In this document: piece after piece, positions 1 to 64,000 of the stretch
Numbering within the stretch: position 1 is the first letter of the stretch
How the letters are laid out: the number at the start of each line of letters is the position of its first letter
Source: an uncultured Nitrososphaerales archaeon
GTDB lineage: Archaea > Thermoproteota > Nitrososphaeria > Nitrososphaerales > Nitrososphaeraceae
Direction: 5' to 3'
Assembly: GCA_963709405.1 (NCBI GenBank)
Contig: CAVPXM010000073.1
Location: 32,001-96,000 of the forward strand
Length of the DNA: 64,000 bases
The notes under the pieces: generated by a model
Told to the model about the DNA's origin: nothing
What the model saw: only the letters and a program-made list of their open reading frames with translations
Databases searched by the model: none
Made by a program: the position numbers and the translations under genes

Positions 1-310
1 AGAAGTTAGAAACAACTCATGGTTTCAGGACCCTATCTTATAGTTTTTTTGCTAATAACAATATGTGTATGGGTCTGGAGTCTACTCGCGGATATAAAAA
101 TTCCACCAGTAGTTACAACAGACTTTCTCTACATAAGGTTCATTGGAGATAGGACTATACAAGAAAAAGCTTTTGGCAAAATACATAAAGATAGAATTTC
201 AGAGTATCAGCAAATAATCATTATGCTGGTTTTGGTCCTGGAACTGCTAGCACATTCAGGAAAATGTTGGACATGTCAGAAGTAACATGGAAGCATGTTA
301 AGGTGCCTCA
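1..310 (+). pseudogene. DUF72-family protein, 3' part (frameshifted, cut by window edge)
   Basis: Across frames reads EVRNNSWFQ...WSLLADIKIPPVVTTDFLYIRFIGDR...ANNHYAGFGPGTA, resembling the DUF72 C-terminal half. Confidence 0.6.
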
Positions 311-799
311 TACAGTAGAAGAATTACATAATAACCCAAAACAAACTACTCTATCAGATTTTTTGAAATGAGATATTATTCATGATAATGATGGACAATT
401 CATATATATTGATCTCAAAAGTAGAACTCATGTTAAAACGTTACCATGAGAGTTAGGTAAAATAAGAGATTACAGACATATGCCTAGAAAAGTAGTGTTT
501 ATAATTAATATCCAATATCGTCGTTGTAACGCCAAAAGGTTCGTTCATACCCATTATATTCACATAAACTTTTCCAATCAAAGCAAATACTCCAAGCCCA
601 ATAACTGCTCGCATTAATAACAAATGGCCCTCTCTATCAATTGAGCAGTTATTTATAACTTACCTACTTAGGTGCTAAATACCAACCAAGTTCTATCATA
701 CTACTGAACTTAAATAATATATTATTTCTATATTACACTTGAGAACAGGAAAAGAAACTAATCATCTGACTAACAAACAGGAACAAGATACTATTCACG

Positions 800-1415
800 T
801 CTAGTTTCTCGTATTATAGATAGTATTGAGACAATAGAAGGTGGAGGCTTTATTGTACATGGGCCATTTCCAACTGATACTCTTTCCGATTTCGACCCAT
901 TTCTTTTATTAGACGAAATGGGTCCTAAAAATTGGAAGCAAGGGGAAGCAAAAGGAGCACCCGACCATCCTCATCGTGGATTTGAAACAATAACATATAT
1001 GATTGAAGGTAAATTTGCTCATAAGGATTCTAGAGGAAATTCAGGCAAACTTGGACCAGGTGATATACAATGGATGACTGCGGGAGCAGGCGTTATTCAT
1101 TCTGAAATGCCAGACGAAGAATTTACTCGAGTAGGCGGAATATTACATGCATTTCAACTATGGGTTAACTTGCCACGACGTGATAAAATGATAAAACCTC
1201 GTTACCAAGATATTTCATCTTCGAAAATTCCTGTAGCACAAACTGAAGATGGTGCTGTGAAAGTTAAAGTTATTGCAGGTGAAGCATTAGGCGCACGTGC
1301 TATGATAGACACACGTACCCCAATCTTTTATCTTCATTTCACTCTACAACCAGGTGCCAAAGTGGTACAAGCAATTCCAAGAGAGTATAACGCTTTTGCA
1401 TACTCTTCAGCATAA
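800..1415 (+). pseudogene. Pirin family protein, C-terminally truncated
   Basis: Frame upstream of 918 gives EGGGFIVHGPFP..DFDPFLLLDEM; motifs DHPHRGFETITY and QWMTAGAGVIHSEMP; ends before the second cupin is complete. Confidence 0.9.
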
Positions 1416-1788
1416 GTGATGAAGAATCAATTAATGGCTGTCTTTCTGCTAGTGTTCCTCGATCTGAGAACTTTGCTCGGTAAAGGAAACGGTACCTAAC
1501 TACGTGTTGGGACTCTATCGATATCCTCACTTACAGACATGCCTTCGTGTTCAGTCACCGGTTTTTAGTGATGCGGTGTCCTTGAAAATTTTAGCATCCA
1601 ATTAGAATCAATGTACTATGAGACCCTGTGGTTATAATTGTTACGGTACAAAGGCAAACAAAGTAACGTTATCCTCACCACTCAATGAGAAAATACATTG
1701 AAAAATATTTGAGGATAAATACTCCTCCTAAACAAATCAGCGTGTAAAGTTATTCCTGATTCAAAAACAAAAATTAGGATAAAGTAAC

Positions 1789-2076
1789 CTAATGCATTGT
1801 CATTACTAGCATAGATGAATACCAATCGGCTGTTAATTTATGGGCCATCGCACTCATTAAATCACCTGATTTTATATTCGAGTGTGCCTGTTCCTGTTCT
1901 TCTTTGATTTTCTGAATGAAATATTCACGTTGACGTATTTGTTTTTGCTTAAATATATCGGCGATTGTTTTTTGAAATTTGCTCAAGTCAGCCGAAATTT
2001 TTTCATTAAGTTTACGGGTTAATTCATCTTGCTGTGCCTGTATTTCACGCATCTCATCATTAGCGATGGAATGCAT
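1789..2076 (-). CDS. Hypothetical coiled-coil protein or fragment
   Basis: 95-aa Q/E/K-rich ORF overlapping the end of the upstream fragment. Confidence 0.4.
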   Translation of the reverse strand: MHSIANDEMREIQAQQDELTRKLNEKISADLSKFQKTIADIFKQKQIRQREYFIQKIKEEQEQAHSNIKSGDLMSAMAHKLTADWYSSMLVMTMH

Positions 2077-3128
2077 TGATCGAGGAAAAGATTCTTAACA
2101 CCTCCTCCTGCGCTGAATTTATTAAATCAAATGCTCGTTTTATAGAATACGAGGGATTTGGAATAATTTCTATAGTAGCTGGTTCAACACCTTCTTCAAT
2201 ATCTCTTATCCTATCTTTAGCCTCAATTCCATTTTTCCATAGTTCTTCAAATATTGTTTTAAAATGACTGACATATGCTGGTTCGCTACTAAGCAATAGA
2301 CTTTGAACATTTTCGCCGCCATCCATCTTTTCTATGGTAGCTGCTTATTTCCTTATCTGAAACTTCAAAGCTCATCGGTGGCAGATTTTTAAGGTATCTT
2401 ATTTCTATGCCTGCATTAAGAAGCGTTTTTACTAAATTCATGTTGTCTTTATTTATGTCACTTAGGTATCTAATGCCTCTGTGCTCGCCTTTCTTTTGTT
2501 TGTCGAATAGCTGTTTCTTTATATCAAAAAAATGATTGTAGCTATATTGCATTCCACCGCCTGTCAAACAAGTACATACTTCAGTCGAGCTGGCAGTTAA
2601 TCGACTGATTTCTTTGATAATCTCTTGAGCATCCTCAATTACCCTAGTTTCATAATGTACTGTTCCCTCTTCTATTTCCTTAATTTTCTTTTCTGCATGT
2701 ATTGATTTGTTCCACAAAGTCTCGAAAATGTTCTGTTGCTGTTCTACAATTTCTCTAATATTTGTATGGATAGCTTGTTGATGCGGCTCACTCATGGTTA
2801 TAAAGCCTAAATACTCCCTTTCGTTGAGTAAGAGGTTAGCTTCAATTTCATTCATATGCCGTACCTCCGCGATTTTCATTAAATCCTTGCAGTATTGGAG
2901 GTTTTGCTGTGTAATTTCAAAGATATATCTTTGAACAGTGTATTTTCTATTATTGATATCCATCATTGCTGTCCTAATCGATTCAAAAGAAAAGATGAAA
3001 GAAGGAAATCTAGAATTACCATAGACATCCATTCTGTGCTCTGCGTTATAGAACATGTCTGATAGCGCATTTATGACTTCAGCACGATGTAATACCTTAA
3101 TCTTCGCGTTCATGATAACGCATCTCAA
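2060..3128 (-). pseudogene. N-terminal TrmB/PLD-like repeat region of a thaumarchaeal sensor-kinase-type protein, frameshifted and truncated
   Basis: Repeated motif FETLWNKSIHAEKKIKEIEEG / FEELWKNGIEAKDRIRDIEEG; frameshift near 2330; no HisKA or HATPase domain follows. Confidence 0.6.
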
Positions 3129-3362
3129 CTGATTGGTAAGCTGAATGCAAATGTTGCACCTCCTTTTCCATCTACATTATTCTCATGCTATATTCTACCT
3201 TCCCTAGTGTCTCAATTTTGACAACTAACGACGACGGCATAGTGTAATCTACACATGCATCAATTATATTATTTGCTTTAGAAGTTTATGCGGGCATCCC
3301 TTGTGCCACGTTCCCATATTGAGACGATTCCATTATTATCTCGTGGATTCGGTCCAGTCATA

Positions 3363-3779
3363 TCATAACACTATATATCGTAATAATCGCTCCTCTACAC
3401 GAGTCAATGCATTAGAAAGTCGTAATAGACCTTTTAGATCCACTGCAATAGGATTTAGAGAACAGGCAACGATGACACTAACAGTATCTGTATGATGTAT
3501 AGTAGTCTTAATGGTAAGGTCGTGAGTTTCTAGCGGTTCAAGAGATATATCTTTACTAACATCATTCGGTTTGAATTCTGGATGATTAGTGGTTATGATA
3601 GTCCAGATATTATCAACCTTGAATCTAAATCGTATATCATGTAAGGCATGTTTGTCTGCTGGTAGGCTATCGATAAATGACAGTGATGACAACGATGACA
3701 CTGAAGAGACCACTGCAAACTCTTGCCTACACACTTTATACCAGAAAGTCAGATACAAGGCGCGCAAAAACCTGATCAC
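3363..3779 (-). pseudogene. Partial paralog of the element-borne putative replication protein
   Basis: HALHDIRFRF...PNDVSKDI...HHTDTVSVIVACS...LRLSNALTRVEERL is colinear with the protein at 5696-3776. Confidence 0.6.
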
Positions 3780-4252
3780 GTGCGTAACTTTTCATGTATA
3801 GCTCCATCTAACCTCACCCCTGGATACTCTTGACGCTCTTTTCTAATTCTAATTCCATTACCTTCCTTCAGATCCTTCGAGTAAATGCGAAGTAATGCAT
3901 GTTCTCCATCCTCCCATGTCATTTCGAATTTCTCGCCAGCATACTCACTTAAAGAATCTGTACCAAAGTGCCACATCGTTACAATCCAAGAGTTGTGGTT
4001 TGGGATATGAATTTGTGGCAATTGCGGTTGGGGTATTGTGTGTGGGCAGCCTGTTACTAATGCTAATAGCCTTTCCTCTACAGATGTCAGCAGATTTGAC
4101 AAGCGGATAAGACCTTCATGATCTACAACTACTGGTTTCATTGAACAGGCTACGATGACACTGACTGTGTCAGAATGGTGTACAACTGTCTTTGCCTCCA
4201 TATTATACATTTGAATAGGCAATAGAGAAACGTCTTTACTTACTTCATTAGG

Positions 4253-5285
4253 TGTTGTACTTACTGACATAGGTGACATTATAGCTTACAGACATGGGTT
4301 ACACTTCTGTCGGGAAGTGAATCCATATAGAAATCAGAATAAGGTTTAATCTAATACACGAAAAAGAATGGACTGGTGATACCATATGTAATATTTGTAA
4401 GAGATATGGTGTATCCAGAAAGACTTACTACAAGTGGAATAATAGATACAAGCAGAAAGGGATAGAAGGCCTATCAGATAACTCCAGAAGGCCTCATAAA
4501 ATCAACTACAGGAAGGTAACACCAGAAGTAGAAGAGACTATACTTGATCTACGATTAACTAAGAGATTTGGATGTAATAGGATCAAGTTTCGACTAAAAA
4601 GAATCATTGGAATCTCATTAAGCACCCGAACTATATACAAGATACTAAAGAGACATTGTCTTAATATCCTCATGTGTAAGGCCAAAGCAAGAACTTACAA
4701 ACGGTTTGTCATGAAGCATCCAAATGATATGGTGCAAGTGGATATCCTTGGCCCTTTCTATCTGAGTAATTCCAGTCAAAGGAATTACATCATTAGTTGC
4801 TTAGATGATTGTTCTAGGAAGGTAGCTAGCAAGTGGTCCGAAAGAAAGAGGTCAGTGGATGTTCTTAATGTATTAGAGGACTGGATAATGATTAATGGTA
4901 AGCCTAAGATGATGATGCATGATAACGGTAAACAGTTTACATCCAGAATATTCAGACATTTCCTTATACATAATCAGATAAAAGATAAGCAAATACCAAA
5001 ATCATATCCGCAGTTACAGGGCAAAGTAGAAGCATATAACAAGATTGTAAAGAATGAATTCATAGCATTAGAAGATATACCAAACATAGATGATGGTAAA
5101 CAAAGATACGACATGTTTGTTAAAGCATATAACGAAACCAGAGAACATGGAGGCATAAATGGTCTTACTCCATCGGAGATGTTCCTACAAAGGTTAATTA
5201 CATCCAGTACACATACGAGAACTAAACAGAAAAGGGTAACCCATGTAGGTAATTAAAAATGTAACCTATCCGTGCAAGTACAACA
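4253..5285 (+). mobile_element. IS481-family insertion sequence (1033 bp)
   Basis: Ends TGTTGTACTT...AAGTACAACA; 6-bp TSD ATTAGG at 4247-4252 and 5286-5291. Confidence 0.95.
4321..5256 (+). CDS. IS481-family transposase (HTH + rve DDE)
   Basis: Frame open from 4321 (ICKRYGVSRKTYYKW HTH) through VQVD, HDNGKQF, GKVEAYN; start codon apparently lost to an indel near 4317. Confidence 0.9.
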   Translation: MHIEIRIRFNLIHEKEWTGDTICNICKRYGVSRKTYYKWNNRYKQKGIEGLSDNSRRPHKINYRKVTPEVEETILDLRLTKRFGCNRIKFRLKRIIGISLSTRTIYKILKRHCLNILMCKAKARTYKRFVMKHPNDMVQVDILGPFYLSNSSQRNYIISCLDDCSRKVASKWSERKRSVDVLNVLEDWIMINGKPKMMMHDNGKQFTSRIFRHFLIHNQIKDKQIPKSYPQLQGKVEAYNKIVKNEFIALEDIPNIDDGKQRYDMFVKAYNETREHGGINGLTPSEMFLQRLITSSTHTRTKQKRVTHVGN

Positions 5286-5788
5286 ATTAGGTATCAGCTC
5301 TGGATGGGTATGACGTATTGTTGACCAAATTCCTACTGTGTTAAATCTAAGGCGTATGTCGTGTACCGAGTGTCTTTCAGATGGCAAGGTATCGATAAAT
5401 GACACAGATGACAGTTGGGGGACCACCGTACGGTTATCTGTCATTCCAAGCCTAGGTTTAGCAAAGTTAAATCCATTAAGACTGTAAAATGCAGGACCAG
5501 AATAGTATTCTAGTTGCGCGTAACCGTTTCTTACATATTGCGAAATCTTGTTCCTAAACGTTCCGTGTGTCATACTATATTTCTTGCCATCTACTTCAAA
5601 GTCTAAAAAATCGTGATAGCAAAACGGTTTTTTCTCGACTCGTACTATCCTTTGCATATGTACCTTCATTGCATAATCTAACTTTGCCTTAGGCATCCCT
5701 TCATCAACCCAGATTGCTGAATACCAGTACGTGTCATTGTCATTGTTAATTTGTAGATTCTAGTCCGACAGCACCTACTATTTGAATT

Positions 5789-6583
5789 TCAGCTAGCTCT
5801 CTTTTTAGCAAGATCAACCTTTGCAGTGAATATGACTTCAGCGACCATCTTATTCTTACTATAGGACAAACTCATATGCCGACGTAGATATTCGAATGAA
5901 ACTTGAAACTCGACATCAAAGGATTTCTCCTCTTGATTATGAGGTAGGCGCGCTTCTTGCTCAGATTCCAGCTCTTTGATCCGTATGTATAACACCGAAT
6001 TATCGAGCTCAAGTTTTTCAATTTTGGTTTCGAGTTCGACTACTTTGGCTTGACTTGAAAATTGCTGGTCTGCACTGGTAAATGAAGTAGATTTTTTTAT
6101 TACATCTTCTAGTTCCTTGCGTACAGGACATGCATCTATGCACAGATTTTCTAGATTTGGAGACCCTTCACAATTTACAACATTATTTGGATTGGCATCT
6201 GAAGTTCCAGCTGGTTCAATTTCCGAATTTCCGTATGTGTCAACTAGCACTCGTGGGGTAGCCTTCTGATCTTCTCGAGAGATCGACAAATTTTCGTTCT
6301 TTTCCTTTTTAGGCCTGGTCTTTTTCTTCCATTCATCTCGACAATATAGTTCTATAACTCGAGTCGTAATGAGTCCTTGCGCTATTTCCTCTCGTAATGT
6401 CCCTTTAATTTCTCTACAGATACTATCGGGCTTTGAAACTATACGCTCGAATGCTTCACCTAATGTTATGATCAGTTGCTCATACTTAATCAGGAAATTT
6501 TTGAATTCTTGTTTGACATTTGCGATTATAGAATCTATATCTGAATTGTTGTGGTCAATGCTGCTTTGTTCATTGGAACTCAA
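5789..6583 (-). CDS. Hypothetical mobile-element protein with coiled coil
   Basis: 264-aa ORF co-oriented with the putative Rep gene. Confidence 0.6.
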   Translation of the reverse strand: MSSNEQSSIDHNNSDIDSIIANVKQEFKNFLIKYEQLIITLGEAFERIVSKPDSICREIKGTLREEIAQGLITTRVIELYCRDEWKKKTRPKKEKNENLSISREDQKATPRVLVDTYGNSEIEPAGTSDANPNNVVNCEGSPNLENLCIDACPVRKELEDVIKKSTSFTSADQQFSSQAKVVELETKIEKLELDNSVLYIRIKELESEQEARLPHNQEEKSFDVEFQVSFEYLRRHMSLSYSKNKMVAEVIFTAKVDLAKKRAS

Positions 6584-6815
6584 TCTTCATACCTCTTGTC
6601 AATTTTGATTTGGCAGCTGCCTTCATCGATGGATTAAATTGCGCCGTTTCGAATTCTAAAGTATCATCTTCATGTGACCTGTCCCAGTACGAATATTGAT
6701 CGTTGAACTCTGCTAAGGCTAGTTTTAGTTCTGCAGTCCCTTTCTGGCTTCGACTGCAATTGATGCAGTTTGATCCCGCGGTTTCAAGTGACTTGTTATT
6801 ACCTACGACTATCAC
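6570..6815 (-). CDS. Small hypothetical protein (CxxC)
   Basis: 81-aa ORF with CINC, overlapping the next gene. Confidence 0.35.
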   Translation of the reverse strand: MIVVGNNKSLETAGSNCINCSRSQKGTAELKLALAEFNDQYSYWDRSHEDDTLEFETAQFNPSMKAAAKSKLTRGMKIEFQ

Positions 6816-6971
6816 GTTTGCTCGACCTCATGAAACTTAGGTACACAATTACTACAAAGCAATAGAGTAATAATTCCCAGGCTGCCAACTTTTATCGGAA
6901 TGTTATTAGTAGCTTTTTCAAAGCGACCAGTTGCTTCACATATAAGGTTATTAGCATCCGCGTCGGTGTAA

Positions 6972-7193
6972 TTATCGTCCATGGTTTAATCCACCTATGG
7001 TCGTGGGTTTGCTTGATTGGAGGGTCTCAATTCTACGATCAAGCGAACCAGTATCCTTTTTTGCTTCAAACGTGTACTGCTTTTCAAGTATTCTTAACAA
7101 ATACCTGCTGCGTGATATATCTCCGCGTTCTGAATCAATTTGCCGCATCAGTTCAATAGGTAGTGATAGACCGGTTGGAATTACCTTTTTCAA
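6972..7193 (-). CDS. Ribbon-helix-helix (CopG-like) regulator
   Basis: TGLSLPIELMRQIDSERGDISRSRYLLRILE fits the RHH pattern. Confidence 0.75.
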   Translation of the reverse strand: MKKVIPTGLSLPIELMRQIDSERGDISRSRYLLRILEKQYTFEAKKDTGSLDRRIETLQSSKPTTIGGLNHGR

Positions 7194-7243
7194 TACTGTA
7201 ATCTTGTAATACCAATAAATATCGTTTCACGGTAGTACTACCA

Positions 7244-8393
7244 TTGCAATCTAAATATAGAATAGACATCTTCAATACAATAGCAGAGAGTTTACTACAA
7301 TCAGAAACTGATCTTACTTACTCTGCATTATACCAGAGGGTTTTAGCCAACATAGATTGCACCTTGTCCCACAGAGATTTTGTGAGCTGTTTACAAGCTA
7401 TGGTGAATGAACATATAGTAAACAAGGTCGATAAGACTGGCAAGAGAGGTTCAAAAATATATTACTTCCTAAGCGAGAATGCAAGAAGCCAGCACCAATT
7501 ACGAATACTCAAAGTCGATAAGGATTATGAGACTAAGAGAAGTATATATCAAATATTACTTTATTTTCACAGCTTTAAGAGAGGTGAATTACTTACGCAA
7601 AGACAATTGAATAAAAAACTATTTGAATTTGGACTGAGATTTGAAGATTTGCAACAAGTAAACTATGAGCAAGACAAGGTAACCGCTCTAACTGGCAACA
7701 CAAAGTATACAGAAGTTAATGCTTTTACAGAATCCTATTGGGAATATTGCCGTCGTAGAGTATAAGGATAATGAAAATAGTCGCTTTGCAGAGAACAATA
7801 TTGTATATTATCTCTATATACCTGGATTTACTCTAATGGAATTTATAATATATATAAAAAAACTAAGAAGGTTGAGAGAACCACGTCCATTTTCACATTA
7901 TCCACCCCTTGTTCCATATGTCTTTTACAGGAATTTTACTGACACAGAAATAAAAGAAGCCATTGAATTATTTCATAAGGCAAGTTTGATTAAGATTATC
8001 CCTCCAGTCATTGCAGGAGAAACACGGTACTACCTTTCCGATGATTCGTTGATAGGTCTTATAACAATCATAAGACAAATTCAAGAAATAATGGTTTACA
8101 AGGTCATTACCAAACTTACATACATTGAAAAGCCTGATGATAACGACAGACAAATTCTCGGATACTACTTTGGGAAGAAAGCCGCTGATTTTACTATTGC
8201 CAAAGCACATGAAGTTAGAAAAGACTTAAAGAAACCCGATGCGAAGATCGAAAGTAAAAAAATAATGCAGGAATATGATAACAACATAGATAGTCTAATA
8301 AGTAGCCTAGATGAGATTTATGGAAGCAAATTCAAGTCAAGTGAGCTATTGATCGATCTAATTGTTGGTTTTCCAAAGATTGATCGGAATTAG
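7244..8393 (+). CDS. Winged-helix protein divergent from the RHH gene (one frameshift near 7730)
   Basis: N-terminal wHTH-like segment (YSALYQRV...LQAMVNEHIVNKVDKTGKRGSKIYYFLS); two overlapping ORFs. Confidence 0.55.
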
Positions 8394-8484
8394 AATAACT
8401 TATGGAATATAGCACGTCATTTATTGTTTTTAAGTAGATCTTCTTATTTATCATTTCATTTCACATTACTCTTAGATGAGATCA

Positions 8485-9261
8485 CTAATTGACATTTTTC
8501 TTTGCTAATGCCTCTGGTTTAACGTGTGCCAGCTTAGGATTATGTTGTATCATTGACATAATCTGATTAAATCGCTGATTAGTCTCATCGCGGATAGTCT
8601 GTATATCATGTTCATATTTTTGCTTCATGGCTTGCATTTCTAGATCCTTTTCAGATAATTTTGCCTCAATGCTCTTACCTCTAGCTTCCAGTGCAGTATA
8701 ATCTAAAAATGTAAGATACTTCATACACTTTGTGAGATATATCTCTCTTCTTTCAGACTCTTTTTTAGTATAATAGACGCTGCCATTATGACCCAAGAAC
8801 CATTCACTATAGTCTCCTCCAACTTCATCAGAAATCACTGTTTTAACAAAGCGTCTTAGCGAATGTAGTGTGATCTTCCTTCGTCTCATTCCTTCTTTCC
8901 TGTCGTCTAAACCAGCAACCTTTAGTACTTTAGTAAATTCTGTTTCTAACTTTATGTACAGAGTCTCGGGCTTTGATTCTACGTTAAATGTATTGAATAT
9001 CAGATCATCGGGATTTAAGCCTCTCTCACGATATTTCCAATCTAGCCATTGCTTAAGATATCGAGTTGTTTCATCTGAAATGTAAATATCTCGTGCAACT
9101 CTTGTTTTAGTATAGTCTGCGCGAATACGTATCATAGTGGGGTTGACCTTAAAATTGATATCCTTTATTCTTATTGCACATCCTTCAACCGCGCGCAGTC
9201 CTCCGGAGGTGAACAAGACCGGTCTGGTAATTCTTTCGAGTCCTTGTGCTATTGTTACCAA
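8485..9261 (-). pseudogene. Tyrosine recombinase/integrase, catalytic C-terminal part only
   Basis: SGGLRAVE, TK, TLHSLRRF, FLGH...YY motifs; N-terminal core-binding domain absent. Confidence 0.85.
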
Positions 9262-9622
9262 TACTATCTAAAAACGCTCTTGGTCTTGGATAATCGTCAA
9301 TCTGCATGCGTATCGACTTTAGCAATAAAGCCTTTATGCTTAATTCCAAATATAAACTATTTTAGTTTATATTTAGTATAAAATATTTCTCAAAGGTTAA
9401 GGGTTGTATTGATTCTCTTAATTGTCTGAATCATAAATCGAATAAGATGAAAGTCTGAATATACAGAAAGATATAAAAATGCATTGAAGTGTACAAAGTC
9501 AAATCATAAACCTTGTATCAGTATCACAGTATCGATATAGGTTATCAATATGTTTCTCTCCTATCTCTAAGTATTTCAAATTCACTTCTACAGCATCTCA
9601 CTCGATCCAAACTTTCTAACGT

Positions 9623-10408
9623 TTACATAGAATTGAGAAATTTATCAATCCTATTTTGTAAATCCATATTAATTTCAGTGATAGATCTATTTCCATTAAT
9701 AGGAATTAGGCCATATTGTTTTCGCATCCTTAGGAATTCCTTAGCTATCATGCCTTGATACCTCAAAAAGGAATCCAACATATCTTCAGATAGACCAAGG
9801 TCGGCGCCTGATTCATAGTAATCCAAGGACAAATTCTTTTGAAATACTCTATGCATTAGTTCATTTGGATGTACATCAAGATAGAATACCAAGTCTGGCC
9901 TAACTGCAAATCCAAACAAATTGTGGGACCATCTTCTGTTTATCCCTCGTACAGCATCTCTCGCCATAAGTGTAAATATGTATCTGTCCGCAAGCACTAT
10001 ATAACCGGAGCGCAATGCAGGTACAATTTTATTTTCAAGTTGATCTGCAACATCTGCAGCGTAAAATAAACTTAATGTCCTTTTTCCCAGAACGAAATTC
10101 CTTTTTGCTTCAAGTATTCCAGCTCCGATGAGCTCTGATCGCCTGAGACCAGTATTTAACACCGCATGACCGTCTGCTTCCAATTTAGATGTAATCATCG
10201 TGATCTGCGTACTTCGTCCTGAGGAGTCAGGCCCTTCGATAACAACCAGGCGGCCTTTCGTTTCTTTATCCTCTAAATACGATATACCTTCTCCATAATA
10301 GGTTAATTGCTTGGGACCTATAGATTTTAAATGAGTAGAATTAATGATGATATGTCTTGTCTTCTGGGGCAAATGTTGTTCCTGCCTTCTCTTGGTTTGT
10401 CTACTCAA
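9623..10408 (-). CDS. Thymidylate-kinase-fold protein with degenerate P-loop (putative polyphosphate kinase subunit)
   Basis: VIEGPDSSGRSTQ, LADRY, PDLVFYLD; third gene of the ppx operon. Confidence 0.85.
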   Translation of the reverse strand: MSRQTKRRQEQHLPQKTRHIIINSTHLKSIGPKQLTYYGEGISYLEDKETKGRLVVIEGPDSSGRSTQITMITSKLEADGHAVLNTGLRRSELIGAGILEAKRNFVLGKRTLSLFYAADVADQLENKIVPALRSGYIVLADRYIFTLMARDAVRGINRRWSHNLFGFAVRPDLVFYLDVHPNELMHRVFQKNLSLDYYESGADLGLSEDMLDSFLRYQGMIAKEFLRMRKQYGLIPINGNRSITEINMDLQNRIDKFLNSM

Positions 10409-10409
10409 T

Positions 10410-11141
10410 TCAAGTATTCATCCCTATATTTTTTTGCCCTAATTCTTTCAGTTGAACATGATTAAAGTGATTTCGATGAATTGTGGCCTTTAATTGATTT
10501 CGTACTATTTGTTGTTGTTCTTCTATTCCGGAAGTACCATCTATGATAATAAATCCTTCGCTTTCAATCATGGATTCGTACTGATCAATAATTCTACTTT
10601 GGAAAATCCTATAACTTTCATACGGATCGTTACTTAAATTCATATCCATTCCTGCTTCATAATATTTGAGTTTAGGTCTACCTGTCAATATCCTTTCAAT
10701 TGCAATATCTATAGGTACTCTAAAGTAAAAAGTCAAGTCAGGTTTTCTTGCATAGTCATAAACTTGTCGTATCCACTTAGAGCTACATCCCCTTACAATA
10801 TCTCTCGCATATGCAGTATACACATATCGATCTGCTAAGACAATGTAACCTGCGCGAAGTAGTGGAAAAATATTTCGTTCGTATCTATCAGCAAAATCAG
10901 TTGCATGTAATAGACTAAAAGTTGTTGGCGTCAGTTTACCTTTCTTTTTCCCCTTCGATGTGATTTCTTTGACCATTTCAGAAGAATTCCATTCAGTCAT
11001 AAATACTGGGAGACCTTCAAATCTTAGCCATTTTTCAAGTAAATGAATCTGAGTAGACTTACCAGAACCGTCAATACCTTCAACTACGATAAGCTTACCT
11101 TTAACTTCGAATTTGTTTTGCAATAGCGAATATTTTTTCAT
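10410..11141 (-). CDS. Thymidylate-kinase-fold protein with canonical P-loop (putative polyphosphate kinase subunit)
   Basis: VVEGIDGSGKSTQ, LADRY, KPDLTFY. Confidence 0.85.
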   Translation of the reverse strand: MKKYSLLQNKFEVKGKLIVVEGIDGSGKSTQIHLLEKWLRFEGLPVFMTEWNSSEMVKEITSKGKKKGKLTPTTFSLLHATDFADRYERNIFPLLRAGYIVLADRYVYTAYARDIVRGCSSKWIRQVYDYARKPDLTFYFRVPIDIAIERILTGRPKLKYYEAGMDMNLSNDPYESYRIFQSRIIDQYESMIESEGFIIIDGTSGIEEQQQIVRNQLKATIHRNHFNHVQLKELGQKNIGMNT

Positions 11142-11143
11142 AT

Positions 11144-12703
11144 TTACACCTGCCTTTTGTTCTCCCTCATTCTTATGAATGGAATGTTGATATTATGTGA
11201 ATCAGATACTCCAGTCTCGGTGGAAACTGAATAATCAATTGAAATGCCAAATGCATCCTCAATTTTCTTGATTGCATCATCTAACAATATATGTGGGAAA
11301 TGTTGTTTACTTGTTCCTATATCAATATCGACTGTAATCTTCTTTTTACTTAAGTTTTTTACATTAACCTTGCATCTATTCCTTTGTAGTATACTAATAA
11401 TTGTGATACAAGCAGCCACTTTTTCAATAGATTGTTTATTTTGAGGTTGCAGTATGGATTTATATGTTTCAAATAGCCAATTGGCAGTTTTTACTTTTCT
11501 AGTGTGAACTATTGACAGCGCAAGAACCAGCTGCTCGCTATGAGTAAGATGTTTATTATCATCATCAATAATTATATAAAACAGATTGTGTAAGTTTGTA
11601 GTATAGGGTAACTCAGATATTTGCTTTAATGCAATAACAAGTATCTCGTATTCTCTTTCCTTAATCAATCCTGTAGAAAGTAATGACAGCATAAAGTTTT
11701 TTCCAGATCTAGGTAGTTTTTCTAATTGGCAACTAGATTTGATTGAGTTTTGAATCTGATCTAAACGCTTCGAAAATTTCATAGAATTTAGAAATGACAA
11801 AAGAACTCCTTCTCTCAATCCTTGCGAACTGACAATAACCTGGTCAAATCGTAATTTTTGCATCAAAAGATGTATTATACATGAACCTGTCGAGATAGTT
11901 TCTGCTCTATCCTTACCAATTGCCTCAATATTCGCAAGTTCATATGGTGTCATTTTAGAAAATTGCTTAGTAATTAATTCAATTGATTTATTGTCAATAT
12001 GATAATTATGGATTTTATGAAGTGCATATTTACTAACTTCTTGTTCATATCTAGCTATAGCACGCAACGTGCCTCCAACACCAATGAGTGAGGTATCAGG
12101 ACTTAAATTAAGATCTTTTCTGCCTGGCAGATTTTTGATTACATAATTCTCCATCTTTTCATAACCCTTTTTACCAAGTATAGTATATTGGGAATTGGAT
12201 GTTCCGTATTTCTGCGACAATCTTAATACCCCAAATGGTAATGATACAAGTTTCTTGACATTAAAATTTTCTGTGTACACTATTTCTAAACTACCGCCAC
12301 CTAAATCAAAGAAGAGAGATGTCGGAATACAAGTAGAATTTAACGCCCCCATATAAGAGTACAATGCCTCTTCTTCTTCGGATAATACCCTGAATTGAAA
12401 TTCCGTTTCTTCTTTTATCTCTTTAAGAAATTTTTCTCTATTTCCAGCCTCTCTAACTGCACTCGTAGCTACTGGAATCACATGTTCAATCGATTCAAAC
12501 TTAATGATATCGCGAAACATTTTTAAAGCGTCGACTGTTCGTTGAATAGATTTTCTTGCAATATTGCCAGTAGTAACGAGATCATCTCCAGCTTTAACTT
12601 TTATACCCTCTTGAAAGTACGCCTTGTATATGAGGCCCCTTTTTACTTTATAATTCGCTAATTTTATTGAATTATAACCAAGATCTATTACAGATATTTT
12701 CAA
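11144..12703 (-). CDS. ppx: Ppx/GppA family exopolyphosphatase
   Basis: VIDLGYNSIKL, ATSAVREAGN, LSEEEEA, DLGGGSLE, GVGGTLR, GLREG. Confidence 0.92.
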   Translation of the reverse strand: MKISVIDLGYNSIKLANYKVKRGLIYKAYFQEGIKVKAGDDLVTTGNIARKSIQRTVDALKMFRDIIKFESIEHVIPVATSAVREAGNREKFLKEIKEETEFQFRVLSEEEEALYSYMGALNSTCIPTSLFFDLGGGSLEIVYTENFNVKKLVSLPFGVLRLSQKYGTSNSQYTILGKKGYEKMENYVIKNLPGRKDLNLSPDTSLIGVGGTLRAIARYEQEVSKYALHKIHNYHIDNKSIELITKQFSKMTPYELANIEAIGKDRAETISTGSCIIHLLMQKLRFDQVIVSSQGLREGVLLSFLNSMKFSKRLDQIQNSIKSSCQLEKLPRSGKNFMLSLLSTGLIKEREYEILVIALKQISELPYTTNLHNLFYIIIDDDNKHLTHSEQLVLALSIVHTRKVKTANWLFETYKSILQPQNKQSIEKVAACITIISILQRNRCKVNVKNLSKKKITVDIDIGTSKQHFPHILLDDAIKKIEDAFGISIDYSVSTETGVSDSHNINIPFIRMRENKRQV

Positions 12704-13235
12704 ATCTTAGCCACCGTCCCACATTGGAATAACAATAATAATAATAAAAAGATGTGAGGATCTCTAGCATCTTATAATAAAAATATTTTCTATTGATCTA
12801 GTATTTTAGTTAGTTGTATATAGATCATATAGATCATATTGCATTAAACATTAAAATATTAATAATCCTGTATTCATAAACTTGATTCTGTTTCACATTC
12901 GTACTTGAAATTAATGGAGGTTTAGCTTTGTTCCATTGGATGGATCTAAAAAGAGTTTATCTGTAAAATGACCATTAGTGAAATTGAACATATTCAGGAT
13001 TGAACCCGTGGTACCTTCATTGACCTCTAATATATGTGGAGAAAAGATATCCAGAGGAATCCTAATTTTGTTTAATTAACTCCTTTATGTTATGAGGGTG
13101 TTGTTGTTGAGTTAGTAGTAGTGTTCTGACCAGAGCTGACAACAATAAAAATATCGTTACAATAAATCTGTGCCTCTCCTGCTTCTTGTCATCAATGAGT
13201 GTAAAATTCGCATTCTAATAATATAATAATAATAA

Positions 13236-13703
13236 TCATTTTACAACTAACACAGGACAATGTGCATAAGTTACAATATGTGATGCAACACTTCCAAGTA
13301 ATAGTTTCTTAAATTCTGATCTTCCTCTTGTTCCAATTACAATTAAGTCAAAATTATTTTCTTCAGCATAATCTATTATGCCTCCAGATATATTCATGGT
13401 AGAAATAATTTCTGTTTTTATTTGAACATTTTTTTCATGTGCTTTAAGTTTAACTTTATCCAAATATTTTTCACCATCATTTCTCATTCTTGTCATAAAC
13501 TCTGAATTTTCAGGTGGTCCGAATATATCAACATCAGCACGTATAACATGCAAAGCGTAAAGTTCTGCATTATATTCTTTAGATATAGAGATAGCATAGT
13601 CTGCTGCATCCATTGACGAATCAGAGCCATCTATTGCAACTAACATTCTGGAGAATACTGCTTTTTGAATAGTAGTAGTATCACGTGTTGTTGTATTTGA
13701 CAT
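13236..13703 (-). CDS. Universal stress protein
   Basis: LVAIDGS...DLIVIGTRGRS..KKLLLGSVA...HCPVLVVK. Confidence 0.95.
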   Translation of the reverse strand: MSNTTTRDTTTIQKAVFSRMLVAIDGSDSSMDAADYAISISKEYNAELYALHVIRADVDIFGPPENSEFMTRMRNDGEKYLDKVKLKAHEKNVQIKTEIISTMNISGGIIDYAEENNFDLIVIGTRGRSEFKKLLLGSVASHIVTYAHCPVLVVK

Positions 13704-13863
13704 ACATAGGTTATTTGTTATGATCTCTAATTAAATTCATATCATAAAATGATCCTAAAGATGCTCTAGTATTGGATAATAAACAAAAGATTCTTGATAT
13801 GTTGGGCAAACAAAAATAATAATAACAATAATAGTAGCATCGGTAACAATAACTTATTTTGTG

Positions 13864-14425
13864 TCACTTGTTGGTGTCGCTGCTGTTGTCTCTTCCTTTT
13901 CTTATTCTTCTTATTCTATCCTTTATCAAAAATATTCCTCTAATAATCAGAACAATAATTCCAATTAATGATAATAATGGTCCAGCTATTGCCATGGCGC
14001 TCAGTAAGGTTTTAGGCTGGCCGCCGGCATCAAAGAATTCAATGTTGCCAAATATAGTATTTGCACTCAAATGTTTTGTCCCCAAATTTGTAATCAAAAT
14101 GTTATCCACACCATCATTGCCTGGTACAAAACTGGTAAATAGTCTGTGTGTAAAGTTAAGATGTAGTATTTTAGCTAGGCCTGGTTGTTGTATAACCTGA
14201 ATATTTAAACGCACATCTGGTGGTTGATAATTTACAGCAATTGCCATTTTTGGCTGCTTTGACTTCTGAAGTCTTGAAAATGGATTTACCAGGAGAAAGT
14301 GTTTCAATGCTTGAATTAATTGAGAATAGTTGTTGCTTTAATATGACAAATATTATTCCAATTAAAATTATCCCTCCACCAAGAATTGCACCGCCAGCAA
14401 TTAACAGCCTAGATCCTCGTTGCAT
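13864..14425 (-). CDS. Membrane protein with terminal TM helices (one frameshift near 14250)
   Basis: ORF 14171-14425 (N-terminal TM) overlaps ORF 13864-14307 (C-terminal TM). Confidence 0.55.
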
Positions 14426-14538
14426 GTAATTTAGCTCATCAACCTACCACGACTAATATTAAACCTACCAACAAGCATCACATAGCTTATGATGTGTTAC
14501 TCTTCGATAATTGGTTCTTTAATCTTTATTGATCTTAC

Positions 14539-14787
14539 TTATCGAAGTTTGTCTTTTCTTTTTGACTCGATATTCTTCAATAACTCTTGAGCTTTATCCT
14601 GACCCAAGATCTCCTTTAGTCTTTCTTCTGATTCTTTTCCTTTCCAAGAATCCAGCACTTTGATGACATTATCTTTAGTATCTGGAGTAAAATCCTTTAT
14701 TGCATTGTCTATTATCTTTCTGTGGCCTCTAGCGAGATCCTTGGGTCTAAATACAGCACCCATATAATGTCTTATGAAGATCATCAA
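14539..14787 (-). CDS. Small hypothetical protein
   Basis: 82-aa charged helical ORF. Confidence 0.5.
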   Translation of the reverse strand: MMIFIRHYMGAVFRPKDLARGHRKIIDNAIKDFTPDTKDNVIKVLDSWKGKESEERLKEILGQDKAQELLKNIESKRKDKLR

Positions 14788-15788
14788 TAATAATATTATT
14801 TGGATTTGACATATTACCGCATTTATTTTTAATTTACTTTATTTTAGTTGAACTTTTCGGGGTATGGAATATGGACAACAATATACATTCGTTACTTTGT
14901 CGCCTAACCCTCAATATGTTTAGCTCAGATTGCGATATTAGCCTTTTCTATGCTGTTGAGCATGGCCATTCTTATAACAGTCATAAGTTAGGCTTGTGGT
15001 AATTAATAAAATCATTTTCTTGTATAATTTTTTGATATAGAAGAGGATTTTTTGGAGACGTGTCTTAGACAAATCTGCAACTACATAAAGCTTCTTTTGT
15101 TATCGTTCTTATCCCGTGTATTACTATAAACAGTATTTCCATGAGATGGAGAATTTAGAAGGAATTTCTACTACATAGTAATAGAAGCGTTAGCATGTAA
15201 AGAAGTATGGAATTTAGATAATGGTATTTCTATACGTTGTAGATGTCATAAAGACTGCAGAATAAATTAAGAAATATGTTTATGGTCTGGTATATGAGAA
15301 AAAGCTAAATAAGCAAAACAACCGATAACAGTGGTATCAATTTGAGGCATGTAACATAACTAATGTACCTTTGAAAGCTATCACTTTACAAGCTCTTTGG
15401 ACCATAACCGAGTTCGTCAAAATTCGGGACGTGCTGACAATACTTCAGTAGATGGGTTCTTAGATGGTAGGCATGTATTTCTACCATGGAACACTTAAGA
15501 ACTTCGATAAGACCAGCGGGAATAGCTAATAATTTAAGAGTTGAAGACAGTTTCACTAATGGAGAGTTTCATATTGAGACCAGATCACAATGCCTTCAAT
15601 TGATTGTGCTGTTGTTGGTATAACTGACATTGTGGTGAGAACGGGCAATAGCCGCGACAGAAGTTAGACCGATTGCTAAAAAGAACCATAGCATATCTAG
15701 AAAAACGATTTGGAGATTAGTGATTGTTTATCTAGATATAACCATGAGTTACATGAGTTTATATTATTTAAGTCAACTACTATAATAA

Positions 15789-17087
15789 ATGACTAATCAA
15801 ATAAAATCATTTAAGAAAAGAACCATAGTGATAGTAGTTCTTGCATCTTTGGCTGTTATAATTCCTGTTGTATATTTAATTCATAACCCCTCTACTGCTT
15901 TAGCAGCTCCTTCTATAACAAAAGATCCAAACCTGAAAGTTGAGACCGTAGTTACTGGATTATCTTCTCCTACTAGTCTAGCTTTTATTGATAATAACAA
16001 CATCTTGGTCTTAGAAAAAGGGGGTCAAGTACGTCTTGTGTCAAATGGGGTACTACAAAGCAGGCCAATCTTGCAAGTATCTGTTGCTACAGAAAGTGAG
16101 CGAGGTTTGCTTGGAATTGCTATTCTGAATAGTACAAAGACAGGTACTAGTCCCACTGCGGCCAATAACAACAAGTTCGTATTTCTATACTATACTGAAT
16201 CCAAAGGTGGAGATTTAAGAAATAGAGTTTATAGATATGAATGGAATGTGCAAAACCACAATCTTACCAATCCTACTTTGTTATTGGACCTTCCAGCACT
16301 TCCAGGTCCCAATCATGATGGAGGGAAACTGGTTATTGGTCCAGACCATTATCTTTATGCAGTAATAGGAGATCTTAACCATAGAGGTAAGCTCCAGAAT
16401 ATTAAGAATGGTCCTGATCCTGATAATACTTCCGTTATACTCAGAGTGAACCTTAATAACGGTTCAGCAGCCAAGGACAATCTTTTCATAAATGATGCCA
16501 ATATTGCGATGCACAAATACTATGCATACGGTGTAAGAAATAGCTTTGGAATTACATTTGATCCTATAACCCATAATTTATGGCAAACCGAAAATGGACC
16601 TGATATATATGATGAAATTAATGTAGTAAAACCAGGCTTTAATAGTGGATGGATTCAAGTTATGGGTCCACTATCAAGAACTGCAGGTGTTAGCACAGAT
16701 CAATTAGTTAATTTTCCTGGCTCTCATTATGCAGATCCTGTATTTAGCTGGAAAAATCCTGTCGCAGTTACAGATATAGAATTTATGAAATCATCGGTGC
16801 TGGGAGAGAAGTACAAAAACAATATTTTTGTTGGCGATTATAATAACGGTAATTTATATTATTTTAAAGTCAACAATACAAGAACAGGAATCAAACTTGA
16901 TATCAGTCAAGAGCAGGCTGGACTGTCTGGTTTGGTTGTAGACAATAGCAATCAGCTATCTGCAGTAACATTTGGTACTGGTTTTGATGGAATTACTGAT
17001 ATAAAGACTGGACCAACAGATGGCTTTCTATATATTTTATCAATCGGTGATGGAAATATCTACAAAATTGTACCATCAACCAAATGA
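15789..17087 (+). CDS. PQQ-dependent sugar dehydrogenase (GSDH / soluble aldose dehydrogenase family), exported
   Basis: N-terminal TM; ERGLLGIA, NHDGGKL, YAYGVRNSFGITFDP, ENGP..YDEIN, GFNSGW. Confidence 0.92.
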   Translation: MTNQIKSFKKRTIVIVVLASLAVIIPVVYLIHNPSTALAAPSITKDPNLKVETVVTGLSSPTSLAFIDNNNILVLEKGGQVRLVSNGVLQSRPILQVSVATESERGLLGIAILNSTKTGTSPTAANNNKFVFLYYTESKGGDLRNRVYRYEWNVQNHNLTNPTLLLDLPALPGPNHDGGKLVIGPDHYLYAVIGDLNHRGKLQNIKNGPDPDNTSVILRVNLNNGSAAKDNLFINDANIAMHKYYAYGVRNSFGITFDPITHNLWQTENGPDIYDEINVVKPGFNSGWIQVMGPLSRTAGVSTDQLVNFPGSHYADPVFSWKNPVAVTDIEFMKSSVLGEKYKNNIFVGDYNNGNLYYFKVNNTRTGIKLDISQEQAGLSGLVVDNSNQLSAVTFGTGFDGITDIKTGPTDGFLYILSIGDGNIYKIVPSTK

Positions 17088-18265
17088 TCTATATAATATC
17101 ATGTGCGCGAAGCAAGCGAAATCGTATAAGCTTTTGAAATTACATTCTATTTATCTCCTGTCTAGAACTTCGAGTTGTTTCGCCTGAATTTATTATTACG
17201 TAATTCTATTCGGCAAGCTCTTTTTTAGCAAAATCAATGAGGAAAAATAATACCTGTCTATGGTGGTAAAATACTTTCAACATGTTACAGAATATGATGG
17301 GTGTAAAGCTGGCACGCAATGAAAATTATCTGGACTCGGGCATGCGAGTTTTTTCAGTTTTGTTTCTGAATGAATGTATGTTTATCTATCAGTAAACTAC
17401 TAATAAAATATATAGTTTTATGCCAGGACTGGGGTGGTGGAAAGAGAAGAAACTAAAAGTCTAATATCTTGTGTGTGGGGCAAGGGGTTATAATTATAAA
17501 CAAATTCTATCCGTTGTAAATGATAACTTAAAGAAGCATAAACTAGTATCTCAGAAAAGGCCTCATTTAATATTTTAGCAAAGACAAAAAAAGATGCTCA
17601 GGAATGGCTGAAATATCTCTCCGTAGGTAAAGATGACTACATCGATGAATATAGACAGAGAATTATGGAATTAAAGGAACAACGTAGAGATTTATGTGAA
17701 CTCGTTAGAAAATACGTTAGCCAATCATTTGTTCAAATCTCAGCTCATAAAGAAATTCATGCTCTTACAAAATCTATTTTACAATTATATGAAACACTTC
17801 CACTATTGGTAACTAACAGCAATATACCCCAATGGCGATATATTTTGTGATTCTATCTACGAAGATACGACTGGTAAATATCCCGATCTTTCTGCATAAC
17901 ATAAAATAATGTATTCTTGCAATACTCCATTTTTTTAGGAATTTTTTCTGATCGGTAAGTCTCATCGAATCTTTTGAGCGTCGTTTCGTATTCATCAACG
18001 TATTCTTCAAGTCTATAATATTGTGTGAACCTTGTAAAGTTGGCAATCCTATGTCTAACTTTATCACGAAAGCGTTCAGTCAGAGGTACGAATGTTTTAT
18101 GCCAAAAAGTACACTAATTACATGTACATAGTCTTATATCGTATTATTCCCTTTGACCTAGAAAATTGTGATGTTGTCATATATTTTTGATGATGATTTC
18201 AAATAGTCTTCATTGCTATTAAGTGAAAGATATTCTTTAGTAAGTGAATACTGTCAATAAGGCTA

Positions 18266-18490
18266 TTGATTGGTAAACAATCATTGGGAATATCGGATAA
18301 ACACTCGTGGAGTATGTTTCGAGGAAGTTCGATGCGAACAGGAGTCTCTGCATCCAGGATACCCCGCAAACCTTCGCTTTTGTGGGTAACAGAAATTGGA
18401 CCAAGCGTGTCCTCTCCTGTATTCGATGACAATAAAATATACGTGGCAACTATGACTGGACGAATTTTTGCATTAAATCCATTTCAATGA
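18266..18490 (+). pseudogene. PQQ-binding-like beta-propeller repeat fragment
   Basis: WSMFRGSSMRTG...LLW..EIGPSVSSPVFDDNKIYVATMTGRIFALN; a single blade only. Confidence 0.6.
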
Positions 18491-18763
18491 TGGCCTTTTT
18501 AGTAGATTTGGATTCTTCTTTTTGTTGTTCTTCTTGCATAGATTGTAATATCTTTGCATTTATATCATCAGTATCCAAGTTCGCTTTTAAATATCTTGCA
18601 AAATCAGAAGGAGTAATTATGCTTTCAGATCACATTTTTGCTCCTCGTAAATATCAAATACTAATACCTGGACCTTGGTCTCACTGGGCTAAAATATTAT
18701 TTGAGAAATATTATCTGTGGAAAATGAAACATGGTGTTACATATTTGCCTTAAATAATAATAA

Positions 18764-19135
18764 ATGGTAAAGAGAAATAACATGACGACAATTGATTCAG
18801 AGCAGCTTACAAAATTTCTTAAAGATCCTATCATTGTAAGAATAGTCAGCATACTAGACATTGCAAGTTTATCTATACTAGAGTTACTGGAATATGATTT
18901 AACCAGAAAAGACATTAATCATGCATTATCAAGCGGAGTTATTACAATTGATAAGTCTGTATCCTCAGCTTCATCTTATGAATATGATCAAAGAAATATG
19001 CTTGTTAGCGGAGACTATTATTTTTACAATTTCCTAAATAGTAAAGTGAAATTAACTGAGATTGGGCTGTATATTTTAGAATCTATAAAGGGAGACAAAC
19101 AATCGAATGTGAATATTCCAAGGGAAGTAGAATAG
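18764..19135 (+). CDS. Hypothetical protein, possibly winged-helix
   Basis: 123-aa ORF with VKLTEIGLYILE near the end. Confidence 0.55.
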   Translation: MVKRNNMTTIDSEQLTKFLKDPIIVRIVSILDIASLSILELLEYDLTRKDINHALSSGVITIDKSVSSASSYEYDQRNMLVSGDYYFYNFLNSKVKLTEIGLYILESIKGDKQSNVNIPREVE

Positions 19136-19284
19136 CAAAGATGACAACGTATCTGAGCTTTTCGTCTTATCCAGATTAATTTCGATAATTTCCCAATCGT
19201 ACACCTAAAAGCCTATAATCATTATTTTATAAAAATTTCTACTGATTTTGTATATTTATGAATTCATTTAACTTATCACTATGT

Positions 19285-19473
19285 TCATAGCGCATTATGG
19301 CAATAACATCTCGGTTTTGTTCTTAGTCCATGGCCACAACATGGACATTGCACACCTTTCCATTCTATGAAGATTGCATATACCTGATAACATTTCTGGC
19401 CTGCTGATCTCTGGCTTAAGGTAGATGCAGGTTTACTGACCCTATACTTTATGCATATGCCTTTACAAACCAT
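19285..19473 (-). CDS. Small Cys-rich Zn-finger protein
   Basis: CKGIC...CPCCG pattern; second CxxC degenerate (CYQVY). Confidence 0.55.
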   Translation of the reverse strand: MVCKGICIKYRVSKPASTLSQRSAGQKCYQVYAIFIEWKGVQCPCCGHGLRTKPRCYCHNAL

Positions 19474-19554
19474 CGAAGTATGAGCCTCTAAAAGACGGAA
19501 ATCACAAAAAGTATGATATCTCAGTCTTAACTGAGTAGATATAATAACTCTCTG

Positions 19555-20554
19555 TGCTTTGTTGCATGATTCATTATGTTGTAAGTGATATTTATTTGAC
19601 CACTCCGCATTTAGCTTACTAATAGTAATTATTCTGATATGATTGACTGGCCTTCGTACAATGAATCACTAGTCAGACGTGGTCAAGTACTCTTGGATTT
19701 TGATGTCACTTGATGAATGGGATCATGAATTATCTCAAATGAATGAAGGTAAGGTTGGTGAGCCCTATGACTACCCAGATTCATTTATGCAGCTTCTAGG
19801 TTACATGAGAGCATATTTCCATCTACCATATAGACAAACACAGGGTGTAGTCATAGCTCATGCGAGTAAAAAAGTTCCAGGCATACCAGATTATAGTACT
19901 ATTAGTAGACGCATAAACAAACTGGAAATTAAAATCAATGAAAGATTGGGAAATGATATTGTCATTGCTTTAGACAGCACTGGCATTAAAGTAACTAATC
20001 GTGGAGAATGGATACGACACAAATGGCATGTTAGAAAAGGATATCTAAAGATACATGTGGCAGTTGACATCAAGAGGAAAAGAATCCTGTCTTTGGAGGT
20101 AACAAGTGAAGAGGTACATGATGGTAGGATACTAAAGAAGTTAGTAGATAATGCTTCTGAAAATAATAATCTGAAGGGTATATTAGCAGACGGTATGTAC
20201 GATAGCAATAACAATTTTAGATACCTATCAAAGAACCACATTAAACCTGGTATAAAGACAAGAAGTAATTCCAAGGTCAAGTCAACTAACTGTCATGCTA
20301 GGAATATGTCTGTAGTAAAACAACAAGCAAACTTCAAAAGATGGAAGCGAAGCATGAGCTATGGACATAGATGGATGGCAGAAACAGTATTCTCTTCTAT
20401 TAAAAGAATGTTCGGAGAACATGTAACAGCTAGAAAATTTTCTAACATGGTAAAGGAGATCTTCCTAAAGGCAACTCTGTATAACATGTTCAATCGAATG
20501 ACATAACCATCAGCATAAATGAACTAAAATCCTAATGGATCATGCAACAGAGCA
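19555..20554 (+). mobile_element. IS5 family, IS903-like group
   Basis: IRs TGCTTTGTTGCATGATTCATTA / TAATGGATCATGCAACAGAGCA; flanks ACTCTCTG / GCTCTCTG (7/8 TSD match). Confidence 0.9.
19639..20506 (+). CDS. IS5 (IS903-like) transposase, one frameshift near 19705
   Basis: MIDWPSYNESLVRRG from ATG 19639; LDSTGIK, KIHVAVD, ADGMYD, YGHRWMAETVFS. Confidence 0.9.
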
Positions 20555-20644
20555 GCTCTCTGCAATGCTAGTTCTATGAGGCGAATTGTGCATTAGGTTA
20601 TGTGCTCCGAAATGTAGTAATTCATATATGCTAACTAGAATCGA

Positions 20645-21223
20645 ATGTATATATCAATGAACAACCAACTACAAATGAAAGACACTACGCTTGAAATTAT
20701 ATTTTTCTTGTTAATTGTAATCTCTTTATTAGCGACTAGTACGGAATTTTCGCAAAGTGTTGTATTTGGAGCCGTCAATATGGCGATGCAGAATGAGAGT
20801 GGGATGAGGGGAATGACAATGCCTAATAACATGACGATGAAAAACATGATTGAACGTGGAAATATTGCCATGGGTTTTAACCAAAACAAAATAATGCATC
20901 ATTTCATTGCAACTACAACCGGTGGTGAAATTATGATAGTTGCTTTAAATAGCAGTGATAGTGACACAACAAAGCAAATTAGAAACCATGTTGCCGATAT
21001 TCAAAATGAATTCTCTAAAGGCAACTTTACAAAACCCTTCTTCATACATGCGCAACAGGTCCCAGGTACCAAGTTAATGACTGAGAAAAAAGACCTAATA
21101 AAATACAGTATAAGACAAATGAGTAATGGTTCTGCTTTATTACTTACAACAAATGATCAACAATTAATTGGAGCAATACATCAATTCATTGCTTTCCAAA
21201 CAGGCCAACATCGTGGACATTGA
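20645..21223 (+). CDS. Exported Met/His-rich hypothetical protein
   Basis: Signal/TM, Met-rich linker, MGFNQNKIMHHF, C-terminal HRGH. Confidence 0.7.
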   Translation: MYISMNNQLQMKDTTLEIIFFLLIVISLLATSTEFSQSVVFGAVNMAMQNESGMRGMTMPNNMTMKNMIERGNIAMGFNQNKIMHHFIATTTGGEIMIVALNSSDSDTTKQIRNHVADIQNEFSKGNFTKPFFIHAQQVPGTKLMTEKKDLIKYSIRQMSNGSALLLTTNDQQLIGAIHQFIAFQTGQHRGH

Positions 21224-21567
21224 ACATCAGCTGTATGTTCTGGAAGATCTTTTTTGGCCATTATGAATAGAAACGATGCAAATGCAAGAAAAACATGGTA
21301 GTACAAAACGGGAACATTGACTGAATATCTCACAATTTGCAAATCGTATAGTGAGATGTACAACTTCGGATTTGCATTAATATTTTTCCTATGCATCTCT
21401 ACCACCTTCATTACTACCAAACTAAAAATAGTCGTTGTGACTAGTTAGATATTCTGTTTAGGTGTAAGGGAGGGTTGGTGTTACTCCTTTTAGTGCAGAT
21501 ATTATTTTGTCCAAGGTCATACCCATGTGAACTATTTTAAGGATTTCTGTTTTTTCGTAGTCCTACT

Positions 21568-22271
21568 GGCGCTGTTCAGTTAACGGATAGACCTATAGCT
21601 AAAAACATCCTACATTCTGATAATGTCCACATCCAAAGAAAGAAGTAGGACCTCTCCATAGTATGTTTATTATGCATTACAGCTATACTTCTCAGGTTTA
21701 TCACTTCGAAGAACATCACAAAGGCTATCTCGATTTATCAAGAGAAACCATGTTTCCATTTGGAACTGGATCCAGCGCTACAAGCCAAAGAAGATATTGC
21801 AAACAAAAGAGATGTAAACTATCAGAATTTATGATAGATGAAACGTTGATTAAAGTAGGTAGTGACTATGTATGATGGTTATGGGTTGCTATTGAGCCAA
21901 ACGAAAAGACAATTCTTGGTATACGTATCTCCATTGAAAGAAATATGCTTGTGGCTGAACAGTTTATAAAATCATTGATTAGAAAATATGGAAAACACAA
22001 TATTTCAACAGATGGTGGTATATGATATCCACAAGCATGTAGATAGATTTCTAAACATTCAACATCATCACAATCATTCCTAGATTGAAAAAAGCTTCAT
22101 TGAAAGAACGATCCAATACATAATAAAAGATAGAACTGAGTGTTTTGATGATTATTTCCCTTGTAGGAAAGACAGTGATTGTAAGCTACAGCATGTCATT
22201 AATTGGATGAGTTTATTTGTAGATATGCACAATAGAGAGAATATGGAAAAGAGTGTTAAGTGAACAGAGCC
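21568..22271 (+). mobile_element. IS6-family element, transposase with in-frame stops and frameshifts
   Basis: IRs GGCGCTGTTCAGTTAAC / GTTAAGTGAACAGAGCC; IDETLIKVG and TDGG remnants; no TSD. Confidence 0.88.
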
Positions 22272-22296
22272 GCTGAGTAAGTGTGTACGTTTATGT

Positions 22297-23608
22297 ATGT
22301 GCAAAATAGAATCTCAAGCTTGGGATTCATATGGAATTGGAATGGACACCAAAGTAATTAATCCATTTGGTTGGCTGTCTAAAGATGGCAAACTACTTTT
22401 AGCTGCAAGAACGCTAAGAACATTTGCGTATGGTTTTCTAAGTGTAATTCTTGCAATCTATCTAAAGTTAGTTGGTTTCGAAGACTTTTATATTGGCCTA
22501 ATACTGACTACTACTTTAATAAATAGTGTAATCTTTACTCTAATAGCAAGTTTTTATGCGGATAGAATAGGTAGAAGAAAAATTCTAATCGTCTATGCAG
22601 CTCTGATGTCCTTATCTGGAGCAATATTTTTTGTAACAACTAACTATATAGCATTAATCGTATCTGCGTTAATAGGTACGATTAATGTAACTGGAACTGA
22701 GACTGGTGCTTTCCTTTCAATAGAACAAGCAGCGTTACCTCAGACAATCAATGATATAAAGAAAAGGAATACGGTTTACGCCCTTTACAATATGGTTGGA
22801 ACCTTTGCAATGTCTGCAGGTGTTCTGCTTTCAGGTTTACCGCAAATCATTGCACAGCAGTATGGAGTAAACCAAATTGAATCCATTAAACCGCTTTTTC
22901 TACTTTATAGCATCATTGGACTCGCAGTATTAGGCATTTACTATTTGATTTCAAATAAAGTGGAGGTTACGGTAAATATTAATGATAATAACAAACTATC
23001 AAAACCACTGAAACAAACTTTATCACCGAAATCAAAGCAAATCGTTGGTAAACTATCATGTCTCTTCGCTGTAGATTCTTTTGCTGGTGGTTTTGTTATT
23101 CAAAGCATAGTATCATTATGGTTTTTTACAAAATTTGGAGTTGAATTAACAACACTATCTTATATTTTCTCTATCGCTGGAGTTCTTACTGCATTCTCGT
23201 TCCTTGTAGCTGCAAAAATTGCTGACAGGATAGGTTTGATTAATACAATGGTCTTTACACACATTCCATCTAATATTTTGCTTATACTTGTTGCATTTGC
23301 TCCTACCCTTCCACTAGCAGTCGCATTCTATCTTGCCAGAATGACTCTATCGCAGATGGATGTGCCTACAAGACAATCATATCTAGTTGCAGTAGTTAGA
23401 GAAGATGAACGAACTCCAGGCAGCAGGGATAACCAATATTTCAAGAAATATCGCGCAAGCAGTATCACCATCATTAGCCGGCTATATATTGCAGTCGTTA
23501 TCATTTTTATCAGCCCCATTTGTAATAGGAGGAGTATTAAAAATTGTATATGATATTGTTTTATATTTTAATTTTAAAAGTATTAAACCTTCAGATGAAA
23601 GAAACTGA
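22297..23608 (+). CDS. MFS transporter (frameshift near 23415)
   Basis: ADRIGRRK motif A, DSFAGGFV, MDVPTRQSY; C-terminus continues in ORF 23405-23608. Confidence 0.9.
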
Positions 23609-23892
23609 GATACCTCAACTATCACGCCCTGAGGTTGCTTGTTCATCATACAAGACTGCATTTCATTCATATTTTGATCATTATTATTATTGCCAAATGC
23701 ATCAATTCTAAGCCCTAAAAGATTATTGCATGCATACTGACTCCTATAATCGCAGTAAATACCGTAGATGAACAGGTTTTATAGCGTTGAACAAATAAGG
23801 GAACAATGAACAATTTATTTGACATGAGTTAAGATGAAACGTATGTTGGATAACTTTATACTTTACCTTATGTCTATTTTGATTATTGATAT

Positions 23893-25128
23893 ATGGAAAT
23901 AGAGAGATTTTCAGCCAAGCGTGCTGAGATGACCCTTCTTATGATTGTACTTTCATTGATATTGGCGATGTCTTTTATTTTTATCAATCCTCTAGTATAT
24001 GGAAAAAACAATTTAAACAATAGTTCAAACCAATCTCCGCAAATAATATTAAGAGACAGATCACTTGTTGCTCAGCAATATATTTCAGGTCTTAAGATTC
24101 CTATGAATATGGCATTTTTAGGAAATGACATACTGGTTTTGGAGAAGAATACTGGAGATGTTAGATTAATTAGGGACGTAAAATTGCAACCTGATCCTGT
24201 CTTAGCATTGAATGTAAGTAGCAATACTTTTGAAGAAGGTCTTTTAGGAATAGCGACAAAGGACTCAACTGTTTATTTGCATTTTACTCAGAGAGATCTA
24301 CAAAACAAAGTTTCTAATTTGTTCTATAAATACACATGGGATGGTAACAGGCTTATCAATCCAATACTAGTCAAGGAAATACATGGAGGCAGTGGACTAC
24401 ACAATGGTGGGGTAATGGTGACCGATGCAAAAGGAACAGTAGTTTACGCAGTTATTGGAGATCTAAATAATCGAAAAGGTGTATTACAAAATCATCCAGA
24501 TGGTGCACCTGATGATACCAGCGTTATTTTTCCATTAGAATCAAAAAATCCTCATCCTCCTCATGATTACTATGCTATTGGAGTTAGAACGAGTTTCGGA
24601 CTTGCAATAGATCCAGTTACAGGTTATCTATGGGATACAGAGACTGGCGGCCAAGTTGGCTATGATGAAATTAACCTAGTGACACCAAAGTTTAACAGTG
24701 GCTGGGATGTACTTATGGGACCTGCAAATTCCTCGAAGCTATCTAGCATACCGCATTATGATGGATATGCATACCATGATCCAAAGTTTACTTGGCAAGA
24801 ACCAATTGGGGTAACTGCTGTATCATTTATTCGATCACCTATTTTTAAAGAGTACCAAAACTCAGTATTAGTTGGCGGTTTCCATAATGGAATACTTTAC
24901 GAATTAAAATTAAACAAAGATCGAACAGGATTTGCATTTGGAGAACCATTTCTTGCTGACTTAGTTTTAAATAAAAATGATAAATCTACGATAATTTTTG
25001 GAACTGGATTTGGTAGCATTACTGACATCAAGGAAGGTCCAGACGGTTTGATCTATGTTATATCTTTCAGTGATGGAACAATTTATCGAATCGTTCCCAA
25101 AAATATGCCTTCTGATGCAGGGAATTAA
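23893..25128 (+). CDS. PQQ-dependent sugar dehydrogenase (GSDH family), second paralog
   Basis: EEGLLGIA, HNGG, YAIGVRTSFGLAIDP, YDEIN, FNSGW. Confidence 0.9.
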   Translation: MEIERFSAKRAEMTLLMIVLSLILAMSFIFINPLVYGKNNLNNSSNQSPQIILRDRSLVAQQYISGLKIPMNMAFLGNDILVLEKNTGDVRLIRDVKLQPDPVLALNVSSNTFEEGLLGIATKDSTVYLHFTQRDLQNKVSNLFYKYTWDGNRLINPILVKEIHGGSGLHNGGVMVTDAKGTVVYAVIGDLNNRKGVLQNHPDGAPDDTSVIFPLESKNPHPPHDYYAIGVRTSFGLAIDPVTGYLWDTETGGQVGYDEINLVTPKFNSGWDVLMGPANSSKLSSIPHYDGYAYHDPKFTWQEPIGVTAVSFIRSPIFKEYQNSVLVGGFHNGILYELKLNKDRTGFAFGEPFLADLVLNKNDKSTIIFGTGFGSITDIKEGPDGLIYVISFSDGTIYRIVPKNMPSDAGN

Positions 25129-25856
25129 GAAACACATTTACGCACTTGCTTATTGCGCTATCCAGTATTAGCAATAATTGATTCCTATAATGCTAATCTG
25201 CAACTGCCAAATATATCACATCGTGCTATAAAGTTGCGTCCTTCTCAAATGTTACTGCATATCAAGTGCAGTTCTTATGTAAATCTGTTATAAGTTTATC
25301 ACATCTACGGTTGATAGCAACAGTTCTTTCTCTAGTTTTATTTTATAAAAAGCAAACCATATCCTTATGTCATATTGAGAAAGAACAGGTTGACATCCAT
25401 AACGCTTCCAGTCCTTATCATTTTTTGGCTTTGTCACATTTTGCTTCTTCCTCACCTTAAATACATAACGAAATGGATAAAGCTAAGTGACTCCTATTAA
25501 TTGAGAAGTTGAAGAAGGGCTTGTATATGTATTAATAGGTACTAAAAAAAAGTAATAATGTCGACGCAACAACTATTGCGATCATAAATGAGGTTATGAA
25601 AAGACATTCTTTAGATGTGACCCAATTTTTAATCGACATGTAAAATAAAATGGATCGTATTACCAAATAAAATTCTAATGATTGAGGAGCTTGAAAATCT
25701 AAAAAGCCGCTTATTTTTGTCTTTTGTATTGAGTATGTACATTTTATGTATCAAACATACTTATGATGTTAAAATTGATTAGGCGAAACCATAGGACAAA
25801 TATTAGTTTAGTTTCTTTTGTTAAACAATTTTTATATATTTAGGTTTTATTAACAT

Positions 25857-25886
25857 TTATATCCTATCCATCAGTATAGGATATAA
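25857..25886. promoter_or_regulatory. Perfect 11-8-11 palindrome, candidate metal-responsive operator
   Basis: TTATATCCTAT-ccatcagt-ATAGGATATAA, 13 bp before the ATG of a P1B-ATPase fragment. Confidence 0.6.
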
Positions 25887-25899
25887 CGACTGGATAAAG

Positions 25900-26440
25900 A
25901 TGTCAGGGGCCTTTGAGTATAAACCTAACTATATAAAAAAGGAAGAAATTATTAAAGGATATGAAAAGAAAAGTGAAGAAAAGATAGAGATACTTAGATT
26001 AGCTGGAATAGCCATGGTGATGATATTTGTAACGTGGCTGCACATCTTACAGCCAAAATGGCTAGAAAATATCTCCATCATCATTACAGTAATAGTTTGT
26101 GGATACCCTCTGTATAGGGAATCATTATCTTCATTGAAGAAGGGTCGGGTCAACATGGAATTATCTATGGTTATAGCCATTGTTGCATCACTTATTTTAT
26201 TACAATTTCTTCTAGCAATTGCAATCACTTTTTTTGCATTGGTGTCGGAATTTATCGAAGGATTTATTGTAAGAAAAGGAAGGAAAAATATTGAAGGACT
26301 TTATAGGTATACTCCCAGAAAAGCAATTGTAAAAAGGCGGAATGATCACGAAGATGAACAAGAGAATCTAACCACTCAAGAAATACCAATCAGCAAGGTT
26401 ATCGTTGGGGATATCGTCATTGTAAGAGAAGGAGACATCC
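25900..26440 (+). pseudogene. Heavy-metal P1B-type ATPase, N-terminal fragment
   Basis: GYPLYRES..SLKKGRVNMELSMVIA...VIVGDIVIVREGDI, then homology stops. Confidence 0.8.
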
Positions 26441-26749
26441 TTATTTACCCACTCATATTTTGGCTGGGTTATAGGAATGTCTCTTCTTGGTATTGGAACG
26501 GCTCTCGTGTATCCTACACTACTTGCAGTAATAAGCGATATTGCTCATCCAAGATGGAGGGCAACGTCTTTAGGTGTTTATAGATTTTGGAGAGATTTAG
26601 GATTTGTAGTTGGTGCAGTGGGGATAGGCTTTATTGCAGATATATCGAATATCAGTATTGCAATTCAATTTGTTGCATGGATTGCATTAATATCAGGAAT
26701 TTTTGTCCTTATCGTAATGCGTGAACCTAATCATACATTCTATCGATGA
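26441..26749 (+). pseudogene. MFS transporter C-terminal fragment
   Basis: LLGIGTALVYPTLLAVISDIAHPRWRATSLGVYRFWRDLG. Confidence 0.75.
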
Positions 26750-26996
26750 GTTGAGTATACATGTGTTAAACCACGCATAGTCAATACTTTACTTTACAAC
26801 ATAACGTTGACAAGAAAAAGGGGATATTTTTTTCCCAGATTAGCCTGTGATCAGCCATATGAGAGTTATGCAATACAAAAGGATGAGATAATTAAAAAAC
26901 ACCAAATAATAATAAGATCCAAGGCAGTCATTGGATAAGCGTTAGTAACAGTTGCAAAAATATACTTATAAATCAGTCAACCCATAATATCAATTA

Positions 26997-27131
26997 TTAT
27001 ACGGACTCATCATAATGAATCATATACCAACAACAACATTTGTCTAAGGAACAAGTAGGGCAATCAAATGCTGATTTGCTAGCAATACATTCTCCTGGAT
27101 AACAACCACAATCCACACATTTAATTTTCAT
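26997..27131 (-). CDS. Cys-rich 44-aa microprotein, metallothionein-like, copy A (not in ORF track)
   Basis: Hand translation MKIKCVDCGCYPGECIASKSAFDCPTCSLDKCCCWYMIHYDESV; two paralogs in the window. Confidence 0.8.
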   Translation of the reverse strand: MKIKCVDCGCYPGECIASKSAFDCPTCSLDKCCCWYMIHYDESV

Positions 27132-27402
27132 AGTTATATGTATGAGATACTAGACGATACGCTTAAGGTTTAATTAGCATCATAAGAGCTAGTTATAGAG
27201 ACTATTGAAGTTGCGCTCTTAACGATGTGACTATCAATTAATATTAGTTGATGTCGATGGTTGGATTTGCATCAACTGACTATGCTGTAAATGCTCGTGA
27301 AGGGGAAGTATTGTTACCTAATGCCACTTGAGGTCTATACTATAATGAAACGGAGACATTTAGAATGTTAGATAGGATAATACCAGACTTATACAAGGTA
27401 TT

Positions 27403-29601
27403 TCAACCATTTTCATTCTTATGAAGAGCAAATCTTCTAATTAATAGAGAATTGCCAAATACCGCGGAATCACTTATGACCCATCCTAATGCTGCTAATG
27501 CTGGAGTCAGTATTAGAGAATTTGTGAGACCGTATAGTAATCCAGCAGCAATTGATATCGTTATAACGTTATATGTAAAAGACATAGCTAAATTCTGTTT
27601 TATTTTCTTAAAGGAATACTGCCCTAACTTTAAGGCATAAAGAACATGCTTTAGGTCACTTTTCATAAGTATTATGTGTCCAGCTGACATGGCTATGTCT
27701 GTCCCAGAACCAATCGCTATCCCGACGTCAGCCTGTGTTAGTGCTGGAGCGTCATTTATTCCGTCTCCAATCATAATAACTTTTTTCCCTTGATTGATCT
27801 GTAATTTCTTTATCTCTAGGGCCTTTTCGGCGGGTGAGACTTGAAACAAAACCCTTTCAATACCAAGTTTCCTAGCAATAGCATCGACAGTTCTTTTGTT
27901 ATCTCCGCTGATCAGTATAATTTCTTTTTTCATCTTCTTTATTTCTTTAACAATATATTTTGCATCTTCTCTAAGTGTATCTGCGACAGCTATCAATCCG
28001 ACTAGTGCATCTTCTACAAATACTTCAACCACCGTTTTTCCTTCTAATTCTAGGTTTTCGATTTTTGACTGAATATCTTGGGAAATCAATCTAGTTCCAT
28101 GATTGTTATTTTTGTTGTCATCCCCATTTACTTTTCGTGTTGCTCCGTTACGACCAAGAAATATTCTTTTTCCCTGATATGACGCCAAAACACCTGAGCC
28201 AGATAACGAGTAGAATTCTGATACGTCCAGTTTCGGAATGGATTTTTCATTTGTTTTTTTTACTATAGCACTGGCTATGGGATGTTCTGATTTTGCTTCA
28301 ATAGATGATGCTATCTGCAATATACGGAGTTGATCATATTCATGATGATTTGAAATAACATCAGTTACTTCTGGTGTTCCTTTTGTCAATGTCCCAGTTT
28401 TATCAAACACTATTGTATCTATAGAAGATAATTTTTCAATATATCCTCCACCTTTAATTAATACCCCTTCTCTTGCCGCCTTATCTATTCCTAAAGATAT
28501 CACCATAGGAGTAGCTATACCCAATGCACAAGGACATGATACTACAAGCACCGTGGCAAACACAGTTATAGCAAATGAAATAGGTTCGTTTGCAACAAAT
28601 AACCAGTAAAGCGATGCACTGATTGCGATCATAAGAACGGTTGGTATGAAATACTGAACAGCTCGATCTGCGATTCTTTGCACAGGTGCTTTTGACATCC
28701 TAGCTTTCCTAACCATATCGATTATACTCGCAAGCACAGTATTGCTTCCCACATTGGTTGTCTTAAACTGAAGATAACCATTCTTGTTTAAGGTGCCACC
28801 TGTAACTCTATCGCCAATTTTTTTCTCAACAGGTATTGATTCTCCAGTAATCATAGATTCGTCTAGAGAGGATTCTCCGTCAATTACTTCTCCATCCGTA
28901 GCAATTTTTTCCCCAGGTTTTACAATAACTATATCACCAACAACAATTTCATCAGAATCGAGAATCTCTTCTTTTCCATTTCGAATAACCATTGCAGTCT
29001 TAGGTTTTAAAGCAAGCAGATTCTTTAATGATTCATTGGTTGTTTTCAGAACCCTGCTTTCAAGATATTCTCCTATTGTGAATATAGTTAAAACAGATGA
29101 GGAAGCCTCAAAAAATTGGATATGAGAAGATGTAAAGAGCAATGTAAATATACTATAAAGATATGCTACGGTAGTGCTTAGTACAACAAGAGTATCTGTG
29201 GTAAATCGCTTTCTGTATCTTATTGCTTGCAAGAACCTGTAATAAAATGGTCTTCCTAGAAGAACTTGAACAATTGTTGCTAACGCTAATATCACAAATT
29301 CAACCGTAATTGAACGATATTGCACAAATACTTCCAGCAGGACTATAGATATGGTTAAAGTGAGACCAATAATTATGAGTAATTTGTCGTTAAGCAGCAG
29401 ACGATTCTCATTCTTCTGGTGATCGCTTGTGTGCTCATGCTGCTGCATATTATCATGTTTTTCTTCATCACTTCTAGTAACTACTTGATTTAAGGCAGGT
29501 TCGTTACTGCTGCAACAATCGCAGTTAATATTAGCATCAACAGAAGAAAACTTAAGATGTTCTTGTTCTTTATCCTTTAATAACTTGTCAAATTTTTTCA
29601 T
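27403..29601 (-). CDS. Heavy-metal-translocating P1B-type ATPase (CopA-like)
   Basis: TGES, CPC, DKTGT, SEHP, GDGIND, YN in TM7; N-terminal CDCC and His-rich stretch. Confidence 0.93.
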
Positions 29602-29622
29602 ATATCTATAGTCCTCCCTATT

Positions 29623-29800
29623 TCACTTCTTCTTTGGTTCCTCGTTATAGTTTACACATTCAAATATTCCTCTTGCTATTTCTGATAGTATAGTATCGCC
29701 TTCTCGTAAAATGTTTGAAACCATCTTGTTGCGAATGCTGTAAAAAATATTCTTTCCTTCTCTTCTATTCTGAACAAGTCCACAGTCTAGCAGACACGCT
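29623..29800 (-). pseudogene. ArsR/SmtB-family metal sensor, C-terminal remnant
   Basis: ACLLDCGLVQNRREGKNIFYSI...IFECVNY; N-terminal half missing. Confidence 0.7.
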
Positions 29801-30188
29801 CTGTAATTGTATTGACACATTATTAGTTGATGATATGATGAACTATTGATAGCCATCGCTATTTAAATTCATCTATTACATCTCCTAAATTGAGATTGGA
29901 TATCTATCTAGGTAAAACTGTTACTGGCTGTCAAAGACAAGGTAAAATTAGGAGAATTAAGAATTTACTAGTATATTTGCAGATATGGCTTAATTATTTC
30001 CTCTCTCATACCTTGTGTTTACAAGAGAAACTATTTAAGTTGTCGAGAGAAACTAGGTAAAGTAGTGCGGTTATGGAAACAAAAAGAAATGAAGCGCAAA
30101 AACAAGATCAGTAAAAACAAGAACAGCGTTACCACTTGTTCAAAATATTGAAAATTGAGATTTTCATGGATATGATACTGATACACTT

Positions 30189-30488
30189 ATGAAAGAGACT
30201 GCTAAACTACGTAAGATAATTACAAAGAGAGGAACTCTTGAAATCCTAATCCCATTATGTTGTACCACTACACCAGTTAGATATCTAAAATTCAGAAATA
30301 CACTGAAGGGTTTTAGTAGCAAGACTTTAGCGAAAAGGCTAAAGGAACTTGATAAAAGCGGAATTCTAGAAAGACAAGCATACAACGAAATCCCACGAAG
30401 AGTAGAATATAGATTAACAAATAAAGGACAAGAACTTGTTGAATCTATAGTCTACCTATCGCAGTGGATGAGACGATGGTCTTCCTAA
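30189..30488 (+). CDS. HxlR-family winged-helix regulator
   Basis: SSKTLAKRLKELDKSGILERQAYNEIPRRVEYRLTNKG; CC pair. Confidence 0.9.
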   Translation: MKETAKLRKIITKRGTLEILIPLCCTTTPVRYLKFRNTLKGFSSKTLAKRLKELDKSGILERQAYNEIPRRVEYRLTNKGQELVESIVYLSQWMRRWSS

Positions 30489-30554
30489 AATTTTGATACG
30501 ATTCAATGTTTCTATTTTGAAAATCATTAATAGTAGTAATCGGAAGTGCTATGT

Positions 30555-30689
30555 GTGAATATCACGTGCTCGGAGTGCTTATGTGCACCTACCGATTGTA
30601 TTATTATTGATCGGAAAGATCCTCACATGTGCAAGTATTGCATAAAGGACATATGCTGCTGTATAAGTATTCATATAGAATCGGATTAA
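30555..30689 (+). CDS. Cys-rich 44-aa microprotein, copy B (GTG start, not in ORF track)
   Basis: (M)NITCSECLCAPTDCIIIDRKDPHMCKYCIKDICCCISIHIESD. Confidence 0.75.
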   Translation: MNITCSECLCAPTDCIIIDRKDPHMCKYCIKDICCCISIHIESD

Positions 30690-30803
30690 CAGCTATTCAT
30701 TAATTTTTGTCTTCTGGATTCAAGAATCAACAAGAAATGCTCTTAGAACTACAATCCTTCATCAGATTCTTATAATAGCAGGTTTTGTAACCCTTTATCA
30801 ACA

Positions 30804-31181
30804 TTGAATAGTAACGTAAAAAATATCTCAATTAGTTTATTCTTATTTTTTCTTGCTGGTTTATGTGAAATTGGTGGCGGATATCTAGTATGGTTATGGT
30901 TAAGAGAGGACATGAGCTGGGTTTTAGGAGTTATTGGTGGGTTTGTTTTGTTTGCTTATGGAATAATTCCTACCTATCAACCAGCTCATTTCCATCGTGT
31001 TTATGCAGCCTACGGTGGAATCTTTATTATCATGGCCCTAGCTTGGGGTTGGTTATTTGAAAGGATTGCTCCTGACATCTATGATATTTTGGGCTCAATC
31101 ATTGCAATTATTGGAGTTGTAGTAATATTTTATATGCCTAGAAAGAATGGTGGTGAGAAATCAATCTGGGCCAATCAATAA
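30804..31181 (+). CDS. YnfA family (UPF0060, SMR-like) membrane protein
   Basis: AGLCEIGGGYLVWLWLR, RVYAAYGGIFI. Confidence 0.92.
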   Translation: MNSNVKNISISLFLFFLAGLCEIGGGYLVWLWLREDMSWVLGVIGGFVLFAYGIIPTYQPAHFHRVYAAYGGIFIIMALAWGWLFERIAPDIYDILGSIIAIIGVVVIFYMPRKNGGEKSIWANQ

Positions 31182-31513
31182 TAATAATAATAATCATAGT
31201 TACTCTGACATTATTCTTTACTGCAGCAATCGCAGAGATTGGTGGAGGATATCTGATTTGGTCGTGGATAAGGAAAAAGAAGCCGCTAATTCTCGGTTTA
31301 GTTGGTGGAATAATTTTATTTATTTATGGAACTCTTCCAACGCTCCAACCATCGAACTTTGGAAGAGTATATGCAGCCTACGGTGGAATCTTCGTAGTAT
31401 CTTCTATTATCTGGGGATTATTGATAGACAAAAAGAAGCCAGACAGATATGACGTCATTGGGTCATTTATTGTGTTATCAGGTGCAGCAGTAATATTTTA
31501 CAGTCCTCGCTAG
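31166..31513 (+). CDS. Second YnfA family protein, frame missed by the ORF track
   Basis: Hand translation ...AAIAEIGGGYLIWSWIR...FGRVYAAYGGIFVVSSIIWG...KPDRYD...FYSPR*; probable CTG start. Confidence 0.85.
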   Translation: MGQSIIIIIIIVTLTLFFTAAIAEIGGGYLIWSWIRKKKPLILGLVGGIILFIYGTLPTLQPSNFGRVYAAYGGIFVVSSIIWGLLIDKKKPDRYDVIGSFIVLSGAAVIFYSPR

Positions 31514-31646
31514 CTAGCTGCCATAGCGAACATCTGTTAATCTTCATGACCATATAAGCGCTATCTATTATTGGATTATTGGACTACTAAATTTGCTTAT
31601 ATATGCTCCAAGTTTAACTTGATTCAAATCAGGGAGAAGAAAAATC

Positions 31647-32069
31647 ATGTTCTCGGGAGGAAAGAAAAATGAGAAGCATAAGAACAAGAAGAATCGCTTC
31701 TCATCAGAATATACAATGCTTTCAATCCTCGAATATCTTTATACAAATACACAAAAGATACCTGTAAGTAAATATAATATTGTGACAAATACTCCTGGTA
31801 TTAAGCAACAGAGACCAGATAGAGTGAATATCATGATAGATTCACTCGAGAAGAATGGATACATTACATCGGTAAATACCTCTCCCAATCTCATATTCTA
31901 TAAGATAACTCAAAATGGTATAGACGCTTATGAGAAATGGATTAAGGATTTTCTAGACTTTGCAAGAAATACAAATATTACTACTACACATGCAAGATCT
32001 ATCACAACCAATAATGAATCTTTGAAAAAAGGTAGCTATGACAGTAGTAACGTTATGATGACAGTGTAG
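31647..32069 (+). CDS. Winged-helix DNA-binding protein
   Basis: SLEKNGYI...FYKITQNG. Confidence 0.7.
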   Translation: MFSGGKKNEKHKNKKNRFSSEYTMLSILEYLYTNTQKIPVSKYNIVTNTPGIKQQRPDRVNIMIDSLEKNGYITSVNTSPNLIFYKITQNGIDAYEKWIKDFLDFARNTNITTTHARSITTNNESLKKGSYDSSNVMMTV

Positions 32070-32086
32070 TAAATAAGTAGAACACG

Positions 32087-32941
32087 CTAAGTGACCGATG
32101 CTTGTTGTTGTGGCAGTGATGCAGATGAAGATGATGGTTTAACTATGAGAATAAGATGAGTTATTCCTCTCTTCCTATGAAAAGAGATTTTGCTTGCATA
32201 CTCTCGGGCATCATCTGTTAAACTATCTCCTATTACTAGCCCTATGCCAATTTGATGTCTTGTAACCGAATTATATTTTATGAGCGAGTCTGCAAAGGAC
32301 TCTACGAGGTTTCTATCTATATCGCCATCAACGATCTTGATTATAATGGCTCCATATTCTTTTAGAACTCTCTTAAGATTATTACTTGAACTACTGCCAT
32401 CATTCACTACGTGATCCGAATCTAATAGGACATCAAATAACAAATCGTTAGCATCATGTATAGATACACTGAGAAATTCATTAGGACTCGTTTTTCTTGA
32501 ATCAATATAATCTTGCAACGGTTTGCTAATTTCTTGTATTGATTGCGACAAAGCGAGGATTGCTTCTTCTTTAGTTCTTGCTGTCATTGTAATACTCATG
32601 GTGGCCATTATGGTATTTCTTTCAAACATATCAGTCCACCTCTCGAGAACATTTCTTGACCTTAGTAAAAGTAAAACCAGTGGTATCAACACGGCTATTA
32701 AAACCCCCAATAGGGTAAGATCAACTATTTTATCTACTTGCTCACTTGAAGTAGAAAAATAATCTAACGCTCCAAGTATATTTAATATTGAAAGCACTAC
32801 AAGAGTTGCAATCAATCCAATAACAACGTAAAGATTTTTTTGTGCCAAGTGTATTAATCGGGTGGATTCATGACCAAATCTAGTAGTCAAAATCGCCGAT
32901 GATGATAAGTCAAAGTCATTAAATTTGTCTGTCTCTCTCAT
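32087..32941 (-). CDS. Two-TM membrane protein with soluble C-terminal domain
   Basis: 284-aa ORF with two hydrophobic helices. Confidence 0.7.
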   Translation of the reverse strand: MRETDKFNDFDLSSSAILTTRFGHESTRLIHLAQKNLYVVIGLIATLVVLSILNILGALDYFSTSSEQVDKIVDLTLLGVLIAVLIPLVLLLLRSRNVLERWTDMFERNTIMATMSITMTARTKEEAILALSQSIQEISKPLQDYIDSRKTSPNEFLSVSIHDANDLLFDVLLDSDHVVNDGSSSSNNLKRVLKEYGAIIIKIVDGDIDRNLVESFADSLIKYNSVTRHQIGIGLVIGDSLTDDAREYASKISFHRKRGITHLILIVKPSSSSASLPQQQASVT

Positions 32942-32995
32942 AATGTGTAAATATGTGAAGAATATATGGCATTTTTGAATATATAAAGTGGCATA

Positions 32996-33027
32996 TAACT
33001 AAGTTACAACCACTTGTAACTGAGTTA
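32996..33027. promoter_or_regulatory. 14-4-14 palindrome between divergent genes
   Basis: TAACTAAGTTACAA-ccac-TTGTAACTGAGTTA (13/14 match). Confidence 0.55.
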
Positions 33028-33067
33028 TTATAGTATTATTATAATCCCAATTATTAACTATGCATAC

Positions 33068-33880
33068 ATGAAAAATAAAATAGCATTTTTGAATGTCTCA
33101 CTGGTATTAACTGTATTATCCTTAGCGTTACTTCACGTGCAATCATCATCTTATCCTCTTGAAACAATAATTCATGGAGCAAAGGCTGCTGAAACGGCCG
33201 AAGAAAGAGCACATGAGGAGGGTGGAAATAGCACTATCCAAAATGGTTTTTCTCCAGCAAGTCCTGAAGAAAGCAAGCAAGTGACTAAACAATCAGAAAA
33301 AGAAGTCGCAATCAATTTATCACCACAAAGTTTAATTCAATCAGGCTCTCCATTGCAAGGAAATCCAGCAGCACCAGTTACAATAGTTGAATTTGGTGAC
33401 TTTCAATGTAAATTCTGTGATAGATTTGCTAAAGAAACTGAACCAAAGATTAATGCGACTTATATTCAGACAGGTAAAGCAAATATGATTTTCAAAAATT
33501 TTGTAACCCATGGGCCAGATTCAATCACTGCCGCTATGGCAGCCCAGTGCGCTAATGACCAAGGTAAGTTTTGGAGTTTTTATCAGATCCTCTATAAAAA
33601 TCAAGGAGAGGAAAACTCTGGTTGGGCTAATACAAGCAATATGAAAAAGTTTGCATCACAAATACCTGGCTTGAACATTCAAAAGTTTAATTCGTGCCTT
33701 GATAGCAGTAAATACAAATCATTTGTAGATAAGGATAATACTCTAGCAATATCTTCAGGATTTCAGGGCACGCCTAGTTTTGTAATAGAAAAGAAAGACG
33801 GTTCAAGTAGAGAAATGTTACTCGGAGCATATCCTTTTCCTTCATTCCAGGCGGTAATAGATAAGAAATTAAATGAATAA
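33068..33880 (+). CDS. DsbA-family thiol-disulfide oxidoreductase
   Basis: Signal peptide; VTIVEFGDFQCKFC; GTPSF. Confidence 0.92.
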   Translation: MKNKIAFLNVSLVLTVLSLALLHVQSSSYPLETIIHGAKAAETAEERAHEEGGNSTIQNGFSPASPEESKQVTKQSEKEVAINLSPQSLIQSGSPLQGNPAAPVTIVEFGDFQCKFCDRFAKETEPKINATYIQTGKANMIFKNFVTHGPDSITAAMAAQCANDQGKFWSFYQILYKNQGEENSGWANTSNMKKFASQIPGLNIQKFNSCLDSSKYKSFVDKDNTLAISSGFQGTPSFVIEKKDGSSREMLLGAYPFPSFQAVIDKKLNE

Positions 33881-34469
33881 TGAATGGATTAAAAGTAAAT
33901 TGAAAAGAGATAATAAAATAACTTCATTGCCGAAATTATCTGGATCGCGACCTTATCTTACTATTTCGACTTCAATAAGAATAGTCTTCTCAAATTGGCA
34001 TTATGTTGTTATAGCAGGAATTATATCCGCAATATTCTGGATCATATTTAGTATTTTTGACCAATTGCTATTTTTTACACCTATCTTTGTATTTTACCTA
34101 CCAGATGATGCAGTAACAGGATTTATTCTCTCCACTATAACTGCAATCCTTTTGGGTGTTGTTGTAGGAATGAATGTATATGTGCTAAGACATTCAAAAG
34201 GTTTGAAGATAAATATTAAATCATTTTTTTCAGGATCAACTTTAAGTGTGCTTTCAAGCACATGTGCTAGTTGTTCCTCACTGGGTTTTCTCCTTGTTTC
34301 TGCATTCGGAGGAATAGGGGTAACTGCATCAGCCTTTCTATCTAATTATCAGACACCTTTACGAATTCTTTCGATAGCCCTATTGATATGGGCACTATAT
34401 TCAATAAGTAATAAATTGACTAATAGTTGTGCACTACAAAAAGATGACATAATTAAAAACACCAAATAA
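33873..34469 (+). CDS. Membrane protein with CxxC, probable DsbA partner
   Basis: About four TMs; STCASC; overlaps the dsbA stop. Confidence 0.75.
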   Translation: MNNEWIKSKLKRDNKITSLPKLSGSRPYLTISTSIRIVFSNWHYVVIAGIISAIFWIIFSIFDQLLFFTPIFVFYLPDDAVTGFILSTITAILLGVVVGMNVYVLRHSKGLKINIKSFFSGSTLSVLSSTCASCSSLGFLLVSAFGGIGVTASAFLSNYQTPLRILSIALLIWALYSISNKLTNSCALQKDDIIKNTK

Positions 34470-34546
34470 TAAGAGCAGTCATTAGAGGACAAATCCGTAG
34501 CAATAGTAATGCTATTCCTGCAATTCAATCAACAAATTACCAGTTA

Positions 34547-34681
34547 TCATATGGACTCCTCACCATGAATCGTAGACCAACAACAACAATCCTCTAAGAC
34601 ACAGTTAGGGTAATTAAATGAAGAAATACTTGCTATACATTCTTCTGGATAACAACCACAATCCACACATTTAATTTTCAC
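34547..34681 (-). CDS. Cys-rich 44-aa microprotein, copy C (GTG start, not in ORF track)
   Basis: (M)KIKCVDCGCYPEECIASISSFNYPNCVLEDCCCWSTIHGEESI. Confidence 0.78.
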   Translation of the reverse strand: MKIKCVDCGCYPEECIASISSFNYPNCVLEDCCCWSTIHGEESI

Positions 34682-34991
34682 AATATTCTCATGTATGTAA
34701 TGCTAGGTGATAAAGTATACTTTGATTACTATCTCATTAGATATTCGTATTTGCATAGTAGTTATGTTGCTAAACCACTGGTAAATGAGTTGGACAATAA
34801 CGTATGAAGAAGAGAGACCAAACTACAATGAATTGGAGACGTAAATCAGGACATGATGATATCCGATCTGTGCAAGGCGGAGTAGCAACAGTAGCGGCAG
34901 TGGAGATTCTATCAGTGGTTAGCTTCTCTGCACTGGCACAAGCACACGACTCTGATTCATAGAATAGATCATTCTCATTCTTCTTTGATTT

Positions 34992-35966
34992 TCATGTTAA
35001 TGAAAGAAAGGTTTCTAGCACTGCTGTAGATTGTTGTGGATATTGGAACATCAGACCATGTCCTCCTCCTCTTATTTGCACAAGCCATGCTCCAGGGATT
35101 TTTTCTGCTATCATTACCGAATTTGCTGGTGGGGAGGTTATATCGTCAGTTCCAGTTATAACCAAGGTGGGCTTTGTTATGCTTGAGAGTCTATTGCAAG
35201 TGCCACTCCATTTACTAGTAGCTTCAAGCTGAAGCTGAAGACTTTCTTTAGAAACCTTACCCATTGGAAGTTTGGGCACAAAATTCTTTTCAATATAGTC
35301 TGTGTGCTGCTTTATCCATTCTTTTGGAAACAATGTAGATAAGAATGTGTCAATACTCTCAATACTGGCATTACCAGATACCACACTTCTAATAATCTCA
35401 GGGCTTAGTTGAGGAGGTAAAGTCTCCTTTCCTCCACAAGTTGATGAATAAATTATAAGTCTGTTTACCTTCTCTGGATGCAAAAGAGTAAGCTCTTGAG
35501 CGACAAATCCCCCTGCAGATAAACCAAGTACGTCAACAGGTTTTCGGATTCCTAATGCATCTATTAAACCAGCAGTATCATTAGCAAATAGTTGTATCGA
35601 GGGAGTTTTGTTACCGGCAGTTGGCTTTCCAATTCCTCGATTATCAAAAATGATTATTGTATGATTTGAAGATAGTTTGTCTAACCCTATTGGTTCCTAC
35701 ATATCCATTGTCATTGAAAAACCTGGAATGAGCAATAATGGTTCACCTTTGCCAAATATTTTGTATGAAATATCAATATCACCTACTTTCACTTTTTTCG
35801 TAGGTATGCTATCTACTAATGAAGATGTATCGTTAATCTTCTTCTGTGCTTGAGCTGTTAGAGCGATTGTATTTTTGAAGATTAATGACGTTGGGACAAC
35901 TAAGCTGATAAATATAAAAGCAAGTAAAAGATATTTATTCAAACCGCTCCTATTCTCTTCAATCAT
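34992..35966 (-). pseudogene. Alpha/beta hydrolase with an internal stop (TAG at 35697-35699)
   Basis: GEPLLLIPGF, FDNRGIG, LGLSAGGFVAQ, PTLVITGTDD, GGGHGL. Confidence 0.85.
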
Positions 35967-36014
35967 TTCAATCTCATGATAGCCAAAATTATATTAATTA
36001 ATCTTATCTTTAGC

Positions 36015-36300
36015 CTAGTTTTTCAAATATAGATTTTCAAACAGATACTCTTGCGCTTCCACAATCCCCTTTACCATAGTTAAAATAGCTCGAGATAACG
36101 GACTTGTTTCCTGTGAAACTCCATGGAGTAATGCCTCTCTTCCATCAGCTATTCCAAAATTAGGTCTAACTACATCTAGATGAGGGAGTTCGCAAACATC
36201 CAATAGCTTTTTACAATAAATAATATTATCTGACGTAATCTCAGTTACAATTCTTACCTTTACCCCTTTTTCCTTAAGTGGAACTAGACCAGTTTATATT
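36015..36300 (-). pseudogene. TrmB-like sensor domain fragment
   Basis: EKGVKVRIVTEITSDN...NFGIAD...AQEYLFENLY. Confidence 0.5.
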
Positions 36301-36593
36301 GGCCAATTCGTCAATAAGATCAATAGCGTTATAGGATGATTGTTGTGGGGAAAGAATAATGAATAGATCCTTAACTAATACAAATGTTTATATAAAAAAT
36401 ATCAAAAAAGACTCCATAATATGCCAAAATTTCTCTCTTTAGATGATATACTATTTCAGAATATTTTCCTTACTCTAGAAATTTGATATAATATGAAGAT
36501 ATGATAACAAATCATTTAGTACTGTAGATATGCCAGATTAGGCCAACACATATCAAGGGAGAAGCAGCAATATATGATCCAGGACAGGAAACA

Positions 36594-38006
36594 TTGGGCG
36601 TTAAAGAAGATATTAATAAAGATGCACACAGAAATGAGGAAAGTGTATCCAAGACTAATCTAGAAAAAATACCTCCTCATGTTTCTATTATTCATGAAAA
36701 GAAACAGAAACAGAAACAAAAAAAGAAGCATTATCATAGAAACCTCAAACAAATATTCATCTTATCGTTTGATGCCCTAAGGGAAAGAAAAGCCAGATCG
36801 ATATTGACAATATTGATGGTAGTTGCTGGTGGCGGTTTAATGATTGCACTTAATGGTATGAGTGCAGGCGTGGCCAGTCTTATTAATAAGCAATTAAGCA
36901 TCTTGGCACCCAATGTACTGTTTGTCAGTCCTGGCCAAATTAATTTTCGTGGAGGACCTTCACCACCATCTACTCTAATTTTCAATTCTGAGGTAGTAAA
37001 TAGAATAAAATCATTGCCATATGTTCAGGAGATCCTACCTACATATCAAGGTCAGTTTGAGCTCAACGCTCAAGGAAATATATTAACCACTCCTGTCCTT
37101 GCAATGGATCCGACTAAACTTCACTTGGTTAGTCCCTCATTGCAACTAGTACCTGGTTCGTCAATACAAGAAAATAATCCATCTGGCATGATTGTGGGCG
37201 ATACTATAGCTAATCCCCCAGGAAAGACAGGCTTTGTAACAGTTGGCCAGAATATCAAGGCAACATATTCCTTTGCAGACCCTAGAACAGGAAAGCTCCA
37301 ACACCAGTCTCGAAGTTTTGTGATAAGTGCAATAATGGAACCTTCTGGGAATAGTTTCATAGATAGGTCAGTTATAATCAATCTACCAACTGGCAATTCA
37401 TTATTCAAAAAAGGAGGAAAGTATGATCAAATGGCAGTAATTGCACTTTCTGGCGATTATGTTAATGCTGTTCAACAGGAGATCACAAATCTATATGGAA
37501 GTAACAATATTGGAGTTACAACTCCTAAAGCTATCCTTAAAACAATACAGGGGGCACAGGGAGGAAATAGTTCATTTCAAACAGGTATAGCATTTATTGC
37601 ACTACTTGTAGGAGCTGTAGGAATTATTACTACTCTCTATACATCAGTTAATGAAAGAATAAAAGAAATTGGAACAATGAAGGCTATTGGTGCAAAAAAT
37701 AGGTTCATCCTTGCACTGTTTCTAAGTGAGGCTCTGATTATCGGTCTTTTAGGCTCAACACTAGGATTAGTTACAGGTGTTGCAGGTGCGTATATACTAA
37801 CATCCGGCATGCTTGGAGCAGGAGGAGGTGGAGGAGGATCACCAGGATCAGGAGGAGGTGGAGGAGCTACTCATTTTGCTCCTATCTTTCTTCCTAATGA
37901 TCTTTTGAATGTGTGGTTTCTCTCGCTCTCATTAAGTTTAGCAGCAGGAGTCTATCCTGCTTGGAAGGCATCTCGTCTCTCTCCGCTAGAAGCTCTAAGA
38001 AGATAG
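36594..38006 (+). CDS. ABC transporter permease, MacB/FtsX family (no ATPase gene nearby)
   Basis: RKARSILTIL; SVNERIKEIGTMKAIGA; YPAWKASRLSPLEALR. Confidence 0.92.
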   Translation: MGVKEDINKDAHRNEESVSKTNLEKIPPHVSIIHEKKQKQKQKKKHYHRNLKQIFILSFDALRERKARSILTILMVVAGGGLMIALNGMSAGVASLINKQLSILAPNVLFVSPGQINFRGGPSPPSTLIFNSEVVNRIKSLPYVQEILPTYQGQFELNAQGNILTTPVLAMDPTKLHLVSPSLQLVPGSSIQENNPSGMIVGDTIANPPGKTGFVTVGQNIKATYSFADPRTGKLQHQSRSFVISAIMEPSGNSFIDRSVIINLPTGNSLFKKGGKYDQMAVIALSGDYVNAVQQEITNLYGSNNIGVTTPKAILKTIQGAQGGNSSFQTGIAFIALLVGAVGIITTLYTSVNERIKEIGTMKAIGAKNRFILALFLSEALIIGLLGSTLGLVTGVAGAYILTSGMLGAGGGGGGSPGSGGGGGATHFAPIFLPNDLLNVWFLSLSLSLAAGVYPAWKASRLSPLEALRR

Positions 38007-38186
38007 CTTAATTTTGCGACTAAATTAACCAACCAACAGAAATAATGGAAAATAACATGGTCCATCTGAATAATGAGAATTGTGTTTATGGCCACAGTAA
38101 CAGATGTCAATTATCACTTGACGCTACTATTATTATTATTATTGTAATTCTTTGTTTGTTTTCTGTGACTCCTATTGGCAAAATAT

Positions 38187-39388
38187 CTATGCTGTTATTT
38201 GTCTTCTCTCAATTTCTTGTAGTCTTGTTGTTATAGCAATAAGTTGATCTGATAAGTGTGCTATCGCATCATCTTTCATTTTATCACGGGCTCTCATTGA
38301 TTGGTTCAGTTGTTCTAGTTCTTCTTCTTTTGATTGTATATCTGCACCTTGTCTTTCTAGTTGATGGACATTTAGAAATGTCAAATACAGTTCGATCTTT
38401 CTAAATATCTCGGCTTTCTCTGAATCCTTTTTGAGCCAGTATGTAGAACCAGGATGGCCTATAAAATATTCAGAATAATCAGCATATCCTAGATCAGATA
38501 TAGTAGTTTTTACAAAGCGTCTAAAGAGTGAAGGGTAATTTGTCTTCGTCGTTTGTTACTATCCTCTCGAGCACCTTTACCCATTCTGTCCAAGGTCTTT
38601 GCAAAAGACCTAACTAAATCTTGATATAATGAAAGGGTTTTTGGGATGTCCTTGTTCTGATAAACCGCAAATACTAGATCAGTATCATCTTTAGTAGGGG
38701 TTCTATATTCTGTTATTGTTTTATTTTTTGATGTCGTATTCTGCTAATTGTTGTAAGATACTCTCCTTGTCGATATTTATAATCTATCCATAACTTTAGC
38801 TGCTGTGTCATCTCATCAGTTAAAAATGCAGTTCTGTCTGTTCTAGTTTTTGTATATTCACCTCTTACAAAAAACTTCGCCGGCATTGAATTTTCTTTTA
38901 GATCAAAATCCTTGATACGAAGAGATAACGCCTCTTGTTCACGCATTCCAGTTGAAGCTAGTAACATAACATATGTTTTTAATCGAATATCTGAGCAGGC
39001 ATTTATGATATCGATAAGGTCTTCCTTTGACAATGCTTCTTTGTTTTTCTAATTAACTTTGGCAGTCTTACCTTTAACTTAAACTTCCTCGGACTAATAT
39101 CCACATCATGGTATTCAAGGAAACTCTTGACAGTGATAATACGCGATTTCATCGTCACTGTTGAAATGTTAGAGTAGCTAAGGTATGAGATATATTCATT
39201 TAAAACCTGAAAAACATCATTATTCCCTTCTCTAATTCTTTTAATAAGTTCGTCTGTGGTTAGATTAAACGTATTTGATATAAAGTTCCTGAATGAGGTT
39301 AATCTTCTAAGGTATACATATGCTGTCGATTTATTCATAATACTGACATTTTGATATACTTAGAAATTGAATCGCCATCGCTAACCAT
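38187..39388 (-). pseudogene. Tyrosine recombinase/integrase with several frameshifts
   Basis: ASTGMREQE, TK, TLHS/LRRF split by an indel, YSEYFIGHPGSTYW; related to 8485-9261. Confidence 0.85.
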
Positions 39389-39515
39389 AGGCTTAACGCT
39401 TCGAATTGGCGACGATGACGGTGAATGAGCAAGCCCCATTTACTTCATAATAGGTTAACGAGTTAATATAACTTTTGTATTCATTGATTTGTATGCGCAA
39501 TGAAACATATTGTTT

Positions 39516-40019
39516 CTATATTTTTTTCAAAAGTTTTGGACTTAATAGCCATCGCAGCTCCCCTTTCATGATAGGCATTAAAGATGTTATTACAAGTTTC
39601 GCTAAGCCAGATTTTTTAAGAATTATTCTAGCATTGTCATCACTATCGGAATCAAATGTCAGATTGCCTATCATTTCAGTAAGATAAGGTTGATGCCCTA
39701 CAATTAAGAGGGACGAATCTAATTTCAATTGTGATAATTTTTTATATAGTTCTGATCTATTGCCTTCAGGTTTTAATTCATTCCAATCTTCCACTCTCTC
39801 TTCCATCGCAAATACCTTAGATACAATGACAGCTGTTTGATGCGCTCTTTTTAGAGGACTAGTGATTATCCTATCGATATTAATATTTAATTTCTTCAAT
39901 GATATCGATATATTTTCTACTTCTTTTTGACCTGTAGATGTAAGTGGTCTATCAAAGTCCTTACTTCCGGACTGCAATCTTTTGCCAGCTTCACCATGAC
40001 GAAATAGAAATAATTCCAT
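39516..40019 (-). CDS. sixA: Phosphohistidine phosphatase SixA
   Basis: FRHGEA, DRPLT, TSPLKRAHQTA, LIVGHQP. Confidence 0.92.
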   Translation of the reverse strand: MELFLFRHGEAGKRLQSGSKDFDRPLTSTGQKEVENISISLKKLNINIDRIITSPLKRAHQTAVIVSKVFAMEERVEDWNELKPEGNRSELYKKLSQLKLDSSLLIVGHQPYLTEMIGNLTFDSDSDDNARIILKKSGLAKLVITSLMPIMKGELRWLLSPKLLKKI

Positions 40020-40174
40020 TTTATGAAATATATTGGTACCAAATATTATTTTACTATTTAAGATTTGAAATAAAATATTTCAAGTAAATGGTAAACTTTT
40101 CGAGCTACTTTCACCATTGATAAAGATAAAGCCATCCTGCATATTATTTATACTTATTTACGAGACGGATTTTC

Positions 40175-40447
40175 TTACGCTTTATTCTTAGCCAAAGACT
40201 TGAAGTTAATTTCCAACCCACCTTTTGGCTTAATTAACAAATCATAATATTCATTTATCTCAAGAGGAATTAATGATAGATTATCCTTTAAACATGAGGG
40301 GCAAATACTAAGCAACTCTTGTGTCATCCCGATTTCAAAAATAGTTGCACTCCATAAACAGGAATCACAAAGAGCAAAGCTGCGTTTAGCAATATTGTAC
40401 AAATTCTCAATCGATTTTATTTGATACGTATGCAACTTCTTGTCCAT
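40175..40447 (-). CDS. Small Zn-ribbon protein
   Basis: CDSCLWSAT...CPSC. Confidence 0.7.
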   Translation of the reverse strand: MDKKLHTYQIKSIENLYNIAKRSFALCDSCLWSATIFEIGMTQELLSICPSCLKDNLSLIPLEINEYYDLLIKPKGGLEINFKSLAKNKA

Positions 40448-42474
40448 TCATGAAACGATCTTTCATAAATCTCTTACCAAATAACAGTACTTATAATATA
40501 TGACACTATAGAGAGGTCAGCAGTATCATTACTTTATGTTCAACATACATTTGATTGATGAAATAAATCATAATAGTAATAATGATAACAACATAGTGAA
40601 ATGACTTGCGTTTAATTCGTGTTTATCGATTCATCTCAAATGAGTATTAAAGAAGTTGACTGAGCAAGTAGCAGGTAATATGTTACGGTGAAATTTTTGG
40701 CGGTCCTCCATTAAACATTTTTTTGTCAAAGAAAATATATTTAACTCTGACAGTTTACTAGATATCACTCCAAGTGTTGCTCCATATATTAGATGAAATA
40801 TAACTTAGCCACCAGCTACTACGTAGTATAAATTCCTAAAAATGCTTACAAAGTAGGTTTCACGATATATTTGAAACTATATCATCTGTAGAGAGGATAA
40901 TGTTTTGATAGGCTCTAATTCTTGTATATCGAGGTAGCGTGCCAGATAAGTATACACAATCTTATAATGTTGGATCGTTCAAGTATTTGAGTGAATAATG
41001 TAAAGTACAGGACTCGATACCTATTGTAGTATATATAGAAATCAGAAGGGAGCAAGATCGATTTACTGCAGATATTCATATAGAGGCCTCGATAGCCATA
41101 AAATAACTGAATATCATACTTGATAACCCATGAATATGAACACCAGTAGTTGTTATGGTAAAAAATATTTTTCATCTAACACTGCATTATTGATTATTGA
41201 CCCATTCAACGGTTTATTTATTTGAGGGTGGTAGACTATGGTCTTTTAAGAAAGAAACCGTCAATTGCACCAGTCTCATCAAAAATCTAAGAAATATAAT
41301 TTGTGTTTATGTAATATATTACTATTCAAAGTAGTCTATCTTGAAAGATAAGAATGACTGAATTCGAGACCTACGGTAAAATCTCCTTGCACTAAAACGG
41401 GTTCATGTCGTCATGTTCGAAACGATACAAAAATTAGCTACCATTCATTGATGCACAAGCCTAAATATTCCTAACCCATCCTTTAATTGACACAATATTT
41501 CTTGATTTGATTCAATCAGTCTAAAAAAATAGCATATGATTGATGGTGTGCCCCAAAGCAATCTGTAAGGATGAACCCATGTCATCAATTTTCTACATTT
41601 ATGCTATCGGGGATTCCCGTCAACCTTATGCTGTAAAATGACAGCAGATCTATCTATTGACTACAGCGATAAATGGCTATTCAAAATGAATTAGTAACAT
41701 GGCGTGATCTCTATGCGACATATATGATCTATATAACTGGAGAAGACATGTGAGAAACGTTTGATTTTTTTTGAAAAATATACCAACCTAGGCGTGAAGG
41801 CATTGGCCAGCATACTTGTGAATGTTACATATAATAACAGCTTAATGGTTTTCTTATGATAAAACATCTGGACATCGGATACAGTGTCATAATATACATT
41901 TACATTTGACAGTTTTGCTCAGAAATATGAATGCACTCCGAGTCCATACCAGTTTCATTTAATTGGGCAATAAGAAATATATCTCATAATAAAGAATTGG
42001 TTTGAATTGAGTAAAAGGTTACCACGAATAGACTTACTAAATTACCAAACAATTCCCCAGAATTATAAGAACAGTCAAAAGTAAAATGTGCAGGAAAAAA
42101 GAATCAGATTTGGCGTTAGATCTTGACTCATCATACTTTTTTATTTCCTGAATCGATTGTTCAGATGAATAAGTTGCAAACATAAAAAATACCAGAATTA
42201 GATACAAATATTATCCGTTGCAAAGTACGTTATACAATGAGCCTAAAATTACCTACTATTGTTAAGTAGCTGATGGTCGATGACTATCATAAGGAAGGGC
42301 TATTGACAAATATTATATGTAGGGCAGCGCGATTGATATAATTTATTTTCTAATATTATTTAATCCGATATCTCACAGGTGAATATTGGAAAAAATAAAT
42401 ATTTATTACCAATAGAGAACCGTACCACAAATGAAAAAAGATCGCAATAATCAGTTTAAGGTAATAATATTCAA

Positions 42475-43107
42475 TTGTCAATAGTTTTTGAAATAGCAAG
42501 ACCGTTAATAGAATTCATTACTTCCTTCATTTCTAGTGTTGGATATCTCGGAATATTTTTTCTGATGACTCTTGAAAGCGCGATGATTCCAATTCCTAGT
42601 GAAATCATAATGCCTTTCTCAGGCTTCCTGGCTTCAACTGGAAAGTTTGAACCTATACTAGTAGTACTGGCTGGTTCATTAGGAAACCTAGTTGGCTCGA
42701 TATTAACATATTATTTTGGTCTTAAAGTAGGCAGATCCTTTATTATCAAATATGGAAAATACATATTTTTTAAAAAGGAGCATTTGGAGTTCACGGAAAG
42801 ACTATTTCAAAACTATGGAGATAAAATTTCATTCGTAGGTAGATTATTACCTGTTATAAGAACTTATGTTTCTCTTCCTGCGGGAATAGGAAGGACAAGA
42901 TTCACCAAATTTGTGTTCTATACCCTAGTTGGCTCTCTAATCTGGAATTCGATACTCACATTTGCCGGAATGCAACTTGGAAATAATTGGAAAAACATTG
43001 ACAAATACTCTATCTATTTAGATATTGCTACTGTTTGTATACTCGCAGTTTTTGGTGTCTGGCTTATAGTTAAAGTCAGGAAAGGACGGAAAAAACAGCT
43101 TTCATAG
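42475..43107 (+). CDS. DedA family membrane protein
   Basis: LESAMIPIPSEIIMPFSG; GRLLPVIRTYVSLPAG. Confidence 0.93.
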   Translation: MSIVFEIARPLIEFITSFISSVGYLGIFFLMTLESAMIPIPSEIIMPFSGFLASTGKFEPILVVLAGSLGNLVGSILTYYFGLKVGRSFIIKYGKYIFFKKEHLEFTERLFQNYGDKISFVGRLLPVIRTYVSLPAGIGRTRFTKFVFYTLVGSLIWNSILTFAGMQLGNNWKNIDKYSIYLDIATVCILAVFGVWLIVKVRKGRKKQLS

Positions 43108-43196
43108 AAAACTCACAAGCTTGATACATGCTGGTCGAAAACTAAATCGATAAAAAAAGACGAGCACGAGAAATAGATGAGAGGTTTGATCGTTTA

Positions 43197-44237
43197 CTAT
43201 TTCAATGAATAGTTTTGGGTGTTGTTTGTTTGATTGATTGCTGTTTGATTGATATATAGATAATTCGTGTTTGGGTCATATTGAATTTTATCCATAGTTA
43301 TTACATTAAACCCATTATCATGCAGGTATCTCATTTCTGTCTCAAACAAACCTATATCAGTACTAAACGGTCTTCGACTATTATCTATAGCATGATATGC
43401 CATTATCGGAATCGCATTTATTGTATCATTTGTATTATAACGGGTTTGACTATTTACATCATTAACAAATTTCGAAAATATTAACGTATCATTATACGCG
43501 TAATCCTGATCCCACGCATTATGACTTTGTTCTCTAATTGAATATCTATTTATAAAATTTAGCTCACCACGTTCATTATAAGTTTTGCAATCGATTTGAT
43601 TGGGAGCTCTTTCATATCCCCTACAATGCAAATACATTAAATGAGCAAACCCGTTATCTGCAAGATTATAATATTTGGAAATTTCATTAATTATAGTTGA
43701 GTTATTCCATGCATCTCCATGAGGTACTGCAAAAATGGTAGCTCTGATGGCATGATCTGCTAGACACTTTTTTGACTGGCTTATTTCAAATTCCAAATCT
43801 TTGTAAGGCAGGCCATTCAAATCTCTATGTGACATAGCTTTAGATTCCACATCGTGGCCTTGGCTGTGTAATAGTTGTATCTCCTGCCAACTCATTCGTG
43901 AACTTTTATCATCATCGACTGTACCTACCCAGTTACATGTTACAAAGAAACTTCCTTTAAATCCGTACTTGTCAAGGATTGGTTTTGCATTCGTATATTG
44001 AGTTTGTGATATATCCCCAAATGTTAAAATTATTATTTTATTCAAATTAATAGGACGGATTTTAGTACTATTCTGAACATAGGAAACGGTCTTATTTTGA
44101 TCTTTACCTGCAATTGCTATAAATCTAAGTGGGTGCACATATAATCCAAGAACTATCAGTATTGTTAGAATCAAGAATGCTGTCACGAATATTTTCTTGT
44201 TATTTGCAAAAAAATGGATTGAGAATGGAAGTACCAT
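43197..44237 (-). CDS. Polysaccharide deacetylase (CE4/NodB)-like exported protein
   Basis: ILTFGD, KYGFKGSFFV, SHRDL, FAVPHG, PIMAYH. Confidence 0.8.
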   Translation of the reverse strand: MVLPFSIHFFANNKKIFVTAFLILTILIVLGLYVHPLRFIAIAGKDQNKTVSYVQNSTKIRPINLNKIIILTFGDISQTQYTNAKPILDKYGFKGSFFVTCNWVGTVDDDKSSRMSWQEIQLLHSQGHDVESKAMSHRDLNGLPYKDLEFEISQSKKCLADHAIRATIFAVPHGDAWNNSTIINEISKYYNLADNGFAHLMYLHCRGYERAPNQIDCKTYNERGELNFINRYSIREQSHNAWDQDYAYNDTLIFSKFVNDVNSQTRYNTNDTINAIPIMAYHAIDNSRRPFSTDIGLFETEMRYLHDNGFNVITMDKIQYDPNTNYLYINQTAINQTNNTQNYSLK

Positions 44238-44617
44238 TATAATATATATAATATAGTATTAGGTATATTTATCTAAACGTACTTAATAAATAATAGATAC
44301 CTTTTCAAATACGAATTAGATGTCATCTTCAAAACAGCTAGACATCTGTACCTAAGGCCTAATATATGCAGTTATCCGACTTCTTTGGAATAGTCTAATA
44401 ACTTCAAAAAAGAAGATTCTCAAGCATTAGTAGATAGAACTTTAAGAAATAATTCAATTATTTTGTTTTTAAATTCAATATTTTATCGCTGGTGAATTTA
44501 TTGATAGCTGCGCTATCATCCAATAATACAACTTACGCAAGTTGCTGACGAATCAGAAAACTTATTTAGTTAAAAAACGAAAAATGAAAATCGTATGATA
44601 AAGATTATATTCTAATC

Positions 44618-44809
44618 TTAAGTTTGCTTGATTAATTTTCGATATTTTTCTTCATTTTTCTTGGCATCTTCTTCGAAGTCTTGTGCGGTCATTCCATGTG
44701 TTTCCATAGCATGTTTTTTAGCGTTTTCAAATAGCTCTTGTTCTGTGTTACCCGTAATGGTGTGAGAACAATTTAGATCACCAGCTTCTTTACAATTTAT
44801 TGATAACAT
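44618..44809 (-). CDS. DUF1059-family small metal-binding protein
   Basis: INCKEAGDLNC...TEQELFENAKKHAMETHG; start likely ATG 44809. Confidence 0.8.
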   Translation of the reverse strand: MLSINCKEAGDLNCSHTITGNTEQELFENAKKHAMETHGMTAQDFEEDAKKNEEKYRKLIKQT

Positions 44810-45669
44810 TAGGTTCAGATTCAAAAATAGAGTCGTTGTATATAAAGACAGCTTTCTTTCATCACCCTGCGTATTATATTGCCTATTTCTCTGTTTTGAT
44901 ATTTTCATATTTATGAACTAGCTGGGGGTTGAATATAGTCAGGAAATAATTAGAGATATAGTAGCTTTAGGGTACATACTAGACCAGTATTCAATTTTTT
45001 CCACCCTGCTTATAAGAAAGTCGTAATACATAGGGAACTCTAGATAGATAGAAAGTTATGTAATACTAAGATCATACTGAGTAAGAAGCTATCAGAGTTT
45101 ATTTTTAGTCGACATTTAAGGAATGTTTTAATTATTGATTTACGCTTGTTAGGCTACCTAATTTAAAATGACAAGTAAATTTAGTAACTTAACAATCATT
45201 ATGAATTATAGCATTTGTAGTACATTCTACGAATGTATCGATTTATTTTACTGCGTTACCAAGATTGGAATAACATAGTTAACCTATTCTTATATCTCAA
45301 GTCGGCATTAATAACATGTGAGGTGAAATCTTGAAAATATGCAGGTCAATATTATTAATAAACTAAAACACGACAAAGTAACATTTGGGTTGGCGGCAAT
45401 GCTAGTGGTTGTAGTAGGCATTTTAGCATACATAGTCTTAAGTTTATAGGAATCGGCAATTCGTCCAGATTCATAACTAACTTCTTTTTAGCGCATAAAA
45501 TATAATTAACATTATTCTTATTCATTCAATCATTTAGTATAACAAGTCGAACCACAATGTGATATATGTTGTAAGATATGCTCTTAACCAGCAGAGATGG
45601 AATACTAATAATCTACTATCAAAGATACAATATGAAAAGGGATTATTAATAGAAAATCACGGTTCGAAT

Positions 45670-46284
45670 GGCTCTGTTCATTTAACGGATAGACCTATAG
45701 CTGAAAACTTCCTACATTCTGATGATGGCTATATGCAAAGAAAGAAGTAGGACTTCATCAAAGTATGTATATTACGCATTACAGCTGTACTTCTCAGGCC
45801 TATCACTTCGAAAAACATCACAAAGGCTATCTCAATTTATCAAAAGAAACCATGTTTCTATTTGGAACTGGATCCAGCGATACAAGCCAAGGAAAATATT
45901 GCAAACGAGATGCAATACTGATAGGACAATCCTTGGTATTCGTATCTCCATTGAAAGGAACATGCTTGTGGCTGAACAGTTTATACAATCTTTGATTAGA
46001 AGATATGGAAAGCACGATATTTCAACAGATGGTAGCACATGGTATCCACAAGCATGTAGATTCCTGAATGTTGAACATCATAATCATTCCTCGATTGAAA
46101 AAAGCTTCATAGAAAGGACAATACAGTACATAATAAAAGATAGAACCAAATGTTTTGATGATTATTTCCCTTGTAGGAAAGATAATAATGATTGTAAGCT
46201 AAAGCATGTCATGAATTGGTTGGGCTTATTTGTAGATATGCACAATAGAGAGATTATGGAAAAGAATGTTAAGTGAACAGAGCC
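45670..46284 (+). mobile_element. IS6-family element, internally deleted
   Basis: IRs GGCTCTGTTCATTTAAC / GTTAAGTGAACAGAGCC; 8-bp TSD GTTCGAAT; lacks the IDET...WLWVAI segment present in the 21568 copy. Confidence 0.92.
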
Positions 46285-46551
46285 GTTCGAATAGTGAGAA
46301 CTGTTTTATCTTGGCTGATGACTAACGGAATTTGACCAAGACACGAAGGTGAAGGTGATAAGTTGATCAAAACCAATGGCTGCTAATCAGACGTTACAGA
46401 CATGATTGATAATTAAAGTTAAAGAACGTACAGTAAATAACGAGGATAATTAAATCAAGTCAATTCTTAACTATGATGAATCAGATTTAATGAAGCATAC
46501 TGATCATCCTAATCATAATAAACCATCAAATATACCTACTGGTAGAATTAT

Positions 46552-46831
46552 ATGAACAGCAAGACGATCGCAATTATAGCAATTGGCAGCAGTAGGTGCT
46601 ATGTTAATTGCTACATCAGCTATGGCATTACTAGATCACGCAGTATATGCAAAAAACTATAGACACCATCATCATCACCACGGTAGTAGCAGTAAGCAAT
46701 CACAGGCTGCGGCACAGGCCAATGTCTGCGGAAATGGATCTTTACCATTGAAAATTTTCTGTCAAGCACTAAGTAATCAAATCCAAGGCGATGGTAACGC
46801 AGTAAACGTAATTGGTGTACAACCATCCTAA
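46552..46831 (+). CDS. Small secreted His-tract protein (probable frameshift in signal peptide)
   Basis: ATG 46552 gives MNSKTIAIIA, then AAVGAMLI...RHHHHHHG...QANVCGNG...C...GNAVNVIG. Confidence 0.6.
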
Positions 46832-46919
46832 AAAGACAAAGAAAAATTACTTCTCAACACAGGTTTTCACTTTTTTTCACTTTTTTGGTTTGAAAATGGA
46901 TGTTCTAGTAATTATAATA

Positions 46920-47130
46920 GTGATATCGACCAAACGCTCTGGCTGTAAATGCCTTAGCTAATAGATCTAATCGAAATGTCTATGCTACCGATGCAATCTT
47001 TGTCCATGAGTCCGTGTACCAATCAAATTTCCACCAGAATCAACAATTGCGACGTTCATGGGTTGTCCCAGTTCAGCTGCTTTTTTCTCGGCAGCCCCAA
47101 TGACCTTGTTGGCGCGTTAAGTGTAATCAT
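46920..47130 (-). pseudogene. GlcG/HbpS-family heme-binding protein remnant
   Basis: Across frames: VIGAAEKKAAELGQPMNVAIVDSGGNL...IGSIDIS...KAFTARAF. Confidence 0.75.
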
Positions 47131-47141
47131 GACAATTTCAT

Positions 47142-47452
47142 CTATTGAGGTAGCTTGGCTGCAAGGACTGTGACATTTTCGATGCTAGGTGGCCGTGCGA
47201 AAAGCTCAGATGCTTTCTCCTTCAGAGCTGCCGCTACGACGGGCCTGTGAGGTGTGCTTGCCTACCTGATTCGTCTGGAAAGGCATCAAAAATCCCAAAT
47301 GTAGATGGCCCTAGACGAATTGCAAACCATGCGATCGTTGAGGGTTCTTCTTGAACAATTGAAAGGCCTCCTTGGAGAAAGGTTTCCACTTCAGACTCTT
47401 TTCCTGGCTTTGCCTCTAGTCGAACAAACAGTGCGACGTTGACATTAGCCAT
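47142..47452 (-). CDS. Antibiotic-biosynthesis-monooxygenase (ABM) domain protein, one frameshift
   Basis: LFVRLEAKPGKE...FGIFDAFPDESGRQAHL, continuing VAAALKEKASELFARPPSIE..VLAAKLPQ*. Confidence 0.8.
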
Positions 47453-47664
47453 AATAATGCTGTCTCCTTTCGAGATTGATGTGCATTATAAAACATTTAT
47501 ACATCATGAAATTTGGCAACACGGATTATTTAAGAATTTTATTTTGGTCCAATTATAGTTACAATCATATTTACAATATCTATCAATGTCTTGATAATCT
47601 CTGCGTTTCCAAACAAACATGTACATTCTTACAGATTGGCCTTCAAGTTCAGCAACTAATCTAA

Positions 47665-48037
47665 TCAACTAGTTTGATATCTAGGACTGTGCGTCTTATC
47701 TCTAGAAATAGTAATGGATTTAGAATAATTATCGTCTGAAGAATCAACTGCTACTCTTTCCGAGCGCCTACACAGCATTTTATAAGAATCTAAAACATCT
47801 ATTTCAATTACTCCTGGTAGATGTTGTATATTAGGCACGTAATTATTTAGTGTGTATAGATTTTGCATTCTAACTTCTATTTTGATGTCTTGTACTTTTC
47901 AAATCTTCAGAATCTGATTTATTTATAACCTCTACCGAACTTGCGAATTTCTGTTGCTGATCTTCCAACGGATATTTTCCCGATCGGATCGAGCCTTCGA
48001 TCATTTTACATAATTCTGAAATCTTCAAAGCTTTCAT
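47665..48037 (-). pseudogene. Hypothetical protein, frameshifted
   Basis: ATG 48037 gives MKALKISELCKMIE..., continuing in ORF 47665-47868. Confidence 0.5.
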
Positions 48038-48150
48038 AGTGGTTTGTCGTTACTTTTATTTATACCAATCATTTTTAAGATTATATCTGATTAGTCAAAA
48101 TTTCCTTCTCTGATGTACATCCTCTAGACCCTCATCCAGAGACTGGATAG

Positions 48151-48714
48151 TTATTCTACATTCTTTTTCATCCAGTCTCTGTCATCCAAATATTCTATTA
48201 ATTTCATCATTTGTTCAATTCTTGCTTTTCCACCGGCTCGATCTCTACAAATCGAATAATGCTTTATCAAAACTTCATCTTCTTTAGTTGAGATGCTGCC
48301 TTTATTTTCAATTAAATCAAAGAATTTGTCTTCTTTTCCGGTATGGTCAGTTACAAAGACTGCGTATGATTTTAAGAATCTCGCAACTGGTTCTCTTGAA
48401 TCTATTCCTGTTCTCCATACTTTTAACTCCCTTAGAAGCATTTGTGCAATTCTTCTTCCTAGCTCATGTTCAATGAGAAACTTGCGAATATCTTCTTCAA
48501 ATCCGTTTTTATCTTTAGTTTGCGGAAAATATGCCTGTTCCTCCTTCCCATGATGAAATCTATCTACGAATTCTTCAATAATTACAGAAATAATTTCAAT
48601 ATCTTCAAGTGGAATATTCTCATTAGCATATAACTTATCAGAGCATCTTTGAGCAATGTTGCGAACTCTTCGTATTATTAAATGATCTTGCTTGAGGTCG
48701 TTAGTTGCATTCAA
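48151..48714 (-). CDS. Hemerythrin-like (HHE) domain protein
   Basis: DH..., HHGKEEQAYFP, EHELGR, DHTGKED. Confidence 0.88.
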   Translation of the reverse strand: MNATNDLKQDHLIIRRVRNIAQRCSDKLYANENIPLEDIEIISVIIEEFVDRFHHGKEEQAYFPQTKDKNGFEEDIRKFLIEHELGRRIAQMLLRELKVWRTGIDSREPVARFLKSYAVFVTDHTGKEDKFFDLIENKGSISTKEDEVLIKHYSICRDRAGGKARIEQMMKLIEYLDDRDWMKKNVE

Positions 48715-48736
48715 CTTATTCTGTAATATGCTGGAT

Positions 48737-49024
48737 TCATGCTTTATTAAGTATTAGCCGCGCTGATTTCCTACCCACATCGAATAACTTCTCTTCATTG
48801 CTTTTACCATTTGGATCAGTTACTATGAAACGAATTTTCTTTACTTTCTGATCATTGTATGTTTTTTCTACTTCGATAATCCCTTTTTGAGGAAGGAATT
48901 GTAATATGCTCTTGCCTCCTACACCTATGCTTACATACTGACTGCTTGCATTCAATATTTTCTCGATTTCATTTATGTTATTATTCGCTATTGATACTTG
49001 ATTTTGTTCATTTGTTATTGACAT
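48737..49024 (-). CDS. Hypothetical element protein (possibly ssDNA-binding-like, may be truncated)
   Basis: 95-aa beta-rich ORF downstream of the helicase. Confidence 0.45.
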   Translation of the reverse strand: MSITNEQNQVSIANNNINEIEKILNASSQYVSIGVGGKSILQFLPQKGIIEVEKTYNDQKVKKIRFIVTDPNGKSNEEKLFDVGRKSARLILNKA

Positions 49025-49302
49025 TTCTTTTGATTCACCTCCTGATTCTATGTTTTAAGCAAATTAGCCCATTATCCAGTAAGTGAATAATAGTTTACGG
49101 CCATGCCACGCGAAGGCTTTGCTATGTGGTCATCTTATAAAGTCTATCCATTAGGCCTAGACCTATTTTGAAATTCCTCCGATTCGGGATAGTTTAGTTT
49201 GCCAGGACGTTCGCTTTCTCTATGGCTTATGCGTTCTAAGTCACTGGTGAAGCATTCAGAACAGTAATAGAGCCAAATCTAATGCTAGAAAGAAGATTGT
49301 CT

Positions 49303-49404
49303 TAGGTGGTCTAGGTTGATCTCTTATTAATATGATATTCCATCATTATTCTCTGCAAATTTTCCTTAGGGACATTAATAATAGGAAGTAACCTAGACCA
49401 CCTA
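49303..49404. repeat. Perfect 15-bp inverted repeat, candidate replication origin
   Basis: TAGGTGGTCTAGGTT (49303-49317) / AACCTAGACCACCTA (49390-49404). Confidence 0.65.
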
Positions 49405-49429
49405 GGCCAGTGATTGTCATAGAACATTC

Positions 49430-51130
49430 TCCCTTGATTTTACTCCAAGATAGCAATACTCCCTGTCTGCCTTGTTTAGCCTTAGCCGTTCTTTCTTTAT
49501 GCCTAGTTGTCCCAATTCCATTCCAAAAATATTATCGTTTTTCGAGGTAAGGTTGTTGACTTTGCAGACCAAGATAAACTCCCCATAGATCACGGCAGAT
49601 TATGTAGTCTTCTCTGTTGTTCGTTACATCGCACTTCTCTCTTAGGAACTCTCTCTACTGTGCTCGCATTAAGATTATACTCCCTTTCGATGGTCGCAAT
49701 GTCGTCTGCGTGCACAAATTGGTTATCTTTGATAAGTTGCCGAAGCGCGATTAATGCCAGATTTAGAAGACCAGACAATTCTTCCGGTGTGGTTAATTTG
49801 TATACCAATTCCGTATCGTTGTCGTCGCCTTCATAAACCTTCTCGAAAAAGAGGATAATCCATCTCCGGAAATAAGCATAAGTTCGATCCTCCGACTGCG
49901 GAATCTCATTAGCACTGAAGATTAACTTAGCATAGTTTTGAAACTCAAAAGGGTTTTGGAATTTCTTTTGCGCTCTAATATAATCGCCAGAGACGAGCAT
50001 TTTGAAATTGCCAGTGCTAACTAATTTATCCGACTTCAAATCGGCGAACGTGTTGGCCAGTTTCCCATAAAGGCCGGCGCTCGCAAACCTGTCGCCGGCC
50101 AAATCCTGAAGACTAATGTGGCTGATATTTTTGGAGCCAAGTAAATGATCTATTATCCTTAAAAATGTGGATTTGCCGTTAGAACCTTTGCCAATACACA
50201 ACACCGCTTTTTCAAATTTTGAGTCTTATAGAGGCAGTATCCTATTAATTCGAGTGCTGTAAAGACGTCTCTTTGGTTTTAATACTTGTCCCAAGAATCT
50301 GAGATCCTGGCACATTTCGCATTCGGGTTGAATTTTACAGGTAATTGCGTAATGGAGTATTGATCGGGCGAGTGGTGTGTTAATGTCATAGTATGTATAT
50401 TCAACAGGCCGTTTTGCAGATTTAGAATCTCAGGATTGGAATCAAATATTGATCGGTCAATGAATGTTCTTCGCTTTATATGGTTGATAACCTCTTGGAC
50501 ATCGTTAGTCTTAATCTTCGGTTGTATTTGTTGACATTCGGATTTGATTCGCCATTCTTGGCCTGACAAATAGAGACCGTTACCATCATACCAAAACAAT
50601 TCCTCATTGTCGGTAGTAGTTCTGAAGATATTTCCACTAGTTATCTTTTTAGCGAGTTGTTGAATTGGCGAGGCATCTTCTGGCTCTGCTGTATCTAGAC
50701 AATTAACAAGATCATTGACGTGTTCGGCGATTACTGAACCGTCGCCCTTCCAATTGCCGTCGCCTTCTAAAAGTGACCATCTTAAAGGTTCATTCTGAAG
50801 ATACTCATAATAGACTTGTGCCGCCGGGACTTGATTATTTTATAAACTGCCGTGGTTACAACATCGTTGATTGACTGTGAATCAGTGCATAAATTAATGA
50901 TCTGTTCCCTTAACTCTGCACTAAAATTTTGAATATATAGTATAACTACATCAGTAAATTCTGAGGGATGATTTACCATCGTCCGTCTTGTAGCATATTT
51001 GAGCCTGGACGTAATATTTTCTCTCATGAGCAGTTTCATCGTAGCGACACATTTCCAAATACAATCTATCGGCATTAGCAGATGATGTCCACCACTCTTC
51101 CAATCAGTATACTCACCCCTTACTCAGATA
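49430..51130 (-). pseudogene. P4/D5-like SF3 helicase (phage/plasmid primase family), several frameshifts
   Basis: LNLQNGLL (D5_N), Walker A GKGSNGKST, AKLIFSANEIP, YFRRW. Confidence 0.85.
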
Positions 51131-51326
51131 GGTAACTGTTGTGCGTTTCAGATTTATTTATCATGATTTATTTTGCCTACTTCAACTGCAGTTGCTTTAC
51201 CCGCTTCGCGATCCGCTTCGGGAGCAATCTGAAGAATGGAATGCTTGCAATTACTCTCTTCCAGATGTTCCCTAATGACTCTTAAAATGATCTTAGAAAA
51301 ATTTAACTCTATGGAGGGCAGATTAT

Positions 51327-51497
51327 TCAGGAGTCTTTTGCATCTCCGTTTGCTGACTTGGCGCTATGACTTGATTCGGCTTGTTCAAGGAGGTTAGTTA
51401 TAACGGAATCAAATGAGTCCGTTACTATACCTTGATTTCGTAGCCGATCGTAATTGCGTTTTGAAATTACGATTAAACACCTTTCCTTTTGTGTCAT
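51327..51497 (-). CDS. 56-aa RHH/antitoxin-like DNA-binding protein
   Basis: MTQKERCLIVISKRNYDRLRNQGIVTDSFDSVITNLLEQAES...; conserved in copy 2. Confidence 0.7.
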   Translation of the reverse strand: MTQKERCLIVISKRNYDRLRNQGIVTDSFDSVITNLLEQAESSHSAKSANGDAKDS

Positions 51498-51575
51498 TTA
51501 TTAATTGAGTTTATTAAGCCGACGTTCATACTATTTAACAAATCGGGTGGTAAAGCATTTCGTATAGAACTAACT

Positions 51576-51805
51576 ATGAGAACCGTTTAGCTTGGTGGAG
51601 CACATGGAAAACAATCATCGAAAGGAATGGACCTCTAGGTATCGGTTTCAATGAAATACAGCGAATGATAGGTTGTTCTAGCAAGACTGAAGCCAAGTAT
51701 CTTAGATACTTTCTTCAATGGAATTACATAGAACGTGATTCTAAAGGTAGGTATCACCTAACCCAAAAAGCCATGGACGACTCGGATGATTTTTTTATCA
51801 TTTGA
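51576..51805 (+). pseudogene. Small winged-helix regulator remnant
   Basis: GFNEIQRMIGCSSKTEAKYLRYFLQWNYIERDSKGRYHLTQKA. Confidence 0.5.
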
Positions 51806-52163
51806 GATAGCCGAATTTACAGCCATGTGGTGAGCAGAGCAAAGATTCAACCAAGAATGACAAATCACCTAATCCTAAGAAAAAAGTAACCTAGATAGTC
51901 GTGTTATTGTGCTTATGTTTTGCTAGATGAGCAGATATAATAAAAGGTTACAATTTAGCTCGTAATAAGAAATACGTCATAATTAAACAAAGGTATAAGA
52001 TGAATGTGAAGCCATTTTTGTATGTCTGCTTTTTTCTCTCCTTTCTTAGAGAAGTCCTCAGAATCAAGTAGATCCCCCTTGCCACTGCCAGAAAATGACT
52101 TAAAGAGTTGTAGACAGTAATTGTTTTATAGAGAGATAATCTCGTTGGAGCACCATCATTTTG

Positions 52164-53292
52164 TTATTTTTGTTGATATGTATTTGATGCCTTTGTCTTT
52201 ACGGCTACAAGTTCTCTAATGGCATCCATTTCCTTTTGTAGAGCTTCAATCTGACTTTTTTCTACTTGAAGAGTCTCAATCTGCCGTCTTAACTGTTCAT
52301 TTTCCTCATCTGTAGCATTTATTGTCAAATAGGGAATTACACCACTATAGCCTACACTCTTATCGTTGCCCTCCAATAGTTCAGTGTCAGTAGGCTTAAA
52401 ATACGATTTTATCAAACCTGATTTATGACCCATGAGGTATTCGCAATATAAAGGGTTCATGTTGTGATTTATACACTGAGTATCAAAGAATTTGCGAAAG
52501 CCGTGACACTGCATCAGGCTAGTTTTGTTATGGTTTTGAGTAGGTGGCCTTAGACCAGTTTTGTCTAATAGGATGCTCATTATACGGCTTATCGAATTTG
52601 ATTCTAATGGTCTGGGTTTTGAGATTCGCATCAAACTGGTAGTATTAAATTCTCTGCGAAAGAGGATAGATTCGGGTTGCAGTTTTTCACCTAATCTTTC
52701 CCTCCATGCCAGGTATTGATCGATTAGCCTAGCGCATTCTGGCTGGATATGTCGTATACTGTTCCCGGTCTCTCTTGTAGACTATGATTTTGTATAGACC
52801 GTATTTTTCTATCTTTTGCAAATCTTTTAGTCTTAGGTTGGGTAGTGCTCCCCTTCTCAAACCAGCTGAAGCCATCATTAAAATCATGCAACGGTCTCGC
52901 AGTGTGGTATTATCTATCAGCTTCTTAATCTGCTGTCTTGTATAGGGAACATCTTCAACAACACTTCGCAACTTACCTTTGAACTTTTTTAGTTTTTTCC
53001 AATTTATTGTGATATCATTCATTTCGTAAAAGTGGGCAATTGCTGAGAAGTAGGCTGCTATAGATGCAGGTGCAAGTTTTCTGTCTTCTCGTAGGTGGAT
53101 AAAGTAGTCTCGTATCAGTCCTTCTAGTTTTTTGATAGGTTGAATTTGGAGCATTGCCTCGTATGAGTCTACTTTGCAAAAGCGCATAAACTGAGGGAAC
53201 GAGCGCCTGTAACTACGGCGTGAGTATTCGCTATCTAAACTGTTGATAAAATTCTTGTAGGCATCAGATGTCTCTGCGGTTATTGTCTGCAT
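52164..53292 (-). CDS. Tyrosine recombinase/integrase (frameshift near 52745)
   Basis: ASAGLRRGAL, YK, CHGFRKFF, LMGH...SYF. Confidence 0.9.
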
Positions 53293-53722
53293 AGCAGTCG
53301 TTACTAACTAATATCTAATATTTAATCGTATGATATGGTGTTACTAATTTATGTTAGCAGTATTAGTCTATTATATATAACCTCAAGATTCAAAATAATT
53401 TGTTATCTTACTTTGAATTTGCGTACTATTGGTAAAGGATTTGATTTAACTTGCTTCGTCAGATCAAATTTATTCCAGTGATTGGATTTTTTTTTGGGTC
53501 CTATAGTTGACAGGAGCAAACTTACTTAATTCAGAAGCATTTGATTTTTTAATTGAGGCGCGCATAAAGAAGGCCATTCTATGAAGTTTATTTTTCAACT
53601 TTTTATACTAATATGTAGAATCGAAAACTGAAATGTCCTATAAAAATATCTAGAAAATCCCTACAGGAGTTCTAAATCATTTCTGTACAAATCATCTAAT
53701 GAAAAGGTACTCTCGATACTTA

Positions 53723-54694
53723 GAGCCTATCCCAAAATTCGATACGATTATAGCTCGATGTTGCTTTTGCTAAAGTATGGCCTGTATCCAGAAGAAGAAT
53801 GAGAAAGAGGATGATAAAAAGGATAATCGCACCATCATAACCATTCCAGATGAATTGTGGGATGAGATTAAAGTAATTTTACCCAGAGAGAAACCACTCA
53901 AAACAGTGGGTCGGCCAATTGTACCATACAGAAGGGTACTTGATGGAGTTTTATACATCCTTAGAACTGGGTGCCAATGGAAGATGCTACCCAAAGAGTA
54001 TGGATCGGGTTCCACATGCCATAGAAGGTTTCAGGAATGGAATAAACTGGATGTTTTCAAAAAGACATGGGTTCGATTACTGAAAATATATGATCGAATC
54101 ATTGGTATCAACTGGACATGGCAATCAATCGATAGTATATCCATAAAATCGCCTTTAGGGGGGCGATGACCGGAAATAATCCCACGGACAGGAGCAAACT
54201 GGGCACAAAAAGACACATTTTAACAGACAAAGAAGGTATACCGCTTTCGGCGGTCATTTCATCTGCTAATACCCATGACATTAAACTGGTAATAGATATG
54301 GTTGATAATTCAGTTATTAAAAAGCCGTCATCATCATCCAAACCGAAATCAAGAAGAAAGGGAAGAAGGAGAAGGTTACAACATCTATGTCTTGACAAAG
54401 CATATAATTCCACACAAGAAGAACAGGAACTAATCAGGCGGGGATATGTACTGCACATTAGTCCCAAAAGAAAGAAGGGTGAAAAAGAGGAGGAGGTCAA
54501 GACGGAAACGCAACCTTCCTTAAACCGGAAAAAACATTCTGCAAAAAGATGGGTTGTGGAAAGGACAAACTCATGGCACAACAGGTTCAGAAAACTGTTC
54601 ACACGGTATGAAAAGAAGGCAGAGAACTACCTTGGACTGGTACAGTTCTCCTGTTTTATGATCATCTGTAGAAAGATAATTTTGGGATAGGTTC
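53723..54694 (+). mobile_element. IS5-family element with two overlapping ORFs (53777-54169, 54166-54690)
   Basis: IRs GAGCCTATCCCAAAATT / AATTTTGGGATAGGTTC; TTA on both flanks; RTGCQWKMLP, LDKAY, RWVVERTNSW. Confidence 0.95.
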
Positions 54695-55334
54695 TTAATT
54701 GTATGTAAGTTGACTAGATATTATAAGATCGGAGAGAATACTATTAGTAAAGCATTTAAATTTCCAAACATATTATTGTGTGGGATTACTAATGTAATTT
54801 TCTTATCTTCAGCTTAATGGTCTGTTCTGATTCGCGGTAAACAAAGCATGAATAATGATTTTGTGTTTGGGGTAATGATGATGATAGTAAAAATGATGAG
54901 AATAGACCGTTCTAATTCGAATTCATTCAGTTAATGGACAGGTCAAAACAATTCGTCCCTTCAATAATAACACGTTAGGCATTCAGATTTGTGTTATCTT
55001 ATCGAAATATAAGCTAACTGGGGTTTGCATATTCAATTTCTTGCCTATATTACCCTCTCTTAGTTACATACGCAGGTTACATGTACCACTGAAAGCTTTA
55101 TACTGTATCCAGCTCTAATCTGTAGTACATCAAGATCTCATATTTTAATTCTAATTTGCATCTTCAGTAGATCATGCATGTCTTAAGATTCACAAAAATT
55201 TACAAGAACTAAAAAAATAATGGACCTTTTCATCCTTTTATTATTATACAAACAATCTGATCCGGATGGAGTGAACATCTCAAGATATTATAAATGACCA
55301 AATAGCAATTCATAGACAGCTAGACTTCTAGTGC

Positions 55335-55526
55335 TCAACGCAGGGGACGAAACTGGTAATCTCTTAGTTTGACTATATGTTGTTGAGATAACAATCCATT
55401 AGCAAATACCAATGCTCCACAGGTATTGTACCTTAGCATTATATGACCAGTCTTGGTGGGTTTCAGAGAAGCCATAGAATTGCAAAATAGGCAGTAGACT
55501 ATGCGTTCCCATGAATTCAGAGTCAA
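55335..55526 (-). CDS. Small Zn-ribbon-like protein
   Basis: CLFC...YNTCG (first Cys of the second pair lost). Confidence 0.4.
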   Translation of the reverse strand: MTLNSWERIVYCLFCNSMASLKPTKTGHIMLRYNTCGALVFANGLLSQQHIVKLRDYQFRPLR

Positions 55527-56009
55527 ATAACCAGTATATATTACGCTTGATGACTATATATATAGAGCGGATGTAACAAACCTCTTCTCATCAGATGAGA
55601 ATTAGTTCCTATTTTGAAGATATGAATAATGGTCTATAGCTACTTACACGAAGGAAGTACTCATCGGTTATCACCAATAATAACTGATTCTACCTAATTA
55701 TAACTACTCAGTACGCATACGGCTTCTCATATCACTAGAAAAAGTATGCGTCACCAAAGATGGAGAATGATCCTAAAATAATTACAGCCGCCCAACTAAT
55801 AGCGGAAGGATAAGTCTCATGTACTATTTATTTCTAATAACATACTGATCAGCTACCGTTGACTGAGTATGATTATAGGGGGAAGATGATCTCTTCTTCT
55901 AGCCTGATTTGGTCATTATTGCTCAAAGATACAGCTTTACCATTCACCTGAAAATGATATGCGATCAAAATAGGCAAACCAAACAGTATGGGACATTACT
56001 AAAAAATAT

Positions 56010-56938
56010 GGTAATACCTAAGAAGTTGGAACAGTTCTTACCATTATTTTAGCTAGTAACCGGAAGATATTCTCGTTCCTATGGTTGAATCTAAATTCTA
56101 TTTCTTTAAGGTACAGGTAAAAGTACTGTTTGGGTACTCCTCGATAATGATACAACCAGGTCTTTGCATAACTCCAGAATCCTTCAATACCATTGATATG
56201 ACTAGTATCTTCACGTACATATTCTTCCATTCGATGAGCAATTATCTGATGTTTTCCGATTAGATCTAATGAAGCATATGCAGTATGGTCATCGGTATAA
56301 TACAAGGAACCCTTCTTAGTATGGAGTTTAATTAATGGAATTAATGTATCATGTATTCTGTCAGATACAGGAAATGTGATGACCTTCCCATTTCTTTGAT
56401 ATATTCCAAATACCAGGCTTTTACCTTCTGCACCCCATCCGCGTTTTCCTTTCCTATGTCCACCAAATAATGCTTCGTCTATTTCTATTTCTCCTGACAG
56501 CTTCTTCAGCTCCTTTAATTTCTGAAGTGATTCATTGTAGATTGATTGTCTGAATACTCTGAATGTTCTCTCTATTGTGGCCAAGCTAAGTGGAACATAA
56601 AATCGGATTCTGTACGCTGGTACTCCAAGAGCATAGAGATAGAGGAGGTGCACTAGTATATCAAGTGGGAAATAAAACTCTCCAAGATAAGTTCCTGTCA
56701 ACTCTCCAAATTTGTATCTGCAACGTTTGCATCCAAACCTCTTATCTTTAAGATGGTACAACAATCGATATCCACATCTTGGACATCGTCTCCTTCCTTT
56801 CCATCTAGCATGACGAAAATATACGCGGCTTTTTGTCACACTTCCAGCAAGTTCTATAGGACTAGATTCACGCACGCATCACGAATAGGGCACTAGAAAT
56901 TATCCCTTATTATCTGTTCCAAGTTCTTGGGTATTACC
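56010..56938 (-). mobile_element. IS1595-family element with intact transposase (56018-56875)
   Basis: 25-bp IRs GGTAATACCTAAGAAGTTGGAACAG / CTGTTCCAAGTTCTTGGGTATTACC; 8-bp TSD AAAAATAT; CPRC Zn ribbon, EIDE, YTDD, NGIEGFWS, EFRFN. Confidence 0.96.
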
Positions 56939-57695
56939 AAAAATATTAGTATAAAATTATCTCCATCTTCTCAAGATTCAGTAGCATAATAATTGGAACA
57001 AAAATCGGTTACTATTATTCGATCGTTTCTAATTACAACTTATTCTAAATTCTTTTGTGTTCGGTTAATATTTATGTGGAAACATTCTTAATTTGATATT
57101 GTTACTTTTTCATATCCTAAAAAAATGCCGATACATTTTTTCTATTTTCCTATGTACCCAAAGACCTATCGTTAGTCTTGTAGGTCTATTGGCATCGTCT
57201 ATATCTGGACGGTCATAACCTATTGAAAAATGGTCGCTTTCTATAATTTGCTCTTATTTGATACCTCTATTATGATCTAGGACATAAGCTAAAATGTGAC
57301 ACAACTTCGATCATTAAAAAAGATAGATCTTGTGATACTAGCACAATGGAAGTACAACTCAATATCTAGCATTTTTGAGTTTGTTGTTTGTTTGGACTGC
57401 TGATAAAGACATTATTGATTATTAGTTTTTAGTGTTAGATATAGCGATCATTTGAAAGAATGCCCTTTTTTATAAATGTTCTAATTGCTTGTTCACTGGT
57501 TGCAAATAGAAGATAAGATTACCCATGATATTGAAAGTTCCGTCATCTAAAGCTGAAAATATTTAAAATATTGTAAGAAATGCACTTAATCTGACTACCT
57601 TGCATAATAGTGACAACCTTCGATGAATAATTCAGATTAGCATAAGTGATAGTTATATGAGACCCTGATAATATAGACAAAATGGATGATCCACT

Positions 57696-58073
57696 ATGAT
57701 ACGCGGTAATAGACTAATAGTTATTATACTCATGGGAGTACTTTTATCATCAGCAGTTGCTGGTGCTATATCATTTTACAATAGGGCTCCTAGTGCAAAT
57801 ACTGATAATAACAACATACCATTAATAAATGCACGACTCAATAGTGTGGTCAATTTTTGTTTGAAATCATTACCAAAAGGGTATGCGGCTTGTGATAGTG
57901 AATTAAGTCCTGCTGTCAGTAAAATATGTGCGGAACATACTGGCCAACCCATTGATGCGTGCAGTGATGGAAAGGTAGCCCAATATTACAAGATCAGAAG
58001 TAGTGAAATGGCAAAAAATTCTACAATCATAAATGGAAGCAAAAACAAAATCAATAGTACTACAGAATACTAA
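57696..58073 (+). CDS. Exported four-Cys hypothetical protein
   Basis: N-terminal TM, four Cys. Confidence 0.6.
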   Translation: MIRGNRLIVIILMGVLLSSAVAGAISFYNRAPSANTDNNNIPLINARLNSVVNFCLKSLPKGYAACDSELSPAVSKICAEHTGQPIDACSDGKVAQYYKIRSSEMAKNSTIINGSKNKINSTTEY

Positions 58074-58229
58074 AAAGAATAGATTCACATTTACTACCAT
58101 ATGCTATCCATTGGGAATGTTTGATTATGTTTCATCACAAATTCAGACACTCAAAGGATAGCTTTATCCTAATTCATTATAGACATAAAATATGGATCTT
58201 GGAATATGCCCAAGCCTCGGTTAACTAGA

Positions 58230-58863
58230 CTTCTTGATTTCGGTTTGGATGATGATGACGGCTTTTTAATAACTGAATTATCAACCATATCTATTACCAG
58301 TTTAATGTCATGGGTACTAGCAGATGAAATGACCGCCGAAAGCGGTATACCTTCTTTGTCTGTTAAAATGTGTCTTTTTGTGCCCAGTTTGCTCCTGTCC
58401 GTGGGATTATTTCCGGTCATCGCCCCCCTAAAGGCGATTTTATGGATATACTATCGATTGATTGCCATGTCCAGTTGATACCAATGATTTGATCATATAT
58501 TTTCAGTAATCGAACCCATGTCTTTTTGAAAACATCCAGTTTATTCCATTCCTGAAACCTTCTATGGCATGTGGAACCCGATCCATACTCTTTGGGTAGC
58601 ATCTTCCATTGGCACCCAGTTCTAAGGATGTATAAAACTCCATCAAGTACCTTTCTGTATCGTACAATTGGCCGACCCACTGTTTTGAGTGGTTTCTCTC
58701 TGGGTAAAATTACTTTAATCTCATCCCACAATTCATCTGGAATGGTTATGATGGTGCGATTATCCTTTTTATCATCCTCTTTCTCATTCTTCTTCTGGAT
58801 ACAGGCCATACTTTAGCAAAAGCAACATCGAGCTATAATCGTATCGAATTTTGGGATAGGCTC
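58230..58863 (-). mobile_element. Truncated second copy of the two-ORF IS5 element
   Basis: Near-identical to 53723-54356; left IR present, breaks after KPKSR. Confidence 0.93.
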
Positions 58864-59235
58864 TTAGTAATTATGTTGAAATATTGAGTTTCAATATGCC
58901 TACCTTTGAATCAAATTGATCTCGACTATTGTTATTCATTGATGTCCACTTGGCGAACGCGAATTCCTTTCATGGGACAGAAGTGATGGATTCTTAATGT
59001 ATACCTAACCCGCAGTGTACAAACATAACGAGTTTATAAAATTACATGTGGACATGAATTATACATTATTTAAGCTGATATTGATCAATTTATCTAATCA
59101 ATCAGTAATACAATAAGGCATCAGTACAACCATATGGTATTAGTTGTTATCGGATACAAATCGCAAACGTTTGTGCAATAAGGTTAACAATATTATTATT
59201 ATGGATTCATACAACAACTAAAACATGATAATAAC

Positions 59236-59724
59236 TTGTCAAGAGTAAATGAAAAGCAATTATTTTCCAAAATTCTTGTAGGAATAGATGGATCTACGAT
59301 TGCATTAAGGGCGGCAGATTCAGCGATATCGATCGCAAGACAGCAGAATATCTCTTATATAGTCGCACTACATGTATTGCCCCAGGAGATAAGATATGAT
59401 TCTTTGATAGATAGAATCGATCCCGATATCTCTAGCCCAGTGAAAGGTACAATTGAACTAGCTAGTTTGGAAGCACAAGAATGGTTTAATAAAATTAAAG
59501 AAAAACATACAGGACATGATGAACAGAAAATCAAAATACAGACCGAAGTAATTGTTGGTACTAAATTTATAGCGACTGAAATTTTAGGCTACGCAGAAAA
59601 CAATAATGTTGATTTGATTGTGATCGGTACGAAGGGTCGTTCTACATTTAAGAAAATATTACTTGGAAGTGTCGCCTCTTCTGTATTAGCACATGCACAC
59701 TGTCCTGTCATGGTAGTGAAATGA
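59236..59724 (+). CDS. Universal stress protein
   Basis: ILVGIDGS...DLIVIGTKGRS..KKILLGSVA...HCPVMVVK. Confidence 0.95.
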   Translation: MSRVNEKQLFSKILVGIDGSTIALRAADSAISIARQQNISYIVALHVLPQEIRYDSLIDRIDPDISSPVKGTIELASLEAQEWFNKIKEKHTGHDEQKIKIQTEVIVGTKFIATEILGYAENNNVDLIVIGTKGRSTFKKILLGSVASSVLAHAHCPVMVVK

Positions 59725-60271
59725 ACCTACCATGCCGCACTATAAGGTTCAATTTATCCACATGACAGTGACCACTACGATACGATTTGACGTTTATGTA
59801 TTATATATATGTAGTATACGGCTCAGTTAATAAATAGATAATATTGATACCATGAATATTACATGTTCTTATAATCCAAATTTACTTGACTTATAAATTT
59901 GTAAAATATTGAATGCGTTCACAAATTATTACAAATACGTCAAGAATGGGGTCCAGCTATTTCAAGCTAACTTTTCAGGTTGACAAATCCACGATTAATT
60001 GTGTTTCACGCGTTTCACTTTATTATTTTATGATTGACATGAAAAATCGTGATTATGCTCGTTCCGAAAGACTTATTGGGTAAATTGGAATTATTTGTAT
60101 TTGCTACTTGGTGTAGATTGAGATGAGCAGCGTAATGGAAAGCAGTTGAATGTAGGGATATAGTGTTAGCATAGGTTTCAATGAATTGACGATATAACAG
60201 GATAACAAAGAATAATCATATGGGTTCCAGCAATTATTATTAAAATAGACAACACTTAGTTATATTGGACA

Positions 60272-61291
60272 GTGATATGTAGCCCTTTTATCAACTTCTA
60301 TTCATACCTAACATTTTATACTTTTAATCATTCAAATTCAGTAAAATTGAATTATATATTTTTTCACTTAATCTTAACAATAATTATATGTTTGATGCTG
60401 ATTGGTTCGCACATTCTAACTAGTCTACTAGCATATGCACTAGACAACACCATTGCGAAAAAATCGCCGACAAACCTACTAATAAAGTCTAAACCACAGG
60501 GTGTAAAAATTATATACCCTGCACAAGGTCAAAGGGTTTCAAATGACAAAAATCTTACAATAACTGGAATGTCTACGGACAATAGTCATACTAATTGTCA
60601 AGTTTCAATTATTGTAAATAACGTAAGACCATATCAACACGTTATTGCTACCGGACACAATGGTACAAATGATTATTCAACATGGAAATTCCCTCTAAAC
60701 CCTAAATACGCTACACTCAAACCCGGATTAGGTAACAAGGCCACAGCAAAATTAACCTGCTACGACACACGAACCAATCTCACAAAATTTTATAGTGTAA
60801 ATTTCACCAGTAAACCAACTAATATCTCTATCGCACAAACGCAACAATATTCAAAGAATAGTACCAAGATCATTAATGGTAATAAAAAAGTTACAGAGTT
60901 ATCCTCTATCCTTAGAAAACAACAATCTTCTAAACTAGGAAACCCGTCTGTATCATCACCTACTGGTATTCTACCAGCAACCAACAACAAACAGAATGCT
61001 CTAGATAATTTTACAACAAACAAGCGCATTACAGATACTCGAAACGAGGCTTCGCTAAAACCTGAATCTACAGTGACATCAAAGCAGTCTGGTGTGAAAG
61101 GGAATGAGAAGACTAATGATCCTTTTGTCCTCACTTTACCTTCAATTGGAAAGGCATCGCTAAAACCTGAATCTACAGTGACATCAAAGCAGTCTGGTGT
61201 GAAAGGGAATGAGAAGACTAATGATCCTTTTGTCCTCACTTTACCTTCAATCACCAACTATTCATCACCCTCATTTCTTCATAGTAAATAA
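60272..61291 (+). CDS. Exported Ig-like-domain protein with low-complexity tail (start uncertain)
   Basis: TM/signal; VKIIYP..GQRV...ITGMSTDN..TNCQVSIIVN...ATAKLTC. Confidence 0.65.
   Translation: MICSPFINFYSYLTFYTFNHSNSVKLNYIFFHLILTIIICLMLIGSHILTSLLAYALDNTIAKKSPTNLLIKSKPQGVKIIYPAQGQRVSNDKNLTITGMSTDNSHTNCQVSIIVNNVRPYQHVIATGHNGTNDYSTWKFPLNPKYATLKPGLGNKATAKLTCYDTRTNLTKFYSVNFTSKPTNISIAQTQQYSKNSTKIINGNKKVTELSSILRKQQSSKLGNPSVSSPTGILPATNNKQNALDNFTTNKRITDTRNEASLKPESTVTSKQSGVKGNEKTNDPFVLTLPSIGKASLKPESTVTSKQSGVKGNEKTNDPFVLTLPSITNYSSPSFLHSK
61049..61251 (+). repeat. In-frame 105-bp tandem duplication
   Basis: ASLKPESTVTSKQSGVKGNEKTNDPFVLTLPSI twice, starting at 61049 and 61154. Confidence 0.95.
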
Positions 61292-61902
61292 CAATTCGAA
61301 AACCATTTAAAGAATAATGATGCGAATACTCATCATCACAAGAAATCTTTGTCTGAATTTCTGCCTAAAAGTTGAATGATTTCTTAATTTTTAGCAAGTC
61401 ATTTATCTCACCAATATCTAGCTATTTGGGCTGTCCAGTACATTGGATAGATAAAAGAGTTAAATGGAATGACTAAGTATCGAGAGTACCTTTTCATTAG
61501 ATGATTTGTACAGAAATGATTTAGAACTCCTGTAGGGATTTTCTAGATATTTTTATAGGACATTTCACTTTTCGATTCTACATATTAGTATAAAAAGTCG
61601 AAAAATAAACTTCATGGAATGGCCTTCTTTATGCGCGCCTCAATTAAAAAATCAAATGCTTCTGAATTAAGTAAGTTTGCTCCTGTCAACTATAGGACCC
61701 AAAAAAAATCCAATCACTGGAATAAATTTGATCTGACGAAGCAAGTTAAATCAAATCCTTTACCAATAGTACGCAAATTCAAAGTAAGATAACAAATTAT
61801 TTTGAATCTTGAGGTTATATATAATAGACTAATACTGCTAACATAAATTAGTAACACCATATCATACGATTAAATATTAGATATTAGTTAGTAACGACTG
61901 CT

Positions 61903-63031
61903 ATGCAGACAATAACCGCAGAGACATCTGATGCCTACAAGAATTTTATCAACAGTTTAGATAGCGAATACTCACGCCGTAGTTACAGGCGCTCGTTCCC
62001 TCAGTTTATGCGCTTTTGCAAAGTAGACTCATATGAGGCAATGCTGCAAATCCAACCTATCAAAAAACTAGAAGGACTGATACGAGACTACTTTATCCAC
62101 CTACGAGAAGACAGAAAACTTGCACCTGCATCTATAGGCAGCCTACTCTAGCAATTGCCCACTTTTACGAAATGAATGATATCACAATAAATTGGAAAAA
62201 ACTAAAAAAGTTCAAAGGTAAGTTGCGAAGTGTTGTTGAAGATGTTCCCTATACAAGACAGCAGATTAAGACGCTGATAGATAATACCACACTGCGAGAC
62301 CGTTGCATGATTTTAATGATGGCTTCAGCTGGTTTGAGAAGGGGAGCACTACCCAACCTAAGACTAAAAGATTTGCAAAAGATAGAAAATTCGGTCTATA
62401 CAAAATCATAGTCTACAAGAGAGACCAGGAACAGTATACGACATTCTGCAGCCCAGAATGCGCTAGGCTAATCGATCAATACCTGGCATGGAGGGAAAGA
62501 TTAGGTGAAAAACTGCAACCCGAATCTATCCTCTTTCGCAGAGAATTTAATACTACCAGTTTGATGCGAATCTCAAAACCCAGACCATTAGAATCAAATT
62601 CGATAAGCCGTATAATGAGCATCCTATTAGACAAAACTGGTCTAAGGCCACCTACTCAAAACCATAACAAAACTAGTCTGATGGAGTGTCACGGCTTTCG
62701 CAAATTCTTTGACACGCAATGTATAAACCATAACATGAATCCTTTGTATTGTGAATACCTAATGGGTCATAAATCAGGTTTGATAAAATCGTATTTCAAA
62801 CCTACTGACACCGAACTGTTGGAAGGCAATGATAAGAGTGTAGGCTATATTGGTGTAATTCCCTACTTGACAATAAATGCTACAGATGAGGAAAATGAAC
62901 AGTTAAGACGGCAGGTTGAGACTCTTCAAGTAGAAAAAAGTCAGATTGAAGATCTGCAAAAGGAAATGAATGCTATTAGAGAACTTGTAGCCGTTAAGAC
63001 AAAGGCATCAAATACATATCAACAAAAATAA
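61903..63031 (+). CDS. Tyrosine recombinase/integrase, copy 2 (frameshifts near 62138-62150 and 62390)
   Basis: Nearly identical protein to 52164-53292. Confidence 0.9.
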
Positions 63032-63693
63032 CAAAATGATGGTGCTCTAACGAGATTATCTCTCTATAAAACAATTACTGTCTACAACTCTTTAAGTCAT
63101 TTTCTGGCAGTGGCAGGGAATCTACTTGATTCTCAGGACTTTAAGAAAGGAAGGAAAGCAGACACACAAAAATGACTCTACAATCATCTTATACTTTTGT
63201 CTAATTATGGCACATATTTCTCATTATGAGCTAAATTGTAAGCTTCTACTACTATTTGCTCATCTAGCAAAACATAAGCACAATAACACGACTATCTAGG
63301 TTACTTTTTTCTTAGGATTAGGTGATTTGTCATTCTTGGTTGAATCTTTGCTCTGCTCACCACATGGCTGTAAATTCGGCTATCTCAAATGATAAAAAAA
63401 TCATCCGAGTCGTCCATGGCTTTTTGGGTTAGGTGATACCTACCTTTAGAATCACGTTCTATGTATTTCCATTGAAGAAAGTATCTAAGATACTTGGCTT
63501 CAGTCTTGCTAGTAACAACCTATCATTCGCTGTATTTCATTGAAACCGATACCTAGAGGTCCATTCCTTTCGATGATTGTTTTCCATGTGCTCCACCAAG
63601 CTAAACGGTTCTCATAGTTAGTTCTATACGAAATGCTTTACCACCCGATTTGTTAAATAGTATGAACGTCGGCTTAATAAACTCAATTAATAA

Positions 63694-63864
63694 ATGACAC
63701 AAAAGGAAAGGTGTTTAATCGTAATTTCAAAACGCAATTACGATCGGCTACGAAATCAAGGTATAGTAACGGACTCATTTGATTCCGTTATAACTAACCT
63801 CCTTGAACAAGCCGAATCAAGTCATAGCGCCAAGTCAGCAAACGGAGATGCAAAAGACTCCTGA
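63694..63864 (+). CDS. 56-aa RHH/antitoxin-like protein, copy 2
   Basis: Same ORF as 51327-51497. Confidence 0.7.
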   Translation: MTQKERCLIVISKRNYDRLRNQGIVTDSFDSVITNLLEQAESSHSAKSANGDAKDS

Positions 63865-64000
63865 ATAATCTGCCCTCCATAGAGTTAAATTTTTCTAAGA
63901 TCATTTTAAGAGTCATTAGGGAACATCTGGAAGAGAGTAATTGCAAGCATTCCATTCTTCAGATCCCGCCGAAGCGGATCGCGAAGCGGGTAAAGCAACT

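Follow-up and report, generated by a model that had tools for sequence, protein, structure and literature searches.

What three short cysteine-rich open reading frames contribute to an island of metal-related genes is the question raised by the 64,000-nt stretch of Nitrososphaerales DNA analysed here (the window). The ammonia-oxidising archaea, drivers of nitrification in soils and oceans, need copper and show sensitivity to other metals, and to our knowledge their metal sensing and trafficking are poorly mapped. The original prediction, made from the letters alone, took the three frames for hidden genes of a metallothionein-like family that buffers or chaperones copper, zinc or cadmium. We find that copies A, B and C are real genes, selected at the peptide level, whose family (Cys9) is confined to one archaeal order. 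With slightly better than even confidence, we read Cys9 as a cytoplasmic thiolate module that would bind metals or metalloids and work as a sensor, a chaperone or a binding domain attached to exporters.

Table 1. Features around the three Cys9 copies (window coordinates).
Feature	Position	Strand	Remarks
Copy A, type-1 Cys9 microprotein	26997..27131	-	44 aa, ATG start, 9 Cys (translation)
Heavy-metal P1B-type ATPase, 732 aa	27403..29601	-	upstream of copy A; Pfam E1-E2_ATPase, Hydrolase, Hydrolase_3
77-aa remnant, like C-terminal wing of ArsR-family regulator	29623..29856	-	upstream of ATPase
HxlR-family winged-helix regulator	30189..30488	+	Pfam PF01638, E 5.8e-20, 71.4 bits (cut-off 20.8)
Copy B, type-2 Cys9 microprotein	30555..30689	+	44 aa, GTG start, 9 Cys (translation)
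YnfA/UPF0060 membrane protein 1	30804..31181	+	downstream of copy B; Pfam PF02694, E 3.7e-39
YnfA/UPF0060 membrane protein 2	31199..31513	+	tblastn with YnfA-1; provisional start codon
Secreted DsbA/thioredoxin-like protein	33068..33880	+	Pfam Thioredoxin_4 E 5.5e-31, DSBA E 4.1e-10
198-aa membrane protein with CxxC motif, partner of DsbA-like gene	33873..34469	+	
Copy C, type-1 microprotein	34547..34681	-	44 aa, GTG start, 8 Cys (translation)

Translation bears out the three predicted frames in position, strand, length and Cys count. Aligned with one another, they have I3, C5, C8, C10, P12, C15, I16, C27, C32-34, I38 and H39 invariant, with copy B 38% and copy C 66% identical to copy A, and in copy C the sixth Cys is replaced by Tyr (Cys24 to Tyr, codon TAC), which among 46 aligned family sequences is seen in this copy alone. 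With a profile built from the three window peptides, 6 intact copies are recovered from the host genome (E 4e-26 to 5e-16), copy A being the top host-genome match of the family profile (E 4.4e-26); the AlphaFold2 model of copy A has a mean pLDDT of 86.9 and contains two short helices without strands. Copy B lies within a 2-kb duplicate with the order HxlR-peptide-YnfA-YnfA that is 87.6% identical, and its paralogue F on contig C51 carries ATG at the codon homologous to the GTG of copy B. When copy B is aligned to the N-termini of 12 fused proteins, 9 of 9 Cys are invariant, and it is by this alignment a stand-alone version of the domain found at the N-terminus of a family of ~265-aa membrane proteins. 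Copy C and copy D (contig C42) are 96.5% identical across 713 nt with a dN/dS of 0.98; copy C is probably a recent duplicate that has lost one putative ligand, and is possibly decaying.

The family pattern is C-x2-C-x-C-x4-C-x8/10-C-x2-C-x4-CCC within ~40 residues, with an acidic residue before Cys4; copies A and B agree with it at every position and copy C at all except the sixth Cys (alignments A2 and A4). In the alignment of 46 sequences, with a mean column identity of 42%, eight Cys never vary and the ninth is found in all but one sequence, TGT and TGC are mixed in every Cys column with the residue remaining constant, all four TCN codons are used for Ser20, and position 14 is exclusively E or D. 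Pairwise dN/dS has a median of 0.24 and lies below 1 in all 279 usable pairs (of 1035 pairs). The switching between TGT and TGC at constant Cys, together with this median, shows that selection acts on the peptide, as had been argued originally from the divergence of copy B. A TATA-like element is located 24-36 nt 5' of the start codon in 24/46 sequences as compared to 6% at random ATGs. The motif first proposed for the three peptides stands for its Cys pattern; its terminal IH..ES part is not a family-wide feature (I in 26/45 and H in 22/45 sequences) but one of the B-type subfamily, in which H is at least 90% conserved.

Among 100 further genomes of the host's family, Nitrososphaeraceae, 74 have profile matches, covering 16 of 18 genera, as do 8 of 43 genomes of the sister family and none of 257 from other parts of the phylum; such recurrence, along with the six host copies, is not a matter of chance. 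Neither Pfam-A (hmmscan, E<=10) nor NCBIfam contains a family matching A, B or C, which agrees with the predicted mismatch to SmtA/BmtA and extends it to all other curated families, and PDB-sequence and Foldseek searches found no relative, with 0 Foldseek matches against the PDB. From these searches, Cys9 appears to be a previously unannotated family specific to ammonia-oxidising archaea. Its genes are thus hidden in the sense of being unannotated but are not absent from databases, since 91 short homologues occur in public protein sets, all named "hypothetical".

Within the window, the three copies have the neighbours originally described. Copy A is encoded 271 nt downstream of the P1B ATPase on the same strand. 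This ATPase scores 593 bits with TIGR01525 (cut-off 346) and 530 bits with TIGR01511 (cut-off 397), also exceeds the TIGR01512 cut-off in NCBIfam, and has no HMA metal-binding domain detected by Pfam at E<=0.01. The 77-aa remnant upstream of it gives weak PDB-sequence matches only, to ArsR-family chains (E 0.002-0.008), and at 29799/29800 contigs from three public runs are longer by 146-148 letters. Copy B directly follows the HxlR gene after a 66 nt gap and precedes by 114 nt the two YnfA/UPF0060 genes, whose products are 52.9% identical in tblastn (E 8e-28, C73:63199-63510). The window HxlR is among 11 HxlR matches in the host genome, and 3 of its 6 closest paralogues there are without an adjoining peptide. 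Copy C is convergent with the DsbA-like and CxxC membrane genes and lies 78 nt from the end of the latter, whose 198-aa product has no family in Pfam or NCBIfam.

Outside the window, contexts are heterogeneous, and for the majority of type-1 loci the fetched flanks contain no gene recognisably related to metals. The arrangement HxlR<>arsM-arsC-MIP-peptide, with the peptide last, is found on host contig C2 (ACR3 nearby) and in loci L042, L067 and L069, while HxlR followed by the peptide is found in the window, on contig C51 and in L070, L074 and L125. CbtA precedes the peptide in L121, ZnuA is nearby in L118, and in a sister-family genome a homologue of the CxxC membrane protein (E 4e-24) is followed by an overlapping free peptide. 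No ArsA-like cluster is among the recurrent neighbour clusters, and a canonical ArsR sensor was not seen beside the peptide-bearing ars operons. A P1B ATPase is present in the fetched flanks of 1/60 other loci, so the link seen for copy A is not general. The metal setting as such is confirmed, metal and metalloid genes predominating among neighbours and fusion partners (CDF, ZnuA, CbtA, MerB, arsM-arsC-aquaporin-ACR3 and one P1B ATPase) and points to differing elements, namely As, Hg, Zn/Co and Cu, but the emphasis originally placed on copper is not: the best-supported operon link is that with arsenic and HxlR.

The Cys9 domain is also found fused to a range of partners, identified by Pfam or NCBIfam, with HxlR, MerB and other soluble fusions being metagenome gene calls at the protein level. 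Five fusions carry HxlR (P0114, P0158, P0138 and P0224 checked; P0225 through a precomputed Pfam tag), and the HxlR-Cys9 architecture is retained at 52% and 42% identity. Further partners are an ArsR-type HTH_5 in one metagenomic protein (P0113), MerB (P0139, Pfam 42.1 bits, cut-off 27), a Response_reg receiver, SLFN_AlbA_2 and HFX_2341_N. Among membrane proteins, the reading frame of an ars-type aquaporin continues into a Cys9 domain, P0209, homologous to the CxxC membrane protein of the window (E 1e-24), carries one at its C-terminus, ~31 proteins of roughly 285 aa are fused to it, and 13 type-2 fusions join it to a membrane domain whose predicted helices contain invariant Cys and Glu. A closed genome encodes a fusion to a CDF cation exporter (L126; PF01545 E 2.7e-22, TIGR01297 above cut-off). 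This fusion gene adjoins ABC-transporter-like genes, named by eye only.

Occurrence restricted to ammonia-oxidising archaea, either free or fused to exporters, arsenic and mercury genes and regulators, makes a metal- or metalloid-binding plug-in module the most likely identity of Cys9, and repeated fusions to DNA-binding regulators, a receiver, exporters and channels argue for a sensing or hand-over domain rather than storage; a storage metallothionein is just one sub-case of this thiolate-module reading. Mechanistically, nine Cys and the always-acidic residue before Cys4 would probably create a compact site, or a cluster, of thiolates that takes up thiophilic ions, with Zn/Cd, Cu(I), As(III) and Hg(II) as candidates. 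When fused to winged-helix regulators the module may act as the sensing domain, and when fused to exporters or channels it may bind ions in the cytosol or hand them over, in the manner of HMA domains and ArsD. Copy B would then serve the HxlR-controlled YnfA pair, which elsewhere in the host genome adjoins arsenic-detoxification genes, and copy A may serve the adjoining ATPase that itself lacks an HMA domain. A bolder version, which we hold to be possible but distinctly less probable, makes Cys9 a hitherto unrecognised, lineage-specific metal or metalloid sensor working in trans or in cis with HxlR-type regulators, in which a free peptide of 40 residues would bind As(III) or some other thiophilic ion, then switch the HxlR beside it and pass the ion on to the YnfA pair, CDF or aquaporin. 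If true, these archaea would have a novel system of two parts for sensing and trafficking. A lineage-wide module in multiple copies that plugs into regulators, exporters, ars operons and a mercury lyase would equally be a missing part of their metal handling, offering genes through which the handling of arsenic, mercury, zinc and copper can be tested directly, a small new candidate metal-binding scaffold for structural work and a clear example of conserved microproteins left unnamed by standard annotation.

The main rival takes Cys9 for a zinc-thiolate redox switch or a purely structural zinc-ribbon micro-domain, in which 1-2 Zn only hold the fold and the domain, on behalf of membrane partners and HxlR-type regulators, either senses oxidants or electrophiles through thiol oxidation or does no more than mediate protein contacts. 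The two Cys9 knuckles are zinc-ribbon-like, with G following the first (CxxCG) in 27/46 sequences and P opening the second (CPxC, without a following G) in 35/46, a language model places the domain near small zinc-ribbon families (all <0.9 and hence leads only), and several DNA-binding proteins carry the fused domain. Known HxlR-family members are mostly electrophile or oxidant sensors, and with the recurrent thiol-redox neighbours, which are Redoxin/Thioredoxin_10 (4 loci), AhpC and DsbA with its partner, the redox switch fits equally well on this point. However, nine invariant Cys including a CCC triplet exceed the needs of a ribbon, and the CDF, MerB and ars aquaporin fusions, like the arsM-arsC-MIP operons, speak for binding of a metal or metalloid and not for oxidants, leaving this rival rather unlikely. 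An Fe-S mini-domain sensing redox state or NO could account for many closely spaced Cys and for the association with regulators and redox enzymes, but the Cys spacing differs from common [4Fe-4S] and [2Fe-2S] motifs, no Fe-S family is matched at E<=10 in Pfam or NCBIfam, and metal-exporter and ars/mer contexts are left unexplained, which makes it very improbable.

The true metallothionein, whose free peptides would mainly serve to sequester Cu, Zn or Cd in excess, or to buffer them, as do SmtA/BmtA or MymT, agrees with a small peptide of ~20% Cys present in several copies per genome at metal-resistance locations, and nine Cys is the ligand count of M3Cys9 clusters. A storage protein is nevertheless unexpected in repeated fusions to regulators, receivers and transporters, neither PF02069 nor any other metallothionein family is matched at E<=10, and the buffering role originally proposed is improbable. 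SmtA/BmtA, which hold a Zn4Cys9His2-type cluster at a high metal-to-protein ratio, do resemble Cys9 in small size, in a cytoplasmic location that is putative for Cys9, in their nine Cys (plus 1 His in the window copies), in metal-resistance context and in an adjoining winged-helix regulator. They differ in Cys spacing and the CCC triplet, and in their adjoining sensor, which is ArsR/SmtB; HxlR adjoins the Cys9 peptides, with a weakly ArsR-like remnant upstream of the ATPase and an ArsR-type HTH fused to the domain in P0113. The Cys9 module is also widely fused to other proteins, and we know of no such spread for SmtA. It is hardly credible that the frames are untranslated or encode secreted or modified disulfide-rich precursors (RiPP, toxin or signal). 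Small, Cys-rich peptides in several diverging copies per genome would suit such precursors, but a leader or signal sequence is absent, the first Cys being residue 5 (39/58 ORFs; residues 3-8 in 58/58 under the start-picking rule), no recurrent modifying enzyme exists among 438 neighbour ORFs, the domain is fused to cytoplasmic regulators, and codon-level evidence favours translation.

Among known thiolate modules, HMA domains (CopZ/Atx1, MerP, NmerA and P1B ATPase N-termini) likewise occur free or fused to exporters and a mercury enzyme, but HMA (PF00403) has ~70 aa in a ferredoxin-like fold and one CxxC, as compared to ~40 aa and nine Cys in Cys9; identity with HMA was rejected on the lack of a Pfam match, of strands in the AlphaFold2 model and of Foldseek matches in the PDB. 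ArsD is similarly small, has vicinal cysteines and is encoded in ars operons, and a comparable As(III) hand-over to efflux is conceivable. Unlike ArsD, Cys9 is found with Zn/Co, Hg and thiol-redox genes as well, and identity with ArsD (PF06953) was rejected, with no Pfam or NCBIfam match and no ArsA ATPase seen beside the peptides. Haloarchaeal C(P)XCG zinc-finger micro-proteins are described, in the parts of the sources drawn on here, as <70 aa with two C(P)XCG motifs that supply their four Cys (PMC6562870, PMC10716476, PMC11241148). So described, this motif class, which is not a curated family, resembles Cys9 in archaeal origin, in CxxCG and CPxC knuckles and in being often overlooked in annotation, and differs from its nine invariant Cys, single full CxxCG, taxon and genomic company. 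The copper-storage protein Csp is a four-helix bundle. That of Nitrososphaera viennensis has 18 Cys making up 15.3% of residues, hence by arithmetic ~118 aa, and the sections of its source considered here contain no mention of Cys9 (PMC7785015). Csp is unrelated in sequence to Cys9 and resembles it as a Cys-rich candidate metal store of the same organism group.

The Cys9 peptide, a module of about 40 residues with nine cysteines that occurs either as a free microprotein or fused to other proteins, represents a real microprotein family. Using a profile built from the peptides of the three window copies A, B and C for the genome searches, six intact copies were found in the host genome with E values of 4e-26 to 5e-16, three in the window and one each on contigs C42, C2 and C51 (copies D, E and F, respectively), together with one further weak match containing a stop. 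Alignment of 46 full-length peptides revealed a mean column identity of 42%, with eight Cys invariant, the ninth missing from window copy C alone (45 of 46), and Ser18, Ser20 and Trp35 each conserved in at least 90%. Every Cys column in this alignment mixes TGT and TGC codons (for example 24/22 and 26/20), all four TCN codons are in use at Ser20, position 14 admits only Glu or Asp, and columns between the conserved sites hold up to 15 different residues. The claim of the original prediction that selection acts on the peptide is upheld by this TGT/TGC switching and by pairwise dN/dS over the core from the first Cys to the Trp, with a median of 0.24 and values below 1 in 279 of 279 usable pairs (of 1035); the median without the Cys columns is 0.48.

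ATG serves as the start codon in 52 of 58 ORFs from other genomes, and the start lies exactly four codons before the first Cys in 39 of the 58, a regularity that is partly by construction, since the start-picking script favoured starts 2-8 codons upstream of the first Cys. T is found at -29/-28/-27 in 29/25/30 of 46 sequences, as compared to about 31% at random ATGs, and a TATA-like hexamer beginning at -36 to -24 in 24 of these 46 sequences, which are kin, as compared to 6% of 1840 random ATGs. The T enrichment and the hexamer position would place a promoter at a spacing that fits leaderless transcripts. Contigs from the RNA-library run X20 belong to a related strain (about 95% identical) and cover most of the window at flat depth, and hence give no reading on transcription, the uncovered parts being equally uninformative.

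The profile search of the phylum that the original prediction called for returned homologues with conserved Cys, restricted to the window's order: within its taxonomic family, 74 of 100 further genomes, including two unpublished ones (G035 and G076), and 16 of 18 genera had matches, which also occurred in 8 of 43 genomes from the sister family and in none of 257 sampled genomes from other families of the phylum. Scanned exhaustively with HMMER, 1.84 billion cluster representatives yielded only 117 proteins at E<=0.001, and a word-indexed search of 5.8 billion proteins yielded 91 short matches, all unnamed or called 'hypothetical protein' and none carrying a Pfam domain; the four with organism names are all Nitrososphaeraceae. 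A single-sequence word search retrieved the window's own protein as the sole match, and Atlas searches led back to clusters of the family itself or to zinc-ribbon leads scoring below 0.9. Membership in an already characterised family, the outcome that would have told against the original prediction, was looked for in Pfam, NCBIfam and the PDB and not found: neither Pfam nor NCBIfam has a family for A, B, C or a fused 266-aa form, the family profile drew only chance-level rows from the PDB sequences (E 0.36 and 0.46), and a PDB fold search with the peptide model gave no match. Titles and abstract beginnings on metallothionein and Thaumarchaeota held nothing relevant, no paper was found on 'archaeal metallothionein', and among the excerpts retrieved nothing relevant appeared on cysteine-rich small proteins of Nitrososphaera, nor HxlR in those on AOA, arsenic and arsM. 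The copper-limitation paper on N. viennensis names Csp and, in the passages found, not the Cys9 family (PMC7785015), and in the literature excerpts searched no description of the family was found. The Cys9 family is new, unannotated and lineage-restricted, lies outside any known family, and is in kind probably one of the small thiolate metal-binding modules.

Two types can be distinguished. Type 1 (copies A, C, D and E) follows C-x2-C-x-C-x4-C-x8-C-x2-C-x4-CCC-W and is mostly free-standing, while in type 2 (B and F) the middle loop is extended and a conserved His lies beyond CCC. A membrane protein of about 240-290 aa has type 2 as its N-terminal domain in 13 other genomes; it has no Pfam or NCBIfam match (one member scanned) and carries invariant Cys and Glu in its predicted helices. 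In this uncharacterised archaeal membrane family (about 220 aa; L062:4329-5120, minus strand, and 12 relatives) two repeat-like helices carry the Cys/Glu motifs and flank a CCS motif (alignment A3). For the fused type-2 protein, AlphaFold2 gave a model too poor for a fold search (pLDDT 58.1). The membrane domain is absent from the host genome except for one 33-residue fragment, and B and F there have a YnfA pair on their 3' side instead. The notion that B and the YnfA pair are a split form of the fused protein was rejected, as hhalign found no relation between the membrane domain and the window YnfA (probability 0.3), which makes this a partner swap and not a split gene. The peptide itself was modelled with confidence by AlphaFold2 (pLDDT 86.9) as two short helices and otherwise loops. 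A predicted complex of an HxlR dimer, a B-type peptide and two Zn scored 0.01 and is evidence neither way.

Fusions link this module to many partners. Five database proteins combine HxlR with a Cys9 domain, four of them identified by hmmscan and P0225 by a precomputed Pfam tag, and this architecture is kept in two pairs at 52% and 42% identity. The Cys9 domain is further fused to an ArsR-type HTH, a receiver domain, an AlbA_2 DNA-binding domain, HFX_2341_N/CARF-like proteins (two database proteins), a DUF2061 protein, a homologue of the window's CxxC membrane ORF, and a MerB alkylmercury lyase whose MerB part scores above the Pfam and below the NCBIfam cut-off. A fusion to a CDF cation-efflux transporter occurs in a closed sister-family genome, adjoined by what by eye are ABC-transporter-like genes, and the frame of an ars-type aquaporin continues into a Cys9 domain without a stop. 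About 31 membrane proteins of 278-295 aa carry the domain, and 18 of the 54 'longer' matches bear a precomputed DUF6789 tag, DUF6789 being below cut-off in our own scan. Since the HxlR, ArsR and receiver partners are cytoplasmic, the Cys9 domain is probably cytoplasmic as well, with its Cys reduced.

Nine invariant thiols within 40 residues, the cytoplasmic setting and the list of partners favour a thiolate module for metal or metalloid binding, a reading that we consider somewhat better than an even bet. Such a module would work on its own or joined to exporters, enzymes and regulators, a usage akin to that of HMA domains and ArsD. The family's ties to metal or metalloid handling are circumstantial, though strong. 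A storage metallothionein, as put forward in the original prediction, is a sub-case whose likelihood is lowered by the many regulator and transporter fusions and which appears unlikely. The main rival is a zinc-ribbon-like zinc-thiolate switch, either oxidant-sensing or merely contact-mediating, which the thioredoxin-fold neighbours and the behaviour of HxlR-family sensors fit; it is given a minor but appreciable chance. Fe-S binding is poorly supported and improbable, and a secreted or modified peptide, likewise poorly supported, is more improbable still. As for the ligand of a metal or metalloid thiolate module, the ars contexts, which are the best operon evidence, point to As(III), the MerB fusion to Hg, the CDF, ZnuA and CbtA contexts to Zn/Co, and the window ATPase, scoring best on the Cu subfamily, to Cu.

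In the host genome, copy E ends a co-directional arsM-arsC-aquaporin-peptide row, from which an HxlR gene diverges; genes for a universal stress protein and the arsenite exporter ACR3 stand next to it. Copy F lies within HxlR-peptide-YnfA-YnfA, divergent from a second arsM-arsC-aquaporin row, and copy B in a 2-kb duplicate of the HxlR-peptide-YnfA unit of F, 87.6% identical. ArsM on C51 and ACR3 exceed the NCBIfam cut-offs. A third ars row, on C61, contains what by eye are integrase and transposase fragments at the site where one might look for a peptide. Among the six closest host HxlR paralogues, a peptide lies near three and is lacking at the other three. Five of the six host copies fall within 3 kb of members of nine families, a zone that makes up 2.1% of the genome, but these families were picked from those same neighbourhoods, so the figure is given no weight. 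The arsM on C2 (L038:6754-7499) is broken into two ORFs, and a frameshift interrupts the HxlR gene on C51 (L039:6630-7044); these are either pseudogenes or products of misassembly in the duplicated ars islands. The ars-associated HxlR paralogues (window 30189-30488 and relatives, alignment A5) have a vicinal Cys-Cys in the first part of the winged helix, and a second HxlR subtype beside type-1 peptides has one CxC near each terminus; these motifs are possible ligand sites of the regulators themselves.

Contexts are mixed across 60 loci in other genomes (51 type-1 and 9 type-2), which represent the best match of each genome and lie in many cases on short contigs. The arsM-arsC-aquaporin-peptide row recurs at 3 of 51 type-1 loci and ars genes adjoin 2 of 9 type-2 loci. 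Out of all 60, HxlR is found at 6, a DsbA-like gene and/or its CxxC membrane partner at 5, a TehB-like methyltransferase at 4, ChaB with glyoxalase at 3, a P1B ATPase at only 1, and a divergent Redoxin/Thioredoxin_10 gene (median distance 76 nt) with SDR and cupin at 4. A DUF7482/HFX_2341_N-like/membrane/DUF3179 row recurs at 4-6 of the 60; it stands beside type-1 peptides in several genera (L049, L063, L080, L098 and L061), often accompanied by a DsbA-like gene and its partner. In the sister family, peptides lie 64 nt downstream of CbtA on the same strand, overlap the end of a homologue of the window CxxC ORF near ZnuA, or follow an HxlR gene. Divergent from this HxlR-peptide pair is a 113-aa ORF (L125:3654-3995, minus strand) whose N-terminal third is Cys-rich and which matches no Pfam family.

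Translation of the three window copies reproduced exactly the ORFs, coordinates and Cys counts of the original prediction, and the neighbours it named for each were likewise recovered. C5, C8, C10, P12, C15, C27, C32-34, I38 and H39 are invariant among them.

Cys9 microprotein copies in the window, as established by translation
Copy	Position	Strand	Start	Cysteines
A	26997-27131	-	ATG	nine
B	30555-30689	+	GTG	nine
C	34547-34681	-	GTG	eight, Tyr at the sixth Cys position

Copy B, between an HxlR regulator gene and two YnfA/UPF0060 genes, is the best anchored of the three: fusions to HxlR mirror its link to that regulator, and the type-2 and CDF fusions mirror its link to exporters. The second YnfA gene (31199-31513, plus strand) has no ATG, GTG or TTG listed at the expected start, and an AAT-repeat run separates it from the first YnfA stop. 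Copy A lies 271 nt downstream of the gene for a heavy-metal P1B ATPase, co-oriented; the putative link is one of adjacency only, together with the lack of an HMA domain in that ATPase. What appear to be gene remnants lie just past copy A, namely a 227-aa ORF (25900-26583, plus strand) with a weak E1-E2 ATPase match below cut-off (E 3.7e-4) and an overlapping 90-aa ORF (26477-26749, plus strand) that by eye resembles a transporter fragment. Upstream of the ATPase, a 77-aa ORF (29623-29856, minus strand) weakly resembles the C-terminal wing of the ArsR family (E 0.002-0.008), and contigs from two DNA runs and one RNA-library run have 146-148 extra letters at the joint 29799/29800; hence this ArsR-like regulator gene seems to be incomplete in the window.

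Copy C runs convergently towards the genes for a DsbA-like protein and a CxxC membrane protein, and its link to the latter is echoed by one fusion and by one operon in a distant genome. Its near-identity to copy D (96.5% over 713 nt), their dN/dS of 0.98 and the lost ligand raise the prospect that copy C may be decaying. The 713-nt segment around C (window about 34082-34794) is the counterpart of that around D on C42, and ORFs that look integrase-like by eye are present at window 38713-39338 and C42:159-1361, which suggests recent movement of the segment on a mobile element.
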